A DNA stretch of 64,000 nucleotides from Escherichia coli (GTDB lineage: Bacteria > Pseudomonadota > Gammaproteobacteria > Enterobacterales > Enterobacteriaceae): assembly GCF_044324785.1 (NCBI RefSeq), contig NZ_CP172127.1; one strand, written 5' to 3'. The position numbers were made by a program, and so were the translations under genes. The notes beneath the pieces were generated by a model, which did not search any database, had not been told where the DNA came from, and saw only the letters and a program-made list of their open reading frames with translations. Positions 1 through 64,000 of this stretch are shown here, one piece after another. Within the stretch, counting starts at the first letter, position 1, and every line of letters starts with the position of its first letter.

Positions 1-12676: not shown

Positions 12677-13452
12677 TTTTCAGGATAATCTATTGGGGGG
12701 AGGGGATCTTTTCCTCTAAATCTAATTGCACCCACGCCTTGTTTGTCAGACCATTCGCCATTTGCATCCTGACGATACCAGTGATAATCCCCACCCATTC
12801 CTATAAAATTGTGAGGACGAATAAACAATTGAGCTTTATGGTAACCAGATGGACAACTCCCATTATCTAAATCCTTGGCACCATCATTTTTTGACGCTTC
12901 AAAAATACTACTACAAGTGAGTTTAGAAAACTCTTTTCCAGATAATTCTCCAGGTTGTAATCCTCCGCCGCCAAAAATCCTACTCCCAGGATTTCCATAC
13001 CTATTTAGAGCATATGAATAGCAATTATTTACGGCAAGATAATACGCATCTGAATTTAGTTCTCGATTGAATACTGGAGCAGGTTTATCAATTAAGCCCA
13101 GCGGATCAATAGAATAGGTTGGATGTATGGAAGCATATACATACTGATTCCACCCGCCTTCCAGCCCAATCGGATCCTGAGTGATATACCGCCCCTGCAG
13201 CGGGTCATAATAGCGGTGGCGGTTGTAATACAGGCCGGACTCCTCATCATACTGCTGCCCCGGCAGACGGATAAGCTGCTGCAGGTGCTGCGGGTTCTCT
13301 TCATTCAGCAGGTTGCCCCATTCATCATATTCTGCGCACCATTCTGTTGCCCCGTCAGGGCTGATAAGCGTCAGCGGCAGGCCGCGATAGTCGCAGTGGT
13401 AGAGGTGGATTATTCGCAGTGATCTATATGCCAACGTCATCTTATTTTTCAT
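12649..13452 (-). CDS. Orphan Rhs C-terminal fragment (core remnant + DPLGL + variable toxin domain)
   Basis: N-terminal ~115 aa nearly identical to the end of the RhsC core; DPLGL boundary encoded at 13093..13107; downstream ~147 aa unique AT-rich sequence; lacks the remainder of the Rhs core. Confidence 0.6.
13161..13410. repeat. Direct repeat copy A of Rhs core 3' end
   Basis: About 250 bp that aligns in register with 14481..14730, with roughly 18 mismatches by eye. Confidence 0.8.
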
Positions 13453-13504
13453 CTACTCCAACGAGTAGACAAGTTTTTTATTAAACCATTTATACCTTTT
13501 ACGA

Positions 13505-14008
13505 TTAAATTTTCTTATGTAATAGAGGTGAATAATCTTCCCAAAAATCCATACAAGCTTTACTTGCATAAAAGAATCCAGCGTCTGATTCATAAGACAT
13601 AAACTGTGCAATAATAGATAGTTGTATATCTGAAAAATTAAAAACAAAATTCAAAAAATCATCGTGATCCCGATACTCAGGACATAAATATTGTTGAATA
13701 AAATCGGATTCAAAAACCCAAAAATCATTCTTATTAAACAACGAGGCATAAATATACAGAGGGATGTAATAGCAGAATACTTTCTCAGGGAGGAATGTAA
13801 TTCCTAACTCTAAAGCATAAGAGTCATCCTTTATTTTAAAATTGTTGGCTATTTCATTCCATTGTTTCTTTTGGAAAAAATTATATACAATATCCAGTTC
13901 CTCCAGCCCTGTAATATCATTTGAAATATGAGGTAATGGCTGGCATGGGAAATGAATCATAAGTTCATCATAGACTGCACTCTCGTTAGAGAAAATTATT
14001 TTTTTCAT
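13505..14008 (-). CDS. Candidate RhsC immunity protein (RhsI-like), cytoplasmic
   Basis: ORF 13505..14026; ATG at 14008 overlaps rhsC stop as ATGA; no signal peptide; strongly AT-rich. Confidence 0.55.
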
Positions 14009-17000
14009 TTTATTAAGCCACTGCAATCAGCTGCTGTTTTATATGCTTTATTCTCTTCTTCCATATGGGCCTTATCTCCACCACCAAAGCACTGATTATT
14101 AATCTGCTTTCTGACCGAAGCGCACGCCAAATTTATCTCGTACCGTCTCAATATTTCTTTTCTCAGCATCTGAGGAGCGCAAGCTCTAGACTGGTTACAT
14201 AATCTGTTTTTTTCATTTTGTAAGTCACTCAGGTTCTGGGGACTACAGTTACCACCAGGATTTACACCTGACTTATGTTCATCTGTTAATTTGTCGGCTT
14301 CTGGATTAACTTTACGGCCATATTGATCTCTGCGTTGTTGCCCACTTTGGATAACACCACCTGATGAAAACAAACCGCAACTCATCAGTGCTACAACACC
14401 AAGAATTAACGGATTTAACCCTTGTGGGTCTATCTCTGAGATCGGATTTAACGGATACTGATAAAAATTCCATCCCCCCTTCAGTCCAATCGGATCCTGA
14501 GTGATATACCGCCCCTTCAGCGGGTCATAATAGCGGTGGCGGTTGTAATACAGGCCGGACTCCTCATCATACTGCTGACCCGGCAGGCGGATGAGCTGCT
14601 GCAGCTGGTGCGGGTTCTCTTCATTCAGCAGGTTGCCCCATTCATCGTATTCTGCGCACCATTCTGTTGCCCCTTCCGTGCTGACAAGCGCCAGCGGCAG
14701 GCCGCGATGGTCGCAGTGGTACAGGTGGATTTTTCGCGCCGGCGTGTACACCGGGTCCATCTGGTTTTGTATCTGCTCCACCGTCAGGCCGCACGATGCC
14801 AGCCAGCGGCGGCTTTCCTCACTCACCCGGTCAGCCAGGATTTCACTTTCCAGCCGGTCGAGCATCTGCACCAGCACCGGCGGGAACACCACACTGCCAC
14901 CGTCTTCACCGCCGGACTGCTGAAGCGCATCCGCCAGGCTGCGGCGCTGCGTTTTCGCCAGCTCACCGGTGGCGGTTTCGACCCTGATGAGTGGCGTGAA
15001 GCTCCCCGGCTGATAAACCGTCTGGATGCGGGTTCTGTCGTTCTGTATCGTGGTCAGCCGGTCGCCGTCCCAGCCGTACCAGGTCACTTCCGGTTTCCGT
15101 GACAGCGACATCCAGCCCGTCAGGTCCCGTTCACGCCGCCACACCCGTTTTGCCACCCTGCGGCCCAGCGGGTCGTAAAGATAGCGACTTTCGACCAGCG
15201 GCTCTGCATATTGTGTCCGCGTGTAGTGCACCAGCCGGTGCCGGCTGTCGTAATGGTACTGGTGAGTCCGCTCATCATCCGTGCGGATAACCCCTTCCGG
15301 GATGAGGTCGGTTTTCTCTGTCAGCCTGCCGTGACGGTCATACCGGTAAAGATAGTGCGCGTCACGGGCGATACGGTTATCCGGCCACATGCTGAGGGTG
15401 CTGTCCGGGTGCAGCTCCGGGTCGGGCAGGCGGTTGCCTGCCGGGTCCGTGGCATACGGGATGCGGATATCAAGGTTCGCTGCCGTGGTGTGGACGCCGG
15501 TCAGCCTGCCGGTGTCGCTGTAGCTGTAACTCCGGGTCTGGCGCGGGCTGCTGATGCGGATGAGTTCGCCGTTGTCGTTCCAGGTGTAATCGCGGTCATA
15601 CTGCAGGCTGTTCAGGTGCTGGCTCTGTAACTGCCCGGCAGAGGTATAAGCGGTGGTGAGTTCATAACGGCCGAAGCTGCGCAGCGTTTCCCGGTGCAGG
15701 CGGTCGCGGGTATACTCCACCAGCGGTGTGTCGCCGAGTTTCATGCCTGCCAGCCAGCCGCTGCCGTAAGTCAGCCATTCCACGGCGGGCAGGCTGTCCG
15801 GTATACAGCGGTTCGCCAGCCCCTGCGCGTTGTACGCATGTCTGGTTTCATGCTGCCAGAGCAGTGCTTCCGTCTGCGGGTGATGCACCGTCTGGCGCTC
15901 ACCGGTCAGGCGGCCTTTCTCATCATACCCGTAATGCACCGTCACCCGGTGGCCTTCGCTGAGATGGCTGATGCCTGTCAGCCAGCCGCGTTCGTCATAC
16001 TGCCACTGCTCTGCAGGTTCACCCTTCACGGTACGCTGCGTGATGCGGTCTGCTTCGTCATAGTGCCAGTGGGTGACCAGCCCCTCATCCTCGCTGCGGA
16101 TAAGTTTGCCGGTCAGGTCGTGGTGATAACGCTGTGTACGGCCGTCAAAGCCGGTTTCCTGTATCAGCCGGTCGAGTACATCGTAACGGAAGGTGGTGTG
16201 GCTGCCGTTTTCACTGGTCAGGCGGATGACCCGTCCGGCAGCATCGTATTCCATACTGCGCGTCAGACCGCCCTGCGTGGTACGGATGGCCTTTCCCCAC
16301 GCATCGTACTGTGTCCCGTTTCTGCTGCCGTCCGGGGCAATGACGGCGGTCAGGTCACCGGCGGCGTTGTATTCATACCGCGTTTCATGGCCCTGCATGT
16401 CTTTCACCGCAATTAACTGTCCACGGCTGTCGTATGCGCGGTACTGGCTCAGGCCTTCCTCGCGGTGCACCGCCGTCACCTGACCAAAACGGTCATGGTC
16501 ATAACGGGTTACATAACCGGAACAGTCAGTGACGGTCAGCAACTGACCGTAACGGCTCCATGTCATGGTTTTCCGGCTGCCGGTGGCATCTTCCGTTGCG
16601 CAGGGTAAGTCACTGTGTGGATTATCATAACGGTAGCGGGTGATATCGCCGTTGTGTGCGGTTTCCTGAATCAGACGGCCGGATTCATCATATTCCCGGC
16701 GCAACTCCAGCCCGTCAGTCCCGGTGGCTGACGTTAACTGGTTGTGGTGGTTATAGTAAAACGCCGATGCCCTGCCATCCGGTGTGGTGATGCGCGTGAT
16801 GAGTCCCGTCACCACATCCGGGCTGTACTCAGTCGTCCGGCCTGCGGCATCCGTCTGTGCCTTAAGCCTGCCCACCGCGTCAAACTGACTCTGCGTGACG
16901 CTGCCGTCCGCGTGTTCCTTTTTCACCACCCGCTTCAGCCCGCCTTCGCCCTGCGTGTGCAGGACTTCACGGCGGTCCAGGCTGTCGGTGATGGTGATGT

Positions 17001-18156
17001 GGTCTTTCTCATACTGATACGTGTAGCTTAAGCCTGCCGGGTTTAGCTGTTCTGTCACCCGCCCGTCACTGTCGTAACGGTAACGGATTTCCGGCCGGCC
17101 CGTGTGACGGTGCGCCACCATCCGGCCCCGGTATTTATCATCGTAAGTAAAGCTGCGCACCTGTGTGCCGCTGCGGTCATACACCGCCGCCAGTTCGCCG
17201 CGTGGCGTCCAGCCATAGCGTACCAGCGGCGCGGCTGGCAGGTTGTCCGGATATTCCGGGTCGTGCGTCAGCCACACGGCAGACAGACGGATGCCGTTGT
17301 CCCGGCCATATTCGGTGTAACCCGGCAGGGTATCAGGAAAAGCGGACGGTTCCGCCCCGCCGGAAATGGCCTGCTGCCGGGCCTCTTCTGCCCGCAACGC
17401 CTGCGTGGTCAGTACCAGCCGGAAGTGACGCCCGGCACCATCCGTCACGCCGGTGATTTCGCCGCTGAATTCGCCGCCAGCCTCACGGTGGAACGTCTGT
17501 GTGCGCCCGAAGCGGTCCACCAGCCCGGTCAGTACCCGGTACGGCGGCAGTGGCGCAGGCAGCACCTCATCCGCCTCCGGCACCCGCTCACACCAGCCGA
17601 GTACCCACCACGGCCCCTGCGGACTGTTCGTCGCCAGATAACGATGCGGACTCAGGCGAAGCTCTTCCGGCAGCGCCTGCCAGAGTGCGGCCAGCCGGTG
17701 ACCTTCATCCAGTTTCGCCACGCCGCCGCGCACCAGCCAGAGTGACTCGCTGCGGCTGTAACCGTCCTCACCGGGAAACAGGTGCTCAAAATACAGGCTT
17801 CTGCCGCCGTTATCACTGAGTATCAGTGTGTTATCGCGCAGCTGTAAGCGGATATCCGCAGGCATTTTCCAGCCGGGGCCGAGGCTCCCCACCGGCGCGG
17901 GCGTTTTTGTCCGGTAACTGCTGTAGGTGCGGGAGAGGATGAACGGCAGCGGGCCGGGCAGGGCAAGGTCGGTTTCTCCGGGAAGGACCTTCGCACCGAG
18001 CAGCGGATTGACCGGATGGCCGGACGTCACCCCGCCGGGGCACACCGAACAGGCCACGCCGGTGGGGGCACCAATACGTACCCCGGCTGAACCCTGAACA
18101 ATGCTACCGCCATACTGCGTCATGTCGCCCTGACGCGCCGCCGGTTTTCCGCTCAT
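14005..18156 (-). CDS. rhsC: Rhs family polymorphic toxin (PAAR-like N-terminus, YD-repeat core, C-terminal toxin domain)
   Basis: 1383-aa ORF; N-terminus [25 protein letters not shown]; many YD-type repeats; DPQGL encoded at 14416..14430; position between ybgA and ybfA/kdp matches the rhsC locus. Confidence 0.9.
14481..14730. repeat. Direct repeat copy B of Rhs core 3' end (inside rhsC)
   Basis: Partner of 13161..13410. Confidence 0.8.
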
Positions 18157-18345
18157 CTGCTCATCCTTGTTTTATCGGGTTATTTGTCTGCTGACAGGCG
18201 AAACCCTACAGATTTATAAGAAAGCCTTAAGTGAGATATCCGTCAGATAGAAACAATTAGGAAAATATTTATATATGTTTCATGAATATATGTTTCGATT
18301 GGTATAACGGTGTCTAAATATTCCTCTGAACATCTTCCTGATACA

Positions 18346-18378
18346 AAAAAACCGCCAGCGTTTCCGCTGGCGGTTTTC
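18346..18378. terminator. Hairpin terminator downstream of ybfA
   Basis: A-run, CCGCCAGCG-TTTC-CGCTGGCGG, T-run; bidirectional in form. Confidence 0.55.
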
Positions 18379-18399
18379 AATGTATTCAGAACTCAGCAA

Positions 18400-18606
18400 T
18401 CAGTAAAAATCACCAGTTGCCTTTTCTGCCTGATCCATCCACACCGGTTTCTCGCTGGTTTTCGACCAGACGCGGTGCAGGTAGCTGTAAAAGCGGGCGC
18501 GGTCTTTCCAGAAAAGCATGAAAGGCAGCGCCAGAACGCCCGCTGCAACCGCATAAGTACGGCGTAAAAAGATAAGCCATGCAGGATATTCTCTGTAGAG
18601 TTCCAT
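18400..18606 (-). CDS. ybfA: Small membrane protein (DUF2517)
   Basis: 68-aa [36 protein letters not shown], divergent from kdp operon. Confidence 0.8.
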
Positions 18607-18821
18607 ACTTTTCTCCCCCTTTTGTATCTACCCGGTGAGGTGAATGGCACCGGAAAAATGAATTTGTTTATCTGATGAAAATAGTACCGCCTTTTGTGTA
18701 ATTTTACTACTCATCCGACCACTTATTTTTGCTTATTGATGGTTTATTTACATTCACCGTGTAATTAAGTTACACAAAAGTTAAATTAATACTAACCATC
18801 AGTTAAATCATGGCTTTTGCC

Positions 18822-18845
18822 ATTTTTATACTTTTTTTACATCCC
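18822..18845 (+). promoter_or_regulatory. KdpE operator of the kdpFABC promoter
   Basis: CATTTTTATACTTTTTTTACATCCCGCCCG matches the T-rich KdpE-binding region as I recall it, about 80 bp upstream of kdpF. Confidence 0.55.
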
Positions 18846-18923
18846 GCCCGAAGATTTTTGCGAAATCTTTGCAGCCAGAATTCTACCCTTCCGGTATCAC
18901 TTTTAGGCCACTGGAGGTGCACT

Positions 18924-19013
18924 GTGAGTGCAGGCGTGATAGCCGGCGTGTTGCTGGTGTTTTTATTACTGGGTTATCTGGTTTATGCCCTGATCAATGC
19001 GGAGGCGTTCTGA
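18924..19013 (+). CDS. kdpF: K+-transporting ATPase small subunit KdpF
   Basis: 29-aa hydrophobic peptide (M)[28 protein letters not shown]; GTG start 6 nt after GGAGG; stop TGA overlaps kdpA ATG. Confidence 0.75.
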
Positions 19014-20686
19014 TGGCTGCGCAAGGGTTCTTACTGATTGCCACGTTTTTACTGGTGTTAATGGTGCTGGCACGTCCTTTAGGCAGCGGGCTGGCGCGGC
19101 TGATTAATGACATACCTCTTCCCGGTACAGCGGGTGTTGAACGCGTACTTTTTCGTTTACCTGGCGTCTCTGACAGTGAGATGAACTGGAAGCAGTATCT
19201 CTGTGCCATTCTCGGCCTGAACATGCTGGGGCTGGCGGTGCTGTTTTTTATGTTGCTCGGTCAGCACTATCTGCCGCTTAATCCACAGCAGTTGCCGGGG
19301 CTGTCGTGGGATCTGGCGCTGAATACTGCCGTCAGCTTTGTCACCAATACCAACTGGCAATCTTACAGCGGTGAAACCACGTTGAGCTATTTCAGCCAGA
19401 TGGCGGGCTTAACGGTGCAAAACTTTCTTTCTGCCGCCAGCGGGATTGCGGTGATTTTTGCCCTCATCCGTGCGTTTACCCGCCAGAGCATGAGCACACT
19501 CGGGAATGCCTGGGTCGATCTGTTACGCATCACGTTATGGGTGCTAGTCCCTGTGGCGTTGTTGATCGCACTGTTTTTTATTCAACAAGGTGCACTGCAA
19601 AACTTTCTGCCCTATCAGGCGGTGAATACCGTTGAAGGAGCGCAACAGCTGTTACCCATGGGTCCGGTGGCTTCTCAGGAAGCGATCAAGATGCTCGGTA
19701 CTAACGGCGGTGGCTTCTTTAATGCCAACTCGTCGCATCCGTTTGAAAACCCAACCGCACTGACCAACTTCGTGCAGATGCTGGCGATCTTCTTGATCCC
19801 AACAGCGCTGTGCTTTGCCTTTGGTGAAGTGGCAGGCGATCGCCGCCAGGGGCGCATGTTGCTGTGGGCGATGTCAGTGATTTTTGTCATCTGCGTAGGC
19901 GTGGTGATGTGGGCAGAAGTTCAGGGTAATCCTCATCTGCTGGCACTGGGTGCGGACAGCAGCATCAATATGGAAGGTAAAGAGAGCCGTTTCGGCGTGT
20001 TGGTCAGTAGCCTGTTTGCGGTCGTGACTACGGCGGCGTCCTGTGGCGCGGTGATTGCGATGCATGATTCGTTTACCGCTCTCGGCGGCATGGTGCCGAT
20101 GTGGCTGATGCAAATTGGTGAAGTGGTGTTCGGCGGTGTCGGTTCTGGTCTTTACGGCATGATGCTGTTTGTCCTGCTGGCGGTGTTTATTGCCGGGCTG
20201 ATGATTGGTCGTACGCCGGAATATCTGGGTAAAAAAATCGACGTACGCGAGATGAAACTGACCGCACTGGCGATTCTGGTCACCCCGACGCTAGTGCTGA
20301 TGGGCGCGGCGCTGGCAATGATGACCGACGCCGGACGTAGCGCCATGCTCAACCCGGGCCCGCATGGTTTTAGCGAAGTGCTGTACGCCGTGTCGTCCGC
20401 CGCTAACAACAACGGCAGCGCCTTTGCCGGATTAAGCGCCAACTCCCCATTCTGGAACTGTTTGCTGGCGTTCTGCATGTTTGTTGGTCGCTTCGGGGTG
20501 ATTATTCCGGTGATGGCAATTGCTGGTTCGCTGGTGAGTAAAAAGAGCCAACCCGCCAGCTCCGGCACACTGCCTACGCACGGCCCGCTGTTTGTTGGCC
20601 TGTTAATCGGCACCGTGTTGCTGGTTGGCGCACTGACCTTTATCCCTGCCCTGGCGCTTGGTCCGGTGGCGGAATATCTCTCCTGA
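19013..20686 (+). CDS. kdpA: K+-transporting ATPase subunit A
   Basis: Start [14 protein letters not shown] within ORF 18869..20686; 557 aa. Confidence 0.95.
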
Positions 20687-20708
20687 TGATATTGAGTGAG
20701 CACTGAAT

Positions 20709-22757
20709 ATGAGTCGTAAACAACTGGCGCTATTCGAACCAACACTTGTCGTTCAGGCGCTGAAAGAAGCGGTGAAAAAATTAAACCCGCAGGCGCAATG
20801 GCGCAATCCGGTGATGTTTATCGTCTGGATCGGCAGTCTGTTAACCACCTTTATTAGCATCGCGATGGCAAGCGGTGCGATGCCTGGCAATGCGCTGTTT
20901 AGCGCGGCAATTAGCGGCTGGCTGTGGGTCACCGTACTGTTCGCTAATTTCGCCGAGGCGCTGGCAGAAGGCCGCAGTAAAGCGCAGGCCAACAGTCTGA
21001 AAGGGGTGAAAAAAACTGCCTTTGCCCGCAAGCTTCGTGAGCCGAAATATGGCGCTGCGGCAGACAAAGTTCCTGCCGATCAACTGCGTAAAGGCGATAT
21101 CGTACTGGTGGAAGCTGGCGATATTATCCCCTGCGATGGTGAAGTCATTGAAGGGGGCGCATCGGTCGATGAAAGCGCCATCACCGGGGAATCGGCACCG
21201 GTGATCCGTGAATCCGGCGGCGATTTTGCCTCCGTCACTGGCGGCACGCGTATTCTTTCTGACTGGCTGGTGATTGAGTGTAGCGTTAACCCCGGCGAGA
21301 CATTTCTGGATCGGATGATCGCGATGGTGGAAGGCGCACAGCGACGTAAAACGCCGAACGAGATTGCCCTGACCATCCTGCTGATTGCCCTGACTATCGT
21401 CTTTTTACTGGCAACCGCCACGCTGTGGCCGTTTTCCGCGTGGGGCGGTAATGCAGTCAGCGTAACGGTACTGGTGGCGCTGCTGGTCTGTCTGATCCCA
21501 ACCACTATTGGCGGCCTGTTGTCAGCGATCGGCGTCGCCGGGATGAGCCGGATGCTGGGCGCGAATGTGATTGCCACCAGCGGACGTGCAGTTGAAGCGG
21601 CGGGTGACGTTGACGTCCTGCTACTGGATAAAACCGGCACCATCACACTCGGTAACCGTCAGGCGTCGGAGTTTATCCCCGCGCAAGGCGTGGATGAAAA
21701 AACGCTGGCTGACGCCGCACAACTGGCTTCGCTGGCTGATGAAACGCCAGAAGGCCGCAGTATTGTGATCCTCGCCAAGCAGCGTTTTAACCTGCGCGAG
21801 CGCGATGTGCAGTCGCTCCATGCCACCTTTGTACCGTTTACTGCGCAAAGCCGGATGAGCGGGATCAACATCGACAACCGCATGATCCGTAAAGGTTCTG
21901 TCGATGCCATTCGCCGCCATGTTGAGGCTAACGGTGGTCACTTCCCTGCCGATGTTGATCAAAAAGTCGATCAGGTTGCGCGTCAGGGAGCCACGCCGCT
22001 GGTGGTGGTGGAAGGTTCCCGCGTGCTGGGCGTTATTGCGCTGAAAGATATCGTTAAAGGCGGTATTAAAGAGCGCTTCGCCCAACTGCGCAAAATGGGC
22101 ATTAAAACGGTGATGATTACCGGCGATAACCGTCTGACTGCCGCTGCGATTGCTGCGGAAGCGGGCGTCGATGATTTCCTCGCTGAAGCGACACCGGAGG
22201 CCAAGCTGGCACTGATCCGTCAGTATCAGGCGGAAGGCCGTTTGGTGGCGATGACCGGCGACGGCACCAACGATGCTCCGGCGCTGGCGCAGGCAGATGT
22301 CGCGGTGGCGATGAACTCCGGTACTCAGGCGGCGAAAGAAGCGGGCAATATGGTGGATCTCGACTCTAACCCGACCAAGTTGATCGAGGTGGTACATATT
22401 GGCAAACAGATGCTGATGACCCGTGGCTCGCTGACCACCTTCAGCATTGCCAACGATGTGGCGAAATACTTCGCCATTATTCCGGCGGCGTTCGCGGCAA
22501 CGTATCCGCAGTTAAATGCGCTGAACATCATGCGCCTGCATTCGCCCGACTCCGCCATTCTCAGTGCGGTCATTTTCAACGCCTTGATTATCGTCTTTTT
22601 GATTCCCCTGGCGTTAAAAGGCGTGAGTTATAAACCGCTTACCGCTTCTGCCATGTTGCGCCGTAACTTATGGATTTACGGTCTGGGTGGGCTGCTGGTG
22701 CCATTTATTGGTATCAAAGTCATTGATTTACTGCTGACCGTTTGCGGTCTGGTGTGA
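20709..22757 (+). CDS. kdpB: K+-transporting P-type ATPase subunit B
   Basis: 682-aa ORF with P-type ATPase motifs (DKTGTIT at the phosphorylation site, [11 protein letters not shown]). Confidence 0.95.
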
Positions 22758-22765
22758 GGTTTACC

Positions 22766-23338
22766 ATGCGTGGATTACGTCCGGCATTATCGACATTTAT
22801 CTTTCTGTTATTGATTACTGGCGGCGTTTACCCGCTGCTGACCACCGCGCTGGGGCAATGGTGGTTTCCCTGGCAGGCCAACGGTTCGTTGATCCGTGAA
22901 GGTGATACGGTGCGCGGTTCGGCATTAATCGGGCAGAATTTTTCCGGCAACGGCTATTTTCATGGTCGCCCGTCGGCAACGGCAGAAATGCCCTATAATC
23001 CACAGGCTTCTGGCGGGAGCAATCTGGCGGTCAGTAACCCTGAGCTGGATAAACTAATAGCCGCACGCGTTGCTGCATTACGGGCCGCTAACCCGGATGC
23101 CAGCGCGAACGTTCCGGTTGAACTGGTGACGGCATCGGCAAGCGGGCTGGACAATAACATCACCCAGCAAGCGGCGGCCTGGCAGATCCCACGCGTGGCG
23201 AAAGCGCGTAATCTCAGCGTTGAACAGCTCACGCAACTGATCGCAAAATACAGCCAACAACCGCTGGTGAAATATATCGGCCAGCCGGTCGTCAACATTG
23301 TCGAACTCAATCTGGCGCTGGATAAGCTTGATGAATAA
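22766..23338 (+). CDS. kdpC: K+-transporting ATPase subunit C
   Basis: ATG at 22766 after GAGGT RBS; 190 aa; single N-terminal TM segment. Confidence 0.9.
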
Positions 23339-26015
23339 CGAACCCTTACGTCCCGACCCCGATCGTCTGCTGGAACAAACTGCCGCGCCGCATCGGGGGA
23401 AGCTGAAAGTTTTCTTCGGTGCCTGTGCGGGCGTCGGGAAGACCTGGGCGATGCTGGCAGAGGCCCAGCGACTGCGGGCGCAAGGGCTGGATATTGTGGT
23501 TGGCGTGGTTGAAACCCACGGGCGGAAAGATACCGCCGCAATGCTGGAAGGGCTGGCTGTTCTGCCGCCCAAACGCCAGGCGTACCGTGGGCGGCATATC
23601 AGCGAGTTTGATCTCGATGCCGCCCTCGCCCGCCGTCCGGCGCTGATCTTAATGGACGAACTGGCGCACAGTAATGCGCCAGGTTCTCGTCATCCTAAAC
23701 GCTGGCAGGACATCGAAGAGCTGCTGGAAGCAGGCATTGATGTTTTCACAACCGTCAACGTTCAGCATCTGGAAAGTCTGAATGATGTGGTCAGCGGCGT
23801 CACCGGAATTCAGGTACGGGAAACCGTGCCCGATCCTTTTTTCGATGCCGCCGACGACGTGGTGCTGGTGGACTTGCCCCCGGACGATCTGCGTCAAAGG
23901 CTGAAAGAAGGTAAAGTCTATATTGCCGGGCAGGCGGAACGCGCCATTGAACATTTTTTTCGCAAAGGCAATCTGATCGCCCTGCGCGAACTGGCACTGC
24001 GCCGTACTGCCGATCGCGTAGATGAGCAAATGCGCGCCTGGCGGGGGCATCCTGGCGAAGAGAAAGTCTGGCACACGCGCGACGCGATCCTTTTATGCAT
24101 CGGGCATAACACCGGCAGCGAAAAACTGGTCCGCGCGGCGGCGCGGCTGGCGTCACGGCTGGGTAGCGTCTGGCACGCGGTGTATGTTGAAACCCCTGCC
24201 CTGCACCGCTTACCGGAGAAAAAACGTCGGGCAATTCTCAGCGCCTTACGTCTGGCGCAGGAGCTGGGCGCGGAGACGGCAACACTTTCTGATCCAGCGG
24301 AAGAGAAAGCGGTAGTGCGTTATGCGCGTGAACATAATCTCGGCAAGATTATTCTCGGTCGCCCGGCCTCGCGCCGCTGGTGGCGTCGGGAAACGTTTGC
24401 TGACCGACTGGCGCGCATCGCCCCCGATCTCGATCAGGTGCTGGTCGCGCTTGATGAACCACCCGCCCGCACGATTAACAACGCGCCGGATAGCCGCTCT
24501 TTTAAAGACAAGTGGCGGGTACAGATTCAGGGATGCGTGGTTGCCGCCGCGTTATGCGCCGTTATCACCTTAATTGCCATGCAGTGGCTGATGGCGTTTG
24601 ATGCCGCCAACCTGGTGATGCTGTATCTGCTGGGCGTGGTGGTGGTGGCGCTATTTTATGGACGCTGGCCTTCGGTGGTTGCCACCGTCATTAATGTGGT
24701 GAGTTTCGATCTCTTTTTTATCGCCCCACGCGGCACGCTCGCCGTCTCTGATGTGCAATATCTGCTGACCTTCGCGGTGATGTTAACCGTCGGGCTGGTG
24801 ATCGGGAACCTTACTGCTGGCGTGCGTTATCAGGCGCGGGTAGCCCGTTACCGCGAGCAACGCACACGGCACTTATATGAAATGTCGAAAGCTCTGGCTG
24901 TGGGCCGCAGTCCGCAGGACATCGCCGCCACCAGCGAACAATTTATTGCCTCCACGTTTCATGCCCGCAGTCAGGTGTTGTTGCCCGATGACAACGGTAA
25001 ATTGCAGCCGTTAACACATCCGCAAGGAATGACGCCGTGGGACGATGCCATCGCGCAGTGGAGTTTTGATAAAGGCCTGCCTGCGGGCGCGGGCACCGAC
25101 ACGTTACCCGGTGTACCGTACCAGATTTTGCCGCTAAAAAGCGGCGAGAAAACCTACGGGCTGGTGGTGGTGGAACCGGGGAATCTGCGCCAGTTGATGA
25201 TCCCGGAACAGCAACGCCTGCTGGAGACGTTTACGCTGTTAGTCGCCAATGCGCTTGAGCGGCTGACACTGACCGCCAGCGAAGAACAGGCGCGGATGGC
25301 AAGCGAACGAGAACAGATCCGCAACGCCCTGCTGGCGGCGCTTTCGCATGATTTACGCACGCCGCTTACGGTGCTGTTCGGACAGGCAGAAATCTTAACG
25401 CTCGATCTGGCAAGCGAAGGATCGCCGCACGCCCGCCAGGCCAGCGAGATTCGTCAGCATGTGCTGAACACGACCCGACTGGTGAATAATCTACTGGATA
25501 TGGCGCGAATTCAGTCCGGCGGCTTTAATTTGAAGAAAGAGTGGTTAACGCTGGAAGAAGTGGTCGGCAGCGCGCTGCAAATGCTGGAACCGGGTTTATC
25601 GTCGCCCATCAATCTTTCTCTGCCAGAACCGCTGACCTTAATCCACGTTGACGGGCCACTCTTTGAACGGGTGCTGATTAATCTGCTGGAGAACGCGGTG
25701 AAATACGCGGGTGCACAGGCCGAAATTGGTATCGATGCCCACGTTGAGGGCGAAAATCTACAACTGGATGTCTGGGATAACGGCCCCGGTCTTCCGCCAG
25801 GCCAGGAGCAGACGATATTTGATAAGTTTGCTCGCGGGAATAAAGAGTCGGCGGTGCCGGGTGTCGGGCTTGGGCTGGCAATTTGTCGGGCGATTGTGGA
25901 TGTACACGGTGGCACCATTACCGCGTTCAACCGACCGGAAGGTGGTGCCTGTTTTCGTGTTACACTTCCCCAGCAAACTGCCCCTGAACTTGAAGAATTT
26001 CATGAGGATATGTGA
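23331..26015 (+). CDS. kdpD: Sensor histidine kinase KdpD
   Basis: Start [10 protein letters not shown] at 23331 overlapping kdpC stop; 894 aa; membrane-spanning region plus HisKA (H-box LSHDLRTPL) and HATPase domains. Confidence 0.9.
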
Positions 26016-26689
26016 CAAACGTTCTGATTGTTGAAGATGAACAGGCTATTCGTCGCTTTCTGCGCACGGCGCTGGAGGGCGACGGTATGCGCGTCTTTGA
26101 GGCCGAAACGCTGCAACGCGGCTTGCTGGAAGCGGCAACCCGTAAGCCAGATTTGATTATTCTCGATCTCGGCCTGCCCGATGGTGATGGGATTGAGTTT
26201 ATCCGCGACCTGCGCCAGTGGAGCGCGGTGCCGGTGATTGTGCTTTCCGCACGTAGCGAAGAGAGCGACAAAATCGCCGCGCTGGATGCCGGAGCGGATG
26301 ATTACCTGAGTAAGCCATTTGGTATTGGCGAATTGCAGGCCCGCCTGCGCGTCGCTTTACGCCGCCACTCTGCCACCACCGCGCCCGATCCGATGGTGAA
26401 ATTTTCCGATGTTACCGTCGATTTAGCAGCTCGTGTGATCCATCGGGGCGAGGAAGAGGTGCATCTCACCCCGATTGAGTTCCGCCTGCTGGCAGTGTTG
26501 CTTAATAATGCGGGAAAAGTGCTCACCCAGCGCCAGCTCCTTAACCAGGTGTGGGGGCCAAACGCGGTCGAACACAGTCATTATTTGCGTATTTATATGG
26601 GGCATCTGCGACAAAAACTGGAGCAAGATCCCGCCCGCCCCCGCCATTTTATTACTGAAACCGGTATTGGGTATCGGTTTATGCTTTAG
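26012..26689 (+). CDS. kdpE: Response regulator KdpE (OmpR family)
   Basis: 225-aa [20 protein letters not shown]; ATGA overlap with kdpD. Confidence 0.95.
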   Translation: MTNVLIVEDEQAIRRFLRTALEGDGMRVFEAETLQRGLLEAATRKPDLIILDLGLPDGDGIEFIRDLRQWSAVPVIVLSARSEESDKIAALDAGADDYLSKPFGIGELQARLRVALRRHSATTAPDPMVKFSDVTVDLAARVIHRGEEEVHLTPIEFRLLAVLLNNAGKVLTQRQLLNQVWGPNAVEHSHYLRIYMGHLRQKLEQDPARPRHFITETGIGYRFML

Positions 26690-26697
26690 GGTCTGAA

Positions 26698-26734
<37 letters not shown>

Positions 26735-26769
26735 AAATAGCGCAAATTCAATATATTGCACCATCCTCG

Positions 26770-26799
26770 CAGGCCTGATAAGCGTAGCGCATCAGGCAG
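26770..26799. repeat. REP element
   Basis: GCAGGCCTGATAAGCGTAGCGCATCAGGCAG palindromic unit. Confidence 0.7.
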
Positions 26800-26807
26800 T
26801 CATAAGT

Positions 26808-26840
26808 AAAAAAGGGCGATCTTCCGACCGCCCTTTTTCT
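26808..26840. terminator. Bidirectional intrinsic terminator between kdpE and pgm
   Basis: AAAAAGGGCGatcttccgaCCGCCCTTTTT hairpin flanked by A-run and T-run. Confidence 0.7.
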
Positions 26841-26852
26841 TATTAAATGTGT

Positions 26853-28493
26853 TTACGCGTTTTTCAGAACTTCGCTAACAATCTCAACCGCTTCTTTCTC
26901 AATCTGCTTGCGATGTTCTTCCCCGAGGAAGCTTTCGCAATAAATCTTGTACGCGTCTTCCGTGCCTGACGGACGCGCGGCGAACCAGCCGTTGTCAGTC
27001 ATCACTTTCAGACCGCCAATAGAAGCACCGTTGCCCGGAGCAGCAGTCAGGCGTGCGGTGATCGGGTCACCTGCCAGGGTGCTGGCGCTCACCATTTCCG
27101 GAGACAGCTTAGACAGCGCCGCTTTTTGTGCGGAAGTCGCAGCTGCCTGCAAACGGTTGTAGCTCGGCGCACCAAAGCGTTTTGCCAGTTCGTTGTAGTG
27201 TTCCTGCGGGTTCTTACCGGTGACAGCGGTGATTTCCGCCGCCAGCAGACACATAATGATGCCGTCTTTATCGGTGGACCACGGCGTGCCGTCGAAACGC
27301 AGGAAGGAAGCCCCTGCGCTCTCTTCACCGCCAAAGCCGAAGCTGCCGTCGAACAGACCATCAACAAACCATTTGAAACCTACCGGTACTTCTACCAGCT
27401 TACGGCCCAAATCATTGACCACACGGTCGATCATCGCAGATGAAACCAGCGTTTTACCGACAGCAACATCTTTGCCCCACTGCGGACGATGCTGGAACAG
27501 GTAGTTGATCGCCACCGCCAGGTAGTGGTTCGGATTCATCAAACCTGCCGGAGTGACGATACCGTGACGGTCATAATCCGGGTCGTTAGCAAACGCCAGA
27601 TCGAACTTATCACGCAGTGCCAGCAAGCCCGCCATCGCACACTCGGAGGAGCAGTCCATACGGATCGCGCCGTCTTTATCGAGGTGCATAAAGCGGAAGG
27701 TTTGATCGACCTGATCGTTAACGATGGTCAGGTTGAGATTGTAATACTCGCCAATGCGCTTCCAGTATTCGATACCGGAACCACCCAGCGGATCAACGCC
27801 CAGCGTCAGGCCCGCTTTCTGAATCGCCGCCATATCAACGATATCGGCCAGACCTTCCACAAACGGCTGCACCAGATCCTGCTCTTTCACATGACCGGAT
27901 GCCATCGCTTCGTCGAGGGCGATACGCTTCACGCCTTTCAGGCCATCAGCCATCAGTGCGTTGGCCCTGTCTTCCACCACTTTAGTGACGTTGGTATCAG
28001 CCGGGCCACCATTTGGCGGATTGTACTTGATACCACCATCTTCCGGCGGGTTATGAGACGGTGTAATCACGATACCGTCTGCCAGCGGGCCACCTTTTTT
28101 ATTGTGAACCAGGATGGCATTGGAAACGGCAGGCGTCGGGGTGAAGCCATTGTTTTCCTGCACAATGACATCAACGCCATTCGCTGCCAGCACTTCCAGT
28201 ACGGAAATGAACGCAGGCTCGGACAGAGCGTGAGTATCTTTACCCACATAGCAAGGGCCAGTGATGCCGTTTTTCGCACGTTCTTCAGCAATTGCCTGAG
28301 CGATCGCCAGAATGTGCGGCTCGTTAAAGCTGTGGCGCGCTGCACTACCACGGTGACCGGAAGTACCGAATTTCACCGCGTGCTCCGCATTCCCTGCTTC
28401 TGGTTTCAGTACATAATATTGCGCCGTCAGTTGGGCGACGTTAATCAAATCACTCTGTTGTGCAGGTTGGCCTGCACGATTGTGGATTGCCAT
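26853..28493 (-). CDS. pgm: Phosphoglucomutase
   Basis: ORF 26853..28544; start [15 protein letters not shown] at 28493 gives 546 aa; TSGHRG active-site region. Confidence 0.9.
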
Positions 28494-28518
28494 TGCTTTG
28501 TCCTTTGTCTGCAACGTT

Positions 28519-29064
28519 TTAGATAGTTCCGCAAACCTTCTCAATCAATTCCGCCGGGAATTGCATCGACTGCATGATGTGTTCGATCATGCTGCATTTA
28601 CGGCCGGTGTTGGTGTTGGTGATCACCCAATATGGCGTGCCTGGCACATGTTTCGGCTTGGTCTGATTACCATTTTTCAGCAGCGTTTGTTCATCTGCCG
28701 CAAAGTAAACGCGTGTACGACCGTGCAACGATTCCGTGGCCTCGGCAAACGCCTGGGCGTCAAGAGAATATAGTGTAGACAACAGCAGCATGAAGCGATT
28801 GACCGCTCGCTTTTGCTCTGCGTATTCATCCGAAAGCAAAAGTTCACGCATTGCGCGAACCTTGTCTTTAATCGTTTTGACCGGCTTCGCTTCGACGATA
28901 GCAGGTGACGCAACGCGAACCTCTTTCGTCACCGGAGCAGCAGGCTGTGATGCGGCGGAAAATTTCAACATACGCCGTAAAATGTCGGATGCGCTCTCGC
29001 CGATATGCTTAGTGTGGCTGGCAATATAGCTGTAGAGTTCATCATCAACTTCAATCGTTTTCAT
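28519..29064 (-). CDS. seqA: Replication initiation negative regulator SeqA
   Basis: Start [17 protein letters not shown] at 29064 within ORF 28519..29199; 181 aa; immediately upstream of pgm. Confidence 0.9.
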
Positions 29065-29248
29065 CTTAATCCAGTGCAGTGTCTTAGCTGAATACAAGTC
29101 GCCAGGAGTATATGAATAAATCCCGGCAGCGGATAGCGTCAAGCCTGGCTTGCAGAAAAACTCGGAATAAACCTTATTTGTTGCAGCCCTGTGGCACAAT
29201 GGTCAACATAATACCCTAACCCGACAACGCGAAAAAAAGAACTTTGCC

Positions 29249-30013
29249 ATGAAATTGAATATCCGCGCGCAAACTGCACAAAACCAGCACAATAATTCTC
29301 CCATCGTTCTTGTCCATGGTCTGTTTGGTAGCCTCGACAACCTTGGCGTACTGGCTCGCGATCTGGTAAACGATCACAATATCATCCAGGTTGATATGCG
29401 TAACCACGGTCTTTCACCGAGAGATCCGGTAATGAATTACCCGGCGATGGCGCAGGATCTTGTTGATACCCTGGATGCACTGCAGATCGATAAAGCAACA
29501 TTTATCGGTCACTCCATGGGCGGTAAAGCGGTAATGGCACTTACTGCACTGGCCCCCGATCGCATCGATAAACTGGTGGCGATCGATATCGCACCGGTCG
29601 ACTATCACGTACGCCGGCATGATGAGATTTTCGCGGCCATCAACGCAGTCAGTGAATCGGACGCACAAACTCGCCAGCAAGCAGCAGCAATAATGCGCCA
29701 GCATCTTAATGAAGAAGGGGTGATTCAGTTTCTGCTGAAATCTTTTGTTGACGGGGAGTGGCGCTTTAACGTGCCGGTATTGTGGGATCAGTATCCGCAT
29801 ATTGTGGGGTGGGAGAAAATCCCGGCATGGGATCACCCTGCCCTGTTTATCCCTGGCGGCAATTCTCCATATGTTAGCGAGCAGTACCGTGATGATTTAC
29901 TGGCACAATTTCCACAGGCACGGGCGCATGTGATTGCAGGCGCAGGTCACTGGGTCCATGCTGAAAAACCGGATGCGGTATTACGCGCTATCCGTCGCTA
30001 TCTCAATGATTAA
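29249..30013 (+). CDS. ybfF: Alpha/beta-hydrolase esterase YbfF
   Basis: 254-aa ORF with GHSMGG nucleophile elbow; divergent from seqA. Confidence 0.9.
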   Translation: MKLNIRAQTAQNQHNNSPIVLVHGLFGSLDNLGVLARDLVNDHNIIQVDMRNHGLSPRDPVMNYPAMAQDLVDTLDALQIDKATFIGHSMGGKAVMALTALAPDRIDKLVAIDIAPVDYHVRRHDEIFAAINAVSESDAQTRQQAAAIMRQHLNEEGVIQFLLKSFVDGEWRFNVPVLWDQYPHIVGWEKIPAWDHPALFIPGGNSPYVSEQYRDDLLAQFPQARAHVIAGAGHWVHAEKPDAVLRAIRRYLND

Positions 30014-30018
30014 CGCAA

Positions 30019-30034
30019 CTGATTAAAAACCCAG
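30019..30034 (+). promoter_or_regulatory. Candidate LexA box upstream of ybfE
   Basis: CTGATTAAAAACCCAG fits CTG-N10-CAG spacing of SOS boxes; ybfE is reported as LexA-regulated; weak match. Confidence 0.3.
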
Positions 30035-30152
30035 CGTCCGCGTCGCTTTCCGCGCGTGGGCGTTGGCGTGACTCATCGCGCTGATGTATTATGGCGCGCT
30101 ATCCATCCGGGCAGAGGCCTGGCTGATTGTTTCCCCCGAAGTCACCAAGATC

Positions 30153-30446
30153 ATGGCCAAAGAACAAACGGACCGTACGACATTAGATCTGTTCGCGCAC
30201 GAGCGTCGACCGGGACGACCGAAAACTAATCCGCTTTCGCGCGATGAACAGCTGCGTATTAATAAACGCAACCAGCTAAAACGCGACAAAGTACGTGGCC
30301 TTAAGCGTGTCGAACTGAAGCTGAACGCGGAAGCTGTCGAGGCGCTAAACGAGCTGGCGGAATCGCGCAATATGAGCCGTAGCGAACTGATCGAAGAGAT
30401 GTTAATGCAGCAACTGGCGGCGCTGCGTAGTCAGGGCATCGTTTAA
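30153..30446 (+). CDS. ybfE: Small basic protein YbfE (CopG/RHH-like C-terminus)
   Basis: Start [10 protein letters not shown] within ORF 30084..30446; 97 aa. Confidence 0.75.
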
Positions 30447-30585
30447 ATTTCCACTTTCATGTAGCACAGTGTGCAGTCCTGCTCGTTTGCTGATTCCGCA
30501 AGACTGCCTGTTCTGCTATGATTGCCTTTATCCGTGGGCAATTTTCCACCCCCATTTCAATAAGTTTCAAGAGGTTATTTCACTC

Positions 30586-31116
30586 ATGGCTATCACTGGC
30601 ATCTTTTTCGGCAGCGACACCGGTAATACCGAAAATATCGCAAAAATGATTCAAAAACAGCTTGGTAAAGACGTTGCCGATGTCCATGACATTGCAAAAA
30701 GCAGCAAAGAAGATCTGGAAGCATATGACATTCTGCTGCTGGGCATCCCAACCTGGTATTACGGCGAAGCGCAGTGTGACTGGGATGACTTCTTCCCGAC
30801 TCTCGAAGAGATTGATTTCAATGGCAAACTGGTTGCGCTGTTTGGTTGTGGTGACCAGGAAGATTACGCTGAATACTTCTGTGACGCATTGGGCACCATC
30901 CGCGACATCATTGAACCGCGCGGTGCAACCATTGTTGGTCACTGGCCAACTGCGGGCTATCATTTCGAAGCATCAAAAGGTCTGGCAGATGACGACCACT
31001 TTGTCGGTCTGGCTATCGACGAAGACCGTCAGCCGGAACTGACCGCTGAACGTGTAGAAAAATGGGTTAAACAGATTTCTGAAGAGTTGCATCTCGACGA
31101 AATTCTCAATGCCTGA
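30586..31116 (+). CDS. fldA: Flavodoxin 1
   Basis: Start [16 protein letters not shown] at 30586 within ORF 30469..31116; 176 aa. Confidence 0.95.
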
Positions 31117-31321
31117 TGTGATGCGGCGTAGACTCATGTCTACGCCGTATTAATAGATAATGCCAATCAAAATAATTGCTACAAATTTGTAACTTTTGCT
31201 GTTGTACCTGTACAATGTCCCGGTGTTCAAGTGGCCTTGCCGTTGTAAATGTAAGCAGTGCCACGTTTTTATTAACAATATTTGCCAGGGACTTGTGGTT
31301 TTCATTTAGGCGTGGCAATTC

Positions 31322-31340
31322 TATAATGATACGCATTATC
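31322..31340 (+). promoter_or_regulatory. Fur box at the uof-fur promoter
   Basis: TATAATGATACGCATTATC matches Fur consensus GATAATGATAATCATTATC at 16/19 positions. Confidence 0.6.
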
Positions 31341-31412
31341 TCAAGAGCAAATTCTGTCACTTCTCCTAATGAAGTGAACCGCTTAGTAACAGGACAGATT
31401 CCGCATGACTGA
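31326..31412 (+). CDS. uof: Upstream ORF of fur (leader peptide Uof)
   Basis: 28-codon ORF MIRIISRANSVTSPNEVNRLVTGQIPHD ending in TGA that overlaps the fur ATG. Confidence 0.6.
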   Translation: MIRIISRANSVTSPNEVNRLVTGQIPHD

Positions 31413-31851
31413 TAACAATACCGCCCTAAAGAAAGCTGGCCTGAAAGTAACGCTTCCTCGTTTAAAAATCCTGGAAGTTCTTCAGGAGCCGGACAACCAT
31501 CACGTCAGTGCGGAAGATTTATACAAACGTCTGATCGATATGGGTGAAGAAATTGGTCTGGCTACGGTATATCGCGTACTGAACCAGTTTGACGACGCTG
31601 GTATCGTCACCCGCCACAATTTTGAAGGCGGTAAATCCGTATTTGAACTGACACAGCAACATCACCACGATCACCTGATCTGCCTCGACTGCGGCAAGGT
31701 TATCGAATTTAGTGATGATTCCATCGAAGCGCGTCAGCGTGAAATTGCCGCAAAACATGGCATTCGCCTGACTAACCACAGTCTCTATCTTTACGGTCAC
31801 TGTGCCGAAGGCGATTGCCGCGAAGATGAGCACGCGCACGAAGGCAAATAA
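31405..31851 (+). CDS. fur: Ferric uptake regulator
   Basis: 148-aa ORF MTDNNTALKKAGLKVTLPRLKILEVLQ. Confidence 0.95.
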   Translation: MTDNNTALKKAGLKVTLPRLKILEVLQEPDNHHVSAEDLYKRLIDMGEEIGLATVYRVLNQFDDAGIVTRHNFEGGKSVFELTQQHHHDHLICLDCGKVIEFSDDSIEARQREIAAKHGIRLTNHSLYLYGHCAEGDCREDEHAHEGK

Positions 31852-31867
31852 GCCAGCCGGAACGAGA

Positions 31868-31897
31868 AAAGCCAACCTGCGGGTTGGCTTTTTTATA
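31868..31897 (+). terminator. Intrinsic terminator after fur
   Basis: AAAAGCCAACCtgcgGGTTGGCTTTTTTAT. Confidence 0.75.
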
Positions 31898-31934
31898 CAC
31901 GGGAAATAAGAAAAGCGAGAGTTACAGCTCTCAC

Positions 31935-32261
31935 TTATTTGTTATTACTGCGAATTTCCTGCCAGACCTTATCACAATCGGCTTTCACCGCCTGATCATT
32001 ACCGGTTTGCGTTGCGCGCAGACACTGCTGATAATCCAGTACGCGTACACTTTCCTGATCGGCAAACTGCTGATGTTGTTTCTCTTTCTTCAGCACGTTT
32101 AACACGCTCTGGCAGGCTTCAATTTTTTCTGGCGAACCTTGTGCGGTGTTGATACAGGCGCTGTATGCCTCTTTCAGACGACTGTCTTCCTGTGGCGCGG
32201 TTGATTGCGCACAAGCTACCAGCCCCGATGCCATTATGGCGATGAGAATCAGTTTTTTCAT
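31935..32261 (-). CDS. chiQ: Lipoprotein ChiQ
   Basis: 108-aa ORF with lipobox LVAC in MKKLILIAIMASGLVACAQ; downstream of chiP. Confidence 0.8.
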   Translation of the reverse strand: MKKLILIAIMASGLVACAQSTAPQEDSRLKEAYSACINTAQGSPEKIEACQSVLNVLKKEKQHQQFADQESVRVLDYQQCLRATQTGNDQAVKADCDKVWQEIRSNNK

Positions 32262-32310
32262 AGCAAATTCCTCAAACGTGCGGCAGGCACAAAACCTGCC
32301 GCGTCGGGCA

Positions 32311-33717
32311 TCAGAAGATGGTGAATGGTGCGATTACCATAAATTTCACGTCACGCTCATCCTGGAAGATGTTGCCGTAACCGCCGCCCCAGCTTGGGAT
32401 GTCGGAGTGGTTGTCGTATTCGGTGAAGTGCAGTTTGAACATCGTGCCTTTGGCGCGACCGTCCTGAATGGTGTACACCGCATCCAGGCTGTAGGCAGAC
32501 TCTTCAATAGTCCGGTTTTTGTCGTAGTACGCATCCGGATTGCTCTGCCAGGTAGCGGGTTTAGCATCCCATGCGTAAACGTAGGAAGCGCCGATGGCGA
32601 AGCCTGGAAGATTCCAGTTTTTCAGGTCATACATCGCACCGAAGAAGACCGCTTTTTCGCCGTTGGCGTTGAAGTCAGAACGGTTATCCCACCAGATATC
32701 CAGGCGGCCGTTCGAGGAAGCGTAGGTTGGGGTCATACGTTGCAGGAAGTATCCCTGCTGACCGTCGGCTTTAACCCAGGTGCCTTCCAGACGCAAATCC
32801 ACTACGTCAGCCGCCCGGTAACCAAAGGTCAACGCTTGCAGCCAGGCGGTGCCGTCGTAAAGATCGTTGACACTGCGATCGTCAACTTTATCGCGCGTAC
32901 CGTAGAACTGATAGCTGGTGGTTAGCGGGCTACCGGCGATATCAAATTTGTAGCTGGCTTTGGCAAAATATTGATCGATATACCCTTCAGCCTGACCAAA
33001 TGCCGCTTCCAGTACGAAGTTATTTTTGAAGTCGTACTTCGCCCCGAGGGAGTGTAAATAGTCAACCTTGGTGGTTTTATCGTTCTGATAAAACTCATCC
33101 ATTTCCAGATGCCACGGTGCTTTGTATTCGTTGGTCCACATGTAGGAGAAACTCAACGCACCCGCATCGCCGTAATCAAAATTCGCCCCGGCTTCCGCAC
33201 CCTGATAAGTACCCGGCATAAAGCTCCAGTGCGGCGCTAACAGCGTCTGACCGGTTGGCTGAATATAACCTGCCCTCGCCCACACCGGACCGTATTTAAA
33301 TTTGGCCGCTGCTTTATACAGGCTTATACCGCTTTTATCGCCGGACCAGTCTTCGTCATAGGCTTTATTGCTTTTTGAAAACGCGATTTCGTTCGGGTGA
33401 GAGCTGTCACCGTTTTCCGCCATTTCAATCGCCGTAAACGCAGCAATATCAAGGCCGAACATATCAGCAGCATAACCGGACTGAAAATCGAGGTTGGCAT
33501 TCCAGGTGGAGTGAGAAAGGTTGGTTTTGTATTTGTCGCCGTCGGTAACATCTTTACGGTCGCGTTCACGCTGCCAGTAATAGATACCGCCGGTTAAGGT
33601 TGAATCGTCGATGAATCCTTCGGCGCGAGCCTCCGGCATTGCCATAAAGCCCGACATTGCTGTAACACCGGCGATAGCCAGCGCCAGCGTACTACGTTTG
33701 CCACTAAACGTACGCAT
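32311..33717 (-). CDS. chiP: Chitooligosaccharide outer-membrane porin (chitoporin)
   Basis: 468-aa ORF with signal peptide and C-terminal F (outer-membrane beta-barrel signature); recognised as ChiP/YbfM. Confidence 0.9.
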
Positions 33718-34060
33718 GGGTTAATCCTCTTTGACGTATAAATTGCTGCACCAAAGGTGAACAGCGAAAAAAATAAAAATTAAAAAAGTAGCGTTGAGAA
33801 AAGTCTCGCTGACTACAGGAACAGACTATTTTTCGCGACGCGAATTATCAATCTCTTTCTGTAACCAGAATGTAAGAACATGAGCAACCGCACATATTTT
33901 GATGATTTTTGTTACAAGGCTTAAGTTGTAGTTGAAAGGTGTGTTGAAGAAAAAATGCGTGAATTTCCAGCAAGATGAAAGCGGTTACATTTTATTTAAT
34001 TATGATTTGTAATTTTAAATTTGCTTTATGAATAAATTACGAAGCAGAATTAATTCGCGA
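33718..34060 (-). promoter_or_regulatory. chiP promoter and long AT-rich 5' leader
   Basis: About 440 bp AT-rich non-coding region between glnS terminator and chiP start; location of the ChiX-targeted chiP leader from literature; boundaries not determined. Confidence 0.35.
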
Positions 34061-34070
34061 AGAAAAGCAG

Positions 34071-34100
34071 AAAAAAACGCCGCGGAGCGCGGCGTTTGGG
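34071..34100 (-). terminator. Intrinsic terminator after glnS
   Basis: On minus strand CCAAACGCCGCGctccGCGGCGTTTTTTT. Confidence 0.6.
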
Positions 34101-34118
34101 ATTGTTTGCATATTTCTT

Positions 34119-34152
34119 GCCGGATTCGGCGTAAACGCTCTATCCGACAACG
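34119..34152. repeat. REP-like element
   Basis: GCCGGATTCGGCGTAAACGCTCTATCCGACA resembles REP consensus. Confidence 0.5.
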
Positions 34153-34157
34153 TAAAA

Positions 34158-35822
34158 TTACTCGCCTACTTTCGCCCAGGTATCACGCAGCCCAACGGTG
34201 CGGTTAAATACCGGTTTTTCCGCCGTAGAATGGCGGCTGTCGAGGCAGAAATAACCTTCACGCTCAAACTGGAATGCTTTACCCGCTACCGCGTCTTTCA
34301 GAGACGGTTCAGCAAAGCCCTGTTTGATCACCAGCGATTCCGGGTTAATCACCGACAGGAAATCATCCGCAGCACCTGGGTTCGGCACGCTGAACAGACG
34401 ATCGTACAGGCGGATTTCAACCGGCAGCGCATGTGCCGAGCTCACCCAGTGAATAACGCCTTTCACTTTACGACCATCTGCCGGATCTTTGCTTAAGGTG
34501 TCGGCGTCATAAGTACAGAAGATGGTGGTGATATTGCCTTCGGCATCTTTCTCCACGCGTTCTGCCTTAATGACGTAAGCATTACGCAGACGCACTTCTT
34601 TACCGAGCACCAGACGTTTGTACTGCTTGTTAGCTTCTTCGCGGAAATCGGCGCGATCGATCCAAATCTCACCGCTAAACGGCACCTGACGGCTACCCAT
34701 TTCCGGTTTGTTCGGATGGTTCGGCATGGTGACCATTTCGCCTTCGCCCTGATAGTTTTCGATAACCAGTTTCACCGGATCGATAACCGCCATTGCGCGC
34801 GGGGCATTTTCGTTGAGATCTTCACGGATGCAGGATTCCAGCGACGCCATCTCAATGGTGTTGTCCTGCTTGGTCACGCCGATGCGTTTGCAGAACTCAC
34901 GAATAGAAGCCGCAGTGTAACCTCGACGACGCAGACCGGAAATGGTCGGCATACGCGGGTCATCCCAGCCTTCAACGTGCTTGTCGGTCACCAGCAGGTT
35001 CAGCTTACGCTTGGACATCACGGTGTATTCCAGATTCAGGCGCGAGAATTCGTACTGGCGCGGGTGAACAGGAATGGTGATGTTGTCCAGCACCCAGTCG
35101 TACAGGCGACGGTTGTCCTGGAACTCAAGCGTACACAGAGAGTGCGTAATACCTTCCAGCGCATCGCTGATGCAATGGGTGAAGTCGTACATCGGGTAGA
35201 TGCACCACTTGTTGCCAGTCTGGTGGTGTTCAGCAAATTTAATGCGGTACAGCACCGGATCGCGCATTACGATAAATGGCGACGCCATGTCGATTTTCGC
35301 ACGAAGGCAGGCTTTACCTTCTTCAAAACCACCGGCACGCATTTTTTCGAACAGCGCCAGGTTCTCTTCAACGCTGCGGTCGCGGTACGGGCTGTTTTTA
35401 CCCGGTTGCGTCAGGGTACCGCGGTATTCGCGGATCTGTTCCGGCGTCAGTTCATCAACGTACGCCAGGCCTTTATTGATCAGTTCGATCGCATAGGCGT
35501 GGAGCTGATCAAAATAATCAGAGGAGTAACGGACGTTACCAGACCAGTGAAAACCTAACCACTCTACGTCGTTTTTGATCGAATCGACATACTCGATATC
35601 TTCTTTTACCGGGTTAGTGTCGTCGAAACGCAGGTTGCACTGGCCTTTATAGTCCTGGGCGATCCCGAAGTTCAGGCAGATAGATTTCGCATGGCCAATA
35701 TGCAGATAGCCATTCGGCTCCGGCGGGAAACGGGTGTGTACTGTGGTGTGCTTACCACTGGCCAGATCTTCATCGATGATCTGACGGATAAAGTTAGTCG
35801 GGCGGGCTTCTGCCTCACTCAT
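34158..35822 (-). CDS. glnS: Glutaminyl-tRNA synthetase
   Basis: 554-aa [19 protein letters not shown] with class I HIGH motif (HIGH at [16 protein letters not shown]). Confidence 0.95.
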
Positions 35823-35941
35823 CGTGGATTCCTCAAAGCGTAAACAACGTATAACGGCGTATGATCTTATAAGCGGGACAGGCTGACAACTGTTAGTTAG
35901 TGAAAATCGAAAATCTCACTGAGATTATGGGGATGATTGAT

Positions 35942-35980
35942 GAAAAAAAAAGCGGCAGAGAAGATCTCCACCGCTTGTCA
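35942..35980 (-). terminator. Possible terminator after nagE
   Basis: Minus strand AAGCGGtggagatcttctctgCCGCTTTTTTTTT; long loop, so weak. Confidence 0.35.
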
Positions 35981-35985
35981 TTGTT

Positions 35986-36015
35986 GGATGCGACGCTCAA
36001 GCGTCGCATCAGGCA
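35986..36015. repeat. REP element
   Basis: GGATGCGACGCTCAAGCGTCGCATCAGGCA palindromic unit. Confidence 0.65.
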
Positions 36016-36024
36016 TAAAGCAGA

Positions 36025-37971
36025 TTACTTTTTGATTTCATACAGCGGTGTTTGACCCGCCACAACATGGCCCTGAGCTTTAATGATCAAGCCACTGAAA
36101 TCGTCGATATTGCTGCAAACCACCGGGCTAATCATCGAGCGGGCGTTAGCGTTCAGGTAATCCAGATCCATTTCCAGAATCGGTTGTCCTGCGCTTACTT
36201 GCGCGCCCTCTTCCACCAGACGTTTAAAGCCTTTACCTTCCAGCGCTACGGTGTCGATACCCATATGGACGACGATCTCCGCGCCTTTTTCGGTTTCCAG
36301 ACAGAACGCGTGGTTGGTGTTGAAGATTTTCACGATTGTCCCTGCGGCTGGTGATACGACGATTTTATCTGTCGGTTTCACCGCCACACCGTCACCCACC
36401 GCTTTGCTGGCGAATGCTTCGTCAGGAACCTGATCCAGTGCCACAACATCACCGGTAATCGGCGATACCAGCTCCGCGATAGACACCGCGTTTGGTACAG
36501 CCTGCGGTTTTGCTACAGAAGCGGCAGTTGCCGGAGTTGCTTCAGCTGACGCAGCGGCTACCGGACCACGGGCAACAACTTTCTTCATTGCATCGCCAAT
36601 GGATTCCGCTTTCGCGCCAACAATCACCTGAATAGTCTGTTTGTTCAGTTTCACTACCCCAGAAGCACCCAGACGTTTACACATCGCATCGTTGACGCGA
36701 GCTGAGTCAACCACGGTCAGGCGCAGACGAGTAATACAGGCGTCAATTGCTTTCAGGTTGTCAGTACCGCCCACCGCAGCAATATAGTTGGTCGCCAGTT
36801 GAGTCAGACCTTCTTCCGTGTTGCTGTTGGCTTCTTCAGTAACGATCTCGTCTTCTTTATCTTCACGGCCCGGCGTTTTCAGGTTGAACATACGGATAAC
36901 CAAACTGAACACCACGAAGTAGATAGCGAAGAAGACAACACCCATCACCAGCAGCATCCAGACGTTCTGGCTGGCGGCCGGCAGGTTATACATCAACGCG
37001 TAGTCGATAGCCCCCGCAGAGAAGGAGAAGCCCGCGTGGATACCCAGCAGCGTTGCCACAAACAGGCTGATACCGGTCAGCAGTGCGTGCAGGAGGTACA
37101 GCAGCGGCGCAAGGAACATGAACAGGAATTCCAGCGGCTCAGTCACACCGGTCAGGAACGCAGTAACAGCAACAGAAAGCAGCATACCGCCAACCATCGG
37201 ACGACGCTCTTTCGGTGCTGCAAAGTACATCGCCAGCGCCGCACCCGGCAGACCGAACATCATGATCGGGAAGAAGCCGGACATGAACATCCCCGCGGTG
37301 CCGTCACCAGCGTAGAAACGGTTGATGTCGCCGTGGAAAACCGTACCCGCCGCGTTGGTGAATTCACCAATCTGGAACCAGGCGATGGTGTTCAGCACCT
37401 GATGCAGACCGGTTGGGATCAGCAGACGGTTGATGAAACCAAAGATACCGGAACCCAGCGCGCCCGCAGAAACGATCCACTCGCCGCCTGCATGGATAGC
37501 GTGCTGTACTGGCGGCCAGACGTAACCAAAAATGGCTGCCAGCACCAGGCAGAAGAAGCCGGTGGCAATCGGCACAAAGCGTTTGCCGCCGAAGAAACTC
37601 AGGAAGTCCGGCAGTTTAATATCGGACCAACGGTTATAGGCTGCACCACCGACCAGACCGGTAATGATACCCGCCAGTACACCCATGTTAATTTCCGGGT
37701 TGATGGTCACCATCGCTTTGGTTAACACAAAGTAACCTACCGCACCCGCCAGCGCCGCCGCACCTGCGCTGTCTTTCGACCAGCTGGATGCCACACCGAT
37801 GGCGAAGATTAATGCGAGGTTATCAAAAATCGCACCGCCCGCCTGGGCAATAAACGCAACGTTAAGTAAATCTGGCTGACCGAATCGCAGCAACAGCGCC
37901 GCCACAGGCAGCACCGCGATAGGGAGCTGTAACGCCCTACCGAGTCGCTGGAAAAAACCTAAAATATTCAT
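36025..37971 (-). CDS. nagE: PTS N-acetylglucosamine-specific EIICBA
   Basis: 648-aa ORF; N-terminal polytopic EIIC, then EIIB and EIIA (IIA-Glc-like) domains. Confidence 0.95.
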   Translation of the reverse strand: MNILGFFQRLGRALQLPIAVLPVAALLLRFGQPDLLNVAFIAQAGGAIFDNLALIFAIGVASSWSKDSAGAAALAGAVGYFVLTKAMVTINPEINMGVLAGIITGLVGGAAYNRWSDIKLPDFLSFFGGKRFVPIATGFFCLVLAAIFGYVWPPVQHAIHAGGEWIVSAGALGSGIFGFINRLLIPTGLHQVLNTIAWFQIGEFTNAAGTVFHGDINRFYAGDGTAGMFMSGFFPIMMFGLPGAALAMYFAAPKERRPMVGGMLLSVAVTAFLTGVTEPLEFLFMFLAPLLYLLHALLTGISLFVATLLGIHAGFSFSAGAIDYALMYNLPAASQNVWMLLVMGVVFFAIYFVVFSLVIRMFNLKTPGREDKEDEIVTEEANSNTEEGLTQLATNYIAAVGGTDNLKAIDACITRLRLTVVDSARVNDAMCKRLGASGVVKLNKQTIQVIVGAKAESIGDAMKKVVARGPVAAASAEATPATAASVAKPQAVPNAVSIAELVSPITGDVVALDQVPDEAFASKAVGDGVAVKPTDKIVVSPAAGTIVKIFNTNHAFCLETEKGAEIVVHMGIDTVALEGKGFKRLVEEGAQVSAGQPILEMDLDYLNANARSMISPVVCSNIDDFSGLIIKAQGHVVAGQTPLYEIKK

Positions 37972-38128
37972 CTTATTCCCCCTACGAGAACCCTATTTGG
38001 CTCGTTTAAAGCCGTATTTTTATTTTGCTGCAAATTGTACTGCCGATGTTCTGTAATCAGATTGTTAGATCATCTGCTACAGAGTGTGTGAAAATTTAAT
38101 TCGTATCGCAAATTAAACGCGTGTCTTT

Positions 38129-38144
38129 TGTGAGTTTTGTCACC
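38129..38144. promoter_or_regulatory. CRP site in divergent nagE-nagB control region
   Basis: TGTGAgttttgTCACC matches TGTGA-N6-TCACA; the nag divergent promoters are known to be CRP- and NagC-controlled. Confidence 0.55.
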
Positions 38145-38303
38145 AAATATCGTTATCATCACTCCCTTTTACTGGCTAAACCAGAAAACTTATTTTATCA
38201 TTCAAAAAATCAGGTCGGATTGACGCCTGTCTGCGCAAATCCAGGTTACGCTTAAAGATGCCTAATCCGCCAACGGCTTACATTTTACTTATTGAGGTGA
38301 ATA

Positions 38304-40312
<2,009 letters not shown>

Positions 40313-40320
40313 GAGAAAGT

Positions 40321-41541
40321 ATGACACCAGGCGGACAAGCTCAGATAGGTAATGTTGATCTCGTAAAACAGCTTAACAGCGCGGCGGTTTATCGCCTGAT
40401 TGACCAGTATGGGCCAATCTCGCGGATTCAGATTGCCGAGCAAAGCCAGCTTGCCCCCGCCAGCGTAACCAAAATTACGCGTCAGCTTATCGAACGCGGG
40501 CTGATCAAAGAAGTTGATCAGCAGGCCTCCACCGGGGGCCGCCGCGCTATCTCTATCGTCACCGAAACCCGCAATTTCCACGCAATCGGTGTACGGCTTG
40601 GTCGTCACGACGCCACCATTACTCTGTTCGATCTCAGTAGCAAAGTGCTGGCAGAAGAACATTACCCGCTGCCGGAACGTACCCAGCAGACGCTGGAACA
40701 TGCCCTGCTGAATGCCATTGCTCAGTTTATTGATAGCTACCAGCGCAAGCTGCGCGAGCTGATTGCCATTTCCGTGATCCTGCCAGGGCTTGTTGACCCG
40801 GACAGCGGCAAAATTCATTACATGCCGCATATTCAGGTAGAAAACTGGGGGCTGGTAGAAGCACTGGAAGAGCGTTTTAAAGTGACCTGTTTTGTCGGCC
40901 ACGATATCCGTAGTCTGGCGCTGGCAGAGCACTACTTCGGTGCAAGTCAGGATTGCGAAGACTCCATTTTAGTGCGTGTCCATCGCGGGACCGGGGCAGG
41001 GATTATCTCTAACGGGCGCATTTTTATTGGCCGCAACGGCAACGTCGGTGAAATTGGCCATATTCAGGTCGAACCGCTGGGTGAACGCTGCCATTGCGGC
41101 AACTTTGGCTGCCTGGAAACTATCGCCGCTAACGCTGCCATTGAACAACGGGTATTGAATTTATTAAAGCAGGGCTACCAGAGCCGTGTGCCACTGGACG
41201 ACTGCACCATCAAAACTATCTGCAAAGCCGCGAACAAAGGCGATAGCCTGGCCTCGGAAGTGATTGAGTATGTCGGTCGTCATCTGGGTAAAACCATCGC
41301 CATTGCTATCAACTTATTTAATCCGCAAAAAATTGTCATTGCCGGTGAAATCACCGAAGCCGATAAAGTGCTACTCCCTGCTATCGAAAGCTGCATTAAT
41401 ACTCAGGCACTGAAGGCGTTTCGTACTAATCTACCGGTGGTACGTTCTGAGTTGGATCACCGCTCGGCAATCGGCGCTTTTGCGCTGGTAAAACGCGCCA
41501 TGCTCAACGGTATTTTGCTCCAGCATTTGCTGGAAAATTAA
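40321..41541 (+). CDS. nagC: N-acetylglucosamine repressor (ROK family)
   Basis: 406-aa ORF with N-terminal HTH and ROK-type CxCGxxGC zinc motif (CHCGNFGCLE). Confidence 0.95.
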   Translation: MTPGGQAQIGNVDLVKQLNSAAVYRLIDQYGPISRIQIAEQSQLAPASVTKITRQLIERGLIKEVDQQASTGGRRAISIVTETRNFHAIGVRLGRHDATITLFDLSSKVLAEEHYPLPERTQQTLEHALLNAIAQFIDSYQRKLRELIAISVILPGLVDPDSGKIHYMPHIQVENWGLVEALEERFKVTCFVGHDIRSLALAEHYFGASQDCEDSILVRVHRGTGAGIISNGRIFIGRNGNVGEIGHIQVEPLGERCHCGNFGCLETIAANAAIEQRVLNLLKQGYQSRVPLDDCTIKTICKAANKGDSLASEVIEYVGRHLGKTIAIAINLFNPQKIVIAGEITEADKVLLPAIESCINTQALKAFRTNLPVVRSELDHRSAIGAFALVKRAMLNGILLQHLLEN

Positions 41542-41588
41542 TGTGCTTTTATAGTGGCGCTTATTGTTGTCAATATTCTGGGTAGTCC

Positions 41589-42341
41589 ATGACCATTAAA
41601 AATGTAATTTGCGATATCGACGGCGTGCTGATGCACGATAACGTCGCCGTACCGGGTGCAGCGGAATTTTTGCACGGGATTATGGATAAAGGCCTGCCGC
41701 TGGTGTTGCTGACCAACTATCCTTCGCAGACCGGGCAAGATCTGGCGAATCGCTTTGCCACTGCCGGTGTCGATGTACCGGATAGCGTGTTTTATACCTC
41801 CGCGATGGCGACCGCCGATTTCCTGCGTCGCCAGGAAGGCAAGAAAGCGTATGTGGTGGGCGAAGGCGCACTGATTCATGAACTGTACAAAGCCGGTTTC
41901 ACTATTACCGATGTGAACCCTGATTTTGTGATTGTTGGCGAAACGCGTTCCTACAACTGGGACATGATGCATAAAGCAGCCTATTTCGTCGCTAACGGTG
42001 CACGCTTTATCGCCACCAACCCGGACACCCACGGGCGCGGTTTTTATCCCGCCTGTGGCGCGTTGTGTGCAGGGATCGAGAAAATCTCCGGGCGCAAACC
42101 GTTCTATGTTGGAAAGCCGAGTCCGTGGATCATCCGCGCGGCATTAAACAAAATGCAGGCGCATTCGGAAGAAACGGTGATTGTCGGCGATAACTTGCGT
42201 ACCGATATTCTGGCGGGCTTCCAGGCCGGTCTGGAGACGATTCTGGTGCTTTCTGGTGTTTCGTCACTCGACGATATCGACAGTATGCCGTTCCGCCCAA
42301 GTTGGATTTACCCATCGGTCGCTGAAATCGACGTTATCTGA
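41589..42341 (+). CDS. nagD: UMP phosphatase (HAD superfamily)
   Basis: 250-aa ORF with HAD motif I DIDGVL. Confidence 0.95.
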   Translation: MTIKNVICDIDGVLMHDNVAVPGAAEFLHGIMDKGLPLVLLTNYPSQTGQDLANRFATAGVDVPDSVFYTSAMATADFLRRQEGKKAYVVGEGALIHELYKAGFTITDVNPDFVIVGETRSYNWDMMHKAAYFVANGARFIATNPDTHGRGFYPACGALCAGIEKISGRKPFYVGKPSPWIIRAALNKMQAHSEETVIVGDNLRTDILAGFQAGLETILVLSGVSSLDDIDSMPFRPSWIYPSVAEIDVI

Positions 42342-42345
42342 ATAG

Positions 42346-42378
42346 CAACCACGCCTCAGGGCGTGGTTTCTTATTTTT
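42346..42378 (+). terminator. Intrinsic terminator after nagD
   Basis: AACCACGCCtcagGGCGTGGTTTCTTATTTTT. Confidence 0.6.
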
Positions 42379-42597
42379 ACCCATCATTAAAATCACCCTA
42401 TTCAATAAAACCCGTCAAAAATTATCGATCCATCAATAAATACGCCACCACACCCTATCCTTTTTCACAAATCAGCAATCGCCATTACGTTTTTTATTTT
42501 TCCACCGCCAAATCGCTTGCGCACAGTGCTGCTTTGCGGCATTTTTTTAAACAAGCAAACACAACAAGCAACAAATACCAGGTTAACGGAGAAGGTT

Positions 42598-44262
42598 ATG
42601 TGTTCAATTTTTGGCGTATTCGATATCAAAACAGACGCAGTTGAGCTGCGTAAGAAAGCACTCGAGCTGTCACGCCTGATGCGTCATCGTGGCCCGGACT
42701 GGTCCGGTATTTATGCCAGCGATAACGCCATTCTCGCCCACGAACGTCTGTCAATTGTTGACGTTAACGCGGGGGCGCAACCTCTCTACAACCAACAAAA
42801 AACTCATGTGCTGGCAGTAAACGGTGAAATCTACAACCACCAGGCATTGCGCGCTGAATATGGCGATCGTTACCAGTTCCAGACCGGGTCTGACTGTGAA
42901 GTGATCCTCGCGCTGTATCAGGAAAAAGGGCCGGAATTTCTCGACGACTTGCAGGGCATGTTTGCCTTTGCCCTGTACGACAGCGAAAAAGATGCATATC
43001 TGATTGGTCGCGACCATCTGGGGATCATCCCACTGTATATGGGCTATGACGAACACGGTCAGCTGTATGTGGCCTCAGAAATGAAAGCCCTCGTGCCAGT
43101 TTGCCGCACGATTAAAGAGTTTCCGGCGGGGAGCTATTTGTGGAGTCAGGACGGCGAAATCCGTTCTTATTATCATCGCGACTGGTTCGACTACGATGCG
43201 GTGAAAGATAACGTGACCGACAAAAACGAGCTGCGTCAGGCACTGGAAGATTCCGTTAAAAGCCATCTGATGTCTGATGTGCCTTACGGTGTGTTGCTTT
43301 CTGGTGGTCTGGATTCCTCAATTATTTCCGCTATCACCAAGAAATACGCCGCCCGTCGCGTGGAAGATCAGGAACGCTCTGAAGCCTGGTGGCCGCAGTT
43401 GCACTCCTTTGCTGTAGGTCTGCCGGGCTCACCGGATCTGAAAGCAGCCCAGGAAGTGGCAAACCATCTGGGCACGGTGCATCACGAAATTCACTTCACT
43501 GTACAGGAAGGTCTGGATGCCATCCGCGACGTGATTTACCACATCGAAACTTATGATGTGACCACTATTCGCGCTTCAACACCGATGTATTTAATGTCGC
43601 GTAAGATCAAGGCGATGGGCATTAAAATGGTGCTGTCCGGTGAAGGTTCTGACGAAGTGTTTGGCGGTTATCTATACTTCCACAAAGCGCCGAACGCTAA
43701 AGAGTTGCATGAAGAGACGGTGCGTAAACTGCTGGCCCTGCATATGTATGACTGCGCGCGTGCCAACAAAGCGATGTCAGCCTGGGGCGTGGAAGCACGC
43801 GTTCCGTTCCTCGACAAAAAATTCCTTGATGTGGCGATGCGCATTAACCCACAGGATAAAATGTGCGGTAACGGCAAAATGGAAAAACACATCCTGCGTG
43901 AATGTTTTGAAGCGTATCTGCCTGCAAGCGTGGCCTGGCGGCAAAAAGAGCAGTTCTCCGATGGCGTCGGTTACAGTTGGATCGACACCCTGAAAGAAGT
44001 GGCAGCACAGCAGGTTTCTGATCAACAGCTGGAAACTGCCCGCTTCCGCTTCCCGTACAACACGCCGACCTCAAAAGAAGCGTATCTGTACCGGGAGATC
44101 TTTGAAGAATTGTTCCCGCTTCCGAGCGCCGCTGAGTGCGTGCCGGGCGGTCCTTCCGTCGCTTGTTCTTCCGCTAAAGCGATTGAGTGGGATGAAGCGT
44201 TCAAGAAAATGGACGATCCGTCTGGTCGCGCGGTTGGCGTTCACCAGTCGGCATATAAATAA
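42598..44262 (+). CDS. asnB: Asparagine synthetase B (glutamine-hydrolysing)
   Basis: Start MCSIFGVFDIKTD at 42598 within ORF 42517..44262 (N-terminal Cys nucleophile after Met); 554 aa. Confidence 0.95.
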   Translation: MCSIFGVFDIKTDAVELRKKALELSRLMRHRGPDWSGIYASDNAILAHERLSIVDVNAGAQPLYNQQKTHVLAVNGEIYNHQALRAEYGDRYQFQTGSDCEVILALYQEKGPEFLDDLQGMFAFALYDSEKDAYLIGRDHLGIIPLYMGYDEHGQLYVASEMKALVPVCRTIKEFPAGSYLWSQDGEIRSYYHRDWFDYDAVKDNVTDKNELRQALEDSVKSHLMSDVPYGVLLSGGLDSSIISAITKKYAARRVEDQERSEAWWPQLHSFAVGLPGSPDLKAAQEVANHLGTVHHEIHFTVQEGLDAIRDVIYHIETYDVTTIRASTPMYLMSRKIKAMGIKMVLSGEGSDEVFGGYLYFHKAPNAKELHEETVRKLLALHMYDCARANKAMSAWGVEARVPFLDKKFLDVAMRINPQDKMCGNGKMEKHILRECFEAYLPASVAWRQKEQFSDGVGYSWIDTLKEVAAQQVSDQQLETARFRFPYNTPTSKEAYLYREIFEELFPLPSAAECVPGGPSVACSSAKAIEWDEAFKKMDDPSGRAVGVHQSAYK

Positions 44263-44269
44263 GACGTGT

Positions 44270-44305
44270 ATTATTGCCCCGGAGAAATCCGGGGCAATTT
44301 CAGTT
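44270..44305 (+). terminator. Intrinsic terminator after asnB
   Basis: ATTGCCCCGGagaaatCCGGGGCAATTTCAG hairpin. Confidence 0.6.
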
Positions 44306-44573
44306 ACTGGGGCGCTTGTTGATTCTGATATGCAGTAAGGAAATGTTCCGGGTTTGCCACATCACTGTTTGACAACTCATCACTGTAGGCCAGTACTTCA
44401 TAGATTAATTTCCCACCACTATTGTTGAATTCCGAATTTCATCCTGTATGACAAAAGAATGGCTGTAGGGTGGGGAAAAAACACAAAGTAAACAATAATT
44501 GACGAATATAGCGCCACGCTGTTCGCAACCTAACCAAACAGTCACTTTCGAGCAATTTTCCTTGAAAAAGAGG

Positions 44574-44602
44574 TTGACGCTGCAAGGCTCTATACGCATA
44601 AT
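44574..44602 (+). promoter_or_regulatory. Candidate sigma70 promoter of the tRNA operon
   Basis: TTGACG, 17-bp spacer, CATAAT, followed by GC-rich discriminator GCGCCCCG typical of stringently controlled stable-RNA promoters. Confidence 0.45.
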
Positions 44603-44641
44603 GCGCCCCGCAACGCCGATAAGGTATCGCGAAAAAAAGAT

Positions 44642-44718
44642 GGCTACGTAGCTCAGTTGGTTAGAGCACATCACTCATAATGATGGGGTCACAGGTTCGA
44701 ATCCCGTCGTAGCCACCA
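44642..44718 (+). tRNA. metT: tRNA-Met (CAU), elongator type
   Basis: 77-nt cloverleaf-compatible sequence, anticodon loop CTCATAA, 3' CCA encoded. Confidence 0.9.
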
Positions 44719-44726
44719 TCTTTTTT

Positions 44727-44811
44727 GCGGGAGTGGCGAAATTGGTAGACGCACCAGATTTAGGTTCTGGCGCCGCAAGGTGTGCGAGTTCAAGTCTCGC
44801 CTCCCGCACCA
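44727..44811 (+). tRNA. leuW: tRNA-Leu (UAG)
   Basis: 85-nt sequence with long variable arm, anticodon loop TTTAGGT, CCA end. Confidence 0.9.
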
Positions 44812-44834
44812 TTCACCAGAAAGCGTTGTACGGA

Positions 44835-44909
44835 TGGGGTATCGCCAAGCGGTAAGGCACCGGTTTTTGATACCGGCATTCCCTGGTTCGAATCCAGGTA
44901 CCCCAGCCA
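44835..44909 (+). tRNA. glnU: tRNA-Gln (UUG)
   Basis: 75-nt sequence, anticodon stem CCGGT/ACCGG with loop TTTTGAT, CCA end. Confidence 0.9.
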
Positions 44910-44924
44910 TCGAAGAAACAATCT

Positions 44925-45001
44925 GGCTACGTAGCTCAGTTGGTTAGAGCACATCACTCATAATGATGGGGTCACAGGTTCGAATCCCGTCGTAGCCACC
45001 A
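44925..45001 (+). tRNA. metU: tRNA-Met (CAU), elongator type, second copy
   Basis: Identical to 44642..44718. Confidence 0.9.
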
Positions 45002-45049
45002 AATTCTGAATGTGTCGAATAAGTTCGGCAAATTCACAAACCAATTTGT

Positions 45050-45124
45050 TGGGGTATCGCCAAGCGGTAAGGCACCGGATTCTGATTCCGGCATTCCGAG
45101 GTTCGAATCCTCGTACCCCAGCCA
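45050..45124 (+). tRNA. glnV: tRNA-Gln (CUG)
   Basis: 75-nt sequence, anticodon loop TTCTGAT, CCA end. Confidence 0.9.
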
Positions 45125-45128
45125 CATT

Positions 45129-45156
45129 AAAAAAGCTCGCTTCGGCGAGCTTTTTG
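45129..45156 (+). terminator. Intrinsic terminator of tRNA operon
   Basis: AAAAAAGCTCGCttcgGCGAGCTTTTTG. Confidence 0.8.
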
Positions 45157-45175
45157 CTTTTCTGCGTATATTCAA

Positions 45176-45270
45176 TGTCGAATGCGATGTTGACACGTCT
45201 TATCCTTCAAAGTCGGATGCGACGCTGACGCGTCTTATCCGACCTACGGTTGGCATGCATCCGGCAATGT
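45176..45270. repeat. BIME (cluster of REP elements)
   Basis: Two or three REP-like palindromic units, e.g. GGATGCGACGCTGACGCGTCTTATCCGACCTAC and GCATGCATCCGGCA. Confidence 0.65.
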
Positions 45271-45277
45271 TGTAAGG

Positions 45278-46453
45278 CTACAACCCTAACGCATATTTCA
45301 GCGCCTGACGTTTCAACACGCCAGCACGCTCCGCCGCCATCAAACCAAGATTACGCACAAAACGCAGTGGTGGCAGATTATTGCTGAATCCGGCATAAAA
45401 CAGATCCATACCGCTCTGCATAATGAAGTTATCCGCCATGCGCCGCATCTGGTAACGCTTGAGGATCGGATAACTGGCCCACGCTTCGCCATGGCTGCGA
45501 GCGTTGACCAGAACGTCAATCAGGGCATCGACATCACGATAACCAAGATTCACCCCCTGCCCCGCCAGCGGATGAATGGTGTGCGCCGCATCGCCCACCA
45601 GCGCAAGCCCCGGCTGCACATACTGCAACGCATGGCGGCGCGTCAGCGGAAAAGCGCCAGCGGCAAGCGGTGTTACATACCCAAGACGCGACGGGAAATG
45701 CTTCGCGATTTCCGCCTGTAACTGCGCCATATTCATATTCTGCAACTGGCGAATGCGTGCCGGAGAGTCATACCACACCAGCGATGCCCAGTTATCAAAC
45801 AACGGCAGAAACGCACGAGGTCCATCCGGGGTAAATTGCTGCCAGGTGCTGTCGCCGGGATCGTTCTCACACTGTACGCTAATCAACATACACGACTGTG
45901 CATACTGCCAGGCATGAACGCCAATTCCCGCCATCTGCCGCACCTGCGAATTTGCGCCGTCGGCACCAATCACCAGCTTCGCGCGGATCGTTTCACCGCC
46001 CTTCAGTTCCAGCTCCTGAAGATCATTATGGCGATGCAGCGCAATCAGCGAGCCTGGCACACGTAACGTTACTTTCGGATGCGCTTCCAGCGCCTGCCAC
46101 AGCGCCTGTTGCAGGACAGTGTTTTCCACCATGTAGCCAAGCAACGGTAGCTTAAGTTCAGCGGCGTCAAACACCACATGCGCCGTTTCCCACTCCCACG
46201 TTTCCAGTCTGCGGTAGGGATGGCAACGCATAGCCTGTACCGCGTCCCAGACGCCTAAACCTTTAAGCAATGATACCGAAGCCGCGCTGATCGCCGAGAT
46301 CCGCACGTCCGGCTGGCTGTCAGCGACAAACGGTGCAGGTTGGGCATGTTCGATAACCATTACCGAAAATCCGTGCTGAGCCAGTCCCAGCGCCAGTGCG
46401 CCGCCGACCATTCCTCCGCCGACAATGGCAATTTCCGTTGGTTGATTTGTCAT
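45278..46453 (-). CDS. ubiF: 2-octaprenyl-3-methyl-6-methoxy-1,4-benzoquinol hydroxylase (FAD-dependent)
   Basis: ORF 45278..46459; FAD-binding GxGxxG at N-terminus (IAIVGGGMVGGALALG); start ATG ambiguous between 46459 and 46453. Confidence 0.9.
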   Translation of the reverse strand: MTNQPTEIAIVGGGMVGGALALGLAQHGFSVMVIEHAQPAPFVADSQPDVRISAISAASVSLLKGLGVWDAVQAMRCHPYRRLETWEWETAHVVFDAAELKLPLLGYMVENTVLQQALWQALEAHPKVTLRVPGSLIALHRHNDLQELELKGGETIRAKLVIGADGANSQVRQMAGIGVHAWQYAQSCMLISVQCENDPGDSTWQQFTPDGPRAFLPLFDNWASLVWYDSPARIRQLQNMNMAQLQAEIAKHFPSRLGYVTPLAAGAFPLTRRHALQYVQPGLALVGDAAHTIHPLAGQGVNLGYRDVDALIDVLVNARSHGEAWASYPILKRYQMRRMADNFIMQSGMDLFYAGFSNNLPPLRFVRNLGLMAAERAGVLKRQALKYALGL

Positions 46454-46598
46454 GGTCAATCATCCTGTTAGCAATATGCTTTAAGTTTACAGGATTTTTA
46501 CCCCCAAGGGCTGATAACGCTCATACTGGTCACAACGGCAGCAAAGCATTACACTATGCGCCCTGCATTCCTGGCTACTATTTCGCAAGAGCAAGTCG

Positions 46599-48023
46599 AT
46601 GACCAAAAAACTCCATATTAAAACCTGGGGCTGTCAGATGAACGAGTACGATTCATCGAAGATGGCCGATCTGCTGGATGCCACCCACGGCTATCAACTG
46701 ACCGACGTGGCGGAAGAAGCGGATGTGCTGCTGCTGAACACCTGCTCAATCCGCGAGAAGGCTCAGGAAAAAGTCTTCCATCAGTTGGGTCGCTGGAAAC
46801 TGTTAAAAGAGAAGAATCCAGACCTGATTATCGGTGTCGGCGGCTGCGTGGCATCGCAAGAAGGCGAGCACATTCGCCAGCGCGCCCACTATGTCGATAT
46901 TATTTTTGGGCCGCAAACGCTGCACCGTCTGCCGGAGATGATCAACTCCGTGCGCGGCGACCGCAGCCCGGTTGTAGATATCAGCTTCCCGGAAATCGAG
47001 AAGTTTGACCGTCTACCGGAACCGCGCGCCGAAGGGCCGACCGCGTTTGTCTCCATCATGGAAGGCTGCAATAAATATTGTACCTACTGCGTGGTGCCTT
47101 ACACCCGTGGTGAAGAGGTAAGCCGTCCGTCTGACGATATTCTGTTTGAGATTGCCCAGCTTGCGGCTCAGGGCGTGCGTGAAGTCAACCTGCTCGGTCA
47201 GAACGTGAACGCCTGGCGTGGTGAAAACTACGACGGCACCACCGGAACGTTTGCCGATCTGCTGCGTCTGGTTGCGGCGATCGACGGGATCGATCGTATT
47301 CGCTTTACCACCAGCCATCCGATCGAATTCACCGACGATATCATCGAAGTGTACCGCGACACGCCGGAGCTGGTGAGTTTCCTGCATCTGCCGGTACAGA
47401 GCGGTTCCGATCGCATTCTGAACCTGATGGGACGTACCCATACAGCGCTGGAGTACAAAGCGATCATCCGTAAACTGCGTGCGGCGCGTCCGGATATTCA
47501 GATCAGTTCTGACTTCATCGTTGGCTTCCCTGGCGAAACCACCGAAGACTTCGAGAAAACGATGAAGCTGATTGCCGACGTCAATTTCGACATGAGCTAC
47601 AGCTTTATCTTCTCTGCACGTCCGGGTACGCCAGCCGCCGATATGGTTGATGATGTTCCGGAAGAAGAGAAGAAGCAGCGTCTGTATATTCTGCAAGAAC
47701 GTATTAATCAGCAAGCGATGGCATGGAGCCGCCGGATGCTCGGCACCACCCAGCGTATTCTGGTAGAAGGTACATCGCGTAAGAGCATCATGGAGCTTTC
47801 CGGTCGCACTGAAAATAACCGCGTGGTCAACTTTGAAGGCACGCCAGATATGATCGGTAAATTCGTCGATGTAGAAATTACCGACGTCTACCCGAACTCT
47901 CTGCGCGGTAAAGTGGTGCGTACTGAAGATGAAATGGGTCTGCGCGTGGCAGAAACACCCGAATCGGTGATTGCCCGTACCCGCAAAGAAAACGACCTTG
48001 GCGTGGGTTATTATCAGCCGTAA
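46599..48023 (+). CDS. miaB: tRNA-i6A37 methylthiotransferase (radical SAM)
   Basis: 474-aa ORF with radical-SAM CxxxCxxC (CNKYCTYC) and TRAM domain. Confidence 0.95.
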
Positions 48024-48175
48024 TTCTCAGGCCTGCCGTTCCGGTGGGCCTTGTTTTTTCTCTCTTTATCCCCATCTTTATCGCAATGCTTGCGCCTTTT
48101 TCCTGTGGCGTGAATAATTTCCTTATAGGCCGGTGAATGTTCAGCTTCCGGCGGCATACAGATAAGAGGAACGGT

Positions 48176-49216
48176 TTGAACATAGACACTCGCGAAATCA
48201 CTCTGGAGCCAGCAGACAACGCACGTCTGTTGAGCCTGTGCGGCCCGTTTGATGACAACATCAAACAACTCGAACGCCGTCTCGGCATCGAGATCAATCG
48301 CCGCGATAACCACTTTAAACTGACCGGCCGTCCGATTTGCGTCACCGCTGCGGCAGACATTCTGCGTAGCCTGTATGTCGATACTGCCCCGATGCGCGGT
48401 CAGATTCAGGATATTGAACCGGAACAGATCCACCTTGCGATTAAAGAAGCGCGAGTACTGGAGCAAAGCGCGGAGAGCGTGCCGGAGTACGGCAAAGCGG
48501 TCAATATCAAAACCAAACGCGGCGTAATCAAGCCGCGCACGCCAAACCAGGCGCAGTACATTGCCAATATTCTCGACCATGACATCACCTTCGGCGTTGG
48601 CCCGGCGGGTACGGGTAAAACCTACCTGGCAGTGGCTGCGGCAGTTGATGCCCTGGAGCGTCAGGAAATTCGCCGTATTCTGCTGACTCGTCCGGCGGTC
48701 GAAGCCGGTGAGAAACTGGGCTTCCTGCCTGGCGATTTAAGCCAGAAAGTAGACCCGTATCTGCGCCCACTGTACGACGCGCTGTTTGAAATGCTGGGCT
48801 TTGAGAAAGTCGAGAAACTGATTGAGCGCAACGTTATTGAAGTCGCGCCGCTGGCCTATATGCGTGGTCGTACGCTGAACGACGCGTTTATCATTCTCGA
48901 TGAGAGCCAGAACACCACCATCGAACAGATGAAGATGTTCCTGACCCGTATCGGTTTTAACTCAAAAGCGGTTATCACCGGCGACGTCACACAGATCGAC
49001 CTGCCGCGTAATACCAAGTCAGGCTTGCGTCACGCCATCGAAGTGCTGGCCGATGTTGAAGAGATCAGCTTTAACTTCTTCCACAGCGAAGACGTGGTTC
49101 GTCACCCGGTGGTGGCGCGTATCGTTAACGCTTATGAAGCCTGGGAAGAAGCAGAACAAAAACGTAAAGCGGCGCTGGCAGCAGAACGCAAGCGCGAAGA
49201 ACAGGAACAAAAATGA
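48176..49216 (+). CDS. ybeZ: PhoH-like ATPase
   Basis: ORF 48137..49216; likely TTG start at 48176 ([11 protein letters not shown]) 7 nt after AAGAGGA gives 346 aa; Walker A GPAGTGKT. Confidence 0.85.
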
Positions 49217-49680
49217 GTCAGGTGATCCTCGATTTACAACTGGCATGTGAAGATAATTCCGGGTTACCGGAAGAGAGCCAGTTTCAAACATGGCTGAATG
49301 CGGTGATCCCGCAGTTTCAGGAGGAATCGGAAGTGACGATTCGCGTGGTCGATACCGCCGAAAGCCACAGTCTGAATCTGACCTATCGCGGTAAGGATAA
49401 GCCGACCAACGTGCTCTCCTTCCCGTTTGAAGTGCCGCCTGGAATGGAGATGTCGCTACTGGGCGATCTGGTTATCTGCCGTCAGGTGGTTGAGAAGGAA
49501 GCACAGGAGCAAGGCAAACCACTGGAGGCGCACTGGGCGCATATGGTGGTGCACGGCAGTCTGCATTTGTTAGGTTACGATCACATCGAAGATGACGAAG
49601 CAGAAGAAATGGAAGCCCTCGAAACAGAGATTATGCTTGCTCTGGGCTATGAGGATCCGTACATTGCCGAGAAAGAATAA
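49213..49680 (+). CDS. ybeY: Endoribonuclease YbeY (rRNA maturation factor)
   Basis: 155-aa ORF with HxxxH...H metal motif ([11 protein letters not shown]); ATGA overlap with ybeZ. Confidence 0.95.
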
Positions 49681-49769
49681 TTTGCCAGGCATTTGACTGG
49701 CAGATGTCCCCGCCGTTGGTGATTAACGACGGCGTTTTGATTAACTAACATGAGAACCCATACGACGCC

Positions 49770-50648
49770 ATGAGCGACGACAATTCACACAGTAGTGACA
49801 CGATAAGCAACAAGAAGGGATTTTTCTCCCTGTTACTCAGCCAACTTTTCCACGGTGAACCGAAAAACCGTGACGAACTGCTGGCGCTGATCCGTGATTC
49901 CGGGCAGAACGACCTTATCGACGAAGATACGCGCGATATGCTCGAAGGGGTGATGGACATCGCAGACCAACGCGTCCGCGACATCATGATCCCCCGCTCC
50001 CAGATGATTACCCTGAAACGCAACCAGACGCTGGACGAATGCCTTGATGTCATCATCGAGTCCGCCCACTCACGTTTCCCGGTGATTAGCGAAGACAAAG
50101 ATCACATTGAAGGGATTCTGATGGCGAAAGACTTGCTGCCGTTTATGCGCAGCGATGCTGAAGCCTTCAGCATGGACAAAGTGTTACGTCAGGCGGTTGT
50201 CGTTCCTGAAAGTAAGCGCGTAGACCGGATGCTGAAAGAGTTTCGCTCTCAGCGTTACCACATGGCGATCGTCATTGACGAATTCGGTGGGGTTTCCGGT
50301 CTGGTGACCATTGAAGACATCCTGGAACTGATTGTTGGTGAGATTGAAGACGAGTATGACGAAGAAGATGATATCGACTTCCGTCAGCTGAGTCGTCATA
50401 CCTGGACCGTGCGCGCACTGGCTTCCATTGAAGACTTCAACGAAGCCTTCGGCACCCACTTTAGCGATGAAGAGGTTGACACTATCGGTGGTCTGGTGAT
50501 GCAGGCATTTGGGCATCTTCCGGCGCGTGGCGAAACTATCGACATCGACGGTTACCAGTTCAAAGTGGCGATGGCCGACAGTCGGCGTATTATTCAGGTT
50601 CATGTCAAAATCCCGGATGACTCACCCCAGCCGAAGCTGGATGAATAA
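49770..50648 (+). CDS. corC: Mg2+/Co2+ efflux-associated CBS-domain protein CorC
   Basis: 292-aa ORF, CBS pair plus CorC/HlyC C-terminal domain; recognised as YbeX. Confidence 0.9.
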
Positions 50649-50672
50649 AACCGAAACTGGATAGATAACTAC

Positions 50673-52211
50673 ATGGCTTTTGCCTCATTAATTGAACGCC
50701 AGCGCATTCGCCTGCTGCTGGCGTTATTATTCGGTGCCTGCGGAACGCTGGCCTTCTCTCCTTACGACGTCTGGCCTGCGGCGATTATTTCGCTGATGGG
50801 GCTTCAGGCGCTGACCTTTAACCGCCGTCCACTCCAGTCTGCCGCTATTGGCTTTTGCTGGGGATTTGGCCTCTTTGGCAGCGGTATTAACTGGGTCTAT
50901 GTCAGCATCGCGACTTTTGGTGGAATGCCTGGCCCGGTTAACATCTTCTTGGTGGTGCTGCTGGCGGCGTATTTGTCGCTGTATACCGGACTGTTTGCTG
51001 GCGTGCTGTCGCGTCTGTGGCCGAAAACCACCTGGCTGCGCGTGGCGATTGCCGCCCCTGCTCTCTGGCAAGTGACCGAGTTTCTGCGCGGTTGGGTGCT
51101 GACTGGTTTCCCGTGGTTACAGTTCGGCTATAGCCAGATTGATGGCCCGTTAAAAGGGCTGGCACCGATAATGGGCGTGGAAGCCATTAACTTCCTGCTA
51201 ATGATGGTTAGCGGCCTGCTGGCACTGGCGTTGGTCAAACGCAACTGGCGTCCGATGGTGGTGGCCGTCGTGCTGTTCGCCCTTCCCTTCCCGCTGCGTT
51301 ACATCCAGTGGTTTACCCCGCAACCGGAGAAAACCATTCAGGTTTCGATGGTTCAGGGCGATATTCCGCAATCGCTGAAGTGGGACGAAAGCCAGCTTCT
51401 TAATACGCTGAAAATTTATTACAACGCGACGGCACCGCTGATGGGCAAATCGTCGCTGATTATCTGGCCGGAGTCGGCGATAACCGATCTGGAAATTAAT
51501 CAGCAACCGTTCCTCAAAGCACTGGACGGTGAGTTGCGCGATAAAGGTAGCTCGCTGGTAACCGGGATTGTCGACGCGCGTCTCAATAAGCAGAACCGCT
51601 ACGATACCTACAACACCATCATCACGCTGGGTAAAGGTGCACCGTACAGCTACGAATCAGCCGATCGCTATAACAAAAACCATCTGGTGCCGTTTGGCGA
51701 GTTTGTCCCGCTGGAGTCGATTCTGCGTCCGTTAGCGCCGTTCTTTGATCTGCCGATGTCGTCGTTCAGCCGTGGGCCATATATCCAGCCGCCGCTGTCG
51801 GTAAATGGTATTGAGCTTACTGCGGCTATTTGCTACGAGATCATTCTCGGCGAGCAAGTGCGCGATAACTTCCGCCCGGATACCGACTATCTGCTGACTA
51901 TCTCCAACGATGCGTGGTTTGGTAAGTCTATTGGTCCATGGCAGCACTTCCAGATGGCGCGAATGCGTGCGCTGGAGCTGGCGCGCCCATTGCTGCGTAG
52001 CACCAACAACGGTATTACGGCGGTGATTGGCCCGCAGGGTGAGATTCAGGCAATGATCCCGCAGTTCACCCGCGAAGTGTTGACCACTAACGTGACTCCG
52101 ACCACCGGACTTACACCGTACGCACGTACCGGCAACTGGCCTCTGTGGGTGCTGACGGCACTGTTTGGTTTTGCTGCTGTGCTGATGAGCCTGCGTCAAC
52201 GACGTAAATAA
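50673..52211 (+). CDS. lnt: Apolipoprotein N-acyltransferase
   Basis: 512-aa ORF, N-terminal polytopic region plus nitrilase-like domain. Confidence 0.95.
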
Positions 52212-52223
52212 TCCCTTCTTATC

Positions 52224-52284
52224 GTGCCGGAATACATCCCGTATTTCGGCACGCTCACCGGATGCGGCATCAGTGCGTTATCCG
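52224..52284. repeat. REP-like palindromic units after lnt
   Basis: GTGCCGGaatacatcccgtattTCGGCAC hairpin followed by CCGGATGCGGCATCAGTGCGTTATCCGG. Confidence 0.5.
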
Positions 52285-52607
52285 GATAACAAAATTCCCC
52301 TATCCAACTTTGGCACATCTATTGCTTTGTTATACAAGGCAAAGCTTGAACCAGCATCAGTACAACCCGATTGCACCACAGCAATCCACGGGTAGCACCA
52401 AAAGAGTGCATTTTAAGAATTTTGCTTCGGAATGGTGCGGCGCATCTCGCAAAAACAAACAATAAAACATCAATATCTTTACATTTAGCCAAACTAAATG
52501 TTACCTAACAAGCACAACACTGCACAATAAAGTTGCAGATGATAACAACACAAACACTCACAACGGGTATCCATGCGTTCTTAACGCAGAAGATAAAGGA
52601 GTTGGAT

Positions 52608-53516
52608 ATGCAATTACGTAAACCTGCCACAGCAATCCTGGCCCTGGCGCTTTCCGCAGGACTGGCACAGGCAGATGACGCCGCCCCGGCAGCGGGCAGT
52701 ACTCTGGACAAAATCGCCAAAAACGGTGTGATTGTCGTCGGTCACCGTGAATCTTCAGTGCCTTTCTCTTATTACGACAATCAGCAAAAAGTGGTGGGTT
52801 ACTCGCAGGATTACTCCAACGCCATTGTTGAAGCAGTGAAAAAGAAACTCAACAAACCGGACTTGCAGGTAAAACTGATTCCGATTACCTCACAAAACCG
52901 TATTCCGCTGCTGCAAAACGGCACTTTTGATTTTGAATGTGGCTCTACCACCAACAACGTCGAACGCCAAAAACAGGCGGCTTTCTCTGACACTATTTTC
53001 GTGGTCGGTACGCGCCTGCTGACCAAAAAGGGCGGCGATATCAAAGATTTTGCCGACCTGAAAGGCAAAGCCGTAGTCGTCACTTCCGGCACTACCTCTG
53101 AAGTTTTGCTCAACAAATTGAATGAAGAGCAAAAAATGAATATGCGCATCATCAGCGCCAAAGATCACGGTGACTCTTTCCGCACCCTGGAAAGCGGTCG
53201 TGCTGTTGCCTTTATGATGGATGACGCTCTGCTGGCCGGTGAACGTGCGAAAGCGAAGAAACCAGACAACTGGGATATCGTCGGCAAGCCGCAGTCTCAG
53301 GAAGCCTACGGTTGCATGTTGCGTAAAGATGATCCGCAGTTCAAAAAGCTGATGGATGACACCATCGCGCAGGTGCAGACCTCCGGTGAAGCGGAAAAAT
53401 GGTTTGATAAGTGGTTTAAAAATCCCATTCCGCCGAAAAACCTGAACATGAATTTCGAGCTGTCAGACGAAATGAAAGCACTGTTCAAAGAACCGAATGA
53501 TAAGGCACTGAACTAA
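52608..53516 (+). CDS. gltI: Glutamate/aspartate ABC transporter periplasmic binding protein
   Basis: ATG at 52608 after AAAGGA RBS; signal peptide MQLRKPATAILALALSAGLAQA; 302 aa. Confidence 0.9.
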   Translation: MQLRKPATAILALALSAGLAQADDAAPAAGSTLDKIAKNGVIVVGHRESSVPFSYYDNQQKVVGYSQDYSNAIVEAVKKKLNKPDLQVKLIPITSQNRIPLLQNGTFDFECGSTTNNVERQKQAAFSDTIFVVGTRLLTKKGGDIKDFADLKGKAVVVTSGTTSEVLLNKLNEEQKMNMRIISAKDHGDSFRTLESGRAVAFMMDDALLAGERAKAKKPDNWDIVGKPQSQEAYGCMLRKDDPQFKKLMDDTIAQVQTSGEAEKWFDKWFKNPIPPKNLNMNFELSDEMKALFKEPNDKALN

Positions 53517-53672
53517 TTACAAGAACCAGGGGCGGAAATTCCAGCCCTCTCGATTGTTACGTAGCACGGACAGACTATACGCCTGATGGTCGTTCCCCAT
53601 CGGGCCTGAAAACCGCAATACGCTGGGTAACAATCTTCGAGGGTAGCAGTTAACGCTGCTACCCTCTTTTTT
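53512..53672 (+). ncRNA. sroC: Candidate SroC sRNA (processed from gltI-gltJ spacer)
   Basis: 169-bp gltI-gltJ intergenic region ending in strong terminator; SroC is described at this position in E. coli/Salmonella; 5' end not determinable from sequence. Confidence 0.4.
53637..53670 (+). terminator. Intrinsic terminator in gltI-gltJ spacer
   Basis: GAGGGTAGCAGttaacGCTGCTACCCTCTTTTTT. Confidence 0.8.
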
Positions 53673-53685
53673 CTGGAGTAGATTT

Positions 53686-54426
53686 ATGTCTATAGACTGG
53701 AACTGGGGTATTTTTTTACAACAAGCCCCGTTCGGCAACACCACCTATCTTGGTTGGATCTGGAGTGGTTTTCAGGTGACGATCGCTTTGTCGATCTGCG
53801 CCTGGATTATCGCTTTCCTCGTCGGTTCATTTTTCGGCATTTTACGTACCGTTCCAAACCGTTTTCTCTCCGGTCTGGGTACGTTGTATGTCGAACTGTT
53901 CCGCAACGTGCCGTTGATTGTGCAATTCTTTACCTGGTATCTGGTGATCCCGGAGTTGCTGCCAGAGAAAATCGGCATGTGGTTTAAGGCCGAACTGGAT
54001 CCCAATATTCAGTTTTTCCTTTCATCCATGCTCTGCCTGGGGCTGTTTACCGCCGCCCGTGTTTGCGAACAGCTACGCGCCGCGATTCAGTCGTTGCCGC
54101 GTGGGCAGAAGAATGCCGCGCTGGCGATGGGTCTGACGCTACCGCAGGCTTACCGCTACGTACTGCTGCCTAATGCTTATCGCGTTATCGTCCCGCCGAT
54201 GACCTCAGAGATGATGAACCTGGTGAAAAACTCCGCCATCGCCTCGACCATCGGTCTGGTAGATATGGCAGCGCAGGCCGGTAAATTGCTTGATTACTCA
54301 GCCCACGCCTGGGAGTCGTTTACCGCCATTACGCTTGCGTATGTGTTGATTAACGCTTTTATCATGCTGGTGATGACGCTGGTTGAACGTAAAGTTCGCC
54401 TGCCTGGCAACATGGGGGGCAAATAA
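53686..54426 (+). CDS. gltJ: Glutamate/aspartate ABC transporter permease
   Basis: 246-aa membrane ORF with ABC permease EAA-like loop. Confidence 0.9.
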
Positions 54427-55100
54427 TGTACGAGTTTGACTGGAGTTCCATTGTCCCTTCCCTGCCATATCTGCTGGATGGGCTGGTGATCACCCTGAAA
54501 ATCACCGTCACGGCAGTCGTGATTGGTATTTTGTGGGGCACCATGCTGGCGGTGATGCGCTTGTCCAGCTTTGCGCCTGTTGCGTGGTTTGCCAAAGCCT
54601 ACGTTAACGTATTCCGCTCGATTCCTTTAGTCATGGTTTTGCTGTGGTTTTACCTGATTGTGCCGGGTTTTCTGCAAAACGTGCTGGGATTATCGCCAAA
54701 AAATGATATCCGTTTAATTTCGGCGATGGTGGCGTTTTCGATGTTTGAAGCGGCCTACTATTCAGAGATTATCCGCGCCGGTATTCAAAGTATTTCCCGT
54801 GGTCAGTCGAGCGCCGCGCTGGCGTTGGGGATGACTCACTGGCAGTCGATGAAACTGATTATTCTGCCGCAGGCTTTCCGCGCGATGGTGCCGCTGCTGC
54901 TCACTCAGGGCATCGTACTGTTTCAGGATACCTCACTGGTGTATGTGTTATCTCTGGCCGATTTCTTCCGTACCGCCTCAACCATTGGTGAGCGTGATGG
55001 TACGCAGGTTGAGATGATCCTGTTTGCCGGATTTGTTTATTTCGTTATTAGCCTTAGCGCGTCGTTGTTGGTCAGCTACTTGAAAAGAAGGACAGCATAA
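54426..55100 (+). CDS. gltK: Glutamate/aspartate ABC transporter permease
   Basis: 224-aa membrane ORF; start overlaps gltJ stop. Confidence 0.9.
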
Positions 55101-55825
55101 TGATTACCCTGAAAAATGTTTCAAAATGGTATGGTCACTTTCAGGTGCTGACCGACTGCTCAACCGAAGTGAAAAAAGGCGAAGTGGTGGTGGTTTGCGG
55201 CCCGTCTGGTTCCGGCAAATCAACGCTGATTAAAACCGTCAACGGCCTCGAACCGGTGCAGCAAGGTGAAATTACCGTCGATGGCATCGTGGTTAACGAT
55301 AAGAAAACCGATCTGGCAAAGCTGCGTTCCCGCGTCGGGATGGTGTTCCAGCATTTCGAGTTGTTCCCCCATTTGTCGATTATTGAAAACCTGACCCTGG
55401 CGCAGGTGAAAGTGCTTAAACGCGATAAAGCACCCGCTCGTGAAAAAGCATTGAAATTGCTGGAGCGCGTCGGGCTTTCCGCACATGCCAATAAATTTCC
55501 GGCGCAGCTTTCCGGCGGTCAGCAGCAGCGTGTGGCGATCGCTCGCGCATTGTGTATGGATCCTATTGCCATGCTGTTCGACGAACCGACATCGGCGCTG
55601 GATCCGGAGATGATCAACGAAGTGCTGGACGTGATGGTGGAACTGGCGAACGAAGGAATGACCATGATGGTGGTGACCCACGAAATGGGCTTTGCCCGTA
55701 AAGTGGCGAATCGGGTGATCTTTATGGATGAGGGTAAAATTGTCGAAGACTCGCCGAAAGATGCGTTCTTCGATGATCCGAAATCGGACCGCGCAAAAGA
55801 CTTCCTCGCGAAAATTCTGCATTAA
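55100..55825 (+). CDS. gltL: Glutamate/aspartate ABC transporter ATP-binding protein
   Basis: 241-aa ORF with Walker [10 protein letters not shown], signature LSGGQQQR, Walker [12 protein letters not shown]. Confidence 0.95.
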
Positions 55826-55832
55826 TCACTCT

Positions 55833-55855
55833 GGCGCGCATACCCAAGTGCGCGC
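55833..55855 (+). terminator. Possible hairpin after gltL
   Basis: GGCGCGCAtacccaagTGCGCGCC; no clear U-tract. Confidence 0.3.
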
Positions 55856-55942
55856 CATCTCACGCTTTATCGTTTCGCTCCTCGTATCTGTTACATCCTG
55901 GCGTTACCCTTGTCGCAAAGAAGCACACAACAAGGAGCAACA

Positions 55943-56878
55943 ATGGCACTGCCAATTCTGTTAGATTGCGACCCAGGTCATGATGACGCTATCGCAATAG
56001 TTCTCGCCCTCGCCTCACCAGAGCTTGATGTCAAAGCAATTACGTCTTCCGCCGGAAACCAGACACCAGAAAAAACCTTACGCAATGTTCTGCGTATGCT
56101 GACCTTGCTTAATCGCACCGATATTCCGGTGGCAGGCGGCGCGGTAAAACCGTTAATGCGTGAGTTGATTATCGCGGACAATGTGCACGGCGAAAGCGGT
56201 CTCGACGGCCCGGCATTACCGGAACCGACGTTTGCACCGCAAAAGTGTACGGCGGTGGAGCTGATGGCGAAAACGCTACGTGAAAGTGCGGAACCTGTCA
56301 CGATTGTGTCTACCGGACCGCAAACTAACGTTGCCTTGCTGCTCAATAGCCATCCGGAACTGCATAGCAAAATTGCTCGTATCGTGATTATGGGTGGCGC
56401 AATGGGGCTTGGTAACTGGACGCCTGCGGCTGAATTTAATATTTACGTTGACCCGGAAGCGGCAGAAATTGTTTTCCAGTCAGGGATCCCGGTGGTGATG
56501 GCCGGTCTGGATGTTACTCACAAAGCACAAATTCACGTTGAGGACACCGAGCGTTTCCGCGCCATTGGCAACCCTGTTTCAACCATTGTTGCCGAACTGC
56601 TGGATTTCTTCCTCGAATATCATAAAGACGAAAAATGGGGCTTTGTCGGCGCACCGCTGCATGACCCATGCACCATCGCCTGGCTGTTAAAACCGGAGTT
56701 GTTTACCACTGTTGAGCGCTGGGTTGGCGTGGAAACACAAGGGAAATATACCCAGGGTATGACGGTTGTTGATTATTATTATCTGACCGGCAATAAACCG
56801 AATGCTACTGTAATGGTCGATGTTGATCGTCAGGGCTTTGTTGATTTACTGGCTGATCGTCTGAAATTTTACGCTTAA
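55943..56878 (+). CDS. rihA: Pyrimidine-specific ribonucleoside hydrolase
   Basis: Start [16 protein letters not shown] at 55943 (nucleoside hydrolase DxDxxxDD motif); 311 aa. Confidence 0.9.
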
Positions 56879-56961
56879 CACACGTCATTGATTAAGATCA
56901 CCACGCGTTACCCGGGTGGTCTTAATCTGTTTATCTCTTTTTCTTTCAAGATATAAATGCA

Positions 56962-58632
56962 ATGGATAATGCAGAACTCGCCATTGGTATCGATCTCGGC
57001 ACTACCAATAGTTTAATTGCCGTCTGGAAAGACGGTGCCGCGCAATTAATTCCAAATAAGTTCGGTGAATATTTAACACCATCCATAATTAGCATGGATG
57101 AAAATAATCATATTTTAGTCGGAAAACCCGCTGTATCACGGCGCACTTCGCATCCGGATAAAACGGCAGCGTTATTTAAACGTGCAATGGGCAGTAATAC
57201 CAACTGGCGGTTAGGCAGCGACACATTTAACGCGCCAGAACTGTCCTCTTTGGTATTACGCTCATTAAAAGAAGATGCCGAAGAATTTCTGCAACGTCCG
57301 ATTAAAGATGTGGTGATCTCCGTTCCGGCTTATTTCAGCGATGAACAACGCAAGCATACCCGTTTAGCAGCGGAGTTAGCCGGGTTAAATGCGGTACGCT
57401 TAATTAATGAACCCACAGCAGCTGCGATGGCATATGGCCTGCATACGCAACAAAATACCCGCTCACTGGTTTTTGATCTCGGTGGCGGCACGTTTGACGT
57501 CACGGTGCTCGAATACGCCACGCCGGTGATTGAAGTTCACGCCTCCGCTGGCGACAACTTTCTTGGCGGCGAAGATTTTACTCATATGCTGGTGGATGAA
57601 GTTTTAAAACGCGCCGCAGTGGCTAAAAACATGCTCAACGAAAGTGAGCTGGCAGCCCTGTACACCAGCGTGGAAGCGGCAAAATGCGGCAATCAATTAC
57701 CGCTGCAAATTAGCTGGCAGTATCAGGAAGAAACGCGTGAGTGCGAATTTTACGAGAACGAACTGGAAGATTTGTGGTTGCCGCTGCTCAATCGCTTGCG
57801 AGTGCCGATTGAACAGGCGTTGCGCGATGCACGTCTGAAGCCAAGTCAAATCGACAGTCTGGTGCTGGTTGGCGGCGCATCACAAATGCCGCTGGTGCAG
57901 CGAATCGCCGTACGTCTGTTTGGCAAATTACCATATCAAAGTTACGACCCGAGCACCATTGTCGCGCTGGGCGCAGCAATCCAGGCCGCCTGCCGCTTAC
58001 GCAGTGAAGATATTGAAGAGGTGATCCTCACTGATATTTGCCCTTACTCGTTGGGTGTTGAAGTTAACCGCCAGGGCGTTTCCGGCATTTTCTCGCCGAT
58101 TATTGAACGAAACACCACTGTACCGGTGTCGCGTGTAGAAACTTACTCGACCATGCACCCGGAACAGGATTCAATTACGGTTAACGTCTATCAGGGAGAA
58201 AATCACAAAGTTAAAAATAACATTCTGGTGGAATCCTTCGATGTGCCGTTGAAGAAAACCGGGGCTTATCAGTCGATTGATATTCGCTTTAGTTATGATA
58301 TCAACGGGTTGCTTGAAGTTGACGTGCTTCTGGAAGACGGCAGCGTTAAGTCCAGAGTCATTAATCACAGTCCTGTAACATTGAGCGCACAGCAGATTGA
58401 AGAGAGTCGGACGCGGTTATCCGCATTGAAAATTTATCCGCGCGATATGCTCATCAACCGTACCTTTAAAGCCAAACTGGAAGAGTTGTGGGCGCGGGCG
58501 CTGGGTGACGAGCGAGAAGAGATCGGCCAGGTGATCACCGATTTTGATGCGGCGTTGCAGTCAAACGATATGGCCCGCGTCGATGAAGTTCGGCGACGGG
58601 CGAGCGATTATTTGGCAATTGAGATCCCTTAA
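56962..58632 (+). CDS. hscC: Hsp70-family chaperone HscC
   Basis: 556-aa ORF with Hsp70 N-terminal motif IGIDLGTTNS and DLGGGTFD. Confidence 0.95.
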   Translation: MDNAELAIGIDLGTTNSLIAVWKDGAAQLIPNKFGEYLTPSIISMDENNHILVGKPAVSRRTSHPDKTAALFKRAMGSNTNWRLGSDTFNAPELSSLVLRSLKEDAEEFLQRPIKDVVISVPAYFSDEQRKHTRLAAELAGLNAVRLINEPTAAAMAYGLHTQQNTRSLVFDLGGGTFDVTVLEYATPVIEVHASAGDNFLGGEDFTHMLVDEVLKRAAVAKNMLNESELAALYTSVEAAKCGNQLPLQISWQYQEETRECEFYENELEDLWLPLLNRLRVPIEQALRDARLKPSQIDSLVLVGGASQMPLVQRIAVRLFGKLPYQSYDPSTIVALGAAIQAACRLRSEDIEEVILTDICPYSLGVEVNRQGVSGIFSPIIERNTTVPVSRVETYSTMHPEQDSITVNVYQGENHKVKNNILVESFDVPLKKTGAYQSIDIRFSYDINGLLEVDVLLEDGSVKSRVINHSPVTLSAQQIEESRTRLSALKIYPRDMLINRTFKAKLEELWARALGDEREEIGQVITDFDAALQSNDMARVDEVRRRASDYLAIEIP

Positions 58633-58640
58633 ACACGGCT

Positions 58641-58671
58641 GCCGGATGCGGCATAAACGCTGCATCCGGCA
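58641..58671. repeat. REP-like element between hscC and djlC
   Basis: GCCGGATGCGGCATAAACGCTGCATCCGGCA. Confidence 0.6.
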
Positions 58672-58691
58672 TCGGCGCAAAAAACACTTCC

Positions 58692-64000: not shown

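Follow-up and report, generated by a model that had tools for sequence, protein, structure and literature searches.

The question raised by this rhs locus is whether a direct repeat that brackets the toxin and immunity genes of a full-length rhs gene could serve as the site at which a neighbouring orphan toxin is recombined onto the core of that gene. It was addressed by using a 64-kb stretch of Escherichia coli DNA (hereafter the window) together with a survey of 5,426 complete E. coli genomes. Two lines of earlier work provide a basis for such an analysis: a model of C-terminal displacement via circular intermediates in enterobacterial rhs genes (Jackson et al. 2009, PMC2935791), and the description of orphan modules that are found fused to full-length genes elsewhere (Poole et al. 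2011, PMC3150448).

By synteny (kdp-ybfA / rhs / ybgA-phrB), the locus corresponds to the classical rhsC site, at which a full-length rhs gene encoding 1383 aa is located on the minus strand (14005..18156). Its core (aa 1-1247, DNA 18156-14416) is covered over this whole length by the NCBIfam model NF041261 RHS_core with a score of 2628 bits (cut-off 2000), and ends in the PxxxxDPxGL motif (aa 1238-1247, here DPQGL). It is followed by a variable tip of 136 aa (tip A; aa 1248-1383, DNA 14415-14005), which matches Pfam Ntox16 (PF15523, E=1.4e-12, model positions 2-84 of 85). DUF6531 was detected at aa 46-123, and a match to the PAAR motif reached only E=0.18; T6SS genes, VgrG, or a clear PAAR were not seen within the 64-kb window. 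The next gene, immA (13505..14008, minus strand), overlaps the rhs stop codon and encodes a protein of 167 aa without a signal peptide, which shows a weak match to Pfam DUF6714 (E=3.9e-5) and is identical at 167/167 residues to WP_000720081.1 of strain TUM1886. From position only, we infer that this is the immunity protein of the main tip. The rhsC element of E. coli K-12, whose gene order we take to be rhsC-ybfB-ybfO-ybfC...ybfD-ybgA, occupies the same site between ybfA and ybgA and has a core of the same family, whereas the tips of the window are different ones, its one orphan is intact, and an ISAs1 element is lacking. ISAs1/H-repeat remnants (ybfD) are observed at the distal end of the rhsC element in many strains.

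Downstream of immA, an orphan rhs-CT ORF of 267 aa (12649..13452, minus strand) begins at an ATG in the spacer that separates the two modules. Over aa 1-120, it matches the terminal part of the core profile (model positions 1143-1261 only), aa 12-120 being core-like through the motif DPLGL, and aa 121-267 form a second tip (tip B) that is unrelated to the main tip and contains conserved Cys144 and His224. For tip B, no meaningful match was found in Pfam (even at E<=10), in NCBIfam beyond the core, or in PDB by sequence; only remote fold similarity could be detected, with a weak resemblance to peptidoglycan hydrolases, and the tip belongs to a widespread, unannotated putative toxin family that may be papain-like, in the manner of cell-wall amidase effectors of the NlpC-P60 type (Tae/Tse1-like). 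The adjoining gene, immB (12290..12664, minus strand, 124 aa), overlaps the orphan stop codon and has an N-terminal Sec-type signal sequence, as read from the sequence, and no Pfam or NCBIfam match. It is identical at 123/124 residues to WP_000494465.1, which is encoded after the fused Rhs in strain 1190. No disabling change was found in the window orphan tip or immB, both of which are near-identical or identical to alleles of full-length Rhs proteins. That the orphan is a potentially activatable toxin, as stated in the original prediction, is supported by its intact tip, in which 147/147 residues are identical to those of the fused tip of strain 1190 and of tips naturally fused in approximately 39 genomes. 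The putative toxicity of tip B and its specific neutralisation by immB are suggested by position, conservation, and the conserved Cys/His pair. The tip and immunity region is low in GC (30-41% vs 62% for the core).

The two modules share a direct repeat of 271 bp. Copy 1 (14467..14737, minus strand) covers the final 271 bp over which the main core keeps high identity (aa 1140-1230, ...IHLYHCD...), and copy 2 (13147..13417, minus strand) is the core fragment heading the orphan (aa 12-102 of its ORF). The copies differ by 20 mismatches (92.6% identity) and lie in frame with each other, with a start-to-start spacing of 1320 bp, a number divisible by 3, and the genes on the minus strand. A repeat of about 250 bp with some 18 mismatches had been reported earlier; pairwise alignment of 13161..13410 with 14481..14730 reproduced the ungapped similarity and the direct orientation, with the corrections that this portion contains 16 mismatches (93.6% identity) and that the full extent is 271 bp. 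Just beyond both ends, in-register identity is at chance level (3-15/30), and no further copy is present in the 64-kb window. In an independent short-read assembly of the same lineage, a contig breaks 19 nt past the repeat, as is usual for assemblies at genuine repeats. The copies bracket the Ntox16 tip and immA, in line with the claim that the repeat flanks the primary toxin/immunity pair. Both also encode the core 3' end, and the claim that they do so up to DPxGL needs to be amended: the nucleotide repeat stops 15 nt past the first DPIGL (...GGWN), before the core-terminal PxxxxDPxGL, which sits 51-54 nt past the repeat end in already diverged DNA (DPQGL with its end at 14416 in the main gene, DPLGL with its end at 13093 in the orphan). 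The longest perfectly identical block between the copies spans 60 bp (13198..13257, counterpart 14518-14577), and no Chi site was found in or adjoining the repeat. Between immA and the orphan core fragment lies an AT-rich spacer (13418..13504, 31% GC), which meets the core homology at a sharp junction at 13417/13418 that recurs in 243 E. coli genomes. Together with one repeat copy, immA, and the Ntox16 tip, this spacer makes up a unit of 1320 bp (13418..14737, minus strand), which is present in the window and not in the fused alleles described below.

A fused architecture, in which the full core carries tip B, was identified at the same chromosomal site in approximately 39 of the complete E. 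coli genomes, and the comparison of this locus across genomes is thereby in favour of the original prediction. Window positions 4119-13417 correspond to positions 1-9298 of the fused-allele sequence and window positions 14467-19999 to its positions 9028-14543, the window being the strain 1190 allele plus exactly one 1320-bp unit at the same site. Moreover, a crossover in the repeat performed in silico deletes the Ntox16 tip and immA and fuses the orphan to the full core in frame, giving a product of 1395 aa without stop codons, just as had been proposed. H110, considered as an additional state of the locus, was rejected, as it merely carries an IS21 insertion in the main tip.

The locus is probably a standard Rhs main-plus-orphan locus, with the 271-bp repeat as the footprint of tip exchange by homologous recombination. 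In such a process, the single-toxin and two-module states would interconvert by one crossover inside the repeat, for which the 60-bp identical block would be the easiest place. Campbell-type insertion of a 1320-bp circle would displace tip B into the orphan position, and the reverse crossover would excise the 1320-bp unit and join tip B to the full core in one reading frame (1395 aa), so that the orphan toxin could be encapsulated and delivered. The recombination mechanism behind the term toxin-displacement, which had been applied to this deletion, is thus supported, and the term itself is less apt, since the displacement of Jackson et al. is the insertion of a new tip, whereas deletion and fusion would be its reverse reaction, or orphan activation.

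Several known systems provide a context for this reading. In Salmonella, recombination between main and orphan copies was demonstrated experimentally via a 522-bp region of 95% identity, and the recombinants kept a copy of the parental locus, which fits the authors' model of recombination after duplication, plain deletion losing immunity (Koskiniemi et al. 2014, PMC3967940). The window resembles the rhs-main (STM0291)/rhs-CT-orphan (STM0292) locus of Salmonella Typhimurium LT2. There too, the full-length rhs gene and its immunity gene precede an orphan that combines a core 3' stretch with another tip and has a separate immunity gene; fusion of the orphan tip to the core for deployment, through recombination in the stretch that both share, was shown there and is here predicted from sequence (PMC3967940). 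It differs in its shared stretch, which has 271 bp and 92.6% identity rather than the values given above for Salmonella (PMC3967940), in its tips (Ntox16 in the main gene, and an unannotated Cys/His orphan tip with a signal-peptide immunity protein), and in its setting (an Escherichia lineage, the rhsC site, and no adjacent T6SS genes in the window). As in the model of Jackson et al., a dissociated tip with a core fragment lies downstream of an intact gene, the tip/immunity region is low in GC, and direct repeats enclose the core fragment, tip, and intervening gene, an arrangement expected to be left by the predicted circle (PMC2935791). Unlike in that model, whose circle is still hypothetical, the alleles before and after the event can be compared base for base at one site, where they differ by 1320 bp (PMC2935791). 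Orphan cdiA-CT/cdiI and rhs-CT/rhsI modules likewise keep coding sequence upstream of DPxGL, are followed by an immunity gene, and have the same tip fused in other strains; the window does not differ from them in kind, the fused counterpart being found here at the orthologous locus of the same species (PMC3150448).

These comparisons also bear on how readily a switch might occur. Since a plain deletion takes immA too, a productive switch would, from the Salmonella experiments, need either prior duplication of the locus or tolerance of immA loss. Moreover, the repeat is shorter and more diverged than that of Salmonella, so that recombination may be infrequent, with mismatch repair expected to act against it. 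The orphan being intact, the lineage of the window would still have the switch option. Most E. coli with the same main toxin have lost this option through ISAs1 truncation.

Evidence for exchange between lineages was found in the DNA of the cassettes. The region 12250-14371 is 99.6-100% identical to that of E. coli genomes whose flanks are 92-98% identical to the window, and in ybgI-dtpD-phrB no complete E. coli genome is more than 98.1% identical to it. The cassettes are thus more alike than their flanks, which indicates a recent lateral exchange of cassettes. For the 1320-bp unit itself, identity amounts to 99.9-100% between backbones that diverge by 2-8% in the genes next to it. It is conceivable, and proposed here only tentatively, that this unit is a discrete cassette moving among Escherichia lineages as the hypothetical circle of Jackson et al., that the window and strain 1190 form an exact occupied/empty pair, and that the window lineage is the only one seen so far in a reversible two-toxin state.

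A different fate of the orphan is suggested by its distribution. The same main tip, with the same two diverged repeat copies and the same junction, was found in 243 complete E. coli genomes, in all of which an ISAs1 remnant truncates the orphan at window position 12872, before His224, and immB is gone. About 337 further genomes contain only a 302-bp immB relic adjoining ybgA. Among the 5,426 complete genomes of E. coli, none was found with an intact orphan beside this main tip, and when species-representative genomes and metagenome contigs were scanned for the exact pattern, the state of the window gave 0 matches. One other contig, found via a protein match, is 100% identical to the window and therefore of the same lineage. 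Within the genomes surveyed, the intact orphan beside this main tip is kept only in the lineage of the window. All three patterns (the truncated orphans, the immB relics, and the lack of intact neighbours) would be compatible with an orphan that is a decaying relic, shunted aside by the arrival of tip A, and a repeat that records a past event rather than serving as a switch. Such an interpretation appears rather unlikely, however: the orphan tip and immB of the window are undamaged and identical or nearly so to alleles that are expressed in full-length Rhs form, sequence conservation is higher in the cassette than in its flanks, and a Salmonella orphan of like design can be activated (PMC3967940).

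The composition of the repeat copies raises the possibility that the event ran in the opposite direction, the approximately 39 single-toxin alleles being deletion products of a two-module ancestor in which orphan activation has already been fixed in nature. In 13258-13412, copy 2 is a variant with 14 sites at which it departs from all the full-length cores that were examined, and this orphan-type core (at least 99% identity) occurs only in orphan fragments, in 239 genomes, and never on a full-length gene. The fused alleles resemble the main gene at the 14 sites and the orphan from 13162 downstream, which is the SNP composition expected of a crossover at approximately 13163-13257. Given this mosaic and the absence of the orphan-type variant from full-length genes, the fused allele is not a simple unmodified parent of the window orphan. 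On the other side, eight fused alleles chosen to span the junction diversity all (8/8) share one junction class and a private T13237, which is found in neither window copy nor either TUM1886 copy; these alleles do not, therefore, derive recently from a locus of the window type. Several independent crossover points were not found among these eight, nor was any sign of recurrent events. Furthermore, an identical mosaic would result if a Campbell insertion had its crossover in this interval, and the SNP mosaics would thus not settle the direction of the natural event, as insertion and deletion both predict the same pattern. The core 3' ends are also homogenised among rhs paralogues (more than 3,500 genomes match at 90-95%), and any ordinary core that is joined to tip B would have the same hybrid appearance as the fused alleles. 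Fixed deletion products are hence regarded as possible, with the greater part of the probability lying against them.

The orphan might also act without recombination, with immB kept as protection from neighbours that carry tip B, or with an internal promoter and start site, provided by the core fragment, from which the orphan tip and immB are produced within the cell as a toxin-antitoxin-like pair. A promoter of this kind, P2, is known from Salmonella, where main and orphan copies alike carry it in conserved core sequence shortly before PxxxxDPxGL; similar sequences have been reported from E. coli and Shigella (PMC7043789). In the window, immB is intact, and the orphan ORF has a candidate start of its own, the ATG at 13452 with GGAG 3 nt upstream. 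Nevertheless, this role seems improbable. A consensus scan, a crude test too weak to exclude a promoter, detected no minus-strand site resembling a sigma-70 promoter inside the repeat; immB carries an export signal and tip B weakly resembles peptidoglycan hydrolases, and a periplasm-acting tip without a signal peptide would probably be harmless in the cytoplasm. In addition, immB has been lost from most E. coli lineages.

Finally, an origin of the repeat in chance similarity or in duplication during assembly is hardly conceivable and was rejected, given 92.6% identity over 271 bp, sharp boundaries, 20 differing sites, and the same arrangement in 243 complete genomes.

Reading the locus as a main-plus-orphan locus shaped by tip exchange introduces no new principle, as orphan Rhs/CdiA modules, their kept core homology, and recombinational activation were described in 2009-2014. 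It is an unusually clean natural example, with an exchange unit that is defined to the nucleotide. One and the same site is available for base-by-base comparison in three states: with a single toxin, with a second module whose orphan is intact, and with a second module whose orphan has been killed by an IS. The locus is therefore convenient for measuring switching rates and for seeking, in E. coli, the circular intermediate that has been proposed. Attention is also drawn to an unannotated, widespread putative toxin domain, with a predicted exported immunity protein, as a reserve weapon. If the mobile-cassette reading were true, the circular intermediate, which has never been observed, would become directly testable.

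The rhs locus occupies the classical rhsC site, with kdpFABC-ybfA on one side and ybgA-phrB-dtpD on the other, and all of its genes are on the minus strand. The main rhs gene (18156-14005) encodes a 1383-aa Rhs protein, whose N-terminal region carries DUF6531 and whose residues 1-1247 match the NCBIfam RHS_core equivalog (2628 bits vs. a cut-off of 2000). The core terminates at residue 1247 (DNA 14416) and is followed by tip A, 136 aa matching Pfam Ntox16 (E=1.4e-12). The immunity gene presumed for this tip (immA) is a 167-aa ORF (14008-13505) that overlaps the rhs stop codon, matches DUF6714 weakly, and lacks a signal peptide. After an AT-rich spacer of 87 bp (13504-13418), core homology restarts abruptly at 13417 (...IHLYHCD...) and extends through DPLGL (residue 120 of the orphan ORF, DNA 13093) into tip B (12649-13092), 147 aa unrelated to Ntox16. 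The presumed immunity gene of this orphan tip (immB, 12664-12290) is a 124-aa ORF that overlaps the orphan stop and begins with a Sec-type signal sequence. The usual Rhs pattern is seen in the GC content, which falls from 62% in the core and 58% in the core fragment of the orphan to 30-41% across the tips, immunity genes, and spacer.

A PAAR motif match ahead of DUF6531 at the Rhs N-terminus (18097-18156) was non-significant (E=0.18), and no T6SS, vgrG, or chaperone genes were found within the 64-kb window. Outside the locus, the window and E. coli strain 1190 are collinear except for small differences: about 610 bp that carry a hypothetical gene in strain 1190 are missing at ~26.7 kb, and the tRNA Met-Leu-Gln array (44.6-45.1 kb; 44600-45130) differs in length. 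The segment 56882-64000, which has no counterpart in strain 1190, contains an Hsp70-like gene (56962-58632), paralogous gene pairs downstream of it (58692-60847 and 61513-63671), and a gene for a small Sel1-like repeat protein (60949-61503). We take this segment to resemble the hscC-djlC-ybeU/djlB-ybeR-ybeQ-type region of K-12.

The two 250-bp segments described as similar in the original prediction give a gapless alignment in which 16 positions differ (93.6% identity). By repeat finder and self-BLAST, the full direct repeat covers 13147-13417 (orphan copy) and 14467-14737 (main copy); the copies are 271 bp long, differ at 20 positions (92.6% identity), and are spaced by 1320 bp, which is divisible by three. 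Its boundaries are sharp, since in-register identity falls to 3-15/30 just beyond either end, and no third copy was found in the 64-kb window. The longest identical block, of 60 bp, lies within about 13163-13257. Both copies had been said to encode the core terminus up to DPxGL, which holds through the first DPIGL; the nucleotide repeat ends 15 nt past this motif, at GGWN, and the terminal PxxxxDPxGL comes 51-54 nt beyond the repeat end, in already diverged DNA. Chance similarity or an assembly artefact can be dismissed as the origin of the repeat, because 243 complete E. coli genomes share the same diverged copies and the same junctions. Over 8.8 kb, a short-read contig from an independent public assembly (DBAHND010000100.1, GCA_044158945.1) matches window 4649-13436 at 100% identity and stops 19 nt past the orphan repeat copy; it represents the window's own lineage, and the assembly broke at the repeat.

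Window 4119-13417 aligns with positions 1-9298 of the strain 1190 locus and window 14467-19999 with positions 9028-14543. One 271-bp segment of strain 1190 thus matches both window copies, and the window equals the 1190 allele plus exactly one 1320-bp unit (core fragment, tip A, immA, and spacer). The final 147 residues of the 1391-aa Rhs protein of strain 1190 are identical to tip B, and immB is identical at 123/124 positions, so the orphan module in the window is intact. The anticipated fusion of the orphan toxin to the full-length core is borne out, as a simulated crossover between the copies gives an in-frame 1395-aa protein and the same architecture occurs in 39 E. coli genomes. Judged by sequence, E. 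coli does produce such a protein from this locus.

The proposed comparison of the locus across related genomes, carried out on 5,426 complete E. coli genomes, revealed three further states, including the predicted core-tip B fusion. In the first, complete tip B and immB are present (about 40 genomes), with tip B joined to a full-length core and ybgA directly after in 39 of them. The fused-type allele of one genome, E300010, has a ~2.35-kb internal core deletion (corresponding to window 15238-17590), and in its annotation a DUF6531 fragment abuts a core fragment. In the second state (243 genomes), tip A and immA are present, and an ISAs1 (ybfD) remnant ends the orphan prematurely at window 12872, with loss of the conserved His224, the distal half of tip B, and all of immB; in TUM1886, positions 5005-6000 of the locus stand in place of window 12063-12871. 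This state clearly descends from a window-like one, as it has the window's spacer/core junction and is 99-100% identical over 12872-14371. In the third state (about 337 genomes), only a 302-bp relic remains beside ybgA (window 12120-12421), comprising the 3' end of immB and the spacer that follows it. In WP4-W18-ESBL-09, an IS21-family element (istA/istB) lies inside the Ntox16 tip of the main gene, which is another route to inactivation of the locus. Tip A together with an intact orphan, as in the window, was found in 0 of the 5,426 genomes, and neither species-representative genomes nor metagenome contigs gave a match in exact-pattern scans.

Junctions were compared in eight fused alleles (tip B on a full-length core). 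All eight have the main-copy base at each of the 14 differing sites in 13258-13412 and orphan-linked sequence from 13162 toward the tip, the composition that a crossover in about 13163-13257 would give. The same mosaic is predicted if a circle inserts in Campbell fashion through a crossover in this interval, and likewise if any ordinary core is joined to tip B. A T at 13237, common to all fused alleles examined and absent from both copies in the window and TUM1886, indicates that these alleles represent one old junction class, neither recent nor repeated derivatives. Moreover, the orphan-type core variant (at least 99% identity) occurs in orphan fragments only (239 genomes), and the best full-length cores reach about 95%; thus, no sampled fused allele can have given rise to the window's orphan directly and without change. 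The sequences lead us to conclude that the window state and the fused state are probably linked by recombination in the repeat, in either order.

Lateral exchange is also suggested. Window 12872-14371 differs from TUM1886 by 2 mismatches, with ybfA-kdp 92-98% identical, and window 12250-13249 differs from strain 1190 by 2 mismatches, with ybgA-phrB 94-98% identical. Both cassettes (12250-14371) are 99.6-100% identical to strains whose housekeeping flanks (9000-12249, 17100-19400) show 92-98% identity, and they look recently exchanged onto a divergent backbone. As ybgI-dtpD-phrB has at most 98.1% identity to any of the 5,426 genomes, the window comes from an Escherichia lineage that is somewhat divergent. 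Such conservation fits the view of Jackson et al. that strains exchange tips as conserved units (PMC2935791).

Jackson et al. (2009) proposed that the core fragment of a dissociated tip recombines with the main core to release a circle (core fragment, tip, and intervening genes), which integrates elsewhere by homologous recombination and displaces the resident tip (PMC2935791). According to Poole et al. (2011), orphan modules keep sequence upstream of DPxGL and occur in other bacteria as fusions to full-length genes (PMC3150448). In Salmonella, a 522-bp, 95% identical region recombines to place an orphan tip on rhs-main, with selection during passage; recombinants retained a parental copy of the locus, which fits the authors' duplication-first model, proposed because plain deletion would lose the main immunity gene (Koskiniemi et al., 2014; PMC3967940). 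The reading as toxin displacement therefore invokes an accepted mechanism, with two refinements: "displacement" strictly denotes the insertion step, and loss of immunity must be reckoned with. The repeat in the window falls short of the Salmonella region in both length and identity (271 bp, 92.6%), so switching is likely to be less frequent.

The orphan might also act without recombination. In Salmonella, an internal promoter within the conserved core drives transcription of rhs orphans, which behave like toxin-antitoxin pairs (PMC7043789). Here, the orphan ORF begins with an ATG of its own (13452), which GGAG precedes by 3 nt, and a crude consensus scan of the repeat found no promoter on the gene strand. 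Export of the immunity protein points to a periplasmic target for tip B, in which case a cytoplasmic product would be harmless. It is possible that the orphan is kept for immB alone, shielding against tip-B-armed neighbours; however, immB has been lost in most lineages. Tip B belongs to a widespread family of C-terminal toxin domains (827 representative clusters) with no Pfam or NCBIfam model and the invariant residues N-C...C...C...H..R; its AlphaFold model is confident, and matches to papain-like/NlpC-P60/Tae-like folds are only weak.

In general, the original observation is confirmed and its interpretation is supported. The system is of a well-known kind, of which the window is a new and unusually clean example: it provides a nucleotide-exact occupied/empty comparison at one site, and among the genomes searched, its lineage alone keeps the intact two-toxin state.

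Follow-up and report, generated by a model that had tools for sequence, protein, structure and literature searches.

Rhs toxins are among the chief means by which enterobacteria compete on contact, and in the Rhs proteins that have been studied the motif DPxGL is the site of autoproteolytic release. Among the systems closest to the one described here, the RhsA/RhsB-RhsI systems of Dickeya dadantii have reportedly been studied experimentally, and the Rhs tips of Dickeya are DNases of other folds. In Salmonella, recombination of an orphan Rhs tip is said to have been described, and in Agrobacterium tumefaciens the Ntox15 pair Tde1-Tdi1 reportedly includes a DNase, delivered by a T6SS, whose motif is HxxD. 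The survey in which Ntox15 was listed as "mostly alpha, HxxD" and paired with SUKH immunity proteins also defined Ntox16, computationally, as an alpha-helical domain with a conserved Arg and a [DNE]xxH signature; its Ntox16 entry gives no immunity protein and makes no mention of the six conserved cysteines described below (Zhang et al., 2012; PMC3482391). A search of the literature on Ntox16, PF15523, DUF6714 and PF20461 found only that survey and one incidental mention, with no activity reported. The neighbourless Rhs-CT proteins of E. coli have been treated as a separate class in a review (PMC6730261).

Here we analysed a 64,000-nucleotide stretch of the Escherichia coli contig NZ_CP172127.1 (assembly GCF_044324785.1), hereafter the window, in which an intact rhsC gene is followed by a small overlapping gene. 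The core of this RhsC is that of the E. coli K-12-type Rhs proteins (RhsA-E), with a score above the NF041261 cutoff, and the gene occupies the same chromosomal rhsC site. The locus also shares with the K-12-type and Dickeya systems the DPxGL motif followed by an AT-rich tip that varies, as well as an immunity gene of small size and an orphan fragment, both lying downstream. It differs from both in the family of its tip, and the tip of the K-12 RhsC is unrelated.

An intact rhsC gene with an AT-rich tip

The rhsC gene and the elements that define its 3'-end are as follows; all features of the toxin/immunity locus are on the minus strand.

14005..18156 (including the stop codon), minus strand: rhsC, full-length Rhs polymorphic toxin gene, 1383 aa, intact (ORF list)
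14416..14430 (reads 14430..14416), minus strand: DPQGL, terminal motif of the Rhs core, encoded by gac cca caa ggg tta (sequence read and ends of the core models)
14008..14415, minus strand: variable C-terminal toxin tip, 136 aa (sequence read, ORF list)
14005..14008 (reads 14008..14005), minus strand: ATGA overlap of the rhsC stop codon (TGA) and the immunity start codon (ATG) (sequence read)
13505..14008, minus strand: candidate cytoplasmic immunity protein, 167 aa, divergent member of DUF6714 (PF20461)

The N-terminus of RhsC carries DUF6531 (E=3.7e-18) and RHS repeats, YD repeats are matched at E=8.8e-37, and residues 1-1247 match the NCBIfam equivalog RHS_core (NF041261) with 2628 bits, the cutoff being 2000. 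Rhs_assc_core (TIGR03696) covers residues 1170-1247, and both core models stop at residue 1247, the Leu of DPQGL. A full-length core above the curated cutoff, a DPxGL end and a variable tip place the protein among the Rhs/YD-repeat polymorphic toxins. By analogy with the Rhs proteins already studied, the tip is probably released at DPQGL by autoproteolysis of the core. A previous, sequence-only reading of this stretch had put the core boundary at the same DPQGL and had described a tip of about 137 aa, hydrophobic and then Cys-rich, whose gene overlaps through ATGA with that of a 167-aa protein lacking a signal peptide, tip and downstream region being more AT-rich than the core; all of this was borne out, the tip measuring 136 aa with seven Cys. 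A GC profile fell from 62% in the core (0.619) to 41% in the tip (0.409) and 30% in the immunity ORF (0.304), against 0.516 for the window.

The gene lies on the chromosome between ybfA/kdp and ybgA/phr. There are no vgrG, eag or T6SS genes beside rhsC, the neighbours being ybfA and kdpFABC, and PAAR was matched at the N-terminus only faintly and in part (E=0.21 over 19 residues). Thus, the locus lacks the clear N-terminal PAAR and the adjacent vgrG/eag of a PAAR-Rhs T6SS effector, though a T6SS may be encoded elsewhere in the genome; contact-dependent delivery through a T6SS is presumed.

The tip as a Cys-rich member of the Ntox16 family

Within the tip, the following features were delimited.

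14350..14409, minus strand: transmembrane-like hydrophobic segment, tip residues 3-22 (Kyte-Doolittle)
14008..14328, minus strand: conserved toxin domain, tip residues 30-136, about 107 aa (conservation, AlphaFold2)
14017..14256, minus strand: Pfam Ntox16 match, tip residues 54-133 (PF15523)
14110..14112, minus strand: codon of R102 (family alignment)
14065..14076, minus strand: D114-K-A-H117, the [DNE]xxH signature, which opens the last helix after the G112-G113 loop (family alignment)

The sequence-only reading had found no family for the tip. Here it was at fault, since a Pfam search gave Ntox16 (PF15523) with E=8.8e-13 and 48.7 bits over model positions 2-84 of 85; the family is one defined only computationally, not a well-characterised toxin family. 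Identical proteins carry a precomputed PF15523 match, and a Shigella fragment that is 99% identical bears the name "Novel toxin 16 domain-containing protein". The Pfam scan gave no other family for the tip, and scans with NCBIfam and PADLOC gave none for the tip or for the 167-aa ORF. Among 1.84 billion proteins we found 293 cluster representatives of Ntox16 at E<=1e-3, with the domain at the C-terminus in nearly all of them; other members are fused to DUF4157 and to RHS repeats, and some are Sec-exported or lipoproteins. DUF4157 is a marker of injection systems, which we take to be the PVC-metallopeptidase of the original survey.

In the Enterobacterales, conservation starts at D30 of the tip, so that the domain reaches about 25 residues further toward the N-terminus than the Pfam model and has an extra helix at residues 38-49. 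Across 152 family sequences, R102 is conserved in 97%, H117 in 95% and G112/G113 in 94/93%, and position 114 is Asp in 81% and Asn in a further 14%. Six Cys (C57, C73, C79, C98, C109 and C131) are kept in 95-100% of the same sequences, and in an alignment of 83 sequences the invariant columns are C57, C79, C98, R102, C109 and H117. The domain thus resembles Ntox16 as first defined in being alpha-helical, in its Arg and [DNE]xxH and in its C-terminal position on an RHS-repeat protein, and departs from that description in its DUF6714 partner and its six conserved cysteines (Zhang et al., 2012; PMC3482391). Judged from the profile match and the alignments, the tip is a small, Cys-rich helical toxin of the Ntox16 family.

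The AlphaFold2 model of the tip (mean pLDDT 89.8, pTM 0.77) has four helices, at residues 38-49, 59-73, 85-109 and 115-135, with a pLDDT of 96-99 over the domain. The hydrophobic segment, with a 19-residue Kyte-Doolittle mean of 2.0 (calculated on the identical protein P0001), is modelled with low confidence (pLDDT 53-56) and its sequence is poorly conserved, varying among close relatives yet staying hydrophobic. A transmembrane-like segment was present at most 65 aa upstream of the Ntox16 domain in 40 of 137 representatives and in a control window further upstream in 15 of 74, a difference that is not significant. The fold has no meaningful relative in the databases that we searched: neither the toxin profile nor the immunity-protein profile matched any of the PDB sequences even at E<=10 (0 hits), Foldseek with the tip model found nothing in the PDB at E<=1e-3, and all 63 significant matches in AFDB50 were Ntox16/RHS proteins themselves. 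The helix topology of the model suggests that G55, R102, N106, G112-G113, D114 and H117 form a polar cluster at one end of the bundle. By helical periodicity, R102, N106, C98 and C109 would share one face, as would H117, A121, A124, A128 and C131, and because these residues share faces with Cys the apparently catalytic ones could instead be structural.

Three assignments were considered for the domain and set aside. An HEPN RNase would be a four-helix bundle with Rx4-6H where its last helix begins; positions 4-6 before H117 are G111, G112 and G113 and not Arg, and no HEPN family appeared in the Pfam scan or among PDB fold matches. A secreted phospholipase A2, suggested by C-F-G-G-G-D..H and the many Cys, would require a YCGxGG calcium loop and the His-Asp dyad of CCxxHDxC, the latter of which the tip lacks (the residue after H117 is Met here and Arg in 51% of the family, not Asp); there was no Pfam or fold match to such an enzyme, and a cytoplasmic immunity protein also speaks against a periplasmic lipid target. 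Ntox15 was rejected on motif and profile grounds, there being no Ntox15 in the Pfam scan at E<=10. It is similar in being a small, mostly helical domain with a short acid/histidine motif, T6SS/PVC association and cytoplasmic immunity, which is an analogy only: the order of the motif is reversed (DxxH in our tip, HxxD in Ntox15), there is no sequence similarity in that scan, and Ntox15 has no conserved set of cysteines and is partnered by SUKH rather than DUF6714. Ntox15 does provide a precedent for a small helical acid/histidine domain being a nuclease. As a tentative guess at the chemistry, for which we would give somewhat less than even chances, Ntox16 could be a hydrolase acting through H117, D114 and R102 on a phosphate-bearing substrate (DNA, RNA or a nucleotide cofactor).

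DUF6714 as the likely immunity family of Ntox16

The ATGA overlap suggests that rhsC and the 167-aa ORF are translationally coupled. Between them, the minus strand shows no promoter-like or terminator-like site, and scans of the region with Rfam and tRNA models found nothing. We place the start of the ORF at the ATG rather than at an upstream TTG because homologues begin at the same MKK. By our estimate, the probability of a 167-codon open frame arising by chance in DNA of 30% GC is roughly 1e-6. A gene that is 100% identical is annotated in RefSeq as encoding a hypothetical protein (WP_000720081.1). Taken singly, the ORF gives a weak match to DUF6714 (PF20461; E=3.9e-5, 24.1 bits); 12 of 17 relatives match this family at E<=1e-3, with a lowest E of 4.7e-18, and the ORF aligns end to end with clear DUF6714 members. 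No signal peptide was found, the maximal 12-residue hydropathy of the N-terminus being 0.70 (vs 2.17 for the ORF of the orphan module; see below), and the maximal 19-residue hydropathy of the protein, 1.16, is that of a soluble protein. In an AlphaFold2 model of toxin, linker and immunity protein fused in a single chain, used as a proxy for the complex, both halves were confident and the immunity part was all helical (pLDDT 88-97); the pTM of 0.61 speaks neither for nor against a confident complex.

For synteny we examined 11 hand-picked informative loci besides the present one. A DUF6714-type ORF lies directly 3' of the Ntox16 gene in nine, from Enterobacterales to metagenomes: in seven the gene directly downstream has a precomputed DUF6714 match, and two further loci match an HMM built from enterobacterial immunity proteins only (E=1e-33 and 2e-5). 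The exceptions are L007/L008, with an unrelated 216-aa neighbour, and L010, which is ambiguous (E=0.77). In the metagenomic lineage represented by L007/L008, an Ntox16 gene bearing a signal peptide sits between gyrB and gyrA. Four-base overlaps occur also at L002, L003, L005, L009, L012 and L015. Of ten DUF6714-type or related downstream proteins examined, none had a signal peptide or lipobox, even beside an Ntox16 protein of the lipoprotein, Sec-exported type. The 167-aa ORF co-varies with the tip and not with the core, and in Enterobacter quasimori an intact immunity gene adjoins a toxin copy that diverges past the GG loop. Since DUF6714-type ORFs that lack a signal peptide adjoin the toxin gene in nine of the 11 loci, the cognate cytoplasmic immunity family of Ntox16 is likely to be DUF6714. 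The view that toxin and immunity genes form a translationally coupled pair, put forward from the sequence of this locus, gains from the conservation of the arrangement across distant loci.

An orphan tip and probable exchange of the module

Downstream of the immunity gene, a second module and a direct repeat were recognised.

14467..14737, minus strand: direct repeat, core-end copy, 271 nt, 93% identical to 13147-13417
13147..13417, minus strand: direct repeat, orphan-fragment copy, 271 nt (repeat comparison)
12649..13452, minus strand: orphan rhs fragment, 267 aa, in which ~120 aa from the end of an Rhs core precede a different 147-aa tip (ORF list)
12290..12664, minus strand: ORF of 124 aa (from ATG) with a Sec-type signal peptide (hydropathy 2.17)

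Neither the 147-aa orphan tip nor the 124-aa ORF has a Pfam match; the latter probably serves as the periplasmic immunity protein against that tip. In 40 E. coli genomes the same tip is joined to an RHS core protein of full length. From this anatomy of the locus, from the occurrence of the orphan tip as the main tip in those 40 other genomes and from what is established about Rhs orphans, we infer that recombination between the repeat copies would remove the Ntox16/immunity module and leave rhsC with the orphan tip. The arrangement is like that of the Salmonella orphan Rhs system, with a downstream truncated core fragment that carries another tip and its immunity gene and, here, a 271-nt repeat of 93% identity; unlike in Salmonella, the event is deduced from anatomy and not observed.

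Of 5,426 complete E. coli genomes, 243 (about 4.5%) carry the tip, the immunity gene and the spacer at 99% identity or more, and the housekeeping flanks in genomes with the module are 90-97% identical (at best 97.2% for the flank at 9000-12000); in most E. coli genomes, nothing but the ~280-nt repeat from the core end matches the region. Relative to E. coli strain 7/2, identity climbs toward the module, from 95% for phr and ybgA and 95.8-98.1% for the rhsC core to 99.8-100% for tip, immunity gene and spacer. The cassette is also present in Shigella, and related forms occur in Salmonella, Citrobacter, Enterobacter, Lelliottia and Rahnella. The AT-rich toxin/immunity module thus looks horizontally exchanged, as had been supposed from its composition, and the comparison with strain 7/2 lends weight to that supposition.

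Discussion

The locus is an ordinary bacterial-warfare toxin/immunity cassette of a known kind. The account that we consider probable is that of an Rhs toxin which acts enzymatically in the cytoplasm and is neutralised by a bound immunity protein. The 1247-aa RhsC core would form a YD-repeat shell ending at DPQGL, where autoproteolysis of the core would free the 136-aa tip, in which a short basic linker joins the hydrophobic segment (residues 3-22) to the predicted four-helix Ntox16 domain of about 107 aa. In this very small domain the cysteines may act as disulfide staples or metal ligands that steady the fold. The immunity protein, predicted to be soluble, all-alpha, cytoplasmic and of the DUF6714 type, would be coupled to the toxin through ATGA and would most likely block it by direct binding. 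An intracellular target for the toxin is suggested by the cytoplasmic nature of the immunity protein in every locus examined, and by the fusion of Ntox16 relatives to DUF4157, the marker of injection systems, and to RHS repeats.

Six near-invariant Cys would be unusual in a toxin that works in the reducing cytoplasm, and an extracytoplasmic disulfide-bonded protein would fit them better. Ntox16 could then act on the periplasm or envelope, for instance on lipid or cell wall, after oxidation of the six Cys by DsbA of the target cell. The Cys conservation of 95-100% in 152 sequences and the Sec-exported and lipoprotein members would agree with this, as would the tendency of C85 and a Cys in the tail to co-occur (15 of 17 sequences with the tail Cys have C85), the more so if, as the model predicts, the two adjoin in the antiparallel hairpin of helices 3 and 4 in a manner typical of an added disulfide. 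Yet 24 sequences have C85 without a detected partner, some members are attached to systems that inject straight into the cytosol, and none of the ten downstream proteins has the signal peptide or lipobox expected of a periplasmic immunity protein, such as the signal peptide seen in the ORF of the orphan module; we regard this alternative as quite unlikely. Immunity to pore-forming effectors is normally provided by a membrane protein, and the soluble nature of the 167-aa protein (19-residue hydropathy at most 1.16) weighs against a tip that inserts in the membrane and depolarises it, with the N-terminal hydrophobic helix and the amphipathic helices opening a pore or leaking ions, and with a structural role for the conserved polar residues. 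The transmembrane-like segment with its hydropathy of 2.0, the similar ones in 40 of 137 representatives, the all-helical domain and the placement of conserved Arg, Asn and His on the Cys-bearing helix faces would all suit a pore, but the segment is not significantly commoner than in the control (15 of 74), about 70% of members do without it, and the helices are polar and highly charged, so that we hold a pore to be very unlikely.

That the module is intact but idle as a weapon, belonging to a neighbourless Rhs protein without dedicated VgrG, Eag or T6SS and kept mainly as immunity against kin that deliver the toxin, would be in line with the flanks of rhsC (ybfA and kdp, with no vgrG, eag or T6SS gene), the faint, fragmentary PAAR match, the neighbourless Rhs-CT class of E. 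coli (PMC6730261) and the E. quasimori locus, where the toxin has diverged after the GG loop beside an intact immunity gene. Against this stand the intact 4.1-kb rhsC ORF with its full RHS core score and the conservation of the tip at 99% or more in 243 genomes, and a T6SS may be encoded outside the window; idleness strikes us as unlikely. The weak match of the 167-aa ORF alone to DUF6714 (E=3.9e-5) and the fused-model pTM of 0.61 would leave room for an unrelated gene, or for an accessory factor such as an adaptor or chaperone, in place of an immunity protein. Rhs chaperones (Eag), however, lie upstream and bind N-terminal regions, whereas this ORF co-varies with the tip and not the core and its type keeps the ATGA-overlapping 3' position across phyla-level distances and delivery domains (Rhs, lipoprotein and other N-termini), which makes such a role highly improbable.

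Returning to the cytoplasm-acting, immunity-bound toxin, a bolder version of it, to which we give only limited credence, is that Ntox16 is a structurally new four-helix toxin, Cys-stapled or metal-thiolate, whose intracellular target or chemistry lies outside the usual nucleases, NADases and ADP-ribosyltransferases, with DUF6714 as its dedicated all-alpha immunity protein and the hydrophobic segment, found in about 30% of members, aiding the released tip in entering or passing the inner membrane of the target.

The concepts of the field are unchanged by these findings. What is new is the first systematic link between Ntox16 and DUF6714, which gives DUF6714 a probable role. For experimenters, the analysis provides the domain limits (residues 30-136), the residues R102, D114 and H117 together with the six Cys, and the cytoplasm as the likely compartment in which the toxin would act.

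The rhsC toxin/immunity module

At this rhsC locus of Escherichia the genes run in the order kdpFABC, ybfA, rhsC, orphan rhs fragment, ybgA and phr. The features of the module are as follows:

14005..18156, minus strand: rhsC, an intact ORF of 1383 aa
14430..14416, minus strand: DPQGL, the end of the RHS_core match
14008..14415, minus strand: variable tip, the 136 aa left after that match
14005..14008, minus strand: ATGA overlap of the rhsC stop and the next ORF start, read from the sequence
13505..14008, minus strand: candidate immunity ORF, 167 aa, whose start overlaps the rhsC stop
12290-13452, minus strand: orphan rhs fragment and 124-aa ORF
14467-14737 and 13147-13417, minus strand: direct repeat (271 nt, 93% identical), at the end of the core and in the orphan fragment

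The NCBIfam RHS_core equivalog scores 2628 bits on RhsC (cutoff 2000) and its match ends at residue 1247, exactly the L of DPQGL, where the sequence-only reading had drawn the boundary. That reading had described a Cys-rich tip of about 137 aa with a hydrophobic stretch, coupled by ATGA to a 167-aa ORF; the tip indeed has seven cysteines, and its N-terminus is a hydrophobic stretch of 19 residues (Kyte-Doolittle mean 2.0). The overlap and the ORF are as described, and homologues of the ORF share its MKK beginning. The AT-richness reported for the tip and downstream region is also borne out: the tip has a GC content of 0.409 and the immunity ORF one of 0.304, against 0.619 for the core (window average, 0.516). 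No RNA gene, promoter-like or terminator-like site was detected on the gene strand between toxin and immunity ORF. RefSeq annotates the two genes as 'RHS element core protein' and 'hypothetical protein'. The Rhs toxin/immunity module is genuine, correctly delimited and of a known kind. Further along the window, a cluster of five tRNA genes (Met, Leu, Gln, Met, Gln; 44642-45124) and the sRNA sroC (53512-53674) are what this part of the chromosome ordinarily contains.

Mobility of the module and the orphan fragment

Of 5,426 complete E. coli genomes, 243 carry the 1008-nt segment of tip, immunity gene and spacer at 99% identity or more, in every case on the chromosome. The housekeeping flank (9000-12000, dtpD-phr-ybgA) reaches no more than 97.2% identity with any of these genomes and 90-95% with most. 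A comparison with E. coli strain 7/2 was made segment by segment.

Identity to strain 7/2 by segment
phr: 95.1%
ybgA: 94.9%
rhsC core: 95.8-98.1%
tip: 99.76%
immunity gene and spacer: 100%
orphan core: 99.4%

These identities and the GC steps support recent horizontal exchange of the 3' module; the sequence-only reading had called the AT-richness consistent with such exchange. The source of the window is probably a divergent Escherichia lineage, which would have the cassette in common with E. coli through a recent transfer. The exact arrangement of tip, immunity gene and full orphan was found in no complete E. coli genome, the best match covering 70% of the 12200-14460 query.

The orphan tip (147 aa) has Cys/His-containing stretches (NNCYSYA ... 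GDYHWY), and matches no Pfam family or PDB sequence; in 40 other complete E. coli genomes, full-length Rhs proteins have it as their main tip. Displacement and recombination are the known model for Rhs orphans, and the direct repeat and this tip distribution fit it. The 124-aa ORF that follows carries a Sec signal peptide and has no Pfam match; the two are probably a toxin/immunity pair acting in the periplasm.

The tip belongs to the Ntox16 family

The tip had been left in no assigned family, which does not hold: Pfam Ntox16 (PF15523) matches residues 54-133 (tip numbering) with E=8.8e-13. NCBIfam and PADLOC scans gave no family for tip or immunity ORF. Zhang et al. (2012; PMC3482391) defined Ntox16 computationally: the domain is alpha-helical, conserves an R and a [DNE]xxH motif, occurs on proteins with RHS repeats or a PVC-metallopeptidase, and is associated with T2SS, T6SS and PVC. 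They name no immunity protein for it. Here the signature is R102 plus D114-K-A-H117. The tip is thus a member of a named family, itself only computationally defined. Neither motif nor profile agrees with a reading of the tip as HEPN (Rx4-6H), secreted PLA2 (HD dyad) or Ntox15 (HxxD).

A profile of close relatives, searched against 1.84 billion proteins (E<=1e-3), recovered 293 cluster representatives, with the domain C-terminal in almost all.

Conservation over 152 aligned Ntox16 domains
C57: 100%
C73: 99%
C79: 99%
C98: 97%
C109: 95%
C131: 95%
G55: 93%
L65: 91%
Q66: 79%
R102: 97%
N106: 74%
F110: 77%
G112 / G113: 94% / 93%
D114: 81%, plus 14% N
H117: 95%

An 83-sequence alignment gave the same picture. 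In Enterobacterales relatives conservation begins earlier, at D30, and the segment before it varies in sequence and keeps its hydrophobic character. Such a segment precedes the domain in 40 of 137 representatives, not clearly above the control window (15/74); a role in membrane entry is speculative.

The six conserved cysteines serve either as disulfide staples or as metal ligands. Position 85 carries an additional Cys in 42 of the 152 sequences, and of the 17 whose C-terminal tail contains a Cys, 15 have C85 as well, a pairing that favours disulfides and suggests an optional fourth one in a subset of the family; in 24 sequences C85 has no detected partner. Position 85 and the tail should adjoin in the helix 3/helix 4 hairpin.

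The AlphaFold2 model of the tip, built with the 83-sequence alignment (mean pLDDT 89.8, pTM 0.77), predicts helices at residues 38-49, 59-73, 85-109 and 115-135 (pLDDT 96-99); residues 1-27 are modelled without confidence. Judged by helix topology, one end of the bundle appears to bring together the turn G55-N56-C57, the last part of helix 3 (R102, N106, C109) and the G-G-D loop, with H117 where helix 4 begins. No other surface is as conserved, and a functional site is likeliest here. The conserved residues share helix faces, with the same periodicity, with the cysteines; therefore, residues such as R102, N106 and H117 may be structural rather than functional. Profile searches of all PDB sequences matched neither toxin nor immunity protein, and Foldseek of the model found nothing in the PDB at E<=1e-3. 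All 63 significant AFDB50 matches are Ntox16/RHS proteins (E. coli, Shigella, Salmonella, Rahnella, Volucribacter, Cardiobacterium, Neisseria, Acetobacter, Akkermansia, Corallococcus and cyanobacteria, the last with Ntox16 fused to DUF4157).

A DUF6714 protein as the probable partner of Ntox16

On its own the immunity ORF matches DUF6714 (PF20461) weakly (E=3.9e-5); 12 of 17 relatives aligning with it end to end match this family, at best with 4.7e-18. Twelve further Ntox16 members were placed in their genomic context, which gave 11 informative loci. The gene immediately 3' of Ntox16 has a precomputed DUF6714 match in seven of the 11 (L002, L004, L006, L009, L012, L013, L015); those at L003 and L005 match an HMM built from enterobacterial immunity proteins alone (E=1e-33 and 2e-5), against which the L010 gene is ambiguous, and L007 and L008 have an unrelated 216-aa protein. 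A 4-base overlap is present in six of the Ntox16/DUF6714-type loci. The toxins have different N-terminal parts (Rhs shells, DUF6531, lipoprotein, unknown domains); thus, the association is with the Ntox16 domain itself.

None of the downstream proteins examined, including that beside the lipoprotein-type Ntox16, has a signal peptide or transmembrane segment, in agreement with the earlier claim for the 167-aa ORF and in contrast to the textbook Sec signal peptide of the ORF downstream of the orphan. The immunity protein is therefore predicted to be cytoplasmic, and the toxin target should be intracellular. In a model of a toxin-linker-immunity fusion the immunity part is all-alpha (pLDDT 88-97); its pTM of 0.61 says nothing firm on the complex.

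Several loci deserve mention. At L013, a gene with a weak match to Tae4, a peptidoglycan amidase effector (1864-2382), lies just upstream of the lipoprotein-type pair, suggesting a small island of effectors. In the metagenome contigs L007 (3001-4634) and L008 (529-2162), a 330-aa Ntox16 protein with a signal peptide forms a tight operon with the 216-aa ORF between gyrB and gyrA, downstream of dnaN and dciA. No other locus is without a DUF6714 partner in this clear-cut way; the placement may be fortuitous or may give a clue to the target. In Enterobacter quasimori (P0009/P0018), similarity of the orphan Ntox16 copy ends beyond the GG loop; its C-terminus looks frameshifted and lacks H117, and the adjoining immunity gene is intact; P0039, from another genome, is an apparently frameshift-degraded immunity copy. 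Both cases fit immunity retention and cassette decay.

A possible mode of action

The locus has a complete Rhs shell, a DPxGL boundary, an Ntox16 domain with its signature and a coupled cytoplasmic DUF6714 partner conserved in synteny. The tip would be released by autoproteolysis at DPQGL, delivered in a contact-dependent manner and act in the target cytoplasm, where the immunity protein would neutralise it by direct binding. A 'neighbourless' class of Rhs has been described for E. coli (PMC6730261), and this locus belongs to it; of PAAR it has a faint fragment only.

As to activity, we tentatively consider, as a guess that may well prove wrong, that the toxin could be an enzyme that uses H117, D114, R102 and the glycine-rich loops to act on a phosphate-bearing substrate. 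Ntox15/Tde offers a precedent: it is small and mostly helical, has an HxxD motif and turned out to be a DNase.

For the Ntox16 family, the useful additions are the pairing with DUF6714, the invariant set of cysteines, the extended domain limits and a confident model without a known fold relative.

Follow-up and report, generated by a model that had tools for sequence, protein, structure and literature searches.

The closest described system to the locus analysed here is the kdpFABC promoter of Escherichia coli K-12, on which Sugiura and colleagues are said to have obtained a footprint of the regulator KdpE in 1992. The KdpE site of this promoter consists of two imperfect 6 bp direct repeats, S1 (TTTATA) and S2 (TTTACA), with a 5 bp spacer between them (Narayanan et al. 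2012, PMC3264566), and the minimal fragment bound is 21 bp in length, in which S1 is flanked upstream by 3 bp and S2 downstream by 1 bp (PMC3264566). This fragment was stated to agree with a 23 bp footprint spanning -72 to -50 relative to the kdpFABC transcription start (PMC3264566), and a cryo-EM preprint places the half-sites at -67 to -62 and -56 to -51 (bioRxiv 10.1101/256826); the definition of the half-sites has drawn on EMSA, mutagenesis and footprinting (PMC3264566; bioRxiv 10.1101/256826). When the binding of phosphorylated KdpE was surveyed by genomic SELEX, only one target was recovered, the spacer between kdpF and ybfA (PMC5934670), and ChIP-exo in K-12 has revealed strong KdpE peaks at 728827-728858 and 728873-728902 (PMC7657598, supplement). 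The neighbouring gene ybfA has been found to be activated through a site composed of three direct repeats, at position -136 to -94, bound by ArcA (Park et al. 2013, PMC3798270).

Here, the corresponding region is described in a 64,000 nt stretch of E. coli DNA (the window), and compared both with K-12 and with related loci from other genera. For the latter, species-representative genomes were scanned with KdpA, which gave 80 loci; the 25 belonging to the Enterobacterales were analysed, with operator counts referring to the 24 of these that have enough upstream DNA.

Organisation of the locus

Between 18.4 and 26.7 kb, the window has ybfA on the reverse strand and kdpFABCDE on the forward strand (Table 1), in an E. 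coli-type layout that equals that of K-12 base for base and is exactly as given in the RefSeq annotations of K-12 MG1655 and E. coli strain 1190. When compared with K-12 gene by gene, the kdp genes are of equal length, lack internal stops and use equal start codons, which in both genomes are GTG in kdpF and kdpE and ATG in the remainder. The kdpE stop codon (26687-26689) is TAG in the window and TGA in K-12. A megablast search with positions 18600-19100 found this 501 bp region to be present at ≥95% identity in 5,422 of 5,426 complete E. coli genomes, the matches being 95-99% identical and annotated as ybfA, kdpF and kdpA. There is little room for doubt that the locus is the canonical E. coli kdpFABCDE control region and operon.

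Upstream of ybfA, a 1383 aa ORF (14005-18156, reverse strand) corresponds to an RHS element core protein in the annotation of a matching E. coli genome, and to rhsC in K-12. Elsewhere in the window, matches to Rfam families comprise a cluster of five tRNA genes (44642-45121, forward strand) and the sRNA sroC (53512-53674, forward strand; 175 bits).

Table 1. Features of the ybfA-kdpFABCDE region, in window coordinates, with the amino acid identity of each Kdp protein to its K-12 counterpart
Feature	Coordinates	Strand	Description	Identity to K-12
ybfA	18400-18606	-	68 aa ORF, divergent from the kdp genes (ORF list, direct reading)	
23 nt block ATTTTACTACTCATCCGACCACT	18701-18723		Each column identical in at least 10 of 11 sequences (11 Enterobacteriaceae genera)	
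ArcA site AAGTTACACAAAAGTTAAATTAATACTAACCATCAGTTAAATC	18767-18809	+	Three GTTA-type direct repeats in 11 bp phase; 2 substitutions relative to K-12	
KdpE operator (putative)	18825-18841	+	S1 TTTATA 18825-18830, spacer CTTTT, S2 TTTACA 18836-18841	
Probable -10 hexamer of the kdpFABC promoter	18884-18889	+	TACCCT; TA...T positions invariant in the 24-sequence alignment	
Shine-Dalgarno of kdpF	18913-18917	+	GGAGG, 6 nt before the GTG (direct reading)	
kdpF	18924-19013	+	GTG start; 29 aa and TGA stop (19011-19013)	28/29 (sole difference T7A)
Shine-Dalgarno of kdpA	19001-19005	+	GGAGG formed by Ala and Glu codons towards the kdpF 3' end, with a 7 nt spacing to the kdpA ATG	
kdpA	19013-20686	+	ATG start 19013-19015; 557 aa	550/557
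kdpB	20709-22757	+	682 aa; kdpA stop 22 nt before	678/682
kdpC	22766-23338	+	190 aa; kdpB stop 8 nt before	185/190
kdpD	23331-26015	+	ATG start 8 nt inside kdpC; 894 aa	892/894
kdpE	26012-26689	+	GTG start 26012-26014; 225 aa	224/225 (sole difference L128M)

The putative KdpE operator and the kdpFABC promoter

The initial annotation of the window had proposed a T-rich, KdpE operator-like sequence about 80 bp upstream of kdpF. Through direct reading and by script, this sequence, TTTTTATACTTTTTTTACA, was located at 18823-18841; it contains the exact published half-sites and matches TTTATA-N5-TTTACA without a mismatch, and the distance between the end of S2 and the kdpF start, counted at 82 nt, is close to the original estimate. 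The minimal published 21 bp fragment corresponds to 18822-18842. Both half-sites and the 5 bp spacer agree with the published promoter and KdpE footprint (PMC3264566, bioRxiv 10.1101/256826), and alignment shows the operator to be identical to that of K-12. Between S2 and the kdpF GTG there are no indels relative to K-12 and two substitutions, C>T at 18842, the position adjoining S2 (T in the window, C in K-12), and C>A at 18851, both of which are also found in E. coli strain 1190.

Following coordinate conversion, the K-12 ChIP-exo peaks fall at 18887-18918 and 18843-18872 respectively, immediately downstream of the two hexamers and not on them, across the leader and core promoter. They are consistent with the KdpE site at the level of the promoter, rather than being base-precise. 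A third, weak ChIP-exo peak has been recorded near the ybfA start (PMC7657598, supplement 2).

Being located in an AT-rich region, the T-rich sequence might alternatively represent a generic UP-like element, or a chance match to the motif, and not a specific KdpE site. Allowing up to one mismatch, TTTATAN5TTTACA has one match in the 64 kb, both strands combined, where shuffling predicted 0.16 and 14 of 100 shuffled sequences contained one or more, such that the motif count alone is only mildly significant; the main weight lies on the position of the sequence and its conservation across genera. The operator was identified in all 24 loci, 21 of which have an exact copy of each hexamer, the other three having one or two mismatches, and its end is always 79-87 nt from the kdpF start. 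In an alignment of the 24 sequences, it stands out within the 125 nt upstream of kdpF as the longest invariant block and the one conserved best. Neither a chance match nor a generic element would readily account for hexamers that are near-invariant at a fixed distance from kdpF between variable flanks, for an exact agreement with the published site in each half-site and in spacing (PMC3264566), or for the placement of KdpE in the ybfA-kdpF spacer by SELEX (PMC5934670) and ChIP-exo (PMC7657598), and this explanation is regarded as extremely improbable. In the cognate KdpE encoded in the window, R193, R200 and T215, which contact DNA, are all retained, as is the phospho-acceptor D52, and the protein matches KdpE in the DNA-bound crystal structures of PDB entries 4kny and 4kfc. 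Sequence comparison therefore supports the assignment of the T-rich sequence as the KdpE operator of kdpFABC, as experimentally defined in K-12.

Further conserved blocks in the 24-sequence alignment are a T-rich/TTGC stretch, a TAnnnT hexamer and a GGAGG motif. On the basis of TACCCT as the probable -10 and the published site coordinates, transcription probably starts at about 18892-18897: the published numberings point to ~18892 and the conserved TAnnnT hexamer to ~18896, with a precision of ~5 nt. The 5' UTR of kdpF would accordingly be about 28-32 nt in length. A consensus scan found no sigma-70 promoter in 18600-19050; the absence of a consensus -35 or a scan match is expected, as the kdpFABC promoter is activator-dependent, and because weak or activator-dependent promoters may escape such scans, this null result carries no weight either way.

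No Rfam family was found in the kdp region, whether the whole window was searched at gathering thresholds or 18550-19050 at E ≤1; in the latter search, the only match was to an archaeal snoRNA (18 bits) and attributable to chance. A riboswitch or leader RNA is therefore unsupported. Similarly, RNA structure across the likely 5' UTR and kdpF was not significant (folding z-score -0.74).

The start and product of kdpF

The GTG at 18924-18926, already favoured as the kdpF start in the initial annotation, is the RefSeq start in both K-12 and strain 1190 and has a suitably placed Shine-Dalgarno sequence (Table 1). A start at this position, 29 codons in length, is conserved in all 25 Enterobacterales loci, as GTG in 21 and as ATG in Mangrovibacter, Edwardsiella, Budvicia and Hafnia, and in nearly all of them a GGAG-type motif is found 5-7 nt before it. 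The peptide shares 28 of its 29 residues with 6hra_D (E = 2.5e-12), and the KdpF chain of solved KdpFABC, present in 25 PDB entries, shows the same 28/29 match and begins at the same Met. The gene lies directly before kdpA and fits the description of KdpF as a hydrophobic, single-helix peptide of ~29 aa. In the literature searched, neither ribosome profiling of start sites nor N-terminal proteomics was found for E. coli kdpF.

Other in-frame starts can be considered, namely an ATG at 18810, which opens the 67 aa ORF (18810-19013) reported in a listing of longest ORFs, and, inside kdpF, GTG codons at 18936 and 18948 and a TTG at 18951. However, the ATG at 18810 is upstream of both the operator and the promoter, and so is not on the kdp mRNA; moreover, the N-terminal extension is not conserved, and this ORF was rejected as an artefact of selecting the longest reading frame. 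The internal codons are absent in many genera and are not accompanied by Shine-Dalgarno sequences. By contrast, the 29-codon position is the only one shared by all 25 loci, including the four in which it is an ATG, and the structural chain starts there. A kdpF start elsewhere is therefore very improbable, and the GTG at 18924 is retained.

A hairpin at 18942-18958 followed by a T-run, GTTTTTATTA (to 18968), has a terminator-like appearance within kdpF on the forward strand; the number of such matches is near that expected by chance. A terminator is not favoured here (18942-18968), the hairpin and its T-run being best explained by the Val-Phe-Leu-Leu codons.

Overlapping junctions within the operon

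Stop and start codons overlap at three junctions, as in the K-12 annotation: by 1 nt at kdpF/kdpA, by 8 nt at kdpC/kdpD and by 4 nt at kdpD/kdpE. At the first, the kdpF TGA and the kdpA ATG share base 19013 (cTGATGg), as had been described for the window and as annotated in both K-12 and strain 1190. Such a 1 nt overlap, in the form of TGATG or TAATG, was found in 19 of the 25 Enterobacterales loci, a count in which the Mangrovibacter junction (1/25 loci) was mis-anchored by the script; the two genes abut in Yersinia and Rahnella (TAAATG), and are 1 nt apart in Providencia. A Shine-Dalgarno-type tetramer (GGAG, GAGG or AGGA) precedes kdpA in every one of the 25 loci. As this tetramer is always kept, the conserved 'AE' of KdpF may be constrained by the kdpA ribosome-binding site as well as by the function of the protein.

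At the kdpC/kdpD junction, the overlap (ATGAATAA) runs from the kdpD ATG at 23331, within GATGAATAAC, to the end of the kdpC TAA at 23338, in accordance with the 8 bp previously given and with the K-12 annotation. The kdpD/kdpE overlap, by contrast, had been recorded as ATGA, of which the 4 nt length is correct and the sequence is not. Because kdpE starts with GTG, the overlap is GTGA, within ATGTGAC, formed by the kdpE GTG (26012-26014) and the kdpD TGA (26013-26015) exactly as in K-12; the ATG at 26010-26012 encodes the Met with which KdpD ends and is not the start of kdpE. A GAGG motif is located 4 nt upstream of the kdpE GTG, and kdpD is preceded by a weak Shine-Dalgarno-like GGATAAG.

Judging from these overlaps, translational coupling within the kdp operon is plausible, and the geometry of the kdpF/kdpA junction is one that, as read from the DNA, would permit both re-initiation and independent initiation. 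The overlaps could instead represent compact packing, each cistron being initiated at its own Shine-Dalgarno sequence without real coupling, at least between kdpF and kdpA. The strong GGAGG of kdpA is compatible with such independence, having been maintained across all 25 loci at positions that include synonymous ones, as are the GAGG of kdpE and the junctions of Yersinia, Rahnella and Providencia, at which the kdpF stop and kdpA start do not overlap. Nevertheless, every correctly read kdpF/kdpA junction has either an overlap or a gap of 0-1 nt, a geometry favouring re-initiation; kdpD, starting inside kdpC, has only its weak Shine-Dalgarno-like sequence; and independent initiation may in any case coexist with coupling. 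Packing without coupling is considered possible but on balance unlikely.

A model for expression of the operon

These observations can be assembled into a putative sequence of events. When K+ is limiting, the sensor kinase KdpD would phosphorylate KdpE, a dimer of which is expected to bind head-to-tail to TTTATA-N5-TTTACA (18825-18841), centred ~60 bp before the transcription start. Bound KdpE would then activate a sigma-70 promoter that has the TACCCT -10 and no good -35, giving an mRNA predicted to begin about 28-32 nt before kdpF, which would be translated from the GTG at 18924 by means of the GGAGG 6 nt upstream. On termination at the kdpF TGA, ribosomes would be positioned on the kdpA ATG (TGATG), with the conserved GGAGG 7 nt upstream, such that kdpA could be translated through re-initiation, fresh initiation or both. 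Transcription is proposed to run on into kdpDE, where each start codon overlaps the stop codon of the gene before it (ATGAATAA and GTGA), thereby generating positive feedback on the regulators. In this scheme, the elements are taken from their identity with K-12 and their conservation across genera at the sequence level, and KdpE binding and activation from the K-12 literature, while we infer the transcription start and the coupling.

The expression of kdpDE appears not to depend wholly on this route. A weak promoter inside kdpC reportedly provides the basal level of kdpDE, according to work by Polarek and colleagues in 1992. The consensus scan found no sigma-70 promoter for kdpDE inside kdpC, again an uninformative result where a promoter is weak, and the reviews searched contained no explicit statement of a separate kdpDE promoter. 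In K-12, deletion of kdpE altered kdpD mRNA by a log2 fold change of -6.78 under the inducing condition of K+ limitation, relative to just -0.22 at high K+, when the operon is uninduced (PMC7657598). The difference between these values indicates that kdpDE has both basal, KdpE-independent expression and KdpE-dependent expression through read-through.

The remainder of the ybfA-kdpF spacer

At least 11 genera share the divergent arrangement of ybfA and kdpF, and alignment identified strongly conserved blocks in the spacer upstream of the KdpE site. We know of no binding factor assigned to one of these, the 23 nt block at 18701-18723. It overlaps a 28 aa ORF (18628-18714, reverse strand), the third codon positions of which are also conserved, and for this reason it has the appearance of an element acting as DNA or RNA, not as a protein. 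The published position of the ArcA site (PMC3798270) would put the transcription start of ybfA near 18673 and, relative to it, the 23 nt block at roughly -28 to -50; the -10 of ybfA would then be TACTAT, the reverse complement of 18681-18686.

A hairpin at 18632-18653 (CCGGTG...CACCGG) is found in the 5' UTR of ybfA, the stem of which has been kept across genera through compensatory changes. In the window, its loop harbours a 5 bp tandem duplication, GGTGA GGTGA (18634-18643), which neither K-12 nor any of the complete E. coli genomes searched possesses, the best match being 56/61.

Between the end of the three ArcA repeats and the KdpE footprint there are only about 11-15 bp, and the 11 bp series of the repeats, if continued, arrives within 1 base of the half-sites. 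It is this proximity that makes it possible for ArcA and KdpE to influence one another: the divergent spacer might function as one integrated bidirectional switch, in which ArcA~P and KdpE~P each affect the other's promoter and a further factor acts on the block at 18701-18723. We consider this improbable; if true, the cross-influence would tie the uptake of K+ to redox state, or ybfA to K+ limitation.

Comparison with known systems

The control region, the KdpE site, the gene starts and the overlaps are all already known, ordinary and fully described, and none of them is novel. What the window can be said to carry is an intact high-affinity K+ uptake system under canonical regulation, with six complete genes, an intact operator and an intact KdpE. 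The useful outcomes are the correction of the kdpD/kdpE junction to GTGA and the mapping of every element of the ybfA-kdpF spacer in window coordinates, together with cross-genus evidence that the GTG start of kdpF is conserved, as is the kdpA Shine-Dalgarno sequence embedded in the same gene.

Relative to the kdpFABC promoter and KdpE box of K-12, the half-sites, their spacer, the distance to kdpF, the Shine-Dalgarno sequence, the GTG start and the -10 region are identical, and the two point differences downstream of S2 are not expected to alter function. The wider family with which the operator can be compared is that of OmpR/PhoB-type direct repeats, including the PhoB pho box and the sites of OmpR and ArcA. 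Unlike the pho box, which replaces the -35, the KdpE site is located further upstream, at about -50 to -72 in the published numbering. Likewise, the TGATG, 8 nt and GTGA junctions of the kdp genes resemble the overlapping stop/start junctions, whether ATGA, TGATG or longer, that have been tied to translational coupling in bacterial operons.

Follow-up and report, generated by a model that had tools for sequence, protein, structure and literature searches.

The 16-mer CTGATTAAAAACCCAG in the ybfF-ybfE spacer of the Escherichia coli chromosome is, judged from its letters, a genuine LexA-type dyad with low predicted affinity. It is an exact reading of positions 30019-30034 of the window, by which we mean the whole stretch of 64,000 nucleotides that was analysed, and it is already known as the published LexA (SOS) box of ybfE, so that nothing is new in its designation. 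The explanation that we favour, with modest confidence, is a low-affinity and recently arisen LexA site that lies too far upstream for strong repression, the damage response of ybfE being mainly LexA-independent. The name 'LexA regulated protein', which has been propagated to YbfE orthologues across the Enterobacteriaceae, rests on this weak and oddly placed box, and it calls for caution, because the box exists in few genera only and its effect was unseen in recent lexA3 RNA-seq. What we add here is evidence from related species that the 'LexA regulated' label does not carry over to most orthologues, together with a description of the conserved elements flanking the box. The coordinates of the features are collected in Table 1.

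Table 1. Features of the ybfF-ybfE region, with positions in the window
Feature	Position	Strand	Basis or remark
ybfF (esterase) CDS	29249..30013	+	ORF list and RefSeq annotation of matching genomes
LexA box as scored, 20 bp, AACTGATTAAAAACCCAGCG	30017..30036	.	heterology index 10.82
ybfE LexA/SOS box, 16-bp core CTGATTAAAAACCCAG	30019..30034	.	sequence; identical string in PMC2585105
TGA in the left half-site	30020..30022	+	in frame with ybfF, three codons past the E. coli TAA
GC-rich hairpin, stem 30035-30042 with 30055-30062	30035..30062	+	between box and -35; fold and pair counts
ybfE sigma-70 promoter: -35 TTGGCG 30063-30068, 18-bp spacer, -10 TATTAT 30087-30092	30063..30092	+	consensus scan
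GC-rich discriminator GGCGCGC after the -10	30093-30099	+	nearly invariant in relatives
Leader hairpin CCGGGCAGAGGCCTGG, then CTGATTGTTTCCCCC	30107..30122	+	predicted ybfE leader; terminator-like match
ybfE CDS, 97 aa, ribbon-helix-helix, named 'LexA regulated protein'	30153..30446	+	NCBIfam, Pfam, K-12 annotation

Gene context

The TAA stop codon of ybfF is located 5 bp before the 16-mer, and the spacer, which ends at the ybfE ATG at 30153, is 139 bp long; fldA and fur are found further downstream. YbfE was assigned to NCBIfam NF008671 'LexA regulated protein' with an E-value of 2e-50, and Pfam RHH_1 was also matched. A 751-bp stretch around the box was matched in 5424 of 5426 complete E. coli genomes, the annotation of the matching genomes giving the ybfF esterase, 'ybfE: LexA regulated protein' and fldA, and a 38-mer around the box was identical in 5209 of 5421 complete E. 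coli genomes. Because positions 29990-30160 are identical to K-12 MG1655, the literature on the K-12 region around ybfE is directly applicable here. According to this literature, ybfE comes first in a ybfE-fldA-uof-fur transcript and is off in stationary phase (PMC4161252).

Database entries for YbfE often have 117-136 aa, being read from upstream start codons such as the ATG at 30084, and this longer start (30084-30152) would run over the -10 hexamer. Since the conservation of the protein starts only at MAKEQTD (30153) and the indels in the upstream DNA alignment are not multiples of three, the 97-aa YbfE is the credible form.

Sequence and score of the box

The CTG/CAG dyad with the exact 10-bp spacing, which is the trinucleotide hallmark of LexA boxes of the E. 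coli/Gammaproteobacteria type, is present in CTGATTAAAAACCCAG. Of the ten spacer bases counted from the sequence, four match TATATATATA and eight are A or T; the sequence-only reading was therefore correct in describing a CTG-N10-CAG frame with a poor internal match. For scoring, we used a heterology-index (HI) matrix in the Berg-von Hippel form, as in the SOS literature, with 18 published LexA boxes (PMC3009722); a lower HI is better, and the usual limit for LexA boxes is about 15. The 20-mer AACTGATTAAAAACCCAGCG is below this limit and falls inside the range of the 18 known boxes, whose leave-one-out HI is 0.6-12.8, and its HI is the lowest among all 20-mers on either strand of the whole window. 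The sequence-only reading had named a sub-threshold score together with a better upstream site as grounds for abandoning the assignment; matrix scoring gave an HI of 10.82, under the usual limit of 15, and no better LexA site was found elsewhere upstream of ybfE in the HI scan of 29700-30200, the runner-up with HI 16.6 being within ybfF.

The score by itself is not significant at the scale of the window. Markov-1 simulations gave 0.45 sites this good per 64 kb, with at least one such site in 36% of the simulations, and about 30 such sites per genome are expected by chance. The box is notable only because of its place in the 139-bp spacer that leads up to ybfE, where about 0.001 sites this good are expected, and this argument is post hoc. 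The CTG-N10-CAG frame alone is no evidence for a LexA site: the window has 31 such frames versus 13 expected from dinucleotide shuffles, and 31 was reached in 0 of 100 shuffles. The likely cause of this excess is that CTG and CAG are very common codons in coding sequence.

The half-sites of the box are of unequal quality, the right one (CCCAG) being acceptable and like those of uvrD and lexA, and the left one (CTGAT) being poor. According to Culyba et al., binding is favoured when operator residue 15 is A or C and not G or T; the ybfE box has C at this residue in the right half-site and T in the left. Five other 20-mers of the window have an HI of 11.1-12.3 (12217-12236, 58986-59005, 8427-8446, 60962-60981 and 9728-9747); each is without an intact CTG or CAG, as in AATTGTATTTCAAACCAATA, and these are probably AT-rich chance matches.

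Promoter and position of the box

The TTGGCG-18-TATTAT element was the sole sigma-70-like site found on the + strand of the spacer by consensus scan, and the same hexamers had been assigned to ybfE by SELEX with RpoD holoenzyme (PMC3946193). The promoter is unusually well conserved: among 35 Enterobacteriaceae sequences covering genera and species, TTGGCG does not vary at all, and the -10 hexamer and the discriminator hardly vary. The -10 variants across relatives read TAT(G/T)AT, followed by the nearly invariant discriminator GGCGCGCT. GC-rich discriminators typically mark promoters under growth-rate or stringent control. The GC-rich discriminator found here fits the shut-off of ybfE in stationary phase (PMC4161252).

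From these hexamers, transcription is predicted to start near 30099. The end of the box is 29 bp from the -35 hexamer, which places the box at about -80 to -65 from the predicted start. A LexA operator is expected to overlap or abut the promoter hexamers or the transcription start of its gene; on the + strand, neither the consensus scan nor inspection by eye revealed a promoter that overlaps the box, and a second promoter nearer the box than the predicted start may be present. In a study of Salmonella, the boxes of LexA-dependent genes overlapped the start site, and distant boxes with high HI went with LexA-independent behaviour. Two other candidate elements in this region were examined and rejected: the A-tract as an UP element, since its position of about -76 to -70 is beyond the range of -40 to -60 in which such elements are usually found, and AATGATTAAC as a Fur box, since it has about 10 matches of 19 by eye and its sequence is Escherichia-specific.

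Hairpins flanking the box

The GC-rich hairpin on the downstream side of the box gave -32.2 kcal/mol in a single-sequence fold of the + strand, with a z-score of -2.7. RNAalifold reported no consensus structure for the 45-sequence alignment, and the hairpin was then tested by explicit pair counts. In the 45 sequences, 83.6% of the cells were paired, well above the slid controls, and double changes were found in 37 cells versus 17.9 in shuffles, a number matched by 0 of 500 shuffles. Compensatory changes are visible in the two stem arms, which read CGTCCGCG/CGTGGGCG in E. coli, CGACCGCG/CGCGGTCG in Kluyvera and CGACTGGAAG/CTTCCAGTCG in Enterobacter. This GC-rich stem-loop with compensatory changes, 22 bp past the ybfF stop, is like an intrinsic terminator of ybfF; it differs in that TTGGCGTG follows the stem, without a U-tract, and in that the A-tract is on the 5' side. 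We rejected the hairpin as a rho-independent terminator of ybfF because no U-tract follows and the terminator scan did not report it. An intrinsic terminator on the minus strand, in which the hairpin is followed by TTTTTAATCA, was also rejected, since its fold is no better than that of shuffles (z -0.6) and no converging gene is found. The hairpin may be a stabiliser of the 3' end of ybfF mRNA.

A second hairpin lies in the predicted leader of ybfE; each of the 55 distinct orthologous leaders that we folded shows a hairpin in this position, although the stem sequences differ. The z-scores of its single-sequence folds are not significant (mean -0.6), and what speaks for it is its conserved position with changed stems. 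The region could act as an attenuator or could bind a protein or an RNA. The motif TTGTTT(C)CCC is conserved in the same leader (30107-30137).

The motif CTGAT occurs three times in the control region of ybfE, at 30019-30024 in the box (CTGATT), at 30081-30086 before the -10 hexamer (CTGATG) and at 30123-30128 after the leader hairpin (CTGATT), with spacings of 62 and 42 bp. It is pure speculation that these repeats are autoregulatory sites of YbfE, which is a ribbon-helix-helix DNA-binding protein.

Conservation of the box in related species

We scanned one genome per species, amounting to 80 of 342 ybfE loci of the Enterobacteriaceae, and looked at the site that corresponds to the box, some 135 bp upstream of the ATG. 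Both CTG and CAG are kept in only 17 of the 80 loci, which belong to Escherichia, most Citrobacter and Yokenella, and the retention looked for in a LexA box was thus not found. The 20-mer is identical in the three Escherichia species, and most Citrobacter have CTGATTAAAAACTCAG with HI 13.5. The corresponding site in Salmonella is CTGATTAAAAACTCAT with HI 17.1, and a contig of Salmonella subsp. enterica confirmed the ending CTCAT, in which CAG is changed to CAT and the box is broken. At the orthologous position, Klebsiella and Raoultella have CTGGCTAAAAACTGCC, Kluyvera GTGATTAAAAATGCAT, Pluralibacter GTGATTAAAAACCGAG and Enterobacter TTGATTAAAAAGCCAG. When we searched among the 80 loci for a replacement site with HI below 14 upstream of ybfE in the genera without the CTG/CAG pair, none was found except in Atlantibacter, which has a CTC...CAG variant of HI 12.0 without the CTG trinucleotide. 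Salmonella has, by contrast, kept the boxes of dinG, uvrD and dinB, which are weak boxes in E. coli.

When 45 sequences were aligned without gaps, the box showed no variation at TG, AAAA and the terminal C and almost none at the adjacent T and G; variation in the region is greatest in the five bases from which CAG is formed. The TG is invariant because it is part of the TGA stop codon of ybfF, the TGA at 30020-30022 being the actual ybfF stop in 53 of the 80 loci and being preceded in E. coli, three codons earlier, by a newer TAA, and the terminal CG of the 20-mer is conserved because it is the foot of the conserved hairpin. Although the flanks vary, no change of the box is seen in any of the three Escherichia species or in most Citrobacter, and this could reflect some selective constraint. 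As judged from 30011-30022, YbfF of Escherichia apparently lacks three C-terminal residues that are present, for example, in its Citrobacter sedlakii counterpart.

Published assignment and expression data

The identical CTGATTAAAAACCCAG is given as the ybfE LexA site, with a literature citation, in PMC2585105. A 2024 PNAS paper takes an HI of 11 from Courcelle et al. 2001 for the ybfE box and speaks of a 'predicted (weak) LexA box', and reviews and later studies include ybfE in lists of LexA-regulated genes after Fernandez de Henestrosa 2000 and Courcelle 2001. These lists and the product name support the statement of the sequence-only reading that ybfE has been reported as LexA-regulated, and its suggestion that the site is the ybfE operator, possibly a low-affinity one, agrees with the published assignment (HI 11 published and 10.82 here). 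We regard 'low-affinity' as the right emphasis, and control of ybfE by this box in vivo is doubtful in view of the position, the lack of conservation and the lexA3-independent induction.

The published expression data disagree on LexA control of ybfE. As for the lexA3-independent induction, the 2024 PNAS RNA-seq found that AZT induces ybfE 4-fold with a lexA3 dependence of 0.74, that is, none, and that the induction is 2.9-fold dependent on SspA. A ybfE promoter-GFP reporter responds to UV according to Culyba et al., who found ybfE atypical in kinetics among 14 SOS promoter reporters and left it out of their analysis. Ciprofloxacin did not induce ybfE in K-12 or EHEC, and the mutagen MX did not induce it in Salmonella. 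Nalidixic acid induces ybfE in Salmonella although the study could find no SOS box there, in agreement with the broken box (CAT) of the contig described above. The expression of ybfE has also been reported to cluster with cold-shock genes, not with SOS genes.

Explanations for the box

Under the favoured explanation, a LexA dimer would occupy the box weakly and briefly in undamaged cells and would leave it upon the LexA self-cleavage triggered by RecA*. The box is situated some 30 bp before the -35 hexamer, not over the promoter or the predicted start. Because the box is upstream of the promoter hexamers, its occupancy should hinder RNA polymerase only slightly, and the bulk of the DNA-damage response of ybfE would come from LexA-independent inputs. 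We infer both weak binding and a small regulatory effect of the box; its sequence, score, position relative to the hexamers and conservation pattern are results of this analysis, and its designation as a LexA target and the expression data come from the literature. The box also looks evolutionarily young: it would have originated from the ancestral ybfF stop TGA, the conserved A-tract and the foot of the conserved hairpin, with the five variable bases reading C(C/T)CAG by chance only in Escherichia, most Citrobacter and Yokenella.

We consider it rather doubtful that the box is a fully functional SOS operator, at which LexA represses ybfE, and with it the ybfE-fldA-uof-fur transcript, to a meaningful degree until LexA cleavage lifts the repression. 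Such an operator could block upstream contacts of the polymerase, could stop read-through transcription from ybfF in the manner of a roadblock, or could act on an unmapped promoter closer to the box. In favour of this are the inclusion of ybfE in the LexA-regulated lists that go back to Fernandez de Henestrosa 2000 and Courcelle 2001 and the UV response of the promoter-GFP fusion; the HI is under 15 and better than that of polB (13 in the table of the 2024 PNAS paper and 12.6 by leave-one-out), and the box is invariant in Escherichia and nearly all Citrobacter. It is difficult, however, to reconcile a functional operator with AZT induction that is unchanged in lexA3 in RNA-seq, with the lack of induction by ciprofloxacin or, in Salmonella, by MX, and with a box located some 30 bp before the -35 hexamer, whereas the boxes of LexA-dependent genes overlap the start site. 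The CTG/CAG pair has been lost in most genera with no replacement of HI below 14 among the loci scanned, Atlantibacter excepted, whereas even the weak boxes of dinG, uvrD and dinB have been kept in Salmonella.

The opposite explanation, that the match is due to chance, appears unlikely to us. The dyad would then be a by-product of the ybfF stop TGA, the A-tract and the hairpin foot, LexA would not occupy it in vivo, and the literature label would rest on the score and on a DNA-damage induction having other causes. The frequency of such sites in random sequence (0.45 per 64 kb, about 30 per genome) is compatible with this, as are the explanation of the invariant TG by the ybfF stop and of the terminal CG by the hairpin foot, the variability of the five bases supplying CAG, the highest in the region, the lexA3-independent induction, the co-clustering with cold-shock rather than SOS genes and the atypical kinetics of ybfE among the SOS reporters. 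Against chance, the best LexA-like 20-mer of 64 kb is found exactly in the promoter-proximal spacer, and both invariant trinucleotides are present in it. The original study of Fernandez de Henestrosa and coworkers in 2000 is said to have added ybfE to the LexA regulon and to have confirmed its LexA-dependent expression with Northern evidence, which counts against a chance match and would mean a stronger LexA effect than our favoured explanation of a marginal site proposes. The A after CTG has a parallel too, since the symE/yjiW box also has A at this place (PMC2585105).

The low-affinity, recently arisen site that we favour can be carried one step further, to a newborn operator, and we offer this extension, including a related possibility of LexA-independent control, tentatively and as rather improbable. 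The TGA, the A-tract and the hairpin foot may have given 15 of the 20 positions, and a few substitutions in Escherichia and Citrobacter may have completed the dyad. If the operator is indeed young, the ybfE-fldA-uof-fur transcript would have been weakly recruited into the SOS regulon, and the box would be a small and tidy example of a regulon gaining a member from pre-existing sequence. The related possibility is that the conserved elements around the box, namely TGATTAAAA, the two covarying hairpins, the invariant -35 hexamer and the GC-rich discriminator, constitute an undescribed LexA-independent control region of the operon, which might include autoregulation by the ribbon-helix-helix protein YbfE.

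Comparison with known LexA boxes

The ybfE box shares the CTG-N10-CAG frame and the AT-rich spacer with the typical E. coli LexA box, whose consensus is TACTGTATATATATACAGTA, and it is the same sequence, with no difference, as the published ybfE box (Fernandez de Henestrosa 2000; Courcelle 2001). Unlike typical LexA boxes, it is at a long distance upstream from the promoter hexamers, has A and not T after CTG, and is not conserved beyond Escherichia, Citrobacter and Yokenella. The score does not set it apart from the weak E. coli boxes of polB, dinG, dinB, ftsK and uvrD, which have a leave-one-out HI of 11.4-12.8 versus 10.8 for ybfE. The differences are found in conservation and expression: while the ybfE box is broken in Salmonella and ybfE is not lexA3-dependent, dinG, uvrD and dinB have kept a recognisable box in Salmonella and show LexA-dependent expression in the 2024 PNAS paper.

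Follow-up and report, generated by a model that had tools for sequence, protein, structure and literature searches.

The region preceding fur in the window (the whole 64,000-nt stretch of DNA that was analysed) is the E. coli uof-fur leader, lying in the fldA-uof-fur locus. The feature is already known and annotated, and its description as the uof leader in the initial annotation was correct but ordinary: RefSeq annotation, a match to the NCBIfam model NF011344 and near-identity to E. coli K-12 all bear it out. Very probably, it is the known compact control region of fur in which about 50 bp are used as both DNA and RNA. The sequence anatomy, the identity with annotated uof, the overlap of promoter and operator, the RyhB complementarity and the conservation pattern were computed here, and Fur binding, translational coupling, RyhB repression and the effect of MiaB are taken from the K-12 literature.

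Results

Identity of the Leader

The 361 nt around the site, where the window reads ...TTCTATAATGATACGCATTATCTCAAGAGC..., have a match of at least 95% identity in 5424 of the 5426 complete genomes of E. coli, one of which is 100% identical. The genes named by RefSeq at the matched region are fldA, uof ("fur leader peptide") and fur, and the annotation of the fully identical genome was mapped onto the window to give the gene boundaries listed in Table 1. The arrangement in K-12 is identical, and uof is there b4637, the "RyhB-regulated fur leader peptide" (EcoCyc b4637). The uof peptide matches the NCBIfam equivalog NF011344 "fur leader peptide" over all of its residues (1-28 of 28) with 81.3 bits, above the cutoff of 71, and an E value of 3.1e-23. 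A search of Rfam gave no family for the uof-fur leader.

When the leader was aligned with that of K-12 over 350 nt (-290 to +60 of the fur start), two positions differed. One is at -148 relative to the fur start. The other lies in uof, which shares 86 of 87 nucleotides and 27 of 28 amino acids with the K-12 ORF, the sole residue change being S14P. The uof allele of the window is found unchanged in 393 of the 5424 complete E. coli genomes. The other genomes of this set, all covered with at least 95% identity, have alleles that depart from it by a few nucleotides at most. All of 25 matches sampled across the E. coli ranking were full-length and ungapped over uof.

Table 1. Features of the fldA-uof-fur region, numbered by position in the window
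Feature	Position	Strand	Basis
fldA (flavodoxin 1), upstream gene	30586-31116	+	RefSeq annotation mapped onto the window, ORF list, PMC4161252
Upstream sigma-70-like promoter, TTGTAA-18-TACAAT, candidate Puof	31187-31216	+	Consensus scan, 9/12
Core fur promoter, TTTTCA-17-TATAAT	31299-31327	+	Best promoter-like match in the region, 10/12 (consensus scan)
RyhB-complementary stretch over the uof translation-initiation region	31308-31355	+	In silico duplex with K-12 RyhB
Predicted Fur box (operator), TATAATGATACGCATTATC	31322-31340	+	16/19 consensus match; covers the -10 hexamer and the uof ATG
uof, 28-codon fur leader ORF, MIRIISRANSVTSPNEVNRLVTGQIPHD and stop	31326-31412	+	ORF list, RefSeq, K-12, NF011344
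uof codon 6, TCA (Ser)	31341-31343	+	Read from the sequence
Conserved RNA hairpin in uof, codons 11-18	31357-31377	+	Folding and covariation
uof codon 14, CCT (Pro); TCT (Ser) in K-12	31365-31367	+	Comparison with K-12, C versus T at -40
fur Shine-Dalgarno core, AGGA	31391-31394	+	Read from the sequence
Overlap of fur start and uof stop, ATGACTGA	31405-31412	+	Read from the sequence
fur, ferric uptake regulator, 148 aa	31405-31851	+	ORF list, RefSeq, NF006999 (309 bits)
Likely fur intrinsic terminator, AGCCAACC-TGCG-GGTTGGCT then TTTTTT	31870-31895	+	Read from the sequence

The genes form an operon, ybfE-fldA-uof-fur, with three promoters (PMC4161252), and transcripts reading through from the fldA promoter carry uof-fur. 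At the other end, a simple terminator scan did not list the candidate fur terminator of Table 1. A 10-bp GC-rich stem-loop, CGGCGTAGAC-TCAT-GTCTACGCCG, is situated directly after the fldA stop at 31124-31147 and is not followed by a T-tract. A stem at this position is kept in most of ten aligned genera, with differing loops, and it may be a partial terminator or a processing or stability element between fldA and uof-fur.

Two further observations concern other parts of the window. A tRNA cluster at 44642-45124 consists of five genes, Met-Leu-Gln(UUG)-Met-Gln(CUG). In K-12, the corresponding cluster has seven (metT-leuW-glnU-glnW-metU-glnV-glnX), and the strain of the window probably is without one glnUW-type and one glnVX-type tRNA copy. 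The sRNA sroC (Rfam RF00369, 174.8 bits) is found at 53512-53674 on the + strand, downstream of gltI as expected in E. coli.

Fur Box and Promoters

The Fur box that had been noted at 31322-31340 is confirmed as TATAATGATACGCATTATC on the + strand, with 16 of 19 positions matching the consensus GATAATGATAATCATTATC. No other site on the two strands of the 64-kb window matches with at most three mismatches. By chance, 0.01 such matches are expected, and one of 100 shuffles gave one. By its consensus match and its position over the -10 hexamer, TATAATGATACGCATTATC is predicted to be a Fur operator. Fur binding at this operator is described in the literature (PMC7867234, which credits de Lorenzo 1988 and Zheng 1999), where the Pfura operator likewise overlaps its promoter. 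The overlap of the box with the start of a short ORF also holds: the ATG at 31326-31328, within the motif TATAATG, opens the 28-codon frame. This overlap is built in, since the consensus GATAATGAT, and with it every canonical Fur box, contains an ATG.

The hexamer TATAAT at 31322-31327 doubles as the -10 of the Fur-repressed fur promoter. Both TTTTCAT and TATAAT are kept across Enterobacteriaceae, and TATAATG was found in the fur loci of 72 of 80 Enterobacterales species. With start-site positions inferred from promoter consensus and from statements in papers, transcription from this proximal promoter is expected to begin at about 31333-31335, which is 6-8 nt after the -10 and places the start 7-9 nt beyond the first base of the uof AUG. 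Published work places Pfur "within the uof ORF" and describes transcripts from both Pfur and Puof (PMC6191717), the latter promoter lying upstream of the uof ORF (PMC6191717, PMC7867234). The candidate Puof has its -10 at 31211-31216, and a transcript starting at about 31223 would include the uof start codon. Its -35 block, GCTACAAATTTGTAACTTT, and its -10, CTGTACAAT, are invariant in 10 genera. As proximal transcripts would start downstream of the uof AUG, only those from the upstream promoters (Puof and fldA/ybfE) could use uof, and coupling would be limited to a subset of fur mRNAs. With the Fur box placed over a promoter whose transcripts do not carry the uof AUG, Fur repression and uof coupling would therefore act on different transcript populations.

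A highly conserved block, ATAGATAATGCCAATCAAAATAATTGCTACAAATTTG at 31153-31192, lies just upstream of the candidate Puof and reaches into its -35. Within it, the 19-mer at 31156-31174 matches the Fur box at 14 of 19 positions. It was considered as a second Fur box and rejected, because its spacing, ATAG-N7-CAAT-N7-ATTG-N7-TTTG, looks more like an OxyR-type site beside the upstream -35. The block may thus correspond to the OxyR site that has been reported for fur. In E. coli TW14425 (NZ_CP127265.1), the interval between fldA and uof carries an IS1A insertion (1748-2445 of the extracted locus, equivalent to about 31182 in the window). The element sits directly before the -35 of the candidate Puof; it cuts the conserved upstream block and separates fur from fldA read-through.

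The uof/fur Junction

The uof frame, MIRIISRANSVTSPNEVNRLVTGQIPHD, runs for 28 codons from its ATG to the stop TGA at 31410-31412, and the fur start codon is at 31405-31407. The two ORFs overlap by 8 nt. The stop codon had been said to overlap the fur start codon itself; the overlap of the frames stands, and the stop begins 3 nt after the start codon. The shared sequence ATGACTGA also supplies a TGA in the third frame (as ATGA), and consequently an upstream ORF in either of the frames that fur does not use ends there. According to published work, fur translation is linked to that of uof, a 28-aa uORF (PMC7534054, PMC12683245, PMC7466049).

The region AACAGGAC, which contains the fur Shine-Dalgarno sequence, is invariant among the aligned Enterobacteriaceae leaders. 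The spacer between AGGA and the fur ATG is 10 nt, which is unusually long, and this poor spacing suggests that fur translation may depend largely on ribosomes delivered by uof. For uof, a good Shine-Dalgarno sequence was not found, the nearest candidates being an AGG 15 nt and a GUGG 10 nt upstream. Folds of the leader from both putative transcription starts showed no extra stability over shuffled sequences (z -0.38 and +0.08), and a strong structure that sequesters the fur ribosome-binding site was dropped for this reason. Because no unusually stable fold was found, we infer that coupling by termination and reinitiation at ATGACTGA is favoured over a strong inhibitory structure.

RyhB and MiaB Inputs

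RyhB prevents initiation at uof and thereby reduces Fur synthesis (PMC7534054, PMC12683245). Positions G44 and C45 of RyhB are needed for this repression, and G44C45 mutations abolish the repression of both uof and fur (PMC6191717). The duplex predicted between 31308-31355 and nt 37-77 of K-12 RyhB has an energy of -22.0 kcal/mol with opening costs excluded. It consists of three short helices, formed on the mRNA side by GGC.GUGGC, by UAAUGAUAC, which contains the uof AUG, and by GAGCAA. The last of these, at 31345-31350, is predicted to pair with U42-C47 of RyhB, so that G44 faces C31348 and C45 faces G31347. The duplex is consistent with the G44C45 requirement, and likewise with a statement in PMC3018821 by which the published site extends to the RyhB terminator stem. 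It is a modelled reconstruction, distinct from the published drawing.

Other pairings were set aside. Unconstrained folding of RyhB with the leader gave unrealistic duplexes of 80-130 nt. In a windowed scan, the best site for the RyhB core (nt 29-55) was 31244-31272, with -17.9 kcal/mol, about 2 SD below the background mean of the window (-10.3, SD 3.8). This site is upstream of uof and outside the region described in the literature, and its significance is doubtful.

Codon 6 of uof is UCA in the mRNA. This codon is preferentially decoded by tRNA-Ser(UGA) that has been methylthiolated by MiaB, a mode termed "iron-responsive decoding", and its MiaB-dependent reading ties Fur synthesis to iron (PMC7466049, PMC11448259).

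The uof Frame in Related Species

The initial annotation had described the uof arrangement as conserved. This holds for the sampled E. coli genomes, but the frame is disrupted in Salmonella enterica, Citrobacter sedlakii, Klebsiella oxytoca and Raoultella. We compared the fur loci of 80 Enterobacterales species and called the ORF that opens at the ATG of TATAATG coupled when it reaches the fur start. It is coupled in 43 of the 80 species, mostly with 28 or 29 codons; in 24 it ends early, and in 4 it continues in frame into fur. The frame is intact in E. albertii and in most Citrobacter, Enterobacter, Kosakonia and Kluyvera. In Mangrovibacter, Buttiauxella and some Cedecea, a coupled ORF runs in the other frame and ends at the ATGA. 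Single-nucleotide indels break the frame in S. enterica, Klebsiella, Raoultella and some Citrobacter, and it is also broken in Atlantibacter and others. The promoter/Fur-box core is retained across the 80 species, whereas the reading frame is not. These broken frames limit the generality of the mechanism and leave the identity of the E. coli feature unchanged.

In six S. enterica assemblies, the Fur box is identical to that of the window, and a 1-nt deletion gives a 16-codon ORF with its TGA at -30. This ORF ends 27 nt before the fur ATG, and uof and fur do not overlap. Among 65 Enterobacteriaceae, the distance from the ATG to fur changed at least 20 times, with a shift of frame in at least 16 cases, and coupling was gained or lost at least 11 times. 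The counts are approximate, being taken from a neighbor-joining tree of two genes only, fldA and fur. In four loci (from Enterobacter sp. R1, Buttiauxella and Dryocola), the ATG of TATAATG is in the fur frame with no intervening stop, and long transcripts could therefore encode a Fur protein with 22-23 extra N-terminal residues.

Codon periodicity was absent from 24 distinct ungapped 28-codon uof sequences, in which the variable columns of codons 2-16 number 11, 9 and 9 at codon positions 1, 2 and 3. The UCA at codon 6 is replaced by proline codons (CCA or CCG) in Enterobacter, Kosakonia and Phytobacter. In E. coli, codon 14 is polymorphic: besides the two alleles in Table 1, a third, TTT (Phe), occurs in another E. 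coli locus, and residue 14 can be serine, proline or phenylalanine. The comparison of 80 species gave no sign of selection on the uof peptide. Outside the lineages of Escherichia, Citrobacter, Enterobacter and Kluyvera, it gave none on the frame either.

A Covarying Hairpin inside uof

The hairpin within uof has the stem UCACUUC (31357-31363)/GAAGUGA (31371-31377) and a hypervariable 7-nt loop at 31364-31370, in which the polymorphic codon 14 sits. Alignment-free folding of the segment from -60 to -25 gave a structure in each of the 53 distinct leaders from Enterobacteriaceae (mean z -2.15), and nearly all of these have the 3' arm of the main stem ending between -27 and -32. The stem variants include ACUUCC/GGAAGU, GCCC/GGGC, GCUCC/GGAGC, CGCUCA/UGAGCG and CUCCC/GGGGG. 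The arms have been replaced wholesale with their complementarity kept, which points to an RNA structure and away from a protein operator.

In an alignment fitted to a covariance model, 88.5% of the cells are paired compared with 80.0% in shuffles, and none of 500 shuffles equalled this value. Double-change cells number 34 against 9.2 in shuffles, with compensatory changes in six of the eight pairs. The covariation score, computed on the same model-fitted alignment, is 0.175, and slid controls reach at most 0.058. RNAalifold missed the hairpin when given a plain MAFFT alignment of 20 diverse leaders, since the divergent 5' arms had been aligned wrongly. The frame-breaking 1-nt indels of Salmonella, C. 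sedlakii, Citrobacter sp. Awk4 and Enterobacter sp. Bisph1 all fall in the hairpin loop. The hairpin might serve in stability or as a platform for Hfq or RyhB, or it might be an element that is melted by ribosomes translating uof.

Discussion

The uof leader precedes the gene for the master iron regulator of enteric bacteria. It is a textbook case of an sRNA, RyhB, that acts indirectly through an upstream ORF, and of a tRNA modification that relays iron status. In the reading that we consider very probable, iron-loaded Fur bound to the box across the -10 at 31322-31327 would repress the proximal fur promoter at the DNA level and so give autoregulation. At the RNA level, the same sequence would serve as the uof start region, on the longer, upstream-initiated transcripts only. 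Ribosomes would start at the AUG at 31326, read 28 codons and stop at the UGA at 31410-31412, just past the fur AUG. Translation of fur would then depend largely on these uof-delivered ribosomes, by termination-reinitiation, by unfolding of the leader or by both. Under low iron, RyhB would pair over the uof start and lower uof translation, and Fur synthesis would fall indirectly. Reading of UCA-6 by the MiaB-modified tRNA would be a second iron-dependent input.

A rival reading holds that uof is an incidental ORF. Its ATG may simply follow from the Fur consensus GATAATGAT, and from a -10 hexamer followed by G, in which case the frame would be unselected and have no role in fur expression. The Fur consensus itself holds the ATG, the frame is lost repeatedly in relatives, 3-periodicity is absent, the Shine-Dalgarno sequence is weak, transcripts of the proximal promoter would not contain the uof AUG, and by our own estimate a random frame of 28 codons is open about a quarter of the time. 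However, K-12 experiments report coupling and RyhB control through uof (PMC7534054, PMC12683245, PMC7466049, PMC6191717), and uof is full-length in the sampled E. coli genomes, while in each of the 5424 a match of at least 95% identity covers it. An incidental ORF is for these reasons very improbable. That uof encodes a small protein acting in trans is less probable still, to the point of being hardly credible. The annotated CDS has its own NCBIfam model, and its C-terminal half, EVNRLxTGQIPHD, is well kept in the genera that keep the frame, but the codons in question coincide with the 3' arm of the hairpin and the fur ribosome-binding region and remain conserved at the nucleotide level in species with a broken frame. 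Much variation is seen in residues 2-15, and residue 14 differs within E. coli.

The hairpin supports a reading that refines the main explanation and does not exclude it. The structure at 31357-31377 and its flanks would be a functional RNA, either a stability element or platform for Hfq or RyhB, or an element that locally slows fur initiation. The uORF would matter only because ribosomes from the AUG at 31326 melt the hairpin, and the position of the stop, which is at the fur start in E. coli and at -30 in Salmonella, would be secondary. At least five different stem sequences occur at the same location, with the covariation statistics given above, and the frame-breaking indels of four named relatives all lie within the loop. 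The peptide sequence is weakly constrained, and most of the early-stopping Enterobacteriaceae ORFs still cross the 5' arm (at least 13 codons, with stops at -39 to -21), although ORFs of at least 13 codons are not rare by chance. On the other hand, the fur Shine-Dalgarno sequence and AUG are outside the hairpin, whose 3' arm ends 13 nt before the AGGA, and the hairpin was recovered with a model-fitted alignment and missed by RNAalifold on an unfitted one. We regard a leader centred on the hairpin as unlikely, but far less so than an incidental ORF, and retain the compact uof-fur control region as the preferred explanation.

A related proposal concerns what is selected in the family as a whole, and we put it forward tentatively, as a serious possibility that falls somewhat short of being probable. 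The selected unit in Enterobacteriaceae may be the promoter/Fur-box core together with the covarying hairpin 28-48 nt upstream of the fur AUG, and not the uof frame. The termination of uof on fur in E. coli would then be a labile, lineage-restricted overlay that was lost in S. enterica by a single-base deletion. If this is true, Salmonella and Klebsiella may have RyhB-uof-Fur and MiaB-uof-Fur circuits that differ or fail, and the hairpin would have a function still to be assigned.

For E. coli, confirmation of the leader in the window adds nothing new. The residual value lies in the nuance of promoter and uORF, in the labile uof frame, lost in Salmonella, and in the covarying hairpin. Broken frames, substitutions that are not codon-like and the hairpin could matter when the E. 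coli circuit is extrapolated to Salmonella or Klebsiella. The 1-nt loop deletion of Salmonella provides a cheap natural experiment on what coupling requires.

Comparison with Known Systems

One of the closest known systems is the E. coli K-12 uof-fur leader, reportedly the subject of work by Vecerek, Moll and Blasi in 2007. The window shares with K-12 uof (b4637) the gene order ybfF-ybfE-fldA-uof-fur-chiQ-chiP, the 28 codons, the ATGACTGA overlap, the Fur box, the UCA at codon 6 and the RyhB-complementary GAGCAA. It differs in S14P (TCT to CCT at 31365), which is in the hairpin loop, and in the change at -148.

The leader of S. enterica has the same Fur box, -10, upstream promoter, hairpin stem and fur ribosome-binding region. 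It differs by the 1-nt loop deletion, which puts the ATG of TATAATG in the fur frame and leaves 16 codons with a TGA at -30. Like other autoregulated Fur-box promoters, the window has a 19-bp match to GATAATGATAATCATTATC directly over the -10 of a good sigma-70 promoter. In contrast to these, its operator is also transcribed from upstream, and the resulting RNA is the start region of a uORF and the target of an sRNA.

The stop codon within a few nucleotides of the downstream AUG resembles coupling by overlapping stop and start codons of the AUGA or UGAUG type. In its indirect repression of the downstream gene by blocking initiation at a short uORF, the system resembles the action of GcvB on thrL and ivbL (PMC7534054). 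It differs in having no attenuator terminator after uof, and in that the control is translational and does not work through transcription attenuation.

Follow-up and report, generated by a model that had tools for sequence, protein, structure and literature searches.

The glnS–chiP intergenic region of an Escherichia coli genome carries the published control elements of the chiPQ operon

The chiP/ChiX/chb circuit is a textbook example of silencing by a small RNA (sRNA) that is lifted by an mRNA decoy, combined with sRNA-induced Rho polarity, and a further copy of it has little discovery value. In E. coli K-12 and Salmonella, the pairing of ChiX with chiP has been proven by compensatory mutations (PMC7815308, PMC6582626). 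Pairing blocks translation, triggers decay of the mRNA and exposes an intragenic Rho site, which also silences chiQ (PMC6582626). Repression is lifted when the chb mRNA, induced by chitobiose, titrates ChiX (PMC7815308, PMC6582626). At the level of transcription, a review that cites Plumbridge et al. 2014 names NagC as a repressor of both chiP and chb, and Table 1 of FITBAR lists a NagC operator called ‘ybfM proximal’, GATAATTCGCGTCGCGAAAAATA (PMC3098098). Qian et al. 2016 found a GalR ChIP-chip peak at K-12 position 708069, upstream of chiP, with the inferred site ATGAAAGCGGTTACA; this site was validated by ChIP-qPCR and was counted as a known operator, with a citation of Plumbridge et al. 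2014 (PMC5110547). In addition, ybfM is among the new targets of cAMP-CRP found by genomic SELEX (PMC3105977).

The leader of chiP has also been described as an RNA in its own right. Adams et al. (eLife 2021, and its correction) gave the name ChiZ to a 5′ fragment of chiP of about 90 nt that ends at the start codon, with a Term-seq 3′ end at 708334 (PMC7815308). ChiZ depends on Hfq and Rho (Adams et al. 2021, PMC7815308), and its overexpression lowered ChiX and raised chiP, which makes it a sponge of ChiX in a reciprocal loop (PMC7815308). In Salmonella, Hfq CLIP located a peak, with crosslinks, in a UA-rich part of the 5′ UTR of chiP (PMC5207318), a result that supports the model proposed by Schu et al. 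2015 for targets of class II sRNAs, in the form in which that model is cited there.

The galP promoter of E. coli, which is repressed by GalR/GalS and NagC and activated by CRP, resembles chiP in its trio of regulators, in its multiple distant operators and in its role in sugar uptake. However, GalR is the main specific repressor of galP and galactose the inducer, whereas at chiP the high-affinity site that overlaps the promoter is that of NagC and any effect of GalR is putative. At nagE–nagBACD, repression involves a loop with CRP between two NagC operators. The nag locus has the same 23-bp type of NagC operator as chiP, with similar scores, and likewise two operators; those of nag are two strong ones separated by 94 bp, whereas the candidate distal site of chiP is 222 bp away from the proximal one and weak in Escherichia.

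We analysed the region upstream of chiP in a stretch of E. coli DNA of 64,000 nucleotides (the window). The interval 33718–34157 is exactly the 440-bp gap on the minus strand between the stop codon of glnS and the ATG of chiP. Its identity as the glnS–chiP intergenic region follows from the flanking open reading frames and their NCBIfam matches, the product of glnS (554 aa) scoring 1067 bits against TIGR00440 (cut-off 426) and that of the chitoporin gene chiP (468 aa) scoring 852.6 bits against the ChiP family NF047822 (cut-off 750). The same scan placed nagE further upstream of glnS in the window, and the gene order nagE–glnS–chiP–chiQ–fur agrees with that of annotated E. coli genomes. The list of open reading frames held no protein-coding one of note inside 33718–34157, just mechanical frames of 41 and 59 aa, and no Rfam family reached its gathering score between 33500 and 34400 (top match naRNA4, 25.4 bits against 59.5). 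The GC content of the interval is 36.6%, compared with 51.6% for the window, which places it within the lowest 2% of all 440-bp segments, and it falls to 30% in the core at 33850–34066.

An earlier note on this DNA had described about 440 bp of AT-rich, non-coding sequence between the glnS terminator and chiP. The low-GC gap of 440 bp is there, but both the terminator (stem 34097–34075, T-tail to 34066) and a REP-like element (34148–34119) lie inside it, so that the AT-rich stretch from terminator to chiP comes to about 350 bp. Similarly, what the note called a long leader/promoter region does contain a leader and a promoter, but the leader takes up just 99 of the 440 nt (33816–33718), and the remainder consists of the promoter, upstream operators, the glnS terminator and the REP-like element.

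The features found are collected in Table 1. Every element that could be tested agrees with the published control region of chiP (ybfM) in E. coli K-12 and Salmonella, and is in this sense already known. By analogy with these two systems, the interval very probably comprises the whole chiPQ control region and functions in the way reported for them. The location, uniqueness and conservation of all sites were established here; binding and regulation at these sites are taken from the literature on K-12 and Salmonella and would carry over to the present strain. The worth of the region is that of a positive control, in that it was recognised from sequence alone and its published elements could then be placed to the base.

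The proposed arrangement and its working are as follows. The REP-like element and the intrinsic terminator of glnS would be followed by some 250 bp of AT-rich DNA with a NagC-like distal site, a GalR site and a CRP-type site at a class I position. NagC bound to the operator in the promoter spacer would keep RNA polymerase off until GlcNAc-6-P derived from chitosugars releases it. Transcription would then start about 99 nt before the ATG, giving a leader made up of two hairpins and an intervening U-rich tract that may bind Hfq. Constitutive ChiX would pair with 12 nt over the Shine–Dalgarno sequence and block translation; the untranslated chiP mRNA would be degraded, and Rho termination inside chiP would silence chiQ too. 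Chitosugars would induce the chb operon, whose mRNA would titrate ChiX, and the short leader transcript ChiZ would do likewise.

Table 1. Features of the glnS–chiP region, in the direction of transcription; positions are those of the window, and leader features are listed under the transcript that contains them.
Feature	Position	Strand	Evidence and remarks
glnS coding sequence	34158–35822	−	Upstream neighbour, co-directional with chiP; ORF list and TIGR00440
Single degenerate REP-like element	34119–34148	−	Just past the glnS stop codon; K-12 alignment; sub-threshold naRNA4 match, E = 0.033
glnS intrinsic terminator	34066–34097	−	Terminator scan; conserved in K-12 and CUVET21
Candidate distal NagC operator TCTGCTTTTCTTCGCGAATTAAT	34049–34071	−	PWM 7.3 bits, rank 31–34 of ~64,000; conserved block
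Promoter-like site for a putative long leader	−35, 34018–34013; −10 TAAAAT, 33994–33989	−	Promoter scan
GalR operator ATGTAACCGCTTTCAT	33975–33990	−	Centre ~−166.5 from the TSS; PWM and published K-12 ChIP site
Heptamer TGTAACA (TGTWACA)	33910–33916	−	~−97 from the TSS; conserved spacing to the NagC operator
CRP-type site TGTGC-N6-TCATG (putative)	33879–33894	−	Centre −70.5 or −71.5 (class I position); conservation and SELEX listing
chiP −35 hexamer TTGATA	33846–33851	−	5/6 consensus; invariant in 21 genera; 17-bp spacer; position fits the annotated TSS
Proximal NagC operator GATAATTCGCGTCGCGAAAAATA	33827–33849	−	Exact match to ‘ybfM proximal’, FITBAR Table 1 (PMC3098098)
chiP −10 hexamer TAGTCT	33823–33828	−	3/6 consensus (T1, A2, T6 conserved); TAnnCT across genera; position relative to the TSS
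chiP 5′ UTR = sRNA ChiZ	33718–33816	−	3′ end of ChiZ at 33717, the A of the ATG
Leader stem-loop 1	33788–33816	−	Extreme 5′ end; MFE fold, consensus fold, covariation (50 sequences)
U/A-rich single-stranded tract UUUUUUAAUUUUUAUUUUUUUC	33766–33787	−	Unpaired in the fold; U-rich in all genera; likely Hfq rim-binding site
Leader stem-loop 2 (GCUG..CACC/GGUG..CAGC)	33745–33765	−	MFE fold, consensus fold, covariation
ChiX pairing site CGUCAAAGAGGA	33725–33736	−	Positions −19 to −8; contains the Shine–Dalgarno GAGGA (33729–33725)
chiP coding sequence	32311–33717	−	ORF list and NF047822; chiQ next at 31935–32261

Compared with the glnS–chiP region of K-12 MG1655 (707758–708333), the genes, their order, the NagC and GalR operators, the CRP-type site, the promoter hexamers, the context of the transcription start site (TSS), the ChiX site and ChiZ are the same. 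The differences are two extra REP units in K-12 and several substitutions in the distal AT-rich part (33920–34040). Over the last ~215 bp before the ATG, the window is identical to K-12 save for one extra T in a T-run. The surrounding 5.5 kb is 97–98% identical to K-12 and to CUVET21-1780, and 92–94% identical to E. whittamii, Escherichia sp. MOD1, E. albertii and a record labelled E. coli SCPM. The figure of 100% identity between ChiP and its E. whittamii counterpart holds for the best segment only. The chiP leader of Salmonella (Figueroa-Bossi 2009; Bossi 2012, reviewed in PMC6582626) has the same ChiX site, CGTCAAAGAGGA, and the same two-hairpin form, and its NagC operator is the same bar one central base; unlike here, the Salmonella representative carries a degenerate GalR operator, and the upstream AT-rich DNA is unalignable.

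The interval had a match in 5424 of 5426 complete E. coli genomes, with 90–95% identity in most of them, and its proximal 201 bp were at least 99% identical in 5010 of the 5424. The conserved, functional part of the interval is its proximal half. Beyond the species, chiP loci were compared by taking one genome per species, which gave 80 loci from about 20 enterobacterial genera. The 200 bp next to the promoter are almost frozen across E. coli and the ~20 genera; the distal half turns over: the number of REP copies changes, some lineages have lost the GalR site, and ERIC elements and prophages have inserted.

At chiP, a σ70 promoter was found in the order TTGATA, 17 bp, TAGTCT and then 6 nt to G33816. 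The TSS is either this G or T33815, as given by the chiZ annotation of K-12 and by the cloning primers of Adams et al., which start with TAGTCAGCG. The −10 hexamer is too weak for the promoter scan, which left this promoter under its threshold and unlisted. The proximal NagC operator was scored with a symmetric position weight matrix (PWM) built from nine other listed NagC sites, the chiP proximal site having been left out of training. It ranked first of the ~64,000 window positions, with 22.8 bits, and the nagE (38095–38117, 22.7 bits) and nagB (38189–38211, 18.4 bits) operators in the window were recovered as positive controls. The site is a 23-bp palindrome with A/T flanks and the TT..CG/CG..AA pattern, it is essentially invariant in 79 loci from ~20 genera, and it runs from the last 4 nt of the −35 hexamer through the entire spacer into the −10 hexamer, of which it takes up the first 2 nt. 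From this geometry we infer that bound NagC must exclude RNA polymerase. The earlier note was right to name NagC as a regulator of chiP, since the published operator is present without a change at 33849–33827 and the search it suggested for the NagC consensus returned this site on top. Its view that the operator and the pairing site could not be fixed from sequence alone was too pessimistic, as both were placed to the base.

The promoter scan bears on a different reading, in which most of the 440 bp would be a genuine long 5′ leader transcribed from a second, upstream promoter, with the GalR operator at its start point repressing it. The sole promoter-like site that the scan reported in the interval is at 34018–33989. 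The core of the GalR operator (33989–33976) would then sit at about −6 to +8 of the upstream promoter, which is a typical position for a repressor, and a TAnnnT-like hexamer precedes the GalR operator in several genera. However, the number of promoter-like matches is no more than expected by chance in DNA this rich in AT (1 found, 1.3 expected), the upstream −35 region is not conserved between genera, and the sole transcript start for this region in the K-12 annotation and in Adams et al. 2021 is the annotated 5′ end of chiZ, 98 nt before the ATG. We consider a long leader unlikely on this evidence, and prefer a short leader made from the promoter that the NagC operator overlaps.

Upstream of this promoter, an alignment of 21 genera together with motif scans revealed discrete conserved blocks within otherwise unalignable AT-rich DNA. 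One of these, with the form TGWAANCGNTNNCA and an invariant central CG, was first taken for an operator of the LacI/GalR family and was then confirmed from the literature: the sequence at 33990–33975 is the reverse complement of the GalR site inferred by ChIP in K-12. It is a 16-bp dyad, GTGNAANC.GNTTNCAC, with CG at its centre. When a GalR PWM was trained on the other 18 sites of Qian et al. 2016, and hence without chiP, this site came first among 127,972 positions with 18.6 bits, inside the range of the training sites. In 47 of the 80 sequences the motif lies 142–147 bp from the centre of the NagC operator; the representatives of Salmonella and E. albertii have a degenerate form of it. The site suggests that GalR may have a role at chiP, a regulatory effect that we put forward as a proposal.

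Nearer to the promoter, the alignment showed ATATGTGC and TCAT to be invariant and the 6 nt between them variable. The CRP-type site that they form has a centre at −70.5 or −71.5, compared with −61.5, −71.5 and −82.5 for class I sites. Because it has three mismatches to the consensus TGTGA-N6-TCACA, the match is just suggestive and is insignificant alone; activation of chiP by CRP from this putative site is likewise suggestive. The earlier note had mentioned neither the GalR operator nor the CRP-type site, nor that the leader is the annotated sRNA ChiZ.

A further conserved block, TTCGCGnnGCGAATTAAT in the 21-genus alignment, corresponds to 34071–34049 here and resembles a second NagC operator. 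It is identical to the listed distal NagC site of chbB at 16 of 18 bases. Its right half, CGCGAATTAAT, is conserved across genera. In Escherichia the left half is degenerate, the tail of the terminator overlapping and replacing it. The homologous position scores 12–22.8 bits in most other genera, against 7.3 in Escherichia. The spacing between distal and proximal sites, centre to centre, is 222 bp here and 200–236 bp between genera, so that helical phasing is not conserved. NagC may plausibly form a loop by way of this weak candidate site. The first candidate for a distal operator had been 34037–34015 (14.9 bits, rank 4), which was dropped, since its conservation does not reach beyond Escherichia and three of its positions are different in the K-12 allele.

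The last of the upstream blocks is the heptamer, 27 bp further upstream than the CRP-type site. It is exactly 75 bp from the centre of the NagC operator, with at most one mismatch to TTGTWACA, in most of the 80 sequences, and 16 sequences have two mismatches. It is a possibility, though a rather doubtful one, that the control region holds at least one undescribed element, either this heptamer as the binding site of a further regulator, or the leader hairpins and U-tract as a dedicated module for Hfq loading or ChiZ stability.

The fixed distances of these blocks matter for another reading of the AT-rich stretch, as a spacer without function or a mere binding region for nucleoid proteins of the H-NS type, with the sites there by chance. 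The composition would suit it, with the 30% GC of 33850–34066, as would the poor conservation of much of 33920–34050 between genera and the identity of merely 90–95% over the full interval in most E. coli genomes. Nevertheless, the GalR operator, TGTWACA, the CRP-type site and the distal GCGAATTAAT are kept at fixed distances across ~20 genera, and GalR occupies exactly the same place in vivo in K-12 (PMC5110547). A mere spacer or nucleoid-protein region is therefore very unlikely, and we favour a control region with sites embedded in otherwise poorly conserved DNA.

At the distal end of the interval, K-12 has three REP units after glnS, and alignment with the window shows a 138-bp indel that contains REP sequence. 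The two extra units in K-12 account for its intergenic region being 576 bp rather than the 440 bp found here. The glnS terminator has a 10-bp stem with 7 G–C pairs, a 3-nt loop and a T7 tail. This end of the interval gave weak Rfam matches over 34065–34150 to naRNA4 (E = 0.033), sroD and isrK, that is, to REP-derived and other sRNA families, and these might be read to mean that the interval chiefly encodes a small RNA derived from the glnS 3′ UTR or from REP sequence instead of elements that control chiP. But none of these matches comes near its gathering score (25 bits against 59.5), and they can be put down to the REP-like element plus the terminator hairpin; 34065–34150 is also the most variable part within E. 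coli, where REP copy number differs, and such an RNA would leave 33718–34066 unaccounted for. We regard it as extremely improbable in comparison with the assignment of the interval to the control of chiP.

The leader itself matches ChiZ. In K-12, the RefSeq ncRNA chiZ (b4808) is the 98 nt directly before the chiP ATG, from which the window differs by its one extra T, and the primers and Term-seq end of Adams et al. map to 33815/33816 and 33717. The sequence thus corresponds to a transcript that begins at the chiP TSS, ends near the start codon and includes the ChiX site; its expression in this strain is assumed by homology to K-12. ChiZ belongs with IspZ to the sRNA sponges derived from 5′ UTRs (Adams et al. 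2021). It reaches to the start codon, carries the ChiX site and could titrate ChiX; its end comes from Rho-dependent termination, that of IspZ from an intrinsic terminator.

To describe the structure of the leader, a covariance model was seeded on 16 leaders of Escherichia, Citrobacter, Salmonella, Lelliottia and Huaxiibacter, and 50 leaders were aligned to it. In this alignment, 91.7% of the cells of the two hairpins were paired, and 15 of the 16 pairs had double changes. For stem-loop 2, 6 of 7 pairs had changes on both sides and 91–97% of cells were paired. None of 500 shuffles reached as high a value, and controls with the partner slid out of place were 29–76% paired. This covariation is good but not independent support for the hairpins, as the alignment was fitted to the model and so favours the structure. 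RNAalifold predicted no pairs on a plain MAFFT alignment of 67 leaders, because the hairpins are misaligned there. In 65 of the 67 leaders the 5′ hairpin begins within the first 7 nt. Between the hairpins, the U/A-rich tract at 33787–33766 is likely to be a rim-binding site for Hfq, of the kind proposed for the targets of ChiX and other class II sRNAs, by analogy with the Salmonella leader. The ChiX site is mostly single-stranded in the MFE fold of the leader.

Pairing with ChiX was analysed with the ChiX sequence of the K-12 annotation (507204–507287). Nucleotides 45–56 of ChiX (UCCUCUUUGACG) are perfectly complementary to CGUCAAAGAGGA, with 12 of 12 Watson–Crick pairs, and with up to one mismatch the 12-mer has this one match in the window, where 0.19 would be expected by chance. 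A search corrected for accessibility, of the IntaRNA kind that the earlier note had advised, was made over the leader and 60 nt of coding sequence. It found the site, with a hybridisation energy of −18.6 kcal/mol and a total of −15.2 kcal/mol after opening costs, and the next independent site was at −2.6 kcal/mol. The statement that ChiX acts on the chiP leader thus holds for this DNA, with a unique and perfect complement of 12 nt over the Shine–Dalgarno sequence (33736–33725). Hfq-dependent repression by ChiX is reported for K-12 and Salmonella, and as the sequence of the site is identical here, the same would be expected in this strain. Raw duplex energies of ChiX with all 30-nt windows did not single out the chiP site, as chance duplexes rich in G+C were better (for example at 7680 and 25660, minus strand), and an unrestricted duplex fold of ChiX on the whole interval gave long-range structure that was judged meaningless and was set aside.

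The gene for ChiX (also called SroB, MicM or RybC) is absent from the 64-kb window, as expected from its distance of ~200 kb in K-12; of 5426 complete E. coli genomes, 5422 carry it. The core of the pairing site, GTCAAAGAGGA, is near-invariant across the 80 loci from ~20 genera. The exceptions are Kosakonia, which has GTCCAGAAGGA or GTCTAGAAGGA, and one metagenome-assembled genome (MAG) of Leclercia. If the chiX of Kosakonia has its UCCUCUUUGAC altered to fit GTCCAGAAGGA, the pair would be a case of compensatory evolution.

The GalR operator upstream of chiP was degenerate or absent in Salmonella diarizonae (L014), in E. albertii (L008) and in loci of the Enterobacter cloacae complex. Loss or degradation of this operator while the NagC, CRP-type and ChiX sites of the same loci are all intact makes GalR input at chiP seem lineage-specific, judging from the sequences compared. 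A second upstream element is the heptamer TGTWACA. Most of the 80 sequences keep it at a distance of exactly 75 bp to the midpoint of the NagC operator, and its copy in the window was matched by neither the GalR nor the NagC matrix. The ChiX site itself reads GTCCAGAAGGA or GTCTAGAAGGA in Kosakonia and related genomes and is elsewhere almost invariant as GTCAAAGAGGA.

In several Citrobacter genomes and one Raoultella-labelled metagenome-assembled genome, an insertion of about 125 nt, bordered by a TATAC repeat, separates stem-loop 2 of the chiP leader from the ChiX site; it extends the leader to about 230 nt, and the ChiX site still adjoins the ATG. The insertion looks like an ERIC/IRU element. 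In E. coli STEC388 (L085), the match to the chiP promoter stops midway through the NagC operator, and the end of a Mu-like prophage, carrying com, mom and tail fibre genes, directly adjoins chiP, so that the upstream half of the promoter and all upstream operators are displaced.

The glnS–chiP interval is also polymorphic in length among E. coli, at 440 bp in the window versus 576 bp in K-12, because REP copy number differs: one degenerate REP-like unit follows glnS in the window and three do so in K-12. Identity over the whole interval was only 90–95% in most E. coli genomes; over the proximal 200 bp it was at least 99%.

Positions of variable and associated elements in the window and in the fetched chiP loci (L numbers)
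Feature	Position	Strand	Remarks
Leader insertion	L022 2358-2478		also in L015, L023, L024, L026, L027
Disrupted chiP promoter	L085 1-2500		E. coli STEC388, NZ_CP041425.1
REP-bearing segment	window 34108-34157; L002 3259-3420
nagE and nagB NagC operators	window 38095-38117 and 38189-38211		divergent nagE-nagBACD control region
Variant ChiX sites	L048, L054, L059, L060, L069		~20 nt before chiP ATG; Kosakonia and related
Heptamer TGTWACA	window 33910-33916	(-)	~-97 from TSS

The nagE and nagB operators served as positive controls for the NagC matrix within the window, scoring 22.7 and 18.4 bits respectively. A further match of about 14 bits in the chiQ–fur gap (31888–31910) overlaps a terminator-like, A/T-flanked hairpin and is probably a composition artefact. 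Two coding-region stretches, 7651–7680 (-) and 25631–25660 (-), exceeded the true chiP site in raw duplex energy with the single-stranded region of ChiX (−26.4 and −24.4 kcal/mol respectively); their pairing is G+C-rich and interrupted, and these duplexes most likely arise by chance. At the gathering level, Rfam matches over the whole window were confined to the sroC sRNA, which scored 174.8 bits at 53512–53674 (+), and to five clustered tRNA genes at 44642–45121 (+).

Follow-up and report, generated by a model that had tools for sequence, protein, structure and literature searches.

A five-gene form of the metT tRNA operon in an Escherichia coli genome assembly

Genes and signals of the tRNA array

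ARAGORN found five tRNA genes, all on the + strand, in the whole of the window, the 64-kb stretch of E. coli DNA analysed here. The Rfam model RF00005 recovered the identical five genes at 57.6–71.1 bits, where the gathering score is 29, with E-values (5e-11 to 1e-14) that put them well beyond chance. The first-pass annotation had read an array of five tRNA genes at these coordinates, and its reading is borne out by both programs, which give five genes and not seven. The window contains no N (count 0). The genes and signals between asnB and ubiF are as follows.

42517–44262, + strand: asnB (asparagine synthetase B), the upstream flank (open reading frame list, E. coli annotation and colinearity with K-12)
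44574–44602, + strand: putative operon promoter, TTGACG, 17 nt, CATAAT (consensus scan, 10 of 12 matches)
44642–44718, + strand: tRNA-Met(CAU), elongator, the metT equivalent (ARAGORN and Rfam; sequence identical to K-12 metT)
44727–44811, + strand: tRNA-Leu(UAG), the leuW equivalent (ARAGORN and Rfam; sequence identical to K-12 leuW)
44835–44909, + strand: tRNA-Gln(UUG), a single copy at the site of K-12 glnU/glnW (ARAGORN, Rfam and alignment)
44925–45001, + strand: tRNA-Met(CAU), elongator, the metU equivalent (ARAGORN, Rfam and alignment)
45050–45124, + strand: tRNA-Gln(CUG), a single copy at the site of K-12 glnV/glnX (ARAGORN, Rfam and alignment)
45130–45165, + strand: predicted rho-independent terminator (terminator scan; identical in K-12)
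45171–45240, unstranded: two REP-like 35-bp units just 3′ of the terminator, outside the operon (Tandem Repeats Finder)
45278–46453, − strand: ubiF, the convergent downstream flank (translation compared with K-12 UbiF; exact protein present in public contigs)

The coordinates of asnB are those of the open reading frame as listed, and the annotated 554-aa product would begin near 42598. The intergenic distance from asnB to ubiF is about 1.0 kb, and beyond ubiF lie miaB, ybeZ, ybeY, corC, and lnt. The sequence of the putative promoter is unchanged in K-12, in the five-gene E. coli genome GF60, and in the relatives of the window's own lineage described below; between it and metT lies a G+C-rich stretch, GCGCCCCGC. 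In the predicted terminator, which the scan places at 45130–45155, a T-rich tail follows a stem of 11 pairs whose core is GC-rich, and the two REP-like units behind it are likewise found in K-12 and the lineage relatives.

The array is the canonical metT operon of enterobacteria and has five co-oriented tRNA genes between a single predicted sigma-70 promoter and a single terminator. It lies between asnB and a convergent ubiF, its genes follow the order Met-Leu-Gln(UUG)n-Met-Gln(CUG)n on one strand, and its tRNA sequences, promoter, and rho-independent terminator are as in K-12. The likeness to the K-12 operon thus covers the site, the gene order, the strand, the tRNA sequences, the promoter, the outer spacers, and the terminator, whereas the difference is confined to the Gln genes: the window has one copy of the gene for each Gln isoacceptor, which makes five genes instead of seven and an operon shorter by 221 bp. 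The tandem doubling of both Gln genes that marks the K-12 operon is therefore absent. The seven-gene K-12 layout with both Gln genes tandemly doubled, which the first-pass annotation had given, proved correct, and the comparison with K-12 gives a difference of two units.

When the window was aligned with K-12 and GF60, its operon proved to depart from the K-12 operon in nothing but two clean gaps (109 and 112 columns), and the five tRNA genes that remain match those of K-12 exactly. The first missing unit (109 bp) comprises a 75-nt Gln(UUG) gene and the 34-nt glnU–glnW spacer, TCTTCTTCGAGTAAGCGGTTCACCGCCCGGTTAT, and the second (112 bp) comprises a 75-nt Gln(CUG) gene and the 37-nt glnV–glnX spacer, ATTTATTCAAGACGCTTACCTTGTAAGTGCACCCAGT; both spacer sequences are absent from the window. 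As two units are missing and the rest matches, the array is a copy-number variant of the metT operon rather than another operon.

In K-12 the metT operon is transcribed as a single precursor, from which RNase E removes the terminator before RNase P separates the tRNAs (PMC2241853). Because the promoter and terminator signals are identical, the operon of the window is presumably co-transcribed and processed in the same way. The K-12 operon is classed as essential and is the sole source of tRNA-Leu(UAG), Gln(UUG), Gln(CUG), and elongator Met (PMC11480407).

The window as a whole is colinear, in reverse orientation, with about 676–750 kb of K-12, at 93–98% identity along its length. At 26687–26698 it is without about 5.7 kb of K-12 sequence (715363–721058: ybfP, ybfG, ybfI, potE, speF, and speFL), and the inducible ornithine decarboxylase/putrescine antiporter locus appears to be absent from it. 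An rhsC-like element at 12062–14425 and 14425–18200 has a tip and a downstream region unlike those of K-12; about 2.4 kb with no match in K-12 stands in place of K-12 733314–738944 (ybfB to ybfD), and the rhsC-like region contains a 271-bp internal repeat (13147–13417 and 14467–14737, 92.6% identical). K-12 has a copy of IS5 (IS5D) between gltI and lnt; the window, at about 52504–52508, has none. Between asnB and metT, some E. coli have a 438-bp open reading frame for a hypothetical protein of 145 aa with no Pfam hit (3105–3542 in contig L002 and 1605–2042 in contig L146). Its carriers include GF60, ST131 strain 751, and contigs L125, L126, L137, L140, L150, and L152, and it is absent from both the window (44263–44573) and K-12.

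Array size in the window's own lineage

The closest relatives were found by looking up the exact UbiF protein of the window in public assemblies; places with the same neighbouring proteins are shown once, so the relatives number at least six. The six public contigs obtained (L123, L124, L127, L128, L129, and L130) have flanks that are 99.9–100% identical to those of the window. Four of them span the array: L123, L124, and L128 carry seven genes, and L127 carries eight, with two Gln(UUG) and three Gln(CUG) genes, an expansion within the lineage of the window itself. L123, L124, and L128 match the window over 3,413 + 5,153 flanking bases, without any mismatch in L123 and with a single one in each of L124 and L128. 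For L127 the matching flanks are 3,302 + 5,153 bases long, and the 3,302-base stretch contains two mismatches and two gaps. The remaining two, L129 and L130, end inside the array yet contain the glnV–glnX spacer. At least two Gln(CUG) genes are therefore present in all six relatives, and two Gln(UUG) genes in all four that span the array. A six-gene intermediate was not seen among these six relatives with identical flanks.

The corresponding look-ups of the exact Lnt and MiaB proteins gave other E. coli backgrounds, at 97.6–98.5% identity, and only UbiF reached the lineage of the window. Among complete E. coli genomes in RefSeq, the best match reaches 97.9% identity over 10 kb and 97.4% over 25 kb. 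E. albertii is more distant than E. coli, at 95.0% in the asnB–miaB region. The window belongs to an Escherichia lineage near E. coli or on its margin.

At the level of single bases, the operon of the window aligns as that of its relatives minus whole units, with no other change. In the seven-gene contig L123, each Gln pair carries 77-nt perfect direct repeats, with periods of 109 and 112 nt. The metU–glnV spacer of the window reads GTGTCGAATAAG...CACAAACC, as it does in L123, L127, and L128, unlike in K-12 and in the five-gene genome GF60. Because the relatives with identical flanks keep seven or eight genes, the five-gene state, as judged from these alignments, is derived, recent, and so far private to the window sequence among the relatives sampled. 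The retention of the lineage's own metU–glnV spacer variants indicates that the allele arose in place and did not come from another lineage.

Copy number of the operon in E. coli and other Enterobacterales

Junction-specific queries were run against the 5,426 complete E. coli genomes in RefSeq. The glnU–glnW junction is present in 5,342 of them (84 without), with up to three copies per genome, and the glnV–glnX junction in 5,267 (159 without), with up to four copies per genome. The junction losses together with the extra junction copies indicate that contractions and expansions both occur, at low frequency. About 15 of the 5,426 genomes have the five-gene layout, as judged by a single colinear alignment to the operon and flanks of the window: GF60, IPCEC31, ECCTRSRTH03, FDAARGOS_1077, CEA106S, STK39-3-E, GF66.1, TUM9757, 2824, AVS0543, AVS0790, AVS0967, GF8, GF161, and GF54. 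Annotation confirms five genes in GF60 and FDAARGOS_1077. This count uses rows that align in a single piece; the larger set with at least 80% coverage (42 genomes) joins overlapping pieces and so includes six-gene genomes. ST131 strain 751, checked among rows H187–H197, has six genes, with one Gln(UUG) and two Gln(CUG).

Of two random samples of public contigs, the first contained 7, 7, 6, 7, 7, 7, and 7 genes, and the second comprised seven contigs with seven genes, one with eight, and one with five. Arrays of eight genes are found in L127 and L151, and an array of five in L156. Layouts of another kind were also encountered. Contig L155 (CP127835.1, 1–2100) has Gln(CUG) alone beside ubiF, followed by 5 Ns and by rsmC/holD-like genes that replace asnB, and WB61 and ST648 genomes (rows H125, H159, H161, and H207) have an odd Gln–Leu junction, the leuW match in WB61 being only 95.6% identical. 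The layouts of L155, WB61, and ST648 may be rearrangements or misassemblies.

The public five-gene alleles of E. coli (FDAARGOS_1077, GF60, IPCEC31, and TUM9757, and scaffold KE136868.1) share with the window both the layout and the two unit losses, but they stand in other backgrounds (96.7–98.2% identity) and carry other spacer variants. Given these differences in background and spacers, the allele of the window appears to have arisen independently in its own lineage.

A survey beyond E. coli used a 44-nt leuW pattern on species-representative genomes and gave at least 120 loci, with 97 complete operons; E. albertii and one divergent 'E. coli' are among the loci. The order Met-Leu-Gln(UUG)n-Met-Gln(CUG)n is the commonest among the 97 operons listed. 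By numbers of Gln(UUG) and Gln(CUG) genes, respectively, these divide into 2+2 (34 operons), 2+1 (18), 1+2 (10), 2+3 (3), and 1+1 (2), the rest being rearranged. Among the matches listed, the 2+2 layout occurs in E. albertii, Citrobacter, Enterobacter, and Kluyvera, and the 1+1 layout in Morganella psychrotolerans (L018) and a Pluralibacter metagenome-assembled genome (L079).

Changes of this kind have precedents. Spontaneous recombination between metT and metU in Salmonella deletes leuW-glnU-glnW on the plasmid pUST313 (PMC5400242). That event resembles the one considered here in being a homology-driven deletion between tRNA repeats of the metT operon that leaves a hybrid gene; it differs in that it involves the Met repeats, removes three genes, and took place on a multicopy plasmid under selection, whereas in the window the Gln repeats on the chromosome are concerned and selection is not known. 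The gly tRNA array of E. coli has three or four copies (PMC4539685), and in Pseudomonas fluorescens SBW25 large tandem duplications alter tRNA gene dose (PMC7661048, PMC10954465). In both of these systems tRNA dose shifts by gain or loss of tandem units, as in the window, but other genes are involved, and the SBW25 events are kilobase-to-megabase duplications under selection rather than losses of 110 bp. The five-gene layout is thus an uncommon polymorphism of a kind that has been described before.

Contraction or assembly collapse, and predicted gene dose

We regard a genuine and recent contraction of the seven-gene form as the best explanation of the five-gene array, with a probability of about one half. 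Perfect repeats bound the lost segment, the loss amounts to exactly one period, and close relatives without the contraction exist. In the mechanism we propose, the 77-nt perfect repeats would misalign within glnU/glnW and within glnV/glnX, and one whole period would be lost from each pair, 109 bp from one and 112 bp from the other, the likely route being replication slippage or unequal exchange between sister chromosomes. Each event would leave an intact hybrid gene and unaltered outer spacers. With 77-nt repeats only 109–112 nt apart, classical unequal recombination is no likelier a mechanism than replication slippage, which does not need RecA. The proposal of the first-pass annotation, copy-number variation by unequal recombination, therefore stands in part: exact units are lost between 77-nt perfect repeats and the array varies in both directions, but slippage is at least as likely a route, and collapse of the repeats during assembly is a serious rival. 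We infer that the loss took place in the cell, and we do so likewise for its molecular route, the co-transcription of the genes, and the effect on dosage.

The exact loss of one period between perfect repeats points to homology-driven misalignment, and this would hold for a replication fork and for an assembly graph alike. We put the chance that the organism truly has seven genes, and that the assembler crossed each 77-nt repeat only once and dropped loops of 109 and 112 bp, somewhat under even. The k-mers chosen for 150-base reads are often no longer than these 77-nt repeats. Among the seven known members of its lineage, the window alone has a 1+1 array, the six others keeping duplicates, and both losses are exact loop skips without any further change. 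In addition, contraction needs two separate losses, and one assembler error that removed both loops would be simpler.

The locus is also error-prone in public assemblies, where a gap, contig ends, and 'complete' genomes without leuW are found in it. Scaffold L125 (KB733122.1) has 305 Ns inside the operon (5300–6000), and the draft contigs L129, L130, and L131 end within the Gln(CUG) repeats; short-read assemblies break at this array as a matter of routine. leuW is absent from 13 of the 5,426 'complete' E. coli genomes, about as often, in order of magnitude, as the five-gene layout occurs (about 15 of 5,426). HS13-1 (L132, NZ_CP026491.1, 1944–2143) has the operon reduced to Met-Gln(CUG), and one assembly of MC1061 (L133, NZ_CP195014.1, 1943–2141) likewise has Met-Gln(CUG) only; in another assembly of MC1061 (L144) the seven genes are all present. 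Since the operon is essential and the sole source of its tRNAs in K-12, and since the other MC1061 assembly keeps the full operon, the layouts without leuW, which would probably be lethal, most likely reflect assembly errors between metT and metU. Both five-gene and implausible layouts come from the strain series GF, AVS, and IPCEC.

Other observations argue against collapse and for a genuine contraction, which the recombination seen in Salmonella and the expansion in L127 also support. The five-gene layout occurs in matching backgrounds across unrelated strain series, including an FDA-ARGOS reference genome; ECCTRSRTH03, FDAARGOS_1077, CEA106S, and STK39-3-E show that some five-gene backgrounds recur across unrelated strain series, sources, and hosts. 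Because of this recurrence, the five-gene state can be real and heritable, and it exists biologically. The window itself runs for 64 kb without a gap through the rhsC-like element, which would be more typical of a long-read or finished assembly, in which collapse of 110 bp is less expected. The window also keeps the larger metT–metU loop intact, although the repeat beneath that loop is of similar length. Tandem Repeats Finder and self-BLAST were used to look for an internal control for collapse and revealed no further large tandem or long repeat in the window.

The two losses occur together more often than independence would predict. With the 13 genomes without leuW left out of the estimate, about 71 genomes are without the glnU–glnW junction and about 146 without the glnV–glnX junction, so that about two genomes with both losses are predicted, against about 15 observed, in at least seven sequence backgrounds. 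This excess could come from clonal inheritance, from a shared assembly artefact, in which case it would favour collapse, or from selection for a balanced dose of the Gln isoacceptors. On the last of these, the 1+1 array would be a recurrent, selectively maintained 'low-dose' allele, in which loss of a second Gln gene is favoured after the first; we consider this unlikely. If it were true, the second loss would restore the balance of CAA and CAG decoding, or the allele would be an adaptation to niches of slow growth, in which surplus tRNA genes are a burden.

Import of a five-gene allele from another strain by homologous recombination, through transduction or conjugation, would account for both losses in one event. 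Five-gene alleles do circulate in E. coli (L156 among them), and the excess of co-occurrence is compatible with the spread of a 1+1 allele. However, the flanks of the window are identical to those of the seven-gene relatives right up to the array, and its internal spacers are the lineage's own variants, unlike those of K-12 and GF60, so a donor would need to belong to the same lineage. Import of a foreign five-gene allele is thus disfavoured by the lineage's own flanks and spacers, and we hold it to be very improbable. That five genes are ancestral and the seven-gene K-12 layout a derived duplication is scarcely credible: although 1+1 arrays exist in M. psychrotolerans and the Pluralibacter genome, 2+2 outnumbers every other layout in the species survey (34 of 97 among the matches listed), both junctions are present in at least 96% of complete E. 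coli genomes, and the closest relatives of the window have seven genes, and for this lineage, whose nearest members carry seven or eight genes, five-gene ancestry is rejected.

As the array gains, loses, and breaks units in assemblies, even in those called complete, tRNA gene counts that are based on assemblies need to be checked against reads. The practical value of the five-gene array lies in this caution over assembly-derived tRNA gene counts, and its importance is otherwise minor. If the contraction is real and all Gln tRNA genes are in the operon as in K-12, each Gln isoacceptor would depend on a single gene with no backup copy, and the dose of tRNA-Gln genes would be half that of the relatives and likewise halved relative to the co-transcribed tRNA-Met genes. 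Suppressor mutations of the supE or supB type would then have to change the sole copy of the gene. Deletion of redundant tRNA genes in E. coli, in a study whose scope lies outside the Gln genes, tends to make growth slower in rich, permissive media and to be neutral or beneficial in poor media (PMC9981150). Any effect of a real contraction on fitness would probably be slight and would vary with growth conditions: fast growth in rich media may become a little slower, and in poor media the contraction may be neutral or even of help.

Follow-up and report, generated by a model that had tools for sequence, protein, structure and literature searches.

Translation initiation sites of Escherichia coli K-12 have been mapped by tetracycline-inhibited ribosome profiling (TetRP) together with COFRADIC N-terminomics (Nakahigashi et al. 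2016; PMC4909307), and the main text of that study covers N-terminal proteomics and the comparison with the re-annotated genome U00096.3. Among the genes with revised starts in the TetRP data are yliA and ftsH, both assigned a TTG codon. As in ybeZ, older annotation had chosen an upstream or longest-ORF ATG, while the ribosome was found on a nearby NTG codon preceded by a Shine-Dalgarno (SD) sequence. The ybeZ start had been corrected in U00096.3 by 2014, whereas the TTG start of ftsH had not (PMC4909307). The closest described counterpart of the locus analysed here is K-12 ybeZ itself (b0660/ECK0652; WP_001018040.1), with the same protein, TTG codon, SD sequence and operon order. We examined ybeZ in a 64,000-nucleotide stretch of E. 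coli DNA, referred to below as the window. Over positions 48083-48201 the window is identical, base for base, to a K-12-type genome, and the K-12 experiments therefore apply directly to it.

Two candidate start codons for ybeZ lie in the same frame, 39 nt (13 codons) apart: ATG at 48137-48139 and TTG at 48176-48178. An in-frame stop codon stands immediately 5′ of the ATG, so that the frame has no further upstream extension and the ATG is the most upstream start possible. The features of the coding region are as follows.

48134-48136, + strand: in-frame TGA stop (codon −14), which closes the frame upstream
48137-48139, + strand: upstream in-frame ATG, the K-12 start annotated in 2006 (359 aa) and unused (TetRP 0/0/0; found in 7/80 species; no well-placed SD sequence)
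48164-48170, + strand: SD sequence AAGAGGA (sequence, conservation, anti-SD duplex of −7.2 kcal/mol)
48176-48178, + strand: TTG initiation codon of ybeZ (RefSeq CDS start; TetRP peak and N-terminal peptide entry; TTG in 73/80 species)
48176-49216, + strand: ybeZ coding sequence, a 346-aa PhoH-like ATPase (ORF, RefSeq, PF02562)
49213-49216, + strand: ATGA overlap of the ybeZ stop and ybeY start codons (ORF and RefSeq CDS coordinates)

From the TTG to the stop codon at 49214-49216 the reading frame measures 1041 nt including the stop and encodes 346 aa, which is the length of RefSeq WP_001018040.1 and the one that an earlier note on this DNA had given for YbeZ; from the ATG the product would have 359 aa. 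RefSeq places the start of the ybeZ CDS at the TTG (locus position 1777, corresponding to window position 48176), and it does so in the closest genome as well as in a K-12-type O16:H48 genome.

The earlier note preferred the TTG on the strength of an AAGAGGA motif 7 nt upstream. The motif is where it was said to be, but the spacer that separates it from the TTG (ACGGT) is 5 nt long, or 6 nt when counted from the GAGG core; the discrepancy is trivial, and the spacing lies within the usual functional range. AAGAGGA thus supplies SD complementarity at the distance of about 5-9 nt upstream expected for initiation at UUG. With positions sampled across the whole window as background, the strongest anti-SD pairing 5′ of the TTG (−7.2 kcal/mol) ranked in the top 2.5%. 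The best duplex upstream of the ATG reached −4.8 kcal/mol, a value that 16% of the background positions also attained, and its pairing (GGUGA) abuts the ATG without usable spacing, which agrees with the earlier assertion that this codon lacks a convincing ribosome binding site. A weak AGG does lie 7 nt 5′ of the ATG. SD strength favours the TTG over the ATG.

Both experiments that the earlier note had proposed as checks, profiling of initiating ribosomes and N-terminal proteomics, were already in print. In Table S2 of the 2016 study, row 7 lists ybeZ (ECK0652) with a new initiation site at 692601, a shift of +39 nt and the start codon TTG (PMC4909307). The TetRP signal in three samples was 79.0, 79.3 and 45.2 at the TTG vs 0, 0 and 0 at the ATG of 2006; these figures are the values of the published table rather than raw read tracks (PMC4909307). 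In K-12 this TTG is the one site around the 5′ end of ybeZ with an initiating-ribosome footprint, and the sequence there is identical to that of the window. The same row carries the entry “'N'-peptide found: 1. new annotation”, and its column for a second initiation candidate is empty (PMC4909307). The site agrees with the 2014 re-annotation of K-12, U00096.3 (New_2014_diff of 0), and Table S3 has 691561-692640 for the CDS of 2006 (ATG, 359 aa) and 691561-692601 for the CDS after revision (PMC4909307). The TTG start of ybeZ is accordingly a known one, present in GenBank U00096.3 since 2014 and in RefSeq and supported experimentally since 2016, and nothing in it is new. The gene is not mentioned in the TRAINSPOTTER N-terminomics supplements or in the supplements of Giess 2017, and a literature search on the ybeZ start codon, TTG and transcription start returned nothing that addressed the start beyond the Nakahigashi 2016 data.

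These data bear directly on the older reading, in which ATG 48137 is the sole start and the protein has 359 aa, as in the 2006 K-12 annotation (U00096.2). That reading has the commonest start codon and the longest ORF on its side, it stood as the annotated start until 2014, and the weak AGG 7 nt upstream of the ATG is in its favour. Against it, the TetRP signal at the ATG was zero in all three samples and the published table flags an N-terminal peptide for the TTG start, so that, as far as published data can do so, the ATG as sole start is refuted. We consider the chance that it is correct negligible. The argument from the peptide has one limit. The N-terminal tryptic peptide of the long form would be MFSFR, which at five residues is probably undetectable by mass spectrometry; thus it is the TetRP zero, and not the missing long-form peptide, that argues against the ATG.

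A second alternative is dual initiation, in which the TTG is the main start and the ATG gives rise to a minor isoform of 359 aa, for example during heat shock, on a longer sigma32 transcript. Both data sets, TetRP and N-terminomics, describe a single strain grown under standard conditions (minimal or LB medium), whereas the sigma32 transcript dominates during heat shock. A long-form MFSFR peptide would also escape mass spectrometry, and the ATG is retained in Escherichia, some Citrobacter and Kluyvera. This retention is explained equally well by the position of the ATG in the loop of a conserved hairpin, described below. The empty column for a second initiation candidate, the TetRP values of 0/0/0 at the ATG, the absence of a usable SD sequence there and the lack of conservation of the extension as a peptide all weigh against a second start, and we regard a minor long isoform as very improbable.

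The comparison across species was made with a scan of species-representative genomes that yielded 80 loci spanning the Enterobacterales; species-level counts refer to 79 loci together with the window. In 73 of the 80 species a TTG aligns with the codon at 48176. The other seven, with a non-start codon at this position, all belong to the Morganellaceae (Xenorhabdus, Photorhabdus, Proteus, Moellerella and one MAG). About 70 of the 80 species have a GAGG/AGGA or AAGG/AGGA core at a spacing of 5-6. Within the 73 TTG species conservation is 97-99% in the AGGA core (−9 to −6) and 77-99% over −11 to −6, and the TTG itself is invariant (100%). Given this conservation, the arrangement of SD sequence and TTG is more than a product of chance. 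From the TTG onward, conservation in the same 73 species is 3-periodic, with values of about 0.85-1.0 at codon positions 1 and 2 and about 0.4-0.6 at position 3. Upstream of the SD sequence the per-position conservation is flat and low and shows no 3-periodicity. The in-frame NTG that opens the conserved frame is thus TTG 48176, the exact point at which codon-periodic conservation begins. All 22 differences between the ybeZ genes of the window and of the K-12-type genome are likewise synonymous changes at codon position 3 of the TTG frame.

The upstream ATG presents a different picture. An ATG occurs at codon −13 in only 7 of the 80 species, namely Escherichia (2 species), three Citrobacter and two Kluyvera. 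It is absent from the other 73, and 36 of those have an in-frame stop codon between the two positions. Counted upstream from the TTG position, an in-frame stop lies within 12 codons in 36/80 species and within 7 codons in 27, which excludes an equivalent of the 13-codon extension in those 36. Even among ATG-bearing species the 13-residue peptide encoded between ATG and TTG drifts (MFSFRRHTDKRNG, MFSVRRDMLKRNS, MLVFRQLTHKRNS), while the protein proper is at least 95% identical. Between Escherichia and Kluyvera 7 of the 13 residues match, 3 of them encoded by the SD sequence, vs 95% identity for the protein. The conserved KRN of the extension is simply the translation of the SD sequence. The absence of coding-type conservation over these 39 nt, together with the phylogenetic distribution of the codon, also counts against the ATG as sole start.

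It might also be argued that the TTG call arose from annotation pipelines that copied one another, the true start being farther downstream. PGAP does propagate protein clusters, so that uniform annotation is not independent evidence. The footprint and the peptide entry are, however, experimental and independent of annotation. Moreover, residues 2-15 are conserved and show codon periodicity that begins at the second codon, and the next in-frame ATG lies about 85 codons in, so that a start there would delete the conserved N-terminal region. Of the readings considered here, a downstream start is the one to which we give the least credence, and its probability is vanishingly small.

We conclude, with near certainty, that ybeZ is translated from UUG 48176 by ordinary SD-directed initiation, as the earlier note had proposed in setting the TTG above the ATG; RefSeq, the TetRP footprint, the N-terminal peptide flag and the 80-species comparison agree on this codon. 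In the mechanism that we favour, the anti-SD sequence of the 30S subunit would pair with AAGAGGA (48164-48170), which would place the UUG 5 nt downstream in the P site, and fMet-tRNA would read the UUG as Met to begin the 346-aa protein. AUG 48137 is a recent, lineage-restricted accident in a variable non-coding spacer of the 5′ UTR and recruits no initiating ribosomes. We infer that it is ignored because it has no properly spaced SD sequence, lies in a hairpin loop and is a recent, lineage-restricted triplet. The correct N-terminus matters for cloning, tagging or modelling YbeZ and otherwise means little beyond annotation hygiene, although ybeZ does make a clean textbook case in which longest-ORF or first-ATG rules fail.

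The start region of ybeZ belongs to an intergenic stretch that follows miaB (46599-48023). We aligned this region from 23 Enterobacteriaceae species (alignment A1) and recognised the following elements.

48029-48059, + strand: intrinsic terminator of miaB, a hairpin at 48029-48051 followed by a T-run (terminator scan; compensatory changes keep the hairpin in the 23-species alignment)
48050-48077, + strand: sigma32-type promoter-like element, CTTGTTT (48050-48056), 13 nt and CCCCATCT (48070-48077) (conservation in A1)
48089-48118, + strand: near-invariant block GCTTGCGCC...GTGAATAAT, which can be read as a promoter of the sigma70/sigmaS type with TTGCGC (48090-48095), 17 nt and AATAAT (48113-48118)
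48129-48152, + strand: small hairpin, GCCGG (48129-48133) and CCGGC (48148-48152) around a 14-nt loop that holds TGA-ATG (MFE and centroid folds)

In A1 the order of elements is the miaB terminator hairpin, the CTTG-N-CCCCATNT element, the GCTTGCGCC...GTGAATAAT block, a variable spacer with the ATG and an invariant AAGAGGA..TTG. The spacer varies in both length and sequence, and its indels are not multiples of three. In the sigma32-type element the columns of CTTG and CC..A..T show little or no variation, and the element presumably matches the sigma32 promoter consensus. ChIP places ybeZ among the sigma32 targets, with a position that maps to about 48042 in the window, and sigma32 control of ybeZ is credited to Nonaka 2006. 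Columns of the 48089-48118 block are at least 90% conserved among the 23 Enterobacteriaceae species. SELEX with the RpoS holoenzyme gave a peak in the miaB-ybeZ interval that maps to about 48109, and Reg-Seq reported one new repressor site in the ybeZ promoter, whose regulator was not named. A scan with the sigma70 consensus called no promoter in the ybeZ leader; the 48089-48118 block was not called because its putative −35 matches at only 3/6 positions. We infer that ybeZ is probably transcribed from two promoters, one of the sigma32 type and one of the sigma70/sigmaS type. As a separate observation, GCTTGCGCC...GGCGTGAATAATTT (48089-48118) is more conserved than would be expected of a plain promoter with so weak a −35.

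Escherichia, Citrobacter and Kluyvera all conserve the stem arms GCCGG/CCGGC of the small hairpin, whereas its loop varies. A structured regulatory leader was considered as the cause of the silent ATG and rejected, since the leader as a whole folds no more stably than shuffled sequences (z = +1.31). A search of the leader against Rfam gave no family match and a single sub-threshold match, on the miaB terminator.

YbeZ is a partner of the rRNA-maturation RNase YbeY. From the ORFs and RefSeq, the order of genes is miaB followed by ybeZ-ybeY-corC(ybeX)-lnt. The ATGA overlap makes translational coupling of ybeZ (ATPase) and ybeY (RNase) probable. The PhoH P-loop NTPase domain (PF02562, E = 1.2e-98, profile positions 2-205 of 205) covers residues 118-321 of the 346-aa form, and the protein matches structure 3B85 (E = 6e-80). 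This structure, the only solved relative, is of the C-terminal domain, and the NCBIfam models that match cover the PhoH domain only and are silent on the N-terminus.

An ATG at the start of ybeZ was found in none of the 80 Enterobacterales species sampled. All 80 genes appear, from their sequences, to begin at a codon other than ATG: it is TTG in 73, and in the 7 Morganellaceae an upstream GTG is the sole candidate. In the 73 species the first T of the TTG is never A or G, while neighbouring synonymous sites are saturated. It is conceivable, though rather unlikely in our estimation, that the weak UUG is itself selected, so as to throttle or condition the synthesis of YbeZ. Were this so, the UUG might determine the ratio of YbeZ to YbeY by way of the ATGA-coupled junction, or it might render initiation responsive to IF3 or to temperature while the sigma32 response is under way.

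The Morganellaceae loci (L070, L074, L076, L078, L079, L081 and L082, at about 830-860 in L070 and at about 1480-1510 in the others) carry TCA, CCA, TCG or GCA in place of the TTG and have lost the SD sequence. Their only start candidate is an in-frame GTG 5-6 codons upstream, inside a CAGTGA motif that is also present in Yersinia, Pantoea and Erwinia. This looks like migration of the start to another non-ATG codon. In Shimwellia pseudoproteus (L031, about 1445-1500) three to four SD-like copies (GTAAGAGGTCCCTGTAAGAGGTCACTGTAAGAGGTAAGAGGAATAGT) stand in tandem in the ybeZ leader, immediately 5′ of the TTG.

Within E. coli, the 601-nt region around the ybeZ start was found in 5424 of 5426 complete genomes. 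Positions 47900-49299 of the window are only about 98.3% identical to most E. coli, with identity of at least 99% in 39 of 5424 genomes; the YbeZ sequence is identical. The most divergent E. coli match (H12) is uninformative on the start, since its annotation marks miaB and ybeZ alike as frameshifted, probably through assembly errors.

The earlier note had likened ybeZ to kdpF, also in the window, for which it deduced a GTG start. This start holds: the GTG at 18924 follows GGAGG (18913-18917) with a 6-nt spacer and is the RefSeq start of a 29-aa protein. Like ybeZ, kdpF has an annotated non-ATG start behind a strong SD sequence; unlike ybeZ, it uses GTG, encodes a 29-aa membrane peptide and has no competing upstream in-frame ATG in its short open frame. 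The TGA stop codon of kdpF (19011-19013) overlaps the ATG of kdpA (19013-19015) as TGATG. KdpF of the window has Ala (GVIAGV) at a position where K-12 KdpF has Thr (GVITGV). Among the complete E. coli assemblies, one copy each of 47900-48500 and 18800-19100 lies on a record typed as a plasmid; a chromid, integration of a large segment or mis-typing of the replicon could account for this.

Follow-up and report, generated by a model that had tools for sequence, protein, structure and literature searches.

sroC, the gene of the GcvB sponge RNA SroC, in the gltI-gltJ spacer of an Escherichia coli genome

SroC was discovered in 2003 and its mechanism was explained in 2015; it is the founding mRNA-derived sponge controlling GcvB, a small RNA that regulates about 1% of the E. 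coli genes. In Salmonella, SroC lacks a promoter of its own and is a processed, 5'-monophosphorylated RNA that begins inside the gltI coding sequence (Miyakoshi, Chao & Vogel 2015, PMC4474525). Cleavage by RNase E, which depends on a 5' monophosphate and needs Hfq to be accurate, generates this 5' end; a leaky, conserved Rho-independent terminator provides the 3' end of SroC and gives rise to a monocistronic gltI mRNA and to the full-length gltIJKL mRNA (PMC4474525). Two SroC sites, 7 and 8 nt long and separated by 14 nt, pair with GcvB (PMC4474525, restated in PMC10250213), and compensatory mutations (SroC C63 and C87 combined with GcvB G160 and G14) demonstrated that this pairing drives the RNase E-dependent decay of GcvB, with SroC itself staying stable (PMC4474525). 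In E. coli, expression of SroC cuts GcvB's half-life from more than 16 min to 3.8 min, the half-life of SroC being more than 16 min (PMC10250213), and the K-12 sequence is known as a 163-nt Hfq-associated species with a half-life of more than 16-32 min (PMC9438474, PMC10250213, PMC4474525). By RIL-seq, up to about 70% of GcvB was found in SroC chimeras in stationary phase (PMC9299463). A review lists MgrR as a second sponged small RNA and fliE and flhBAE as mRNA targets of SroC (PMC9438474).

For the window analysed here, a stretch of 64,000 nucleotides from an E. coli genome (assembly GCF_044324785.1, contig NZ_CP172127.1), the identity and location of the element, its structure and covariation, the terminator and both complementarities to GcvB were computed. 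A search of the whole window against Rfam 15 yielded a single non-tRNA match, to sroC (RF00369), which covers model positions 1-163 of 163 with a score of 174.8 bits (gathering score, 45 bits) and an E-value of 7.4e-37. When positions 53500-53700 were aligned to K-12 MG1655, all 163 bases were the same as in the K-12 gene b4763, which lies between gltI and gltJ and is annotated in RefSeq (686681-686843) as an ncRNA, sroC, 'small regulatory RNA SroC'; the one mismatch in the aligned region, at 53501, is a synonymous position inside gltI. The K-12 annotation has sroC sharing 5 nt with the end of gltI; here its 5' end falls within the last gltI codons, and gltI, sroC and gltJ are all encoded on the plus strand (Table 1). 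A spacer of 169 bp (53517-53685) separates the end of the gltI stop codon, at 53516, from the gltJ ATG at 53686.

Table 1 Features of the sroC locus, in window coordinates
Feature	Position	Strand	Basis
gltI 5'UTR element AACAACACAAACACTCACAAC, C/A-rich and complementary to G/U-rich GcvB R1	52544-52564	+	Duplex prediction
gltI	52608-53516	+	ORF; annotated gltI in N3 and K-12
sroC, SroC small RNA, 163 nt by K-12 annotation	53512-53674	+	Rfam RF00369, K-12 identity
Stem-loop 1 (SroC nt 18-37)	53529-53548	+	MFE and centroid fold
Stem-loop 2 (SroC nt 41-124), long irregular hairpin that holds both GcvB-pairing sites	53552-53635	+	MFE fold
GcvB-pairing site GGACAGAC (SroC nt 57-64), internal bulge of stem-loop 2	53568-53575	+	Complement of GcvB R3/SL4 nt 156-163
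GcvB-pairing site UCGUUCC (SroC nt 79-85), apical loop of stem-loop 2	53590-53596	+	Complement of GcvB SL1 nt 13-19
Rho-independent terminator	stem 53639-53666, T6 53667-53672	+	Terminator consensus scan, fold
gltJ-gltK-gltL	53686-54426, 54426-55100, 55100-55825	+	ORFs; annotation in N3 and K-12

A preliminary description of this DNA, made from the letters alone, had proposed SroC for the interval 53512-53672 within a gltI-gltJ spacer of 169 bp. The open reading frames return the same spacer length, the interval is almost exactly the extent given by Rfam and K-12, and the alignment to annotated sroC, together with the family score and the shared position between gltI and gltJ, bears out the proposed identity. 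We are all but certain that this is sroC, which encodes the Hfq-dependent SroC and is embedded in the gltI 3'UTR within the gltIJKL operon, the Hfq dependence of the RNA being taken from the literature; no evidence against this identification was found among the analyses made. The gene is already known, and a copy identical to that of K-12 holds no new biology. The case serves as a quality control, in which a reader of raw sequence recognised a known 3'UTR-derived small RNA from its anatomy and context.

The region is chromosomal: a 401-bp query spanning the locus matched, at identities of at least 95%, 5421 of the 5426 complete E. coli genomes searched, nearly always in one copy per genome and under gltI and gltJ annotations. 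Strain N3 is 100% identical over the query, and its record carries no sroC feature, which is a matter of record annotation and not of sequence. In PMC4474525, the Salmonella nucleotide numbers (C63, C87, G84) are higher by 3 than those of the K-12 annotation. Because this offset is not accompanied by a length difference between E. coli and Salmonella in the 5' part of the sroC alignment, it is the mapped 5' ends that differ by 3 nt between the sources, and the true 5' end of SroC could be 53509 instead of 53512.

Two differences from K-12 were observed elsewhere in the window. In the lnt-gltI intergenic region, at about 52501-52508 and some 100 bp upstream of where gltI starts (ATG at 52608), the site that is occupied in K-12 MG1655 by IS5D (insH3) is empty. 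The window aligns to K-12 on either side of this element of 1195 bp, the two alignments overlapping by 8 nt where they meet, and the intergenic part upstream of the insertion point is 94.6% identical to K-12, compared with 100% for sroC. The context of the gltI/SroC promoter in K-12 may differ from that in most E. coli. The second difference is a tRNA cluster at 44642-45124 (+), which comprises five genes (Met-CAU, Leu-UAG, Gln-UUG, Met-CAU, Gln-CUG); the K-12 counterpart has seven (metT-leuW-glnU-glnW-metU-glnV-glnX), and the strain analysed here has a single copy of each tRNA-Gln gene that is tandemly doubled in K-12.

The RNA encoded in the spacer is highly structured, as the preliminary description had supposed. 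The minimum free energy of 53512-53672 is -66.3 kcal/mol, compared with -40.5 +/- 3.7 kcal/mol for dinucleotide shuffles (z = -7.0), and none of 200 shuffles was equally stable. The RNA is predicted to fold into stem-loop 1, which is short, the long and irregular stem-loop 2, and the hairpin of the terminator. Homologues were collected by a DNA-pattern scan of species-representative genomes with a 15-base RNA core, which returned 58 true homologues at 70-100% identity, plus chance matches in unrelated phyla, and 57 sequences from about 15 enterobacterial genera were aligned. Homologues occur in Escherichia, Salmonella, Citrobacter, Kluyvera, Enterobacter, Klebsiella/Raoultella, Kosakonia, Phytobacter, Siccibacter, Pluralibacter, Lelliottia, Huaxiibacter, Superficieibacter, and Intestinirhabdus. 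A tblastn check of eight loci from other species, with every unusual one among them, placed the element between gltI and gltJ each time.

Across the 57-sequence alignment, 88.5% of the cells of the three-hairpin structure are paired, compared with 37-54% when the partners are slid by 1-3 columns. Changes on both sides of a pair affect 16 pairs and 162 cells, compared with 60 +/- 8 cells in shuffles, none of which reached 162 in 500 trials. Helix 1 is paired in 87.6% of cells, with two pairs in which both sides have changed; the apical helix of stem-loop 2 is paired in 97.3%, with covariation in six of its nine pairs, and six of the 13 pairs of the basal helix covary as well. Covariation in the enterobacterial homologues supports the SroC structure.

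Some relatives depart from the common layout. Spacers of 230-291 bp separate gltI from gltJ in Citrobacter braakii (L028:1862-2155(-)), Phytobacter (L090:1623-1912(-) and L097:520-810(+)), and Intestinirhabdus (L042:805-1037(-)). In the C. braakii and Phytobacter loci, about 120 nt of structured sequence, with inverted repeats such as CCCGGG...CCGGG and no convincing ORF, are inserted after the conserved 5' motif AACTAATTAA and before stem-loop 1. In Siccibacter (L016:3488-3730(-) and L051:11875-12119(+)), the descending strand of stem-loop 2 contains an insertion of about 75 nt, and the GcvB-pairing loop shows a T-to-C change (GGCCGTTCCCC) at the first base of the 7-nt site that pairs with GcvB SL1. 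The idea that Siccibacter has a shortened, terminator-less homologue like the Yersinia case in PMC4474525 was rejected, the terminator being intact.

The terminator is by far the longest and strongest terminator-like site found by the consensus scan in 52000-56500. Its stem is made of 12 pairs (11 Watson-Crick and one G-U, with seven G-C), closed by a 4-nt loop and followed by TTTTTT; the hairpin alone has a predicted energy of -22.7 kcal/mol, and at the sequence level the terminator is kept in 57 of 57 homologues, including both from Siccibacter. Its U-tail is presumably the expected Hfq-binding module. The position of the terminator would make it the 3' end shared by SroC and the monocistronic gltI mRNA, and gltJ-gltK-gltL would be expressed only via read-through of it. 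On the plus strand of 52000-56500, no sigma-70-like promoter was found, which is consistent with SroC having no promoter of its own.

The hairpin and U-tract had been placed in the preliminary description at 53637-53670, no more than 2 nt away at each end from where we find them (53639-53672), and had been held to terminate most transcripts before gltJ and so to release a stable 3' fragment. A strong terminator is indeed present; that it stops most transcripts is not readable from sequence, and it is called leaky in PMC4474525. Nor does termination alone release the fragment, RNase E cleavage being required (PMC4474525).

At the top of the terminator (53647-53658, columns 166-179 of the 57-sequence alignment), Escherichia and Kluyvera carry an additional 10-13 nt, which in E. 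coli are the 12 nt CAGTTAACGCTG in place of a single C. With these extra nucleotides the stem grows from about 7-8 bp to 12 bp, the short form, GGGTAGCGCTGCTACCC, being that of the remaining genera. The longer E. coli stem could strengthen termination and hence the yield of SroC.

The terminator also bears on the possibility that the spacer is, in addition, a cis-acting regulated attenuator. UCUCG (53548-53552) and CGAGG (53638-53642) would then form a transient helix that masks part of the terminator in the nascent RNA and, alone or with a bound factor, sets the read-through into gltJKL and the amount of SroC. CGAGG is the base of the 5' arm of the terminator, and the consensus structure of RF00369 in Rfam draws exactly this helix (SroC 37-41 with 127-131) and omits the terminator hairpin. 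In our predictions, it is the minimum free energy structure of nascent prefixes of 132-143 nt, and in the ensemble of nt 1-140 three of its five pairs have probabilities of 0.86-0.87, with 0.60 for G41-C127 and 0.07 for U37-G131. However, the helix is worth only about 2 kcal/mol in the nascent fold, and after transcription of the 3' arm the fold containing the terminator is favoured by 26 kcal/mol (-66.3 vs -40.4 kcal/mol).

The two strands of this helix, CCCTCTCGATTG and AATCTTCGAGGGTAG, are nearly unchanged over about 15 genera, which exceeds what a stem requires, and the helix is formable in 94.7% of the cells, with one compensatory change, from U-A to C-G, in Intestinirhabdus. Against it, the U39-A129 pair is broken in 11 sequences, which include the Klebsiella/Raoultella group, and 56 of 500 shuffles were equally good; because both strands are near-invariant, covariation gives no signal on the helix. 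The authors of PMC4474525 raised regulated termination as a possibility and noted the extra conserved nucleotides, but no ligand, factor or condition is known. Taken together, we consider a regulated attenuator unlikely. We give the same low credence to the proposal that the near-invariant segments CCCUCUCGAUUG (53545-53556) and AAUCUUCGAGGGUAG (53632-53646) beside stem-loop 2 are conserved beyond the needs of structure and tune read-through of the SroC terminator via a transient anti-terminator-like helix or the binding of a factor. If this were true, the GltI:GltJKL ratio and the levels of SroC and GcvB would be coupled to some signal.

The identification of the element as sroC extends to its GcvB-pairing sites. 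The bulge site is a perfect 8-bp Watson-Crick complement to its K-12 GcvB partner, with a predicted duplex energy of -12.6 to -15.3 kcal/mol; the site in the apical loop is a perfect 7-bp complement to K-12 GcvB and is predicted to be wholly unpaired (P = 1.00). The two sites are 14 nt apart in SroC, and their partners are about 137 nt apart in GcvB. The C at 53571 (C60 in K-12 numbering) corresponds to C63 of Salmonella SroC, the partner of GcvB G160, and the C at 53595 (C84 in K-12 numbering) to Salmonella C87, the partner of GcvB G14. With the numbering offset of +3, both sites coincide with the published positions, and their predicted placement in a single-stranded loop and bulge agrees with the probing data in PMC4474525. 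The apical loop GGTCGTTCCCC is unchanged in 55 of the 57 homologues, the search pattern having left the loop unconstrained.

By itself, the short complementarity between SroC and GcvB is only marginally above chance: four perfect stretches of at least 7 nt are present where 1.4 are expected, a count matched by about 6% of dinucleotide shuffles. Since complementarity alone is not statistically unusual, the pairing claim rests on its agreement with the published mutational data. A third perfect 8-nt complement, between SroC nt 101-108 (ACCGCAAU, 53612-53619) and GcvB 189-196 in the GcvB terminator stem, equals the validated R3 site in length, and SroC 146-152 is a perfect complement of GcvB 114-120. 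Both lie in stems or terminators and are probably due to chance, the GcvB stretch 189-196 being buried.

Whole-molecule duplexes of GcvB with SroC or with the gltI 5'UTR were unrealistically long, intramolecular structure being ignored, so local windows were used. The C/A-rich element of the gltI 5'UTR is predicted to form an extended duplex with GcvB nt 61-95 (-38.2 kcal/mol), and a GcvB target site in the gltI 5'UTR has been described, with a 'delta-CA' mutant (PMC4474525). We infer that this C/A-rich stretch is the GcvB repression site on the gltI mRNA, which would close the feedback loop.

The invariance of the pairing sites is also what weighs against a purely local role, in which the spacer would do no more than terminate transcription between the cistrons and stabilise the 3' end, so raising GltI over GltJKL, and its RNA would be an inert decay intermediate with no trans function. 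Such a role has its attractions, as periplasmic binding proteins of ABC transporters are commonly over-produced relative to the membrane components (discussed in PMC4474525) and the terminator hairpin would shield the 3' end of the gltI mRNA. However, a plain stabiliser has no need of an apical loop and a bulge that stay invariant amid covarying stems, and point mutations at both sites abolish the destabilisation of GcvB, which compensatory GcvB mutations restore (PMC4474525). As the sole explanation, a pure cis role is refuted by the published compensatory mutations and the loop invariance, and we hold it to be highly improbable; a role in stoichiometry is not exclusive of the trans role and probably coexists with it. 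A small protein encoded on the opposite strand (ORF 53517-53744 (-), 75 aa, GTG start) is present in the six-frame ORF list and is rejected with next to no remaining credence, as it is unannotated in K-12 and in the 100%-identical strain N3, runs over the gltJ start, and is incompatible with homologue indels that are not multiples of three (1-nt spacer gaps, and the insertions of about 75 and 120 nt) and with substitutions that track RNA base-pair compensation and not codon structure.

For sroC as the gene of a GcvB sponge, we propose the following course, in which processing, Hfq dependence, GcvB decay and physiology are derived from the literature. Transcription from the gltI promoter would either stop at the terminator or read on into gltJKL. 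Terminated transcripts would be degraded from the 5' side by RNase E, halting at about 53509-53512, and the remaining RNA, about 163 nt long and 5'-monophosphorylated, would be tightly folded and very stable. Stem-loop 2 of this RNA would expose the bulge site and the loop site to GcvB nt 156-163 and 13-19, respectively, and in the presence of Hfq their pairing with GcvB would lead RNase E to cut GcvB; SroC would survive, hence a catalytic action. Loss of GcvB would lift repression from many mRNAs for amino-acid transport and metabolism, including that of gltI, and the circuit would thereby feed forward.

Compared with the SroC of K-12 and Salmonella (RF00369, b4763), the copy described here has the same position, strand, three-hairpin architecture, terminator and pair of GcvB sites. 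The K-12 locus differs in carrying IS5D upstream of gltI, and the RNA itself is no different. CpxQ, SdhX, NarS, MalH and OppZ are, like SroC, RNase E-cut 3' ends of mRNAs that share the terminator of the mRNA, bind Hfq and have a 5' monophosphate (PMC9438474, PMC10250213). Unlike these RNAs, SroC ends at an operon-internal terminator and not in the 3'UTR of the last gene of an operon, its main target is a small RNA (GcvB, and also MgrR) instead of mRNAs, and it does not decay together with its target. The tRNA-spacer sponge 3'ETS-leuZ is also a by-product that pairs with an Hfq-dependent small RNA and lowers its activity. The same likeness holds for the chbBC spacer, a transcript by-product that pairs with the Hfq-dependent ChiX and lowers its activity. 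The decay of ChiX on chbBC proceeds by opening of its terminator and PNPase, whereas SroC brings about RNase E cleavage of GcvB via two additive short pairings, a contrast drawn in PMC4474525.
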